This document shows positions 1 to 32,805 of a DNA stretch of 32,805 nt, in pieces. Within the stretch, counting starts at the first letter, position 1. Every line of letters starts with the position of its first letter. The notes under the pieces were generated by a model that was not told the origin of the DNA, ran no database searches, and saw only the letters and a list, made by a program, of their open reading frames with translations. The translations under genes and the position numbers were made by a program. Source of the stretch: Octopus bimaculoides (taxonomy: Eukaryota); NCBI RefSeq assembly GCF_001194135.2, contig NC_068983.1:69375636-69408440 (forward strand), written 5' to 3'.

Positions 1-534
1 TAGAAGAGTACAGCTATCGACTGAATCAATTGTAAAAATTGACCCACCGGATTTCCTCTCGAAAGAAGGTAAGATTTGTTTTCTCACTGTGGTAGCAATT
101 GCGAGACAGGTTATTTGGAAAACGAGGGTGAAAGGTGCAAGGTCAGGCATTTTCATATCTAGCTCTGCACTGGTGAATTATTTCACCTTTCACCTCAAAA
201 GGAAAGTAGAGCTAGAGAGAAAATGCCTGACTGCGAAAATGTTTGAGAGTCGATGGAAGAGTGTAGCACGAAAGTTGCGAATAAATGTAACCACATGAAT
301 GAGACGAAGGACTCATCTCAGCTATCAGTGGCGAGGCGGGGTACGAGGGGTCCGTACTAAACCCGCCTTACCACTCCATCCTTAATGTCTTCCGGTCTGT
401 CGCATCATCCGATTATAATTCGATTTCATTGTAAAATTTTTAAATGCATGTTTCTGTTAATTCATCCGTTTTCATCTGACCCCAAATCAGGTTGTATCGT
501 CCCCTCTATGTCGCCCCTTGTGGGTAATAAAAAA
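1..534 (+). mobile_element. 3' end of an L1/Tx1-clade non-LTR retrotransposon (ORF2 C-terminus + 3' UTR), cut by the window start
   Basis: Open frame from nt 2 to TGA at 296-298, then a 3' UTR with a GC-rich hairpin (333-369), ending GCCCCTTGTGGGTAATAAAAAA (513-534). Clade assigned from the peptide pattern, not from a search. Confidence 0.7.
2..298 (+). CDS. C-terminal fragment of LINE ORF2 (Tx1/L1-like)
   Basis: RRVQLSTESIVKIDPPDFLSKEGKICFLTVVAIARQVIWKTRVKG...LVNYFTFHLKRKVELERKCLTAKMFESRWKSV... The hydrophobic-A-R-x-x-IWxxR helix and the F-x-x-R-W tail are typical of the L1/Tx1 ORF2 C-terminus. No stops in 98 codons. Confidence 0.6.
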   Translation, partial: RRVQLSTESIVKIDPPDFLSKEGKICFLTVVAIARQVIWKTRVKGARSGIFISSSALVNYFTFHLKRKVELERKCLTAKMFESRWKSVARKLRINVTT

Positions 535-1623
535 TTCTGCCTTCGTTGATGTTTGTGTGTGTTCTTTACCTTGAAGAGGAGGTCATCACTAGTTTGTGCT
601 CTATTGTGCTCCAAATACGGTGATGTACCCCCAAAATGGCCATAGGTGTTTTGTTTGTATTCCGACCTATATTTGTAATCCTTTGTAAATGATGTTAAGT
701 TACCTGCTGGATGTTGGTTTAATGTATCGACTTGTGTGCCTTGATTTTCTTGGACTTAAATAACGTTGATGGTGAAATATGGATTTTACCTTGCTACACA
801 TTGGATGTTGTGTTATTATGTCGTCCCGTGTACTTCGGTATTCCTGTGTATGAATTACGAAATTGGATTTTACCTGCTAAATTTGCTGTCCTGAGGGAAG
901 TAATGAACGTTCGTACAATTTAAACTTAAACTTTTTTTATTAGCCTTTAATCTCAACGAATGAACTATTTTACTACGTTTCCCTATGTATTTTTTTTATT
1001 TTATTGTTTTTTCTATATTATTTTTTCTATATATATATTTTTTNNNNNNNNNNNNNNNNNNNNNNNNNNNNNNNNNNNNNNNNNNNNNNNNNNNNNNNNN
1101 NNNNNNNNNNNNNNNNNNNNNNNNNNNNNNNNNNNNNNNNNNNNNNNNNNNNNNNNNNNNNNNNNNNNNNNNNNNNNNNNNNNNNNNNNNNNNNNNNNNN
1201 NNNNNNNNNNNNNNNNNNNNNNNNNNNNNNNNNNNNNNNNNNNNNNNNNNNNNNNNNNNNNNNNNNNNNNNNNNNNNNNNNNNNNNNNNNNNNNNNNNNN
1301 NNNNNNNNNNNNNNNNNNNNNNNNNNNNNNNNNNNNNNNNNNNNNNNNNNNNNNNNNNNNNNNNNNNNNNNNNNNNNNNNNNNNNNNNNNNNNNNNNNNN
1401 NNNNNNNNNNNNNNNNNNNNNNNNNNNNNNNNNNNNNNNNNNNNNNNNNNNNNNNNNNNNNNNNNNNNNNNNNNNNNNNNNNNNNNNNNNNNNNNNNNNN
1501 NNNNNNNNNNNNNNNNNNNNNNNNNNNNNNNNNNNNNNNNNNNNNNNNNNNNNNNNNNNNNNNNNNNNNNNNNNNNNNNNNNNNNNNNNNNNNNNNNNNN
1601 NNNNNCGAAACGTATCGACTAGA

Positions 1624-2269
1624 TTATGACTGGAAGATAACAGCTTTTACCACGGCCTCAAAACGGCTCTGGAATTTCGTACATGCGTTCCTCATTATGT
1701 TCCTGGAAACGTCTTCGAACACCGCCTTGATCTTGGCTATCAGCTCGCCTCGATATTTGAGGCAGCGACGTAGGTGTATCTTCTCAACGGCGCCTTACAC
1801 ATAGCAATCCATGAGATTACAACTGGAGGATTTAGGACGCCAGAGATTAGGGCTGGTAAAATCATAGAAATTCTCCGACTCCCACTTAGGACTCTTTCCA
1901 CATGTAAGGCAAGGAGCCGAATCCTGCTACCACACATATGGTCTTCCAACAGCAGCTCTCTCCATTCAGGGATTGACTTCATATTCCAGTAATTTCACAT
2001 AGTTGTCTGAACTGAGCCTAAGGCACTGTTCAGATGTCTAAGGATGAATTCCGCCGTGCAGCTTCTGTCAGATGCCTACTGTATCCTTTCCTGCTGCCTA
2101 TGGCTTGGTAGTCTCCGTTGCAGCTGAATGTCACACGTCACATCTTACAGCCTTTATAGGGTTCACAAAGCATTGAACAGTAGTAATACTCTCGGCATTT
2201 TGATACCCGATGTGAATCATCATGGTACAGGTAACTCTTCCAATATTCAGATGGTTTCCTAACCTCCAT
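1624..2269 (-). pseudogene. Internally deleted, frameshifted Tc1/mariner transposase of the DD37D (maT) type
   Basis: N-terminus with frameshifts: MEVRKPSEYWK/RVTCTMMIHIGYQNAESITTVQCFVNPIKAVR/SCNGDYQAIGSRKGYSRH/SDRSCTAEFIL. This is joined near 2040 to EQCLRLSSDNYVKLLE...GRPYVW*QDSAPCLTCGKSPKWESENFYDFTSPNLWRPKSSSCNLMDCYV*GAVEK...FEAVVKA. I count 37 residues between the D of QDSAP and the D of MDCYV. Confidence 0.85.
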
Positions 2270-2339
2270 GTCAGCTAACTTATTCCCAACTACAAATATA
2301 ATCTTCATGTTCTCCAACATCATTAACTGTTCACCAATA

Positions 2340-2399
2340 CATCAAGGTGTTCCTGAAAAAAAAGGGAGACATAAAATACCGTCAAATTTAGACGAAGAT
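2340..2399. mobile_element. Tc1/mariner TIR-like end fragment
   Basis: CAAGGTGTTCCTGAAAAAAAAGGGAGACATAAAA resembles CAGGGTG-type termini of maT/Tc1 elements. It abuts the transposase relic; no partner end is visible. Confidence 0.35.
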
Positions 2400-2402
2400 C
2401 CC

Positions 2403-2403
<1 letters not shown>

Positions 2404-2447
<44 letters not shown>

Positions 2448-2587
2448 TTATACACGCATATCGATTAAATGGGTAGCATAGTCTCTGCATCTTTCTCGCT
2501 GTCTCTCTTACACGCACACACACACACTCATTCATACACACATGCACAAAGCGTATCTAAACTTCGTTAGGCATACATACAAATGTG

Positions 2588-2626
<39 letters not shown>

Positions 2627-2681
2627 ATAGATCGATAGATAGATAGATAGATGTGTATATATATATATAGATATATCTACG

Positions 2682-2717
<36 letters not shown>

Positions 2718-3055
2718 CATACATACATACAAATATATATGTGTGTATGTATCTAGTTCTATGAGTGTGTGTGTGCGCTCGTTTGCTTGTGTGAGCGTTT
2801 TTGCGTATGTGTGCGTGTGTGTACAAAAGAATAAAATAAAAATATATATGCATGCATGTGCAAAATGCTTGTCGGAATAGCTTTAATAAAATGTCCCGCC
2901 ATTGCATGAATGATCAAAAGGATCTTTGAAGACCTGGGACCTCACACAATTCTCGAAACGCTTTCCTAGCTATTCTTTTTCAACATTTACCTCCCAACTC
3001 ACTTCTAAATTCATCTACCTCTATCTTTATATACACACATATACATACATACAAG

Positions 3056-3122
<67 letters not shown>

Positions 3123-3217
3123 GTCTATCTATCTATCTATCTGCCTGCCTGTCTAACTATTTTTCATGCGACAAAGAAAATCATTAAATCGTATTTCAAT
3201 GTCTTTTTAAAGACTGT

Positions 3218-3272
<55 letters not shown>

Positions 3273-3388
3273 CATACGTACGTACCTGTGCTTCTGCGTG
3301 TATATATTACATATATTTAGCTTTATATAAATATGTAAAATATCTAAATATATATGAATAAATGAATAAATACATACATACATACATG

Positions 3389-3467
<79 letters not shown>

Positions 3468-3911
3468 ACAAATACATTTTCTTATATATATATAAACGTG
3501 TATACCGTATACATTGATATTGAAATTTGTTCAGAACTGTTTATTCGTTTTTTCATCCGTAATTGTTACCATAGAAATATATACGCTTGTGGTGCGATAG
3601 GTTGTGGCGGTAATATGTTTTTTCTTTGTATATCTATATTATAAGATGCACAAGTGTAAGCTACAAAATTTAATATTTGACAAAGTACTTTTCAAATCGT
3701 CAATTAATATATATCTTGAAAAGATTTGCGGTATTATTTCTTAAGAAGTTTAGTTTTGATATACATACATACATACATACATACATACATACATACATAC
3801 ACAGACATATATGTATATATGCGTGTTTGAATGAATGTCTATATATATGTGGTGTGTGTGCGTGTGTGCGCGCGTGTTTACGATGTTTGTATGAATGTGT
3901 ATGTGTGTGCG

Positions 3912-3966
<55 letters not shown>

Positions 3967-3992
3967 TCACATATATACATACATATACATAC

Positions 3993-4038
<46 letters not shown>

Positions 4039-4385
4039 GTATATATATATATGTATGCATAAATACATTCATACGTATACTTGTTTGCATGTGTGTCTGT
4101 ATATACGTGTATGTGTATATTTATGTATTTGTATGTGCATACGTGTGTACGCTTTTGAAGTATTTCTTTTGAAATGGTCAAAGAAGCACTAGCGTTGGTA
4201 AATGTCAAGTTTTCTTGATATCACTTGGACAGTGGCTTGTGTTTGTGACTAAATACATAGAAATGTGCTCGTACGTGTGCGACTTTACGGTTTTATTGAT
4301 ACACACATATATATGCATACATACATACACAGATTCATGCACACACACATACAACACACTCATATATATATATATATATATATAN
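2404..4385. repeat. Compound microsatellite field: (GT)n, (TA)n, (TAGA/TCTA)n, (CATA)n
   Basis: Directly visible, e.g. (GT)n 2404-2444, (CTAT)n about 3056-3140, (TA)n about 3220-3268, (TG)n about 3408-3464, (CATA)n about 3762-3798. Confidence 0.95.
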
Positions 4386-5028
4386 NNNNNNNNNNNNNNN
4401 NNNNNNNNNNNNNNNNNNNNNNNNNNNNNNNNNNNNNNNNNNNNNNNNNNNNNNNNNNNNNNNNNNNNNNNNNNNNNNNNNNNNNNNNNNNNNNNNNNNN
4501 NNNNNNNNNNNNNNNNNNNNNNNNNNNNNNNNNNNNNNNNNNNNNNNNNNNNNNNNNNNNNNNNNNNNNNNNNNNNNNNNNNNNNNNNNNNNNNNNNNNN
4601 NNNNNNNNNNNNNNNNNNNNNNNNNNNNNNNNNNNNNNNNNNNNNNNNNNNNNNNNNNCATATATATATATACATCTGAAAAATTACTTGGCTCACAACG
4701 ATTGTTTAGCTGTGTTTTCTAAGAAAGCATTGCGTTACATAACGCAGTGCACCGAGAGTTATGACTATGAATGAGAATCTACACTCAGATTATAAAATCT
4801 GTTGTCATAACGTTGTTGACTGTGTTTCCTCGTCCACTGGATCATTAAACCGCCATTCACAACTGTTCCCTGTCCATACTTCAACGGCGATTCATAAGTA
4901 ACGTGATCTCTTGTTGCTCGGGACAATGTGAAGGATTCATTTGACATACTAGTAAAAGAAACCAAATCTTACTCAAACCACATTATATTAAATCATTGTG
5001 TTCTCAGCCACTAGTTTCTTAAACCAGC

Positions 5029-5388
5029 TGTAGTAACGCTGTGCGCATGCGTAGTCTCACGCATGCGTGCAATTCAACAACCAAGCTTTCCCGCTTCATT
5101 CTGTCTCTTTCTTGCTGGCCAGCGATTGAGCAAGGACGTGTTTAGCTGTCTCTCTCCATCTTTCGAACTTACGCTAGACGGCTCGCTCACATCTACATAC
5201 CGTGTCACATTCACCATATAACACACACAGAAGACGTCTCAACAAACAAGAGCTAAAGATATACATTTACCACCATGAATAAATGTTGTTGTTGTTGATA
5301 GTCTGGAGTTCAGCGTTCCGTTCACTTCTAATTTTATATAGGAAAGTCAGGTGTGCATCTAATGATGTATAACCCACTTTCCACTATA
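5029..5388 (+). repeat. 5' LTR (360 bp)
   Basis: TG start, hairpin GCATGCGT-agtctc-ACGCATGC near the start, AATAAA at 5278-5283, ends CCACTATA. Confidence 0.85.
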
Positions 5389-5389
5389 G

Positions 5390-5420
5390 TGGTGACCCTC
5401 CGACGTGATTCAAACACGCA
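5390..5420 (+). promoter_or_regulatory. tRNA-Trp primer-binding site 1 (extended)
   Basis: TGGTGACCCtcCGACGTGAT matches the canonical tRNA-Trp PBS TGGTGACCCCGACGTGAT with a 2-nt insertion. It continues TCAAACACGCA, matching the complement of the tRNA-Trp T-arm (T[T/C]GAACACGCA). Confidence 0.85.
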
Positions 5421-5451
5421 GGTGAGCTACAATAACCACTTTCCACTAAAG

Positions 5452-5465
5452 TGGTGACCCCGACT
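5452..5465 (+). promoter_or_regulatory. tRNA-Trp primer-binding site 2
   Basis: TGGTGACCCCGAC (13/13 match to the Trp PBS), preceded by a copy of the LTR end CCACTTTCCACTAAA + G. Confidence 0.8.
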
Positions 5466-5509
5466 AAGAAACAAGCACGGCCATGGATTCTGGACTACCA
5501 ACCTATAAC

Positions 5510-5523
5510 TGGTGAACCCGACT
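5510..5523 (+). promoter_or_regulatory. tRNA-Trp primer-binding site 3
   Basis: TGGTGAACCCGAC (12/13). It begins a 50-nt unit that is 41/50 identical to the unit starting at PBS 2. Confidence 0.7.
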
Positions 5524-6254
5524 AAAGAACAAATGCGGCCATGGAGACTGAACTACCAAGCAACGATGACCACCAACATCTCCAACCATAGTCAACACGA
5601 CTTACTATGTACACCAAACTAAACCACCGCGGCAAATCTCTCTCTTTGATTCTGTTAGGTGACTTAGCTTCACCACGATAATAAACAGACAATTGTGTAC
5701 TCAAGAACTTGGTTTAAAAATCTCACCTGTACTGACTTTCTATCTGCTGTAAATATCTCACATACATATAGACGGCCTGTCTTTTATTATGTTCTTATAT
5801 GTCGCATTCACACTCTCACATACACATACATCTTTTATGCCACACTAAATATCTCTTGTTATTCATTTTATACGGTTGTGTTTATCATTTTCTATCGTCT
5901 CCCTTTTCTGGCCATATGTTATCGTAGTATAACATATCATGTATATCATCTTTGATATATTATTTTGTGTTCGACCGTGTGACACGTTTAAATAAAAGGA
6001 GTCCTCTGTTTTTCCATTCGTCACCATTTCTCCTTGTCGTCACTGTAAAACTGGACATCATTACGACCGTCAACACCATTACCACCGTCAACACCATTAC
6101 CACCACACATACAGAACACAGCTATATTACAGTTCCTGCACCGACGTCTTCTCTATCAATGTACTGTCTACCACAATGTCGTGCGCCAACAACCCCACCA
6201 CCAGGAACACACCAGATCAACACACTCGGTTTTATCTTCACTGTGGAGTGGAAT

Positions 6255-6919
6255 NNNNNNNNNNNNNNNNNNNNNNNNNNNNNNNNNNNNNNNNNNNNNN
6301 NNNNNNNNNNNNNNNNNNNNNNNNNNNNNNNNNNNNNNNNNNNNNNNNNNNNNNNNNNNNNNNNNNNNNNNNNNNNNNNNNNNNNNNNNNNNNNNNNNNN
6401 NNNNNNNNNNNNNNNNNNNNNNNNNNNNNNNNNNNNNNNNNNNNNNNNNNNNNNNNNNNNNNNNNNNNNNNNNNNNNNNNNNNNNNNNNNNNNNNNNNNN
6501 NNNNNNNNNNNNNNNNNNNNNNNNNNNNNNNNNNNNNNNNNNNNNNNNNNNNNNNNNNNNNNNNNNNNNNNNNNNNNNNNNNNNNNNNNNNNNNNNNNNN
6601 NNNNNNNNNNNNNNNNNNNNNNNNNNNNNNNNNNNNNNNNNNNNNNNNNNNNNNNNNNNNNNNNNNNNNNNNNNNNNNNNNNNNNNNNNNNNNNNNNNNN
6701 NNNNNNNNNNNNNNNNNNNNNNNNNNNNNNNNNNNNNNNNNNNNNNNNNNNNNNNNNNNNNNNNNNNNNNNNNNNNNNNNNNNNNNNNNNNNNNNNNNNN
6801 NNNNNNNNNNNNNNNNNNNNNNNNNNNNNNNNNNNNNNNNNNNNNNNNNNNNNNNNNNNNNNNNNNNNNNNNNNNNNNNNNNNNNNNNNNNNNNNNNNNN
6901 NNNNNNNNNNNNNNNNNNN
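6255..6919. other. Assembly gap inside the LTR element
   Basis: 665 N. Only about 24 bp of the 3' LTR start is needed to fill it. Confidence 0.95.
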
Positions 6920-7255
6920 AGTCTCACGCATACGTGCAATTCAACAACCAAGCTTTCCCGCTTCATTCTGTCTCTTTCTTGCTGGCCAGTGATTGAGCAA
7001 GGACGTGTTTAGCTGTCTCTCTCCATCTTTCGAACTTACGCTAGACGGCTCGCTCACATCTACATACCGTGTCACATTCACCATATAACACACACAGAAG
7101 ACGTCTCAACAAACAAGAGCTAAAGATATATATTTACCACCATGAATAAATGTTGTTGTTGTTGATAGTCTGGAGTTCAGCGTTCCGTTAATTCTTAATT
7201 TTATATAGGAAAGTCAGGTATACATCTAATGATGTATAACCCACTTTCCACTAAA
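6920..7255 (+). repeat. 3' LTR (first ~24 bp lost in gap)
   Basis: Near-identical to 5053-5388; ends CCACTAAA followed by the TSD CAGC. Confidence 0.85.
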
Positions 7256-8378
7256 CAGCCATTCTTAACTGTTCCTAAGCTATATTTCCGCAACGGAGCA
7301 TATGATTCAAAATATATTTTTCCTCCTCGCCAACGAAGAGGTCTTCTCAACAGTCAGGTGACCGATGAGAAATATTAACCAAATCTCTTTCAACTCTTGT
7401 TATTTCATTGTGAATTTTCTCACTTGTCGGGTCATTAGAGCTGCCATGCTTAAAGTCTTACACAAAGCGAACACAATGGACAATGTAGGTCTTACATACA
7501 ACTAACGGCATGGTCATGCTGGAAAACTTCTCATCATAAGGTGACTCAGTCAGGTTTGACTGGGGTGAAACAACAACATTTGTACTTAGTGTCAATACAA
7601 ATTACCATGTCTGTTGTTTTTAGCATATATTAGTTTTGATTAAGATGTATGACCGAAGGCGCTCCAGTCGTAGTCATTCTGTTAAATGTGTATGAAGAGT
7701 GCGTTCAAGTCTTGAGAGAAAACTGACAGTTGTATCAATGACAGACCGAGAGACCACGTAGAGGTTCCTTCGTTGATTTGCTGTTACGTTTTGTAATTGT
7801 GTAATCTAAATACACTACTTTATAGGATTGAAACATTACTCTATATCGTCTTTATTTACCAAAAATTTCAATTGGCTTATATTATTCGAATCAGCTACCC
7901 CACTTTTAAATTTTAAACACATCCCAGGAAACAAGAATAGCTGCATGATTATTCTTTGTTAACCCAAGTTTTCCAACTTACCTTTTATTACATGTGTGAA
8001 CGCCTACCATATGTGAATTTAGCGGAACATTACCTCGAATTACATTGTCTCAACTTTATTGCACGTATTACTATACGTGAAATAAAGTTGTATAGTCTTA
8101 AGTGCATGAGAAATGTAACTTATCCTGGAGAGGACGTGTATCTACCACAGGCAACATGCCCAGCTGATCTGGTGATACTTTTCCTACCAAGAGGAAGATG
8201 AGCTGAAGCAATGTAAAACAAAATATTCTTCCCAAATACGCAATGGAATCGCTCTGTTGTGGATTTGAAGCCTATAGCAATCAGCTAATCGTCTAATATC
8301 ATATCCACTCGATAGTCTTGCTTCTAACATTTTGCGTGGTCCTCAGGTAAATGCTTATTATTTGCTTCTTGTTCTAAT

Positions 8379-8715
8379 AGGCGCACGAGTGGCTGTGTGG
8401 TAAGAAGTTTGCTTCCGGATTCAGTTCCACTGTGTGGCCCCCTGGGCAAGTGCCTTCTACTATAGACTCGGGCCAACCAAAACCTTGTGAGTGGATTTGG
8501 TAGACGGAAACTGAAAGAAACCCGTCGTGTATATATATATATATATATGTATATGTTTGTGTGTCTGAGCTAGTCCCTTCACCAGCGCTTGACAACCGAC
8601 GATATTGGTGTGGTTACGTCCCCGTAACATAGCGGTTCGGCAAAATAAACCGATAGGATAAGTACTAGGCTTACAAAGAATAAGTCCTAGGGTCGATTTA
8701 CTTCATTGAAGGCGG
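8379..8715 (+). mobile_element. tRNA-derived SINE (family A) with internal microsatellite
   Basis: A-box-like GTGGCTGTGTGGTAAG, B-box-like GGATTCAGTTCC (short deletion between them), CTGGGCAAGT core, internal (TA)/(TG) run at about 8528-8566. The 3' half is homologous to 26285-26503. Confidence 0.75.
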
Positions 8716-9039
8716 ACCAATGATAAGATCATTAATGGAATTTTTGAAAGACTCTTGAGATGTCTTTCACACAATGCAGTGGGAATGAATTTAAGTAACT
8801 GTTAACATAATTTACTTTAAGGTATGGATGAATTAAATTTAGTTTTAACTTCCCCATTCTTATAAACACCAAGTAGCTGTTTAACACCCTTTGTGATCGT
8901 GAGTGCACCAAACCACATGTGTGCGTATGCTTACATTTTCGCGGACGCTTGTATGAGCAAGTGCACACGCGCCATGCAGCTTGCGTGTGGGCGTTTATAC
9001 ATCCATATTTGTTAACGGTTATTTTTAATGCTTTCCTCG

Positions 9040-9340
9040 CTGGGTCACGTATTCGTTTCTCTTTTTGTCATCTGTGATTTTATTTTTGATCTTCTAGGTA
9101 AATGAAGATATTTCCTTCGTTTTGCTACTTTTCTTTCTACGAAATGAGAAGATATATTGCGGAACTATTATTTTAATAAGTTGTGTCTATTTATCACCCG
9201 TTGTGTCTATTTATCATGCCGGATGCTCCTGAAGCAGTTGTTAAGTGTATCACCCGTGAGGGATCGATGCTAAATGTGTCGAAACAATTGTCGTGATTAA
9301 TAATAAATTCTCGTATATTCCATTTTCCGTCTTTCATTTA
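9040..9340 (+). mobile_element. Penelope-like terminal (pseudo-LTR) relic with decayed hammerhead
   Basis: CGAAAC-AATT-GTC with flanking stem ATCAC/GTGAT, followed by AATAAA (9305) and a pyrimidine-rich end. This is the usual layout of PLE ends. The left boundary is approximate. Confidence 0.4.
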
Positions 9341-9381
<41 letters not shown>

Positions 9382-9793
9382 NNNNNNNNNNNNNNNNNNN
9401 NNNNNNNNNNNNNNNNNNNNNNNNNNNNNNNNNNNNNNNNNNNNNNNNNNNNNNNNNNNNNNNNNNNNNNNNNNNNNNNNNNNNNNNNNNNNNNNNNNNN
9501 NNNNNNNNNNNNNNNNNNNNNNNNNNNNNNNNNNNNNNNNNNNNNNNNNNNNNNNNNNNNNNNNNNNNNNNNNNNNNNNNNNNNNNNNNNNNNNNNNNNN
9601 NNNNNNNNNNNNNNNNNNNNNNNNNNNNNNNNNNNNNNNNNNNNNNNNNNNNNNNNNNNNNNNNNNNNNNNNNNNNNNNNNNNNNNNNNNNNNNNNNNNN
9701 NNNNNNNNNNNNNNNNNNNNNNNNNNNNNNNNNNNNNNNNNNNNNNNNNNNNNNNNNNNNNNNNNNNNNNNNNNNNNNNNNNNNNNNNNNNNN

Positions 9794-10204
9794 GATCATG
9801 AGCAGAAGTAGTGGGGGAGCATCATAGCCATGTGTTGAGAGGATTTTCTTTGGGGTTTGAATAATTCACCTTTGGAAACATGGGTGTTTTGCTCAACATC
9901 CTTAAACAAACCTTATTGAGGGACCTTTTGAGCAGGATGGGCTACTCGACCTGAAGGAAATTCTAACTGGGCCCCACCTGCGAGGTCATGCGCTGTTTAT
10001 CTTGATGCGAGATCACCATGTCGCGCACATATGGTTGTGATGCATGTGCCTGGTGTACCCTTATCAGACGGGTAGTCATGATGGGTATAATGGGCCTCGT
10101 ATATTTTACCCCAGTGTCACTTTGATGGCATGTATTGCTCTCTCACTCAATAATAATAATAATAATCATAATCATAATGATGATGATGATGATAATGATA
10201 ATAA
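9794..10204 (+). mobile_element. 3' end of a non-LTR retrotransposon with (AAT)n tail, clade unassigned
   Basis: GC-richer block with no ORF, ending CCCCAGTGTCACTTTGATGGCATGTATTGCTCTCTCACTC + (AAT)n/(GAT)n. The left end is in a gap. Recognised as a common octopod repeat end from memory only. Confidence 0.45.
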
Positions 10205-11525
10205 TAAACACTTTATATTTCGGCACTGAGAAATGTTAGTTTTTATGAGGCAATCCCTATTAACCAAAAACCAATGTTCTGTTTGTGTATAGTTCATTGG
10301 AGCTTCTTAGTGGAGTGTCTATGTCTATGGCTTTATTCTTATACGTGTATGAATACGTATATGTATAATTTTAGCGTGTGTTAACTGGTGCGTGTGCAAT
10401 ATCAATAAGGCAGGACTGCCAGCTTATTTTAGCAGGAAATTGAACAATGTGTGCAATAACGATTCCATTACAACGTATTTTATCAAGACAAGCTGAAAAG
10501 CTAGAAATATTCTGTTCTCAGGGTAATAATATGCGTTGAAGAGAAGCATTCGTTACATTTTGCAACGATTATATTCTTTTATTTTCGTAGTAGAGTATCT
10601 AGGAAGGTCTATTCTGTTGGAGACAGAATATTTAGAAAGAATACTGTTGTTTCTATGTATGTAAAAAATGGCTATCATGTTGATATATATATAACATACT
10701 AATCGTTGATTGGTTGATGGAAATTAGTTCAATTTATTCACTCGTCAATTAAAGCTGTGAATGATATCGATTGGGCTGCTGATACGTCACAAAATAAAGT
10801 TCACTCCTTTCCAGGAGAAATTCACCACATTATTTTAATACAAAAGAATATCATATATATAATATAGAGAGATAAAAGACTTCAATAAACTAGTATTATC
10901 CAAGAAATTAGTAGATATTAACATCCTCCTTCAGTGTTTAAAATTTCAAGCAAGACATATAACCCTTACATTATCTGTTGATCGAAAGTTTTAGTGTGAA
11001 CCAGCAAATTTCAATTTTTCTCCATCCACGGCACACTGAGTAAGGAGCAGAAAGAGTTAAAACAAAGAATAAATTTCTTAAAAGTCGTGTGTTTGTGCGT
11101 GTGCGTATGCGTATACGTAAAAGTGTGGGTGTGCTGTGTGTGTGTGTGTGTGTTTGTGTGTGAATGTAGCAATTACATCAGGAAAAATGCATTTAACACA
11201 CAAACCTGTTACATTCACTAAACTTTTATATGCTTATGATATCTCATAATGTAGTCATCGGTTATGGCCGGTCAGAAAGTTACCATTGCTTTCACGTCTA
11301 TTATTGCACTTAGCAATATTGGTGACTCAACAGATCTGAACGGAGACACATAACCTCTGTAGTAATGGAGGTAAAAATGCAGTCTTCGTTAGCTTAATGT
11401 TGAAAAACAACACTGAAAGAAAATTTTTCCGAAGCGGAACTCCTTCTAGGAGAGACGCAGTTGTTTCTTTTTGAAAAGTTTGAGCTGTGTCCGAAAAGGG
11501 GCAGTTTATGTCTGTTTTCTGTTCA

Positions 11526-11700
11526 CTAGCTAGCAAGTGGAGAAGCCCAGTTTTCCAACACGATTTTTCTATCAAGCATGTACCGACCGAAAATTTCACT
11601 TTTTGAATTTAAGAAGGCACTCGTATCAAGAGAATCTTTTAGGATTCTTGCCCTTTCAGTCAAGCAAAGTTTGCATCGAGATGAAGAGATGATCACAGGA
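11526..11700 (-). pseudogene. Penelope-like element ORF C-terminus (after the GIY-YIG domain)
   Basis: SSRCKLCLTERARIL-x8-LNSKSEIFGRYM-x3-K fits the PLE C-terminal pattern RCxLCLxEK..I...LNxRxE....CRH..K. Confidence 0.6.
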
Positions 11701-11769
11701 AATAAATTTTTCAGTAAATGAATACACATGAACCAAGGAACAGCCTATTGAAAAATCCTGCCATTTTCC

Positions 11770-11850
11770 AACTCACCTCGAAGCCTGCGGCACACCCGTG
11801 AACCATACGAAACATAAAATGTGCTGCGGCACATTGGCTGAAATCACCTG
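11770..11850 (-). mobile_element. hAT-type MITE terminal fragment
   Basis: The minus strand begins CAGGTGATTTCAGCCAATGTGCCGCAGCACA with a second GTGTGCCGC. This resembles CAGTG..TTTCAACC..TGTGCCGCGGCACA ends of hAT non-autonomous elements. Confidence 0.4.
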
Positions 11851-11929
11851 ATATACACAATGCAATATGGAAAGAAGCAGGTCTTTAAACCAACTGGTTA
11901 AATCAATGGACAATTAATATAGATTTGTT

Positions 11930-12290
11930 ACTTGGCATAAGGCCAGCATAACTGCCTGTAAATTGTGCTTTCGGTAGCATCATCAAATCAATGTTTCTCC
12001 ATGAGTAGTAGCACAGTATATTGATGAAAGGCAAACTCAACCCTGGTGGTATTTGAGTCCAGAGTGTAAGAAAGCGTGTCTAAATCCACAATTTTTTTCT
12101 CGGTTCTAACTTTTACTGATCTATGTTAAATTTATTATTGTTCTCTAAGATAGGCGCAAGATTAGACATTTTGGGAGAGAGAACAGTCGATAAAATCGAT
12201 TTTAGTATTTGTTTGATACTTATTTTATCGACTCTGAAAGAATGAAATCCGAACATTAAGACACGCATCTAAACACTGCAATGTATTTTT
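11930..12290 (-). mobile_element. Degenerate fragments of SINE family B
   Basis: GAAAGGCAAACTCAACCCTGGTGGTATTTGA and ACTTATTTTATCGACTCTGAAAGAATGAAA align with the better copies at 13166-13383 and 18717-19126. Confidence 0.45.
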
Positions 12291-13165
12291 TACCCGACGT
12301 TTTTTACTAATCCTAACAATCAACTGCCATTATACTAATTGATGTTACAATAAAGTTATTAATGAAAGTAAAGCATTCTCAGATGTTATGTATTACTTCT
12401 CTACTGGGTTTGCTTTCTTTGGCATTAAAGAAGTAACCTCTGTCTGGTTCATCGACTTGCTAGTAATGAACTCCCTCTTCAATCAGACTCTACCGTTATA
12501 TAGAAGTTGTTCAATGGTCTGAGATATGAAGTGAGCGAAGATTTGCAAAACAGATATAGAAGATGTAGAAAATTATTACCTCAAGAAAAGAAATGGTGAG
12601 CTATTGTGTAGTGTGCTCAGTACTTCAATCATGACTACATCTGTCAAATATACACTATTATATATCCAGTATTATTTATATACTACATCTGACTCGGTGC
12701 TTCTTTTGTAATTAGGTATGTAATGTATTCATTACTTCCGTTTTAGGTTGTAAATTGGCAATCATTAGACAGGTGCAAAATTTGTTCTAGGTCTTTTCCC
12801 TCGGAGTTCAAATTCCGTTAATGTCAGCTTTGCTGTTTTTTCTTTCGTTAGTCAATAAAATAATTTATACAGGGCAGTGGATTGCTAGAACTGTTAGCAC
12901 GTCAGATGAAATGCCTTGTGCTACTTGTTCTGTCTTCTGAGCTTTTAGATGATAAATTTAATCTGTCACCCAGTTTAACACTTCTGCCTGCTCTTTGGGT
13001 GCCTTTATTGGAGTTCCCTTTGTTGCATTTCTCATTTGTCCTAAAATCTTTGAAAAAAATATAACGTGTCATACGTGCTGCATTTCCTTCTCTCATGAAA
13101 TGGTAAGAAAAAATAAACAAACTACGTGCATGACATATTCAGTTCTTCACTTTGTAAATTATATG

Positions 13166-13383
13166 TATGTCTTTATTGCCCACAGGGGGCTAAACAAAGA
13201 CAGACAAAGGGATTAAGTCGATTACGTCGACCCAAATGCGTAACTGGTACTTATTTAATCGACCCCGAAAGGATGAAAGGCAAAGTCAACCTCGGCGTAA
13301 TTTGAACTCAGAACGTAACGACAGACGAAATACCGCTAAGTATTTCGCTCAGTGCTAACGATTCTGCCAGCCCGCCGCTATAT
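13166..13383 (-). mobile_element. Full-length tRNA-derived SINE (family B, Tx1-type tail) with 16-bp TSD
   Basis: Head GCGGCGGGCTGGCAGAATCGTTAGC (A box), GAGTTCAAATTAC (B box), tail GCCCCCTGTGGGCAATAAAGA. TSD CTTTGTAAATTATATG at 13150-13165 and 13384-13399. Confidence 0.85.
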
Positions 13384-15198
13384 CTTTGTAAATTATATGC
13401 GACCTCTTTGTAGAGTTACATCCTTGTGATTATACGTGTTGCATACAAATTATTTCTATTTAGACTAAATGTGTAATGTTTTCCATAATTTAAGTGTTGT
13501 TGCTCAGGTGTTATCTGAGTAAATCGATGCAACACACTCATTCCACATGGACTAACTTACTTATTCATTTCATTTCGTTCCGAACTAATGAGAGAGAACC
13601 TGCACGTGATCGCACGATCGGTTAAAATATATTGACAAAACACCCCCGAAATAACACCTGTAGCATTATTATAAAAACAAAAACCACACCCAATAAAGTA
13701 ATACAGACAGAATGGCCATGTTTAGAATGTCTTTGATTATTGTAAAATAATATTATCTATTTGAGATGTAACTATTACAGTTAATCACTTGTGGTATTCA
13801 AAGATATATAGAATACATATGAAGGATATGCATACTGCATATCTTTGAACGTCCTTTAAAAGCCATAAAAATATTGAACACCCAACATCTCCTGCGCTTG
13901 CTTGTCAGTCACTAATGTGCTCTTGAAGAATTTATTTTATTCAAACCTGTGTATTCTATGTACATAACATTTAGGTCATTGTAGGTCATTAGTTCTTTAT
14001 GACTTAGTTCTTAAAAACAAGAGTTTTCAATGTGTCTCTTTTAGCCAGTCTGCAATATTAAACTGACTAATATAATTCAGTATCATTTGATGGTGCTTGT
14101 CTCTTCTGCGGTTTTACTGGCGAGCTTATAAAAAGATAACTCTGTTGAAAATATAAAGTCATAGCTTAAATTCTTTGACTGAAAAAGCCAGGCCATTTTG
14201 GAAATCTGCATTGATGATGCTCAATTACATTGATATATAAAACCTTTCAAGTTTATACGGGTGGCGGTGGTGGGATGTCTCCATAGAGGATATGATCATT
14301 AGTTAATATTCTTAAAATTTTGTATGTTAACTGAGTTTTATTCTGTTTTATTATTTATAAATTTCCTTATTTTAGTTTCTGACAGAAACTATTAGTCTTT
14401 TCTCGAACCATTGCTAGATGACATCTACCATTGATTTTGGATAATGTACCTTTAAGTCGCAGTTAAAGATTGATGAATTAAATATTCACCTAATAGTAGC
14501 ACCACAATATTCGATACTTACATATCTGTATCTCCAAGATAAGTTATAACTAAAATAGTATGCATTGATCTGAGAATACAGCAATGAAAGCACAATACTA
14601 ATAGAAAGACGGCAGATGAAATTAACAGTCAAATCAATGTCTGCTTGCAATGTTCCATGTTTTCCTATAGTCTGTTGAATTGGTTGTGAAGAAGAAGAAT
14701 TAGTTTCGTTGGTGCGATCTGCTTTTCCCGATCAATCTTGTTCGCTAGCTATAACTAGAGAAAAGAAGTGAAGCCCAATACAACATGACATTCGCGCTTA
14801 AAATTAGGAACTTCTGTTTGAGGTATATGATTGTAAACTTTATGATCGATGGCTGATAACCTCAAACAGATGAATTTTTCTGTCAATACTTGTAATCAAG
14901 AAGTAGGTTCTCAAAGAGTGTATGGAGATGTATTGATATCTATATGTTTGTTTCGATGATATATGTGCATTAAAAGGGGGGAGAGAGAAAGAGTGAGACA
15001 GACAGAGATGTATATATGTATAAATACATGTGTACATGTGCACACATATGCGTGTGTGTGTGTGAGTGTCTGTGTATAAATCTATATAAAGATACACAGA
15101 TACATATCTACTTATATATACATACGTATATACATGTCTCTCCTTCACCTATATATACGCCATATATACACATATATATATATATATACATATATATG

Positions 15199-15243
<45 letters not shown>

Positions 15244-18139
15244 AAAATGCTATTTCCTTCAAGCATGTATTGAAAATACGTCTGCGTTCCAGTTTTATCA
15301 TTTTTACCAAGGAATGATCTGGAATTATTTTTAGGTTGAACTGATCTTGACCTGTATAACTACCTGTTTATTGGTATACGGGCCAATGTGTTTGGTGTGT
15401 AGTATAACTTTCGATCATTAGTTTTATACGACATCGGTGTTTATGTTTGTTTGGAACAACTAGACTTTGTCTGTGACTTTATTTTATGTTTGTGCTGTAC
15501 AATGAGTAAAGTTTTCATCATTTATTGTCTACTTTTGTTGGAAATTCTGGAGAGTATATATTTTTGAATCTAGTTTGGATTAGTGATATACAGAGTAAAC
15601 CTTTAAAGGAAAGCTCAAATAAGTTACTAATGACCAATTTAATCTATAAATACCATTGCAAACTTGATGTAAACTTCACGACTCTAACTGTTGTAATGGT
15701 CTTATAAATGTTACACGTTCTGCGGTAATTTCAATACACTAGACCACATAAAACAAAACAAATGAGATACAAAAACATAGATGAAAGATTTGAGAACCTC
15801 ACTGTGGCAAACAAACTACAAAATACGACAAACTTCATAATGATAAAACTAGACATAGTCTATTTTCAGTACATACATATGTACATTCACACACACACAC
15901 ACATACACACACACACACACACTTGAACACATACACGCGTACATTCATGCGTAAAAACACACTTGTATAACATACTTGTTCGAGTATGAGTAGAATCACA
16001 CACATGCATGCTAAGAAAAATACATAGGTAGATATATACAAATATGTACAGACAAACTGTTAAGCAGGCAGTCAGTCAGACATAGATATATTAGTAACTA
16101 TGACGCCATCAGAAACATGCTATTTTCGTAGATGAATTCAGTATATAATTTATTAAAATCGAATGTAATAAATTGTCAGTTAAAGGTTTCCACCACACTG
16201 CTTTCTTATCAATATTAACTTTAAAGATAACATCTGATTCTGCATCATTTAAAAGCAAGATTTGCCAGACGAGAGTAAGAAAGAAAATTGATGGATGGAA
16301 AAATAATAATTTTGAATGACTGCTATTGATAACATGCAGTTCTCTATGTAAGCAGCTAAGCATGATTTTATGCATCCCTAGAAAAGTATGTAATCCAAAG
16401 ATGCATATATACACGCGCACATACACATATATATGTACACACGCATATCCAAAGGGTTATGTCTATTTGTATATATATGTGTATATATATCTAATTTAGC
16501 TATAAGTATGTGTGTCTATGTAAATGACATGTATTTTTGTATGTATGTAGGTGTGCATATAAGTGTGCATGTGCAAATGTGCATATATGTGTATGTATAT
16601 GTGCATATGCATGTGTACGTACATAAATGTGTACATATGAATGTATGCATATATATATATATANNNNNNNNNNNNNNNNNNNNNNNNNNNNNNNNNNNNN
16701 NNNNNNNNNNNNNNNNNNNNNNNNNNNNNNNNNNNNNNNNNNNNNNNNNNNNNNNNNNNNNNNNNNNNNNNNNNNNNNNNNNNNNNNNNNNNNNNNNNNN
16801 NNNNNNNNNNNNNNNNNNNNNNNNNNNNNNNNNNNNNNNNNNNNNNNNNNNNNNNNNNNNNNNNNNNNNNNNNNNNNNNNNNNNNNNNNNNNNNNNNATA
16901 TATATATATATATACTTCCACTAGCGAGCCAATCTTGACGAAACTTTGCATTCATGTTAAACTAACATCCAGTTCAATTATAGGTTAATTGGATTTCAAT
17001 AAAAATCTATAATGAATCCCATAGGGAGTTGGGTCATTATTTGATAAAATGAGAAGGGTGCAAAGAGTGTTAATGTGAGGAAAATGTGGTGACATAGTGA
17101 GTGTGGCTGATATCAGGGAAAATGCGAACAGCGTTGTACAAGCGACAAATATAGAGTGGCAGTGGGGTTATAACATTAATACAGCTGTCACTCATGGATA
17201 TACACGCGAAGCTGCATATATACTTTCGTAAATACATAGATACCTGCATACATACACACACACACACCACACACATACGCACACACGCACATACTACACA
17301 CACACACACTTGCACATACACATAAATAACTTTTAAAACACCGAGGAAGGGAAAAAGTGGGCGTGAGGAATACCTAGCTTTAAGGAGGCTTTTCTGCTGT
17401 CCATCACAAAGAAACATTCACACACACACATATATATATACATACATATATACGTACATACATACACATGTCTACTATACCCCATTTTAAACTCGTGGTT
17501 ACTTGTACGTTTGTAAATGTGTGTTTGTGTGTGCGTGTGTGTGTTTGTGTATGTGTGTGTGACGGCATATAACTATCTGTCTCTCTACCTTTGTCGGGCC
17601 TTCCTTGTTGCTGTCATATATTGTGAAATTTTAAAATTACGTCAACATTTTCAAATTTGATATATTAGAATAATTTTCCACGTTAAATGCGATTTTGTTA
17701 TTTACTCGTTCCAGAAAAATTTCAGAAACATGTTACTGAGGTTTAAAGTTTAATCAATTTTACCTAATCAGAAAACAGGATTTGGAAGTTCGCATTTTAT
17801 GCATGATAGCTGTCTATCACAAAATGAAAGCAAAATCATTACGAGGAGGAATTTTTATTAAACATACGAAAGCAAAGCATTACGACGACCAAAGTTGTAA
17901 GAGCTTCTGAAATTTTAATAAATCTTAATGAATAAAGTCATTTGAAACGGTCGAACAGACATGTAAATAATTTAAAAAGGAAAAAAAAATCCTCAATGAA
18001 GTTCTATTGCGAAAAATTGCACAAATCTGTCCTGATCAAGGGGCCCATTTGTCAGGGAAGGCTTGGTCTGACATTGAATAAACAAAAATTTATACAAGAC
18101 ATTCTATTGTAAAAACTATCCGGCAACGACGGAATAGTA

Positions 18140-18526
18140 GCTGTAGTTGGCACTCCGTCGCTTACGACGTTGAGGGTTCCAGTTGATCCGATCAACGGAA
18201 CAGCCTACTCGTGAAATTAACGTGCAAGTGGCTGATCACTCCACAGACACGTGTACCCTTAACGTAGTTCTCGGGGATATTCAGCGTGACACAGTGTGAC
18301 AAGGCTGGCTCTTTGAAATACAGGTACAACAGAAACAGGAAGAAATAGTGAGAGAAAGTTGTGGTGAAAGAGTACAGCAGGGTTCCCCACCATCCCCTGC
18401 CGGGGCCTCGTGGAGCTTTTGGTGTTTTCGCTCAATAAACACTCACAACGCCCGATCTGGGAATCGAAACCGTGATCCTATGACCACGAGTCCGCTGCCC
18501 TAACCACTGGGCCATTGCGCCTCCAC
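18140..18526 (-). mobile_element. Full-length tRNA-derived SINE (family C)
   Basis: Head GTGGAGGCGCAATGGCCCAGTGGTTAGGG...GGTTTCGATTCCC (A and B boxes). Tail ...CGTCGTAAGCGACGGAGTGCCAACTAC, shared with 28701-29020. Possible TSD TAGTA (18135-18139 / 18527-18531). Confidence 0.8.
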
Positions 18527-18716
18527 TAGTACAGAATAAATAGTATCATAAATGTTCCAGTTTTCTGTTTTAATATGAAATTTTTCTACAAGTAACCTTT
18601 TCAAGCATTTAACAATATTCTCCAGTTATCTCCATATAAATCATAACATCTACAAATGCACTTTGGAGAACTGGAATTTGCAGATGTGCTTCTCGAAGTC
18701 ACAGCTCGCCGCCTTT

Positions 18717-18912
18717 AATATTAATTTCAATTTTTGTCACAAGGCCAGCAATTTTGGGTAAGGGGATAAGTTGATTACATCAACCTCAGTATTCCAGCTT
18801 GTACTTATTTTATCGGCCCCGAAAGAATGAAAGGCAAAGTCGACCCCGGTGGCATTTGAACTTAGTGCTTAAAGTAGGAAGAAATTCCGCTAAACATTTT
18901 CCCCACTGCTTT
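18717..18912 (-). mobile_element. SINE family B, alternative-tail copy (head truncated)
   Basis: Body matches 13166-13383; the tail is instead AAAATTGCTGGCCTTGTGACAAAAATTGAAATTAATATT. Confidence 0.75.
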
Positions 18913-19126
18913 TTAATATTGGTTTCAAGTTTTGGCTTAAGGTCAGGAATTTTGGGGGAGGGTGCTAGTCGATTACATCGACCCCAGTGTTCAACTGGTA
19001 CTTAATTTATCGATCTCCGAAAGGATGAAAAGCAAAGTTGATCTCGGCGGAATTTGAATCCAGAACGTGCAGACAGATGAAAACGCTAAGCATTTTCCCC
19101 AGCGTGCTAACGGTTCTACCAGCTCC
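18913..19126 (-). mobile_element. SINE family B, alternative-tail copy, head-to-tail with the previous copy
   Basis: Head GGAGCTGGTAGAACCGTTAGCACG, same body, tail CCCCCAAAATTCCTGACCTTAAGCCAAAACTTGAAACCAATATT. TTAATATTG occurs at both 18913-18921 and 19127-19135. Confidence 0.75.
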
Positions 19127-19365
19127 TTAATATTGACACAACGTAACACCAGTCAATGTATAACCAAGTTACTGTGTAATGGAGCTACAGTGTAACCGCG
19201 CAAACATTTAACCAAAACGACTGTATAAAACGGAAAGATGTAAATAAGTAACTGTATAACCAGTCTGTTATATACCCAAGCGACCATGTAATTAACCAAG
19301 CAAATATCTGACCTGGACATTTTATTTGGAGATCCTGATCTAACAAGGCAATCAAATAACTAAAC

Positions 19366-20020
19366 GGATCTATTTCAAAACGGGGGCACCAGTATTTTCT
19401 TAACGAAACACTAACGAAACACTTTGAAACTTGGGACACTGGTAGAATGTGTCATATAAAACATCTTTTACTCTTAGTCTTCTTAACAAAAAAACGTACA
19501 TCGCAAGTTATTCCATGTTAAAGTTGTCGTATTTCTGTAATTTCAACCAATCACTGACGTCTATTCAGCTGAATAGAGTTACTCCTGGGCGGTCATAAAA
19601 ATGTTATTCCCTGTGACATATTTCATCCGGTTTAATCGTAATTTATACGCATATATTGTTTATATAATAAATTACGCTGTGCGTATCTATGTGTGTAATA
19701 ATTTTAGAGTTCGGATTCTAGAGTTAGGGTTAGTTTTAGGGTTAGGGTTAGGGTTAACAGTCTGGTTAGGGTTAGGGTTAGGGGATTAATACGATATACA
19801 CCGTTACAGCACTAACTGTTTTCAACTGAATAGACGTCAGTGATTAGTAGAAATTATCGAAATAAGACAATTTTTTACATGAAATAAATTCGAATACAAA
19901 AATTTTTTTCTGTTCTATAACACAAAATAGATAAGTATACGAAGTTTGAAAGTCTTTCCGTACCAAAAACACTACATAAAACATAAATGAAAACTGGCGC
20001 CCCCGTTTTGAAATAGATCC
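19366..20020. mobile_element. 655-bp foldback MITE with 28-bp TIR, 8-bp TSD and internal TTAGGG tract
   Basis: TIR GGATCTATTTCAAAACGGGGGC[A/G]CCAGT (27/28) at 19366-19393 and 19993-20020. TSD AACTAAAC at 19358-19365 and 20021-20028. Second inverted pair (24/25) at 19549-19573 and 19821-19845. Confidence 0.9.
19724..19783 (+). repeat. Interstitial telomere-type (TTAGGG)n tract
   Basis: Ten 6-nt units in register, seven of them perfect TTAGGG. Confidence 0.9.
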
Positions 20021-20565
20021 AACTAAACTGTTATGCAATCAAGCAACACTATAATACGATAGCGTTTGATTTAAGGAAGACTTCGGCTATAATTTTAGCA
20101 GATCCAGCCACTATTTAGAGGTTCTCTCATTTGCTTGCCAACATAGCTGCTACTGTTGTTGTCGGTACTGTTATTGTTTTTCTTTCTTTTATCGTTATTA
20201 ATGGCGCTGTTACTTGTGTTTTTATTATTATTATTATTATTGATGATTTTCCTAGTTGTTTAAATTCTATGCTCTCTCATTGTGTGTAAGGAGGTAGAAG
20301 AGTGTGTATACAGGCATATTATATCATTAGCAATTAGTGTTTCTAATTGAAGACGTATTTTATTCTGTTTTTGATGTGTTGCATTTTACAGACACTCCTG
20401 AATACACATTTATTAAACACACTCTCTTAAGTATACAATCCTTTATGCACAGTAATCACAAATATCATCATAAATCCTGATTCTCAAATTTTTTTTGATG
20501 TTCTCTCATGATAAAATGTATGTGTGTATGTATGCATGCATGCATGCATGTATGTATGTTTGTAT

Positions 20566-20622
<57 letters not shown>

Positions 20623-21029
20623 NNNNNNNNNNNNNNNNNNNNNNNNNNNNNNNNNNNNNNNNNNNNNNNNNNNNNNNNNNNNNNNNNNNNNNNNNNNNNN
20701 NNNNNNNNNNNNNNNNNNNNNNNNNNNNNNNNNNNNNNNNNNNNNNNNNNNNNNNNNNNNNNNNNNNNNNNNNNNNNNNNNNNNNNNNNNNNNNNNNNNN
20801 NNNNNNNNNNNNNNNNNNNNNNNNNNNNNNNNNNNNNNNNNNNNNNNNNNNNNNNNNNNNNNNNNNNNNNNNNNNNNNNNNNNNNNNNNNNNNNNNNNNN
20901 NNNNNNNNNNNNNNNNNNNNNNNNNNNNNNNNNNNNNNNNNNNNNNNNNNNNNNNNNNNNNNNNNNNNNNNNNNNNNNNNNNNNNNNNNNNNNNNNNNNN
21001 NNNNNNNNNNNNTATATATATATATATCT

Positions 21030-21215
21030 GTAAAAATATGTCACACTTATTCGGTAGCCATGATAAAACTTCGAGTTTCGGATGCCGGGGTGGGAACCCA
21101 CGCCAACATCTCTTCAGTTATCCGGCCATTGAAAACTCCTGTGAAAAATGACCGTTAAACAAAGGGAAATTACTGTGTGGTTGACCGTTATTAAGACAAA
21201 AGAGCTATAGACCGC
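21030..21215 (-). mobile_element. Penelope-like pseudo-LTR relic carrying a hammerhead ribozyme
   Basis: A hammerhead followed by AATAAG and an AT-rich end; such hammerheads are the known hallmark of PLE terminal repeats. Boundaries approximate. Confidence 0.5.
21062..21122 (-). ncRNA. Type I hammerhead ribozyme (near-intact)
   Basis: GAUAA-CUGAAGA-GAUGUUGG-CGUGGGUUCCCACC-CCGGCAUCC-GAAAC-UCGAA-GUU-UUAUC. It has a 5-bp stem I, intact CUGANGA and GAAA cores, a long stem II (one bulged C), a short stem III and a GUU cleavage triplet. Confidence 0.75.
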
Positions 21216-21901
21216 TAAGTAAGGGGAGGGGGTAAAGGTAAGGCAGTAAAAAAGTCTATTGTGTTCGCGTAAGCGTACCAATTCGTATATGTATATACTA
21301 AACTACCCTCGCTTGAAACACACACATGCTCACCCATATACTCGCCAAAAACTATACATATATCTACATATACATACTCGCATATACACCTCTACACACA
21401 CGCACTCAACAACCTCGCACCCATACACACGCACGCAAAAAAACTATAGGGCTAAAGCAAAATACAGAAGAAAGTGTGAGAAAGCTATAAGGTTTTATAT
21501 ATATATATATAAATTAAAAGGGTGACTTATTAGCAATTAGAACCTACAGACAAAATTAATAGAGGTCATATCAGTCAGTGATCTGATAATCAGAAGCCAG
21601 TTATTAGTAACTTGTAAAGCAGAAAATCCTGCCTTCGGCAACTGACCCATCGTGATCCTTCTTACTTGATCGCTGAAAAAAGCCATCGACACCTTGGCCC
21701 ATAGAGATAGTACTTTCAATGGTGCCAGTTAAGGGTCAAATACCACAAAACGGTCTTGTGATTGAGACATAGAAGACTCGGAAGGAAACCGATCCCTTAT
21801 ACACCTGTCACACTGACCTGTCGATGTGTGGATATGCCCTGAAGTTACGTGAACCAGTTCTTTTGCTCGTGTACCTTTGAGAAAAACAAAGTGTATATAT
21901 G

Positions 21902-22001
21902 CTCTTAAGTTTTTCTAAGCGCTGTAAAAACTCGGAAGGTTGGACCTCCAACAAGGCCTTTCGGAATGCCCTTAAATCCAGGAACTTTTCAGTACCCCTC
22001 G
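21902..22001 (-). mobile_element. Truncated mariner MITE inserted at TA
   Basis: The minus strand reads TA-CGAGGGGTACTGAAAAGTTCCTGG (mariner TIR), then KALLEVQPSEFLQRLEKLK, resembling a mariner transposase C-terminus. It interrupts an RT relic. Confidence 0.6.
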
Positions 22002-22003
22002 TA

Positions 22004-22160
22004 TAACTTAAGTTTGAGAAGGAAACTAGGATGCTAAATCCTATCAAATGCCTTCAATATATCAAGGGCAACATGCGTCATCACAATTATTTAAAATACG
22101 TTGGAAGATGAGCAATGGAGACAGTAATGTTTGTTAGAAAACAGGCCGAGTGAATCAAGG
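22004..22160 (-). pseudogene. CR1/Jockey-group LINE reverse transcriptase relic
   Basis: LDSLGLFSNKHY...VALDILKAFDRI*HPSFLLKLKLY corresponds to the conserved L..Q.GF...LDISKAFDRVWH..LL.KL..Y motif. Confidence 0.65.
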
Positions 22161-23348
22161 TGCAAGATCAGAGCTTAGTTGATCAAAGATCCAAAGATCT
22201 TGTTAATATGAAGTGGCAAACATCCAAGATCACTGTTTGAGGTGTCTGGAGCATGTGGAAGCAGTGGTGAAAGAATATGTTGAAGTAGTGAATATCAGAT
22301 CCATCTATAACGCGAAATTGTCTTAACCACTACACCATATGCCCGTGGGCAACAACAACAACAACAGCTCAGCAGCAGCAGCAACAACAACAGCTAAACC
22401 CATTACCGTATCAGCATCAAAAGCAACAGTTAAAGATGCAATCCCCCCCCAAAAAAAACCATCGCAAAAATATCAGAAACAACAAAACAAAAAAAACAGC
22501 CATTACAACACGAACAACAGTAGCAACAGCAGTGACACAAACTGCCAAAGACACAAAACCACTCCTCTTCAACTTCCCTATTGTACAAAAGACGGTAATG
22601 AGATTAAGAATTACATAAAACAAAACAAGAACAAAATAAAAACAAAAAGTGGGAGCTTTGAAAAGCTTATTCTAAAACCACCAACAAACTGACTTCTGGT
22701 GAAAACATCAACAGACCTTTAGAGACGACCTTTACGGCTTACTGTGGCTCGTGACAGAAAAACTGGAGAGTAGTAAGAAACGAGTAATAGCAGATAATAT
22801 AAAGATTTGTAACAGGTAGTTGATGGATGGGAAAAAACGTCGGATTTGTATGGTCTGTTGTACAAGATTTATGGTTAAAAGCCTATTATTCGTCCCTATT
22901 TTGTAACTGACAAGTTGGTAATATTCCTGGCTATAATAACTGAGGAATGGTGGTACTACAGAGGACGGAAAAGAACAAAATGGGCATCAATGACAATGTT
23001 TGTCAAACGCAGTCTTTGAGAAGCTACATCTCATGTAATGCAACGTCGAAAGGGGGTCATAAACCAAAATTTAGTGTGAGTTCTAATCCACTCGAAACAT
23101 CAATGCTCATCGATGCTCCGTTAGTAATCGCTGCTCCATAAGTATTTCGTTAGTAATCAGTGTAGTTAATTTTTCAAAGGCTGGATCGCACCAGTGTAGA
23201 TGCCACATCAAACTCGGTGGTTAGATTAAATTACTACCCATCGGAACCGTTTAACCTTTTCGAACGATACTCGGTCTACTCATAGTGTTCTTTCTCATCG
23301 TTTTTGTTTGTTTTGGTCCCTGTAGTTATAGAAGAAACCGTTAGCTAC

Positions 23349-23532
23349 AAAATTCGTTTCTCTTGGAGTTATGGGTTGAATAATGATCTTTTTAACTGTT
23401 ACGTAAAAGCGAAACAAAACTCCGCTATTAAACGATTGAAATCATATTGAGACGATCTGCATCCAGAATTAAATCATTTTACGGGGAAGCAACTACACCA
23501 ACAAGCAACATTTGTAGAACATAGAAAGAAGG
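23349..23532 (+). pseudogene. N-terminal ORF relic of an RLE-type (R4/Dong-like) LINE
   Basis: KIRFSWSYGLNNDLFNCYVKAKQNSAIKRLKSY*DDLHPELNHFTGKQLHQQATFVEHRKK resembles the W..E.N..L..CY...K....KR....W...HP......QL..Q pattern of R4-like N-termini. The single TGA sits where TGG is expected. Assignment from memory. Confidence 0.45.
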
Positions 23533-23560
23533 TTAGTAACTGTACCTTTATTTAGAAATC

Positions 23561-23792
23561 GAAAATTCCAATGAACAAACTTTGAGTCTAGGTTAGAAAG
23601 CGGCTCTTTCTCTATTGGTAAGAAATCTTGAAATGAAACTGAATAATGACATACATACATACATACATACATACAAAAATACCCAGTTGATGTTGAAATT
23701 CCAATGAAGGAGCCTTGGATCTAATGTTAGAAACAGGCTCTTTCTCTATTGCTAAGAAATCTTGAAATCAATCTGAATAATGACATACATAC
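23561..23792 (+). repeat. Two tandem copies of a ~90-bp LINE/SINE-like 3' end, each followed by (CATA)n
   Basis: AAATTCCAATGAA...GGCTCTTTCTCTATTG[G/C]TAAGAAATCTTGAAAT...CTGAATAATGA-CATACATAC at 23561-23674 and about 23695-23792. Stem GAAGGAGCC/GGCTCTTTC in copy 2. Confidence 0.7.
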
Positions 23793-24496
23793 TAACAACA
23801 GCATACTCAGAGACGCGCTTTAACTCATATGCACACTCAAACACTCCTAAATAGCTCATATACTAATTCACATAAACACACACATGTACATAAAGTGATG
23901 ACAAATTAGTACAACTAAATATTCTTTTATTACTATTTACAACAGTAATACTAACCTTATTACTGTAATATACAAAATATTATCACTCTGCCTTCCTTAG
24001 TCACTTTACCGCCCCTGCATACCGATTTATGTAACTTTCCACACCCATCTCACAGCACCCTGTTGGGAATTATGTACAAATGAGATGCTCATTTCTCTGT
24101 CTCTGTCTCTGTCTCCCTCTCGCTATCTCTCATTCTCTCTTTTTCTCACCCACTCTCTCTTTAACTCTTTCTNNNNNNNNNNNNNNNNNNNNNNNNNNNN
24201 NNNNNNNNNNNNNNNNNNNNNNNNNNNNNNNNNNNNNNNNNNNNNNNNNNNNNNNNNNNNNNNNNNNNNNNNTTAGGTAGGTAGATAGCTAGCTAGATAG
24301 ATATAGATAAAAATATAGATTTAGTTCTATATGTATTGTATATGCATGTGTATATATGTACATGTGTGTACATACATGTAAATGTATGTATATGTATGTA
24401 CATGTGTGTGTCATTTATATAGGCTTAATAAACATGTACTCAACAAAAACTGTTGCCTAATTCATCACTTAGAATGTAAAATTTTGATTACAACCC

Positions 24497-24533
<37 letters not shown>

Positions 24534-26186
24534 CACACGCACACACACACACACACACTCACAATGCACACACATATGTACACATATATACATGTATGTA
24601 TATACATTTACATGTATATATGCATATATATACATACATATATATATAGATGTATATATAGATGTATATATTTATATATATATATATATAGATGTATATA
24701 TAGATGTATATATTTGTATATATAGATGTATATATTTATATATATATATATATAGATGTATATATAGATGTATATATTTATATATNNNNNNNNNNNNNNN
24801 NNNNNNNNNNNNNNNNNNNNNNNNNNNNNNNNNNNNNNNNNNNNNNNNNNNNNNNNNNNNNNNNNNNNNNNNNNNNNNNNNNNNNNNNNNNNNNNNNNNN
24901 NNNNNNNNNNNNNNNNNNNNNNNNNNNNNNNNNNNNNNNNNNNNNNNNNNNNNNNNNNNNNNNNNNNNNNNNNNNNNNNNNNNNNNNNNNNNNNNNNNNN
25001 NNNNNNNNNNNNNNNNNNNNNNNNNNNNNNNNNNNNNNNNNNNNNNNNNNNNNNNNNNNNNNNNNNNNNNNNNNNNNNNNNNNNNNNNNNNNNNNNNNNN
25101 NNNNNNNNNNNNNNNNNNNNNNNNNNNNNNNNNNNNNNNNNNNNNNNNNNNNNNNNNNNNNNNNNNNNNNNNNNNNNNNNNNNNNNNNNNNNNNNNNNNN
25201 NNNNNNNNNNNNNNNNNNNNNNNNNNNNNNNNNNNNNNNNNNNNNNNNNNNNNNNNNNNNNNNNNNNNNNNNNNNNNNNNNNNNNNNNNNNNNNNNNNNN
25301 NNNNNNNNNNNNNNNNNNNNNNNNNNNNNNNNNNNNNNNNNNNNNNNNNNNNNNNNNNNNNNNNNNNNNNNNNNNNNNNNNNNNNNNNNNNNNNNNNNNN
25401 NNNNNNNNNNNNNNNNNNNNNNNNNNNNNNNNNNNNNNNATATTTATATATTTAATCCTTTATATCGAACACTCAATATTTCATCTATTCAATAAGACAT
25501 ATTCCATATATTCAATAAGACATTCAATACTTTATTTCATAGTACCATCCATTTTTATTTTATATTATATATAGTATATTATATTATATATTGTATATTC
25601 CATATTCTATATCCCACATTGGTTTTGCAGGAATATAAATAAAACATAAAAAACAGACAGTGTTGGAACTCTTTTAAACAAAATAATATATATATATATA
25701 TATACATACATACATATATACATGTGTATGCATGCATCCGTTTCATAGGAGTCCTTTGTAGAGTTACTATCAATAATATCATGAAATGTTTTTAGTTAAT
25801 TATCCTCTGGCTGTGTGTCTTAGTCAGTGAAAGCATGCGTGTTTGTGCGTGTGTGTATGTATTATATGTACATATATATGTATACGCACATATAAATAGA
25901 TAGATAGATTGATAGACAGATAGGTGTACATACACAAACAACAGTTTGATTAGTGTACCTGCTGATCAAAATAATCTAACAAACATATTATACATCACAC
26001 GTATTACATATACATTTCGGATTTCAAACACACACACACGCACTGACTCTCACCCACAGGGGTTCACACGCACTAATTTTCTCGTTGCATATTTACGTTA
26101 GAAATATCACAAATATGTAATTAAGCCTATTACAAATGTATATTTAAACGCCTATACAAAACATGCATACATTCTTACACACATAC

Positions 26187-26503
26187 AAGCCTGTCGTATA
26201 TATATATCTATATCTATATATGTGTGTGTGTATGTATGTGTGTGTGTATGTGTGTGTGTGTATATGTGTGTGTGTATTGTGTCAGTGTCTGTGTTTGTCC
26301 CCCAACCACGTCATGGTTTGACAACCGATGCTGGTATGTTATTCTCCCCTGAACTTAGCGGTTCGGGAAAAGTCTTCGATAGAATAAGTACTAGGCTTTC
26401 ATAAAATAAATCCTAAGGAAGATTTCTTCAGCTAACACCCTTTGAGGAGGTGCTCCAGCATGGCAACCGTCAAATGACTAAGACAAGTAAAAGAATAATA
26501 GAA
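26187..26503 (+). mobile_element. 5'-truncated SINE family A copy with expanded internal microsatellite
   Basis: AAGCCTGTCG + (TA/TG)n, then GTGTCTGTGTTTGTCCCC...GACAACCGATGCTGG...TAGAATAAGTACTAGGCTT...GGTGCTCCAGCATGGC...CAAGTAAAAGAATA, homologous to 8515-8715. Confidence 0.7.
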
Positions 26504-27400
26504 TATTTATATTTATATATATGTGTATATATNNNNNNNNNNNNNNNNNNNNNNNNNNNNNNNNNNNNNNNNNNNNNNNNNNNNNNNNNNNNNNNNNNNN
26601 NNNNNNNNNNNNNNNNNNNNNNNNNNNNNNNNNNNNNNNNNNNNNNNNNNNNNNNNNNNNNNNNNNNNNNNNNNNNNNNNNNNNNNNNNNNNNNNNNNNN
26701 NNNNNNNNNNNNNNNNNNNNNNNNNNNNNNNNNNNNNNNNNNNNNNNNNNNNNNNNNNNNNNNNNNNNNNNNNNNNNNNNNNNNNNNNNNNNNNNNNNNN
26801 NNNNNNNNNNNNNNNNNNNNNNNNNNNNNNNNNNNNNNNNNNNNNNNNNNNNNNNNNNNNNNNNNNNNNNNNNNNNNNNNNNNNNNNNNNNNNNNNNNNN
26901 NNNNNNNNNNNNNNNNNNNNNNNNNNNNNNNNNNNNNNNNNNNNNNNNNNNNNNNNNNNNNNNNNNNNNNNNNNNNNNNNNNNNNNNNNNNNNNNNNNNN
27001 NNNNNNNNNNNNNNNNNNNNNNNNNNNNNNNNNNNNNNNNNNNNNNNNNNNNNNNNNNNNNNNNNNNNNNNNNNNNNNNNNNNNNNNNNNNNNNNNNNNN
27101 NNNNNNNNNNNNNNNNNNNNNNNNNNNNNNNNNNNNNNNNNNNNNNNNNNNNNNNNNNNNNNNNNNNNNNNNNNNNNNNNNNNNNNNNNNNNNNNNNNNN
27201 NNNNNNNNNNNNNNNNNNNNNNNNNNNNNNNNNNNNNNNNNNNNNNNNNNNNNNNNNNNNNNNNNNNNNNNNNNNNNNNNNNATATATATATATATATAT
27301 ATATAATATATATATATATTATATATACGTATATATATATATATATATACACACGCACATATATATATATATTATATATTTGTGTGTTTATATTTATCTA

Positions 27401-27452
<52 letters not shown>

Positions 27453-27844
27453 AATTCATACTTATGATTGTTTGTGTGTGTGTGTGTGTGTCTGTGTATG
27501 CGCGCGCCATTGCATTTGTGTAAGAGCATACTTTTCCCGCTAATACAAGCACGATTAAGTATTATATATTTTTAAGTGCATCCATGTGTATATGCGTGTG
27601 TGCATATGTATACATAGATATATATACTGTTAAACATATTTATATATACAGAAACATGCTTCTTCAACTACACGCACACACACAAGTCACTCGTACATTT
27701 CCAACACAGAAGCAATATATAAGTGTGTGTGTGTCCGTGTGTCTGTCTGTGTGTGTGTGAATATATATATTCTTTGTGTAAATACGTGTGTGTGTATGCA
27801 TGTATGTAGCCACATATATGTATGCATCCACATATACTCACTCT

Positions 27845-27880
<36 letters not shown>

Positions 27881-28266
27881 NNNNNNNNNNNNNNNNNNNN
27901 NNNNNNNNNNNNNNNNNNNNNNNNNNNNNNNNNNNNNNNNNNNNNNNNNNNNNNNNNNNNNNNNNNNNNNNNNNNNNNNNNNNNNNNNNNNNNNNNNNNN
28001 NNNNNNNNNNNNNNNNNNNNNNNNNNNNNNNNNNNNNNNNNNNNNNNNNNNNNNNNNNNNNNNNNNNNNNNNNNNNNNNNNNNNNNNNNNNNNNNNNNNN
28101 NNNNNNNNNNNNNNNNNNNNNNNNNNNNNNNNNNNNNNNNNNNNNNNNNNNNNNNNNNNNNNNNNNNNNNNNNNNNNNNNNNNNNNNNNNNNNNNNNNNN
28201 NNNNNNNNNNNNNNNNNNNNNNNNNNNNNNNNNNNNNNNNNNNNNNNNNNNNNNNNNNNNNNNNNN

Positions 28267-28305
<39 letters not shown>

Positions 28306-28700
28306 TTATATATATACACGCACTATATAGATGTATATATGCATGTATATACTTGTATATAGGTGTGTGTGTTCTTGTGTGTGTGTATCTGTGTATTTGT
28401 TTCCTTATAATTGTTTCTTTATAATTTGTTTCTTTATAATTCATAATGGATGGTCATTTTAATCTTTACTACATACTGACGCTAATTATACATTTACATA
28501 TATCTCTATATCTACACATATCTATGTGCTTAAGTATATGTGCACATGTGTATCTCTGTGAATATGTTTGTATATATATATATATATATATATATGCATA
28601 CATACATATATGTTCATACATATAAGTGTGTGTGTATATATGTATATCTATATATCTACATACATATGTGTGTGTGTGGGCGTCGCGTGTGTGGGGGGGG

Positions 28701-29020
28701 GGCGAAGCACATGGCTTAATAGTTAAGTGTTTCTTCTCACGCCCGTGAGGTCGTGGATTTGATTACCGGCGCCATGCTTTGTCCTTGACCATCACATTTT
28801 ATTTCGCGTTGCTCCGGTCGAATCGACTGGCGAAAATGAGTTATTCATATAATTCTCCAGCGTTGTCACATTCGTATCACACCGAATCTCTCTGAGAAAT
28901 GCGTTAATGCTTCGCTTGATTGTGGAGTGCTCAGTCACTTGCATGTTAATCTCATGTGAAGTCTGTCCCATTGATCTAATGAACTAGAACAGTCGTTGTC
29001 GTAACCCATTGAGTGCCATT
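28701..29020 (+). mobile_element. Degenerate tRNA-derived SINE (family D): body shared with 31375-31629, tail shared with 18140-18526
   Basis: GTCCTTGACCATCACATTTTATTTCGCGTTGCTCCGGTCGAATCGACTGGCGAAAATGAGT aligns with the 31.4-kb SINE core. TGTGGAGTGCTCAGTCACTTGCATGTTAAT...GTCGTAACCCATTGAGTGCC aligns with the 18.1-kb SINE tail. Confidence 0.65.
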
Positions 29021-29023
29021 TAT

Positions 29024-29054
<31 letters not shown>

Positions 29055-29055
29055 T

Positions 29056-29258
29056 GTATTGATTTCAAATTTTTGCACAAGGCCAGTAATTTCACGGTTG
29101 GGAGAAGTTGAAATTCGACCCCTGTGCTGAGCTGACACTTATTTTATTGACCACGAAAGGATGAATGGCATAGTTGACCTCAGCGGAATTTGAACTCAGA
29201 ACGTAAAGACAGTCGAAAAGCCGCAAAGCACCTTGCCTGGCGTGCTAACTCTTCTGTC
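29056..29258 (-). mobile_element. SINE family B, alternative-tail copy
   Basis: Same body and GGCCTTGTGCAAAAATTTGAAATCAATAC tail as 18717-19126. Confidence 0.7.
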
Positions 29259-29285
29259 ACATTTACACACATACAAACAAATATT

Positions 29286-29317
<32 letters not shown>

Positions 29318-29479
29318 CATATATATTTTATTATATATATTTATTTTCTCCTAATTAATAAATAATTAGAACAAAATAAATTGGTTAATAGATACCAGGG
29401 TAGCAAAGATCACAAAATGACTGTGGTGTAACTCCTGTTTATGAGGTAGAAACTCCTTGTTATTTTGGGTACTTGAGTG

Positions 29480-29575
29480 TATATAAATTTAGTGAATGGA
29501 GTAAAACGCATATGTTTTGGAAATAAAAGTATGCAGTTAACATATGCGTTTTACTCCATTCACTAAATTTATATA
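29480..29575. repeat. Perfect 37-bp inverted repeat with 22-nt spacer
   Basis: TATATAAATTTAGTGAATGGAGTAAAACGCATATGTT (29480-29516) and its exact reverse complement (29539-29575). Confidence 0.95.
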
Positions 29576-30092
29576 TACATGCATATATATANNNNNNNNN
29601 NNNNNNNNNNNNNNNNNNNNNNNNNNNNNNNNNNNNNNNNNNNNNNNNNNNNNNNNNNNNNNNNNNNNNNNNNNNNNNNNNNNNNNNNNNNNNNNNNNNN
29701 NNNNNNNNNNNNNNNNNNNNNNNNNNNNNNNNNNNNNNNNNNNNNNNNNNNNNNNNNNNNNNNNNNNNNNNNNNNNNNNNNNNNNNNNNNNNNNNNNNNN
29801 NNNNNNNNNNNNNNNNNNNNNNNNNNNNNNNNNNNNNNNNNNNNNNNNNNNNNNNNNNNNNNNNNNNNNNNNNNNNNNNNNNNNNNNNNNNNNNNNNNNN
29901 NNNNNNNNNNNNNNNNNNNNNNNNNNNNNNNNNNNNNNNNNNNNNNNNNNNNNNNNNNNNNNNNNNNNNNNNNNNNNNNNNNNNNNNNNNNNNNNNNNNN
30001 NNNNNNNNNNNNNNNNNNNNNNNNNNNNNNNNNNNNNNNNNNNNNNNNNNNNNNNNNNNNNNNNNNNNNNNNNNNNNNNNNNNNNNNNNNNN

Positions 30093-30127
<35 letters not shown>

Positions 30128-30779
30128 ACATGCAGTGCATATTGTATGTTGTTTGATAACAGTGAAGGAAAAGTTTGATACTGAATTGGTTTTAATCTTG
30201 CTTTGTGTCTTTCCATCTCCTTTTCTCCCCCTTCTTTATCCGTTACTTTCTATCCGGATTTGTGGGTTACAGAGTGAGATGCATAAACAGAGAACATAAA
30301 GAGAAAAAGTGGCGACCAAAAGTGATTTCAGTTATGGCTGTGCTACATATAGGTGACGGCGAAATCTATTTTGCTTCCTCTTTCTGCTTCTGTTTATTCT
30401 TTCTCTCTTGATTTCTCTCTTTTTTTTGTTTTTGTTGTTGGTTCTTTCAAGTGAATAGCGGAACAGAGTGCGGTCGAGAATGAAACATGCCCATCAAGTG
30501 ACTGATATGTATACATGGAGGAAATTGGTTGCAATGATGGTGATTATTGGTTTGTGTGACGTCAAACTCTCTGTTTTTCTCTCTCAATCTTGTTTAGCAT
30601 TTTTATCTATATTTTTTTATAATAATCTCTCATTCTCTATATGTTGTTGGAATAATCTCTCAGTCTATATATTTTGTTGTAATAATCACCTATTCTCTCT
30701 CTGGCGTAACTAAATAGAGTGAATTAGAGAATGAGAAACAAGTCACAAGAGATACATATAGAGAAAGAAAAAAGAAAGG

Positions 30780-30810
<31 letters not shown>

Positions 30811-30846
30811 AATGAAAAAAGAAAGAAGTGTGATGCTGCTGGCACT

Positions 30847-30994
30847 TTGAAAATAGGATCGAATTGAACAACAGGCAATGTCTATTGCAGCGTTCTTTGT
30901 TGTTAAGGGAACGCATAGTTTTAAGAACAGCATCAAATTGTACAACAGCCATATTCTATTGTAGGATTCTTTATTATTCAATGAGCGCATGTTT
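30847..30994. repeat. Diverged 74-bp tandem duplication (2 units)
   Basis: Ungapped alignment with 21 differences over 74 bp. Confidence 0.85.
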
Positions 30995-31374
30995 TTCTCT
31001 TCTACATACATCTACGTACGTCGTTTGATTTATGTGGTTAAATGACAGACAAAGTCAAATACATTTAAAGCCATAATTTCTAAGAAACACCACGGGGGAT
31101 TTACTTCTGGCTAGTGTGCTATGAGAACTCCTACAGAAACCTATTGCTATCATAACTCCATATACTGCCGATTATGATTACCGATTAAAATACATTGCAT
31201 GAATTCTTGCTTGTTCGTAGAAGGATATTTCACTAGTTAGTGAACTATTAGAAAAGGATTACAAAGATGTTTGATTATAGGTGCTGACATATATACTAGT
31301 GTGGGTTTTTATTCTTGATTCCATTTACCTACTCCAGCGGGTCAATCTGTACATGTGTGCTTGTGTATATATAT

Positions 31375-31629
31375 AATAATAAATAAAAGCGTCCTTTTAA
31401 AGCCTAGCCAGGCTCATGGGCCCGGTTTCCCCGGTTTCAATGGCGTATGTGTTCCCCAGCTGGACGGGACGCCAGTCCATCGCAGCGTTACTCATTTTTG
31501 CCAGCTGAGTGGACTGGAGCAACGAGAAATGAAGTGTTTTGCTCAAGAACACAACGCGTCGCTCGGTCCAGGAATCGAAACCACAATCTTACGTTCATGA
31601 TGCTGACACCCTAACCACTAAGCCTCCAC
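31375..31629 (-). mobile_element. tRNA-derived SINE (family E) with conserved core and V-domain-like segment
   Basis: Head GTGGAGGCTTAGTGGTTAGGG...GGTTTCGATTCC. Core GTTCTTGAGCAAAACACTT...CTCCAGTCCACTCAGCTGGCAAAAATGAGT, then CTGCGATGGACTGGCGTCCCGTCCAG (resembles the V-SINE domain). Tail GAAACCGGG...CATGAGCC...TTTATT. Confidence 0.75.
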
Positions 31630-31657
31630 CTTGTGTGTATATACATGTACAGAAATA

Positions 31658-32517
31658 TGTGATCTGATCAATAAGTACCCGAACTATTGCCATATTAACG
31701 AGGCTAAAGCAAGCAGAGTAAAGCTGCTCGGCACAGATGGACCTTGAACTTTGCTGTGCATGCGCACTAAGCTTTAACGTTCTAGCTCAGTTCCGCTGTT
31801 TACAGCAGTGCTTGGAAATAACGTGTGTAAGGTGTGTCCGTCGCATTGACCATGGCAGAGAAAGTTGAGCAGAGAATCTGCATCAAATTTTGTCAAAAGC
31901 TTGGCGACACCTGCTCAGTGGCCTACGCAATGTTTTCTAAGTTTTCATCGTCTTCGACAGAATCAAGGGGATTGTGTGCAACTGAAACCTGGGTGTCTTT
32001 TTGGTCAGCTGAAACTTGGCATACACGCGTCCAATACCCAAATCTTCAGTGATAATGGATTGAACTGAACCATAACTAATCTGCACATCCTCTGATGACT
32101 CATGGATGGTGATTCTACGATTCCCCCTCGCAGCTACACGCACATCTGTAATGTTTTTCTCAGTTCTGCTAGCTGCAGGTCTCCCAGAATGTTCGTCACT
32201 ATCGTCATTTTTTCGACCATTCTGGAAATGTCTGAACCACTCGTACACTTGTGTGCGACCCACACACTCCTCTTCATTCACTTTCTGCAACTTTGTGTTG
32301 GCCTCTGAGCAGGTATCGCCCTGACAACTTTCTGGCCAATGCGACGATCACACGTTACACACGTTTTTTCGAATCACTGCTGTGAACAGAGGAGGTGAGC
32401 AACAACGTTAAAACTTAGTGCATATGCACAATAGCGGTCAAGATCAATCGGCTTATCTCTGCATGCTGTAGTGTCGTTACTATAGCAACAGTCCGGATAC
32501 TTATTGATTAGACCTCG
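31658..32517. mobile_element. Mariner (DD34D-type N-terminus) derivative made of two inward-facing 5' ends
   Basis: TA-flanked 28-bp TIRs (22/28). Left arm: 5' UTR + MAEKVEQRICIKFCQKLGDTCSVAYA. Right arm on (-): homologous 5' UTR + GDTCSEANTKLQKV...TQVYEWF..F..GR...D..SGRP...RRITI..(HTH)...DSVEDDEN. The arms join at the microhomology AAGTTT (31939-31944). No catalytic domain. Confidence 0.85.
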
Positions 32518-32771
32518 TATATACATACATACATACATACATACATACATACATACACACATTCATACATGCATATAAATATATATATATATATATGAAG
32601 ACATATACATACACGCTCATTCACAAACACAAAGATGCACACTCACACATGCATATACACATACACACTCGTACGCGCGAGTACACACGCACGCACACAT
32701 ACACACGCATACATATTAAGTGAAATACATAATTTTCTATTTTGCGACTGTTTTACTTCTGCGATGTATGC

Positions 32772-32805
<34 letters not shown>

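What the first reader, a model, noticed from the sequence alone, without database searches (positions are those of the whole stretch)
5381..5559. Array of three tRNA-Trp primer-binding sites, each with an LTR-end-like prefix, inside one non-coding LTR element
Seen: PBS-like motifs start at 5390, 5452 and 5510 (spacing 62 and 58 bp). PBS 2 is preceded by CCACTTTCCACTAAA (5436-5450), identical to the end of the 3' LTR, and upstream by CAGGTG as in U5. PBS 3 is preceded by CTATA-AC. Units 2 and 3 align ungapped at 41/50 and each carries GCCATGG starting a short gag-like start (MDSGLPT vs METELPS). Known: LTR retroelements have one PBS directly after the 5' LTR. Inference: the leader is a chain of U5-PBS-leader junctions taken from different related elements by aberrant strand transfers at the PBS. 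This would be a record of successive template switches, or a multi-primer design helping a parasite compete for helper RT and tRNA.
Basis: partly seen in the sequence, partly recalled or inferred. Interest (0 to 1): 0.8.

Follow-up and report, generated by a model that had tools for sequence, protein, structure and literature searches.

The report
Three tRNA-Trp primer sites, one retrotransposon leader
A short, non-coding CsRn1-like LTR retrotransposon has three tRNA-Trp primer-site motifs after its 5' LTR, which look like inherited scars of faulty reverse transcription and a small duplication rather than a designed multi-primer device.

Summary
TGGTGA motifs start at 5390, 5452 and 5510, directly after a 360-bp 5' LTR (5029-5388).

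The three units are not equivalent.
- Unit 1 (5390-5420) copies 29 nt of the tRNA-Trp 3' end, 27/29 matched with a 2-nt insertion. That reaches far beyond a normal 18-nt site, to about tRNA position 48.
- It joins, through a CA microhomology, a diverged partial copy of the last ~32 nt of U5 (5419-5450), followed by a perfect 13-nt site (unit 2).
- Units 2 and 3 are a 58-bp tandem duplication of site, leader and ATG (41/50 identical).

Best reading: primer over-extension during plus-strand strong-stop synthesis, re-entry into U5, then a separate duplication.

The units have diverged far more than the two LTRs (p = 2e-4), so the array was inherited from the parent element. The 3' LTR ends exactly where unit 1's prefix ends, so only site 1 primed the last cycle.

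The 4-bp target duplication, TGT..ATA/AAA LTR ends and tRNA-Trp site fit the CsRn1 clade. A 665-N gap lies inside the element.

No other copy could be retrieved: the run finder was closed and all other searches were empty. Origin from several subfamilies and a multi-primer function remain untested. Interest is moderate.

The parts
5025..5028 (+). 5' target-site duplication CAGC
   Evidence: Identical to 7256-7259. A 4-bp duplication is typical of the CsRn1 clade (PMC2582038).
5029..5388 (+). 5' LTR, 360 bp, TGTAGT...CCACTATA. AATAAA at 5278. U5 runs from about 5300 to 5388.
   Evidence: 336 nt align to 6920-7255 with 10 mismatches and no indels. Termini are TGT..ATA, as described for CsRn1-like elements. 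The R/U5 limits are inferred from the AATAAA position only.
5389..5389 (+). 1-nt spacer G between the LTR and primer site 1
   Evidence: Read from the sequence.
5390..5420 (+). Unit 1: primer-binding site plus contiguous copy of tRNA-Trp positions 76 to about 48. It has a 2-nt insertion (CCCTCC for CCCC) and 2 T-loop mismatches.
   Evidence: Alignment 27/29. The extension beats 5000/5000 shuffles. Predicted duplex with the tRNA 3' 33 nt is -46.5 kcal/mol, against -36.6 for a canonical 18-mer.
5419..5450 (+). U5': diverged partial copy of the last ~40 nt of U5 (CAGGTG...ATAACCACTTTCCACTAAA). Its first CA overlaps the end of the tRNA copy (microhomology).
   Evidence: Against U5 5349-5389: 29 matches, 2 mismatches, 3-4 indels. 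The last 15 nt are identical to the 3' LTR end.
5451..5451 (+). 1-nt spacer G before primer site 2
   Evidence: Read from the sequence.
5452..5464 (+). Unit 2 primer-binding site, 13/13 complementary to the tRNA-Trp 3' end
   Evidence: There is no tRNA similarity beyond 13 nt (p = 0.36).
5465..5501 (+). Leader copy A with GCCATGG (ATG at 5483). Short ORF MDSGLPTYNW*.
5502..5509 (+). Junction CCTATAAC between the two 58-bp repeat units, weakly like the LTR tip (CTATA)
   Evidence: It has no counterpart after unit 3.
5510..5522 (+). Unit 3 primer-binding site, 12/13 (TGGTGAACCCGAC)
   Evidence: There is no tRNA similarity beyond 13 nt (p = 0.64).
5523..5559 (+). Leader copy B with GCCATGG (ATG at 5541). 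Short ORF METELPSNDDHQHLQP*.
5560..6254 (+). Visible internal region with no coding capacity. Contains an 18-bp x 2.8 tandem repeat at 6055-6104.
   Evidence: Only short ORFs in six frames. No Pfam family at E <= 1 in the three forward frames. Tandem repeat.
6255..6919 (.). Assembly gap (665 N) inside the element
   Evidence: Gap lengths in the window range from 100 to 750, so they look like size estimates.
6920..7255 (+). Visible part of the 3' LTR, ending ...CCACTAAA
7256..7259 (+). 3' target-site duplication CAGC

Best explanation
The region is the 5' leader of one insertion of a short (~2.2 kb), apparently non-autonomous LTR retrotransposon with the non-coding hallmarks of the CsRn1 clade of Ty3/Gypsy. 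The three primer-site motifs are inherited scars of two separate events in the family's history.

Event A (inferred). [quoted passage not shown] It copied the tRNA-Trp primer to about position 48, at the edge of the variable loop. The nascent 3' end ...ACACGCA then switched template, through a CA microhomology, back to TCA|GGTG about 40 nt before the end of U5. It re-copied the U5 end and the primer's 3' end, and then completed normal plus-strand transfer. The product is LTR-G-[29-nt tRNA copy]-[partial U5]-G-[site 2]-leader.

Event B (shown as a repeat; mechanism open). A 58-bp tandem duplication covers site, leader and start codon, and perhaps the last 6 nt of U5. It could arise by reverse-transcriptase template switching or by DNA slippage in a master copy.

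The array was already present in the parent RNA. In the cycle that made this copy, minus-strand synthesis was primed at site 1. Sites 2 and 3 are then leader passengers that add two short upstream ORFs. Site 2 keeps a perfect 13-nt match and an intact LTR-tip sequence, so it could occasionally prime. That would give LTRs 62 bp longer.
For: Shown:
- Unit 1 matches 27/29 nt of the tRNA-Trp 3' end. The part beyond the first 9 nt beats 5000/5000 shuffles. The tails of units 2 and 3 have no tRNA similarity.
- The sequence right after the tRNA copy is homologous to the U5 end: CAGGTG, then ATAACC(C)ACTTTCCACTA[A/T]AG, then TGGTGACCC. The 15/15 identity to the 3' LTR tip is.
- The junction ...ACACGCA|GGTGAGC compared with U5 ...AAAGTCA|GGTGTGC shares CA.
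- Units 2 and 3 differ at 9/50 positions. The LTR pair differs at 10/336 with no indels (Fisher p = 1.7e-4). U5 and U5' differ by 3-4 indels. The duplications therefore predate this insertion.
- The 3' LTR ends at ...CCACTAAA, then the duplicated target CAGC. That is the boundary set by site 1. By the established mechanism, the 3' end of U5 is the start point of minus-strand synthesis.
- Predicted duplex energies with the tRNA 3' end are -46.5 kcal/mol for site 1, -36.7 for site 2 and -33.4 for site 3.

From the literature:
- Plus-strand strong-stop DNA normally ends before m1A58. Over-extended products exist. Lentiviruses and spumaviruses carry a 'primer over-extension sequence' next to the primer site (PMC13191261; the Muthuswami 2002 reference was seen).
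- The CsRn1_Cv1 element of Calliphora has a single site whose complementarity to tRNA-Trp also runs to 21/25 nt.
- CsRn1 hallmarks met here: tRNA-Trp site, 4-bp target duplication, TGT..ATA/AAA termini.
Against: - Only one copy was seen. No other family member or autonomous partner could be retrieved, so inheritance is inferred from divergence alone.
- The host's own tRNA-Trp is unknown. The 2 T-loop mismatches and the 2-nt insertion in unit 1 are unexplained. They could be later mutation or a host-specific T loop.
- U5' differs from U5 by several indels.
- A 2-nt microhomology is weak evidence on its own.
- The extended complementarity in the Calliphora element suggests long tRNA-Trp matches may be a standing feature of the clade rather than a single accident.
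- The gap inside the element means the two LTRs sit on different contigs. Their pairing rests on the 4-bp target duplication.
Confidence: 0.55

Rival explanations
1. The leader is a chain of U5-site-leader junctions captured from different related elements by successive strand transfers at the primer-binding site between co-packaged RNAs of different subfamilies.
For: - U5' keeps the LTR tip, 15/15 identical to the 3' LTR end. Its upstream part differs from this element's U5 by 3-4 indels, as expected if it came from a related subfamily with a conserved integrase-recognition end.
- Unit 1 and units 2/3 have different sequence after the site.
Against: - Units 2 and 3 are simple paralogues of each other (41/50). 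They are not junctions of distinct elements.
- Unit 3's LTR-like prefix is only 5-6 nt.
- The unit 1/2 junction lies at the end of a tRNA copy, not at a site boundary.
- No second subfamily was seen. Blast of the element against the rest of the window found nothing, and all external searches were empty.
Confidence: 0.15
2. Adaptive multi-primer leader. Three tRNA-Trp sites are kept by selection. They might help a non-autonomous element capture primer and helper reverse transcriptase, allow alternative initiation, or soak up tRNA-derived small RNAs that target primer-binding sites.
For: - The array went through at least one retrotransposition cycle.
- Site 2 is a perfect 13-mer with an intact LTR-tip prefix.
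- All three sites are predicted to form stable duplexes with the tRNA 3' end.
Against: - The 3' LTR boundary shows that only site 1 primed the last cycle.
- Site 3 has an internal mismatch and a poor integrase-end prefix.
- Site 1 has a 2-nt insertion.
- From my own knowledge of engineered two-site retroviral vectors (Voronin and Pathak 2004; I saw only the citation), dual initiation causes loss of the sequence between the sites. Arrays should therefore be unstable rather than favoured.
- There is no conservation evidence.
Confidence: 0.1
3. DNA-level rearrangement. A second copy inserted, or sat in tandem, next to the first. A later deletion left the last ~32 nt of its U5 plus its site and leader fused to the first copy's extended site.
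For: - It would explain why U5' differs from U5.
- The assembly gap could hide further complexity.
Against: - It needs several steps.
- The deletion end point would have to fall exactly at the end of the tRNA-derived stretch, with a CA overlap.
- The outer LTRs share a target duplication, and the estimated total length is only ~2.2 kb.
- It does not explain the 29-nt tRNA copy.
Confidence: 0.1
4. A local tandem triplication arose in this copy after insertion and diverged in place, or the array is an assembly artefact.
For: Units 2 and 3 are head-to-tail with a 58-bp period. The assembly is a gappy draft.
Against: - The units differ at 18% of positions against 3% for the LTR pair (p = 1.7e-4).
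- Unit 1 is structurally different from units 2 and 3.
- Repeats of ~80% identity inside a single contig are not a typical collapse or expansion artefact.
Confidence: 0.05

Closest known systems
CsRn1-clade Ty3/Gypsy LTR retrotransposons (CsRn1, PwRn1, AgCR1-14, CsRn1_Cv1)
   Same: tRNA-Trp primer-binding site 1 nt after the LTR, a 4-bp target duplication, LTR termini TGT..ATA/AAA, an LTR of ~360 bp, and a short leader with an ATG ~30-45 nt after the site (PMC2582038; PMC3630058 supplement).
   Different: No gag or pol is visible and the estimated length is ~2.2 kb, against 4.2-6.2 kb. There are three site motifs instead of one. The Calliphora element has one.
Primer over-extension sequence of lentiviruses and spumaviruses (Muthuswami et al. 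2002, J Mol Biol 315:311; reviewed in PMC13191261)
   Same: Sequence directly downstream of the 18-nt site that is complementary to tRNA nucleotides beyond position 58. It reflects, or tolerates, plus-strand strong-stop DNA that runs past m1A58.
   Different: The described over-extension reaches T-loop positions 55 and 54. Here the match runs 11 nt further, through the whole T arm to about position 48. It is followed by a re-copied U5 end rather than by ordinary leader.
Engineered retroviral vectors with two primer-binding sites (Voronin and Pathak 2003 and 2004; the 2004 citation was seen, content from my own knowledge)
   Same: More than one site for the same tRNA in a single leader. Initiation at the downstream site predicts a longer U5.
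   Different: Those are laboratory constructs. This is a natural element in which the duplicate carries its own U5 end, and there is evidence only for use of the first site.
Aberrant retroviral DNA ends and 2-LTR circle junctions carrying primer-site or tRNA-derived insertions (own knowledge, not checked here)
   Same: A U5-site-tRNA sequence continuing into LTR sequence, caused by read-through of the tRNA primer or faulty primer removal.
   Different: Those are dead-end, unintegrated products. Here the product was integrated, transcribed and propagated.
Non-autonomous LTR elements (TRIM, LARD and similar) and tandem repeats in LTR-retrotransposon 5' leaders
   Same: LTRs, a primer site and a non-coding interior, dependent on a helper element. 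Repeats in the leader are common.
   Different: The repeat unit here is the primer-binding site itself, and in one case it includes a U5 end.

Membership tests
LTR retrotransposon (structural definition) | Two direct long terminal repeats | tested here: met
   5053-5388 against 6920-7255: 326/336 identical, no indels. The first 24 bp of the 3' LTR lie in the gap.
LTR retrotransposon (structural definition) | Target-site duplication flanking the element | tested here: met
   CAGC at 5025-5028 and 7256-7259. It is only 4 bp, so it is weak evidence on its own.
LTR retrotransposon (structural definition) | tRNA primer-binding site next to the 5' LTR | tested here: met
   TGGTGACCC... starts 1 nt after the LTR end.
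LTR retrotransposon (structural definition) | Polypurine tract upstream of the 3' LTR | not testable with these tools
   The position is hidden in the assembly gap 6255-6919.
CsRn1 clade of Ty3/Gypsy | Primer-binding site complementary to tRNA-Trp | tested here: met
   Clade feature per PMC2582038 and PMC3630058.
CsRn1 clade of Ty3/Gypsy | 4-bp target-site duplication | tested here: met
   clade feature.
CsRn1 clade of Ty3/Gypsy | LTR termini TGT...AAA or TGT...ATA | tested here: met
   5' LTR is TGTAGT...ACTATA and the 3' LTR ends ...ACTAAA. Clade feature.
CsRn1 clade of Ty3/Gypsy | Gag with a CHCC (CX2HX9CX3C) motif, and pol phylogeny | tested here: inconclusive
   No coding sequence in the visible 695 bp of interior. 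The rest is in the gap. The element appears non-autonomous, so clade membership rests on non-coding hallmarks only.
Primer over-extension sequence | Contiguous complementarity to the primer tRNA beyond nucleotide 58, directly 3' of the site | tested here: met
   5408-5420 matches tRNA-Trp positions 58 to 48, 11/13.
Primer over-extension sequence | Supports plus-strand transfer of over-extended strong-stop DNA | not testable with these tools
   Needs reverse-transcription intermediates.
Plain tandem repeat array | Head-to-tail copies of one unit | tested here: not met
   Units 2 and 3 qualify (period 58, 44/58). Unit 1 has a different content: a tRNA copy plus partial U5. Tandem Repeats Finder reports no array at 5381-5559, even at minimum score 30.

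The most novel reading that the evidence does not exclude
The triple-site leader is a conserved, working feature of a non-autonomous CsRn1-like family. The 29-nt extended site 1 would out-compete the helper element for tRNA-Trp. Site 2, with its own intact LTR tip, would act as an alternative initiation site producing a second LTR length class. The extra sites might also act as decoys for tRNA-derived small RNAs that silence LTR elements through their primer-binding sites.
Probability: 0.1. Interest if true: 0.7.

Novelty: new variant of a known kind. Interest (0 to 1): 0.4.

Why it matters
If the reading holds, this leader is a natural, heritable record of two things. So far as I found, they are documented only in retroviral in-vitro systems, mutant cells and dead-end circular DNA. 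One is read-through of the tRNA primer past m1A58. The other is re-entry of the nascent plus strand into U5.

The array survived at least one further retrotransposition. That shows such products can be viable. It gives a concrete route by which primer sites duplicate, leaders grow and U5 boundaries shift.

With the Calliphora element, it also hints that tRNA-Trp-primed CsRn1-like elements commonly carry tRNA complementarity well beyond 18 nt. That is easy to test across genomes.

It does not by itself show a new biological function.

Tried and rejected
Searches for other copies or relatives were all empty:
- Exact-product look-ups of two ORFs of the element and one ORF of unique flank.
- A protein search with a 145-aa read-through frame spanning U5, the array and the leader. 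It gave 8 word candidates and none scored.
- Exact-pattern scans of viral contigs, and a scan for two sites 35-65 nt apart.
- Blast of the element against the rest of the window. It found only its own 3' LTR.

Other negative results:
- Rfam at permissive and gathering thresholds gave nothing relevant. ARAGORN found no tRNA gene in the window, so the host tRNA-Trp is unknown.
- Pfam found nothing in the three forward frames of the interior.
- Hidden tRNA similarity after sites 2 and 3 was rejected.
- I considered by eye whether 5421-5435 continues the tRNA copy into the D arm after an internal deletion. About 11 of 27 positions match, so I rejected it in favour of the U5 alignment.
- Clustering of LTR mismatches toward U5 is not significant.
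- One literature query on multiple or tandem 'PBS' was swamped by 'phosphate-buffered saline'.
- No paper in the library combines the site sequence with 'retrotransposon'.
- Voronin and Pathak 2004 is not held in the library.

Full report
**Anatomy**

The window is a very gappy draft assembly, with eleven N runs of 100-750 bases. A direct repeat, 5053-5352 and 6920-7219, marks an LTR pair.

Extending the alignment gives 336 aligned bases with 10 mismatches and no indels. The 5' LTR runs from 5029 to 5388 (360 bp, TGTAGT...CCACTATA). The 3' LTR ends at 7255 (...CCACTAAA). Both are flanked by CAGC, at 5025-5028 and 7256-7259.

A gap of 665 N (6255-6919) lies inside the element. It hides the first 24 bp of the 3' LTR, the polypurine tract and part of the interior. 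The gap lengths in this window vary, so they look like size estimates. The element would then be about 2.2 kb, too short for gag-pol.

The visible 695 bp of interior holds only short ORFs. It has no Pfam match at E <= 1 in the three forward frames.

**The observation**

- TGGTGA motifs start at 5390, 5452 and 5510.
- CCACTTTCCACTAAA at 5436-5450 is identical to the 3' LTR tip.
- CAGGTG is at 5348 and 5419.
- CTATAAC lies before the third motif.
- Units 2 and 3 match 41/50 ungapped (44/58).
- GCCATGG is at 5480 and 5538, opening two short ORFs.

The 13-mer TGGTGACCCCGAC, allowing 2 mismatches, occurs nowhere else in the window. The chance expectation is 0.10.

**What the three units are**

They are not equivalent.

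*Unit 1 (5390-5420)* aligns to the reverse complement of the tRNA-Trp 3' end over 29 tRNA nucleotides. There are 27 matches, a 2-nt insertion (CCCTCC for CCCC) and two mismatches in the T loop. I checked the tRNA sequence I used against a published human tRNA-Trp (bioRxiv 10.1101/400127). The canonical 18-mer is the primer-binding site listed for avian retroviruses (PMC4635179). The part of the match beyond the first 9 nt beats all 5000 shuffles. So unit 1 is a primer-binding site plus a contiguous copy of the whole T arm, ending at about tRNA position 48.

*The segment after unit 1.* Directly after the tRNA copy, the sequence becomes homologous to the end of U5. It reads CAGGTG, a diverged stretch, then ATAACCACTTTCCACTAAAG, followed by site 2. 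The join reads ...ACACGCA|GGTGAGC. U5 reads ...AAAGTCA|GGTGTGC, and the tRNA would continue ...ACACGCA|ACC. The dinucleotide CA is common to all three.

*Units 2 and 3.* Unit 2 (5452-5464) is a perfect 13-mer and unit 3 (5510-5522) matches 12/13. Their downstream sequences have no similarity to the tRNA (p = 0.36 and 0.64). They are 82% identical to each other over 50 nt, at a 58-bp period.

**Mechanism (inferred)**

In retroviral-type reverse transcription, plus-strand strong-stop DNA copies U3-R-U5 and then the first 18 nt of the tRNA still attached to the minus strand. It stops before m1A58. Over-extended products occur when that block is passed. Lentiviruses and spumaviruses even carry a matching 'primer over-extension sequence' next to the site (PMC13191261; Muthuswami et al. 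2002, cited).

A plus strand that copied the tRNA to the variable loop would read exactly U5-G-[unit 1]. From memory of the bovine tRNA-Trp modification map, position 47 is dihydrouridine and position 46 is m7G. That would make position 48 a natural stalling point. I could not check this.

A stalled 3' end ...CA, re-pairing at the CA of TCAGGTG about 40 nt back on the same minus-strand template, would re-copy the U5 end and the primer's 3' end. It would then complete normal transfer. This yields the observed order: LTR-G-tRNA copy-partial U5-G-site 2-leader.

The 58-bp repeat of units 2 and 3 is a separate duplication. Its mechanism is open: reverse-transcriptase template switching or DNA slippage in a master copy.

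**Age and use**

The LTR pair differs at 10/336 positions with no indels. Units 2 and 3 differ at 9/50 (Fisher p = 1.7e-4). U5 and U5' differ by 2 substitutions and 3-4 indels. The duplications are therefore much older than this insertion. The array was present in the parent RNA and survived at least one full retrotransposition.

It predicts that other family members carry the array.

The 3' end of U5 is, by mechanism, the start point of minus-strand synthesis. The 3' LTR ends at the boundary set by site 1 and lacks the 62 or 120 extra bases that priming at site 2 or 3 would add. So site 1 was the site used.

Predicted duplex energies with the tRNA 3' 33 nt agree with that order:

| Site | Energy (kcal/mol) |
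|---|---|
| Site 1 | -46.5 |
| Site 2 | -36.7 |
| Site 3 | -33.4 |
| Canonical 18-mer | -36.6 |

Site 2 keeps a perfect core and an intact LTR tip. Occasional priming there should give integration-competent DNA with longer LTRs, which is a testable prediction. Site 3 has a poor tip.

**Family**

Papers on CsRn1-like elements give these shared features: a tRNA-Trp site, a 4-bp target duplication, LTR ends TGT..AAA or TGT..ATA, and a CHCC Gag motif (PMC2582038; PMC3630058).

The first three are met here. The Gag test is impossible because no coding sequence is visible. The element works like, and probably derives from, a CsRn1-clade element. Membership is supported only by non-coding hallmarks.

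The published CsRn1_Cv1 sequence of Calliphora has a single site with the gag ATG about 46 nt after it. Its complementarity to tRNA-Trp also extends to 21/25 nt. Long tRNA matches may therefore be common in this clade. That would make unit 1's extension less of a one-off accident. It would not explain the re-copied U5 end.

**Limits**

- I could not obtain any other copy of this family or its helper.
- Exact-product look-ups, a protein search, three viral scans, two metagenome scans and one prokaryotic genome scan were all empty. The window holds no second copy.
- The host organism and its tRNA-Trp are unknown.
The second is disfavoured by the LTR boundary.

**Verdict**

This is a real and neat structure. 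It is best read as an inherited fossil of primer over-extension with re-entry into U5, plus a small duplication, in a non-autonomous CsRn1-like element. It is a new variant of known processes, resting on a single copy. Interest is moderate.

Noticed in passing
window 5041-5070: Near the start of the LTR (U3) the motif CGCATGCGT occurs twice, 18 bp apart, within GCGCATGCGTAGTCTCACGCATGCGTGC. It resembles the palindromic GCGCATGCGC type of transcription-factor site and may be the element's enhancer or promoter.
   Followed up: no
window 6055-6104: An 18-bp tandem repeat (ACACCATTACCACCGTCA, 2.8 copies, 93% matches) lies in the non-coding interior of the element.
   Followed up: partly
window 5323-5328 vs 7190-7195: Four of the ten LTR-LTR differences fall within 6 bp (CACTTC vs AATTCT). 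This suggests one complex mutation, or mixing of reads from different copies. Overall clustering toward U5 was not significant.
   Followed up: partly
window 8600-8699 and 26326-26425: A pair of 100-bp sequences at 75% identity (family D8). It looks like a dispersed short repeat, perhaps SINE-like. No Rfam match.
   Followed up: no
window 13227-13340, 18781-18894, 18979-19092, 29115-29228: A four-copy dispersed repeat of ~114 bp at 61-81% identity (family D7), unclassified.
   Followed up: no
window 31937-32290 (-): A 117-aa ORF with a weak, sub-threshold match to the HTH domain of Mos1/mariner transposase (PF17906, E = 0.07). Probably a decayed mariner-like fragment.
   Followed up: partly
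window 23592-23663 and 23726-23797: Two 72-bp copies at 90% identity, 134 bp apart (family D9).
   Followed up: no
whole window: Eleven assembly gaps, and very abundant (TA)n, (TG)n, (TATC)n and (ATAC)n microsatellites, several of them bordering gaps. Contig quality around repeats should be treated with care.
   Followed up: partly
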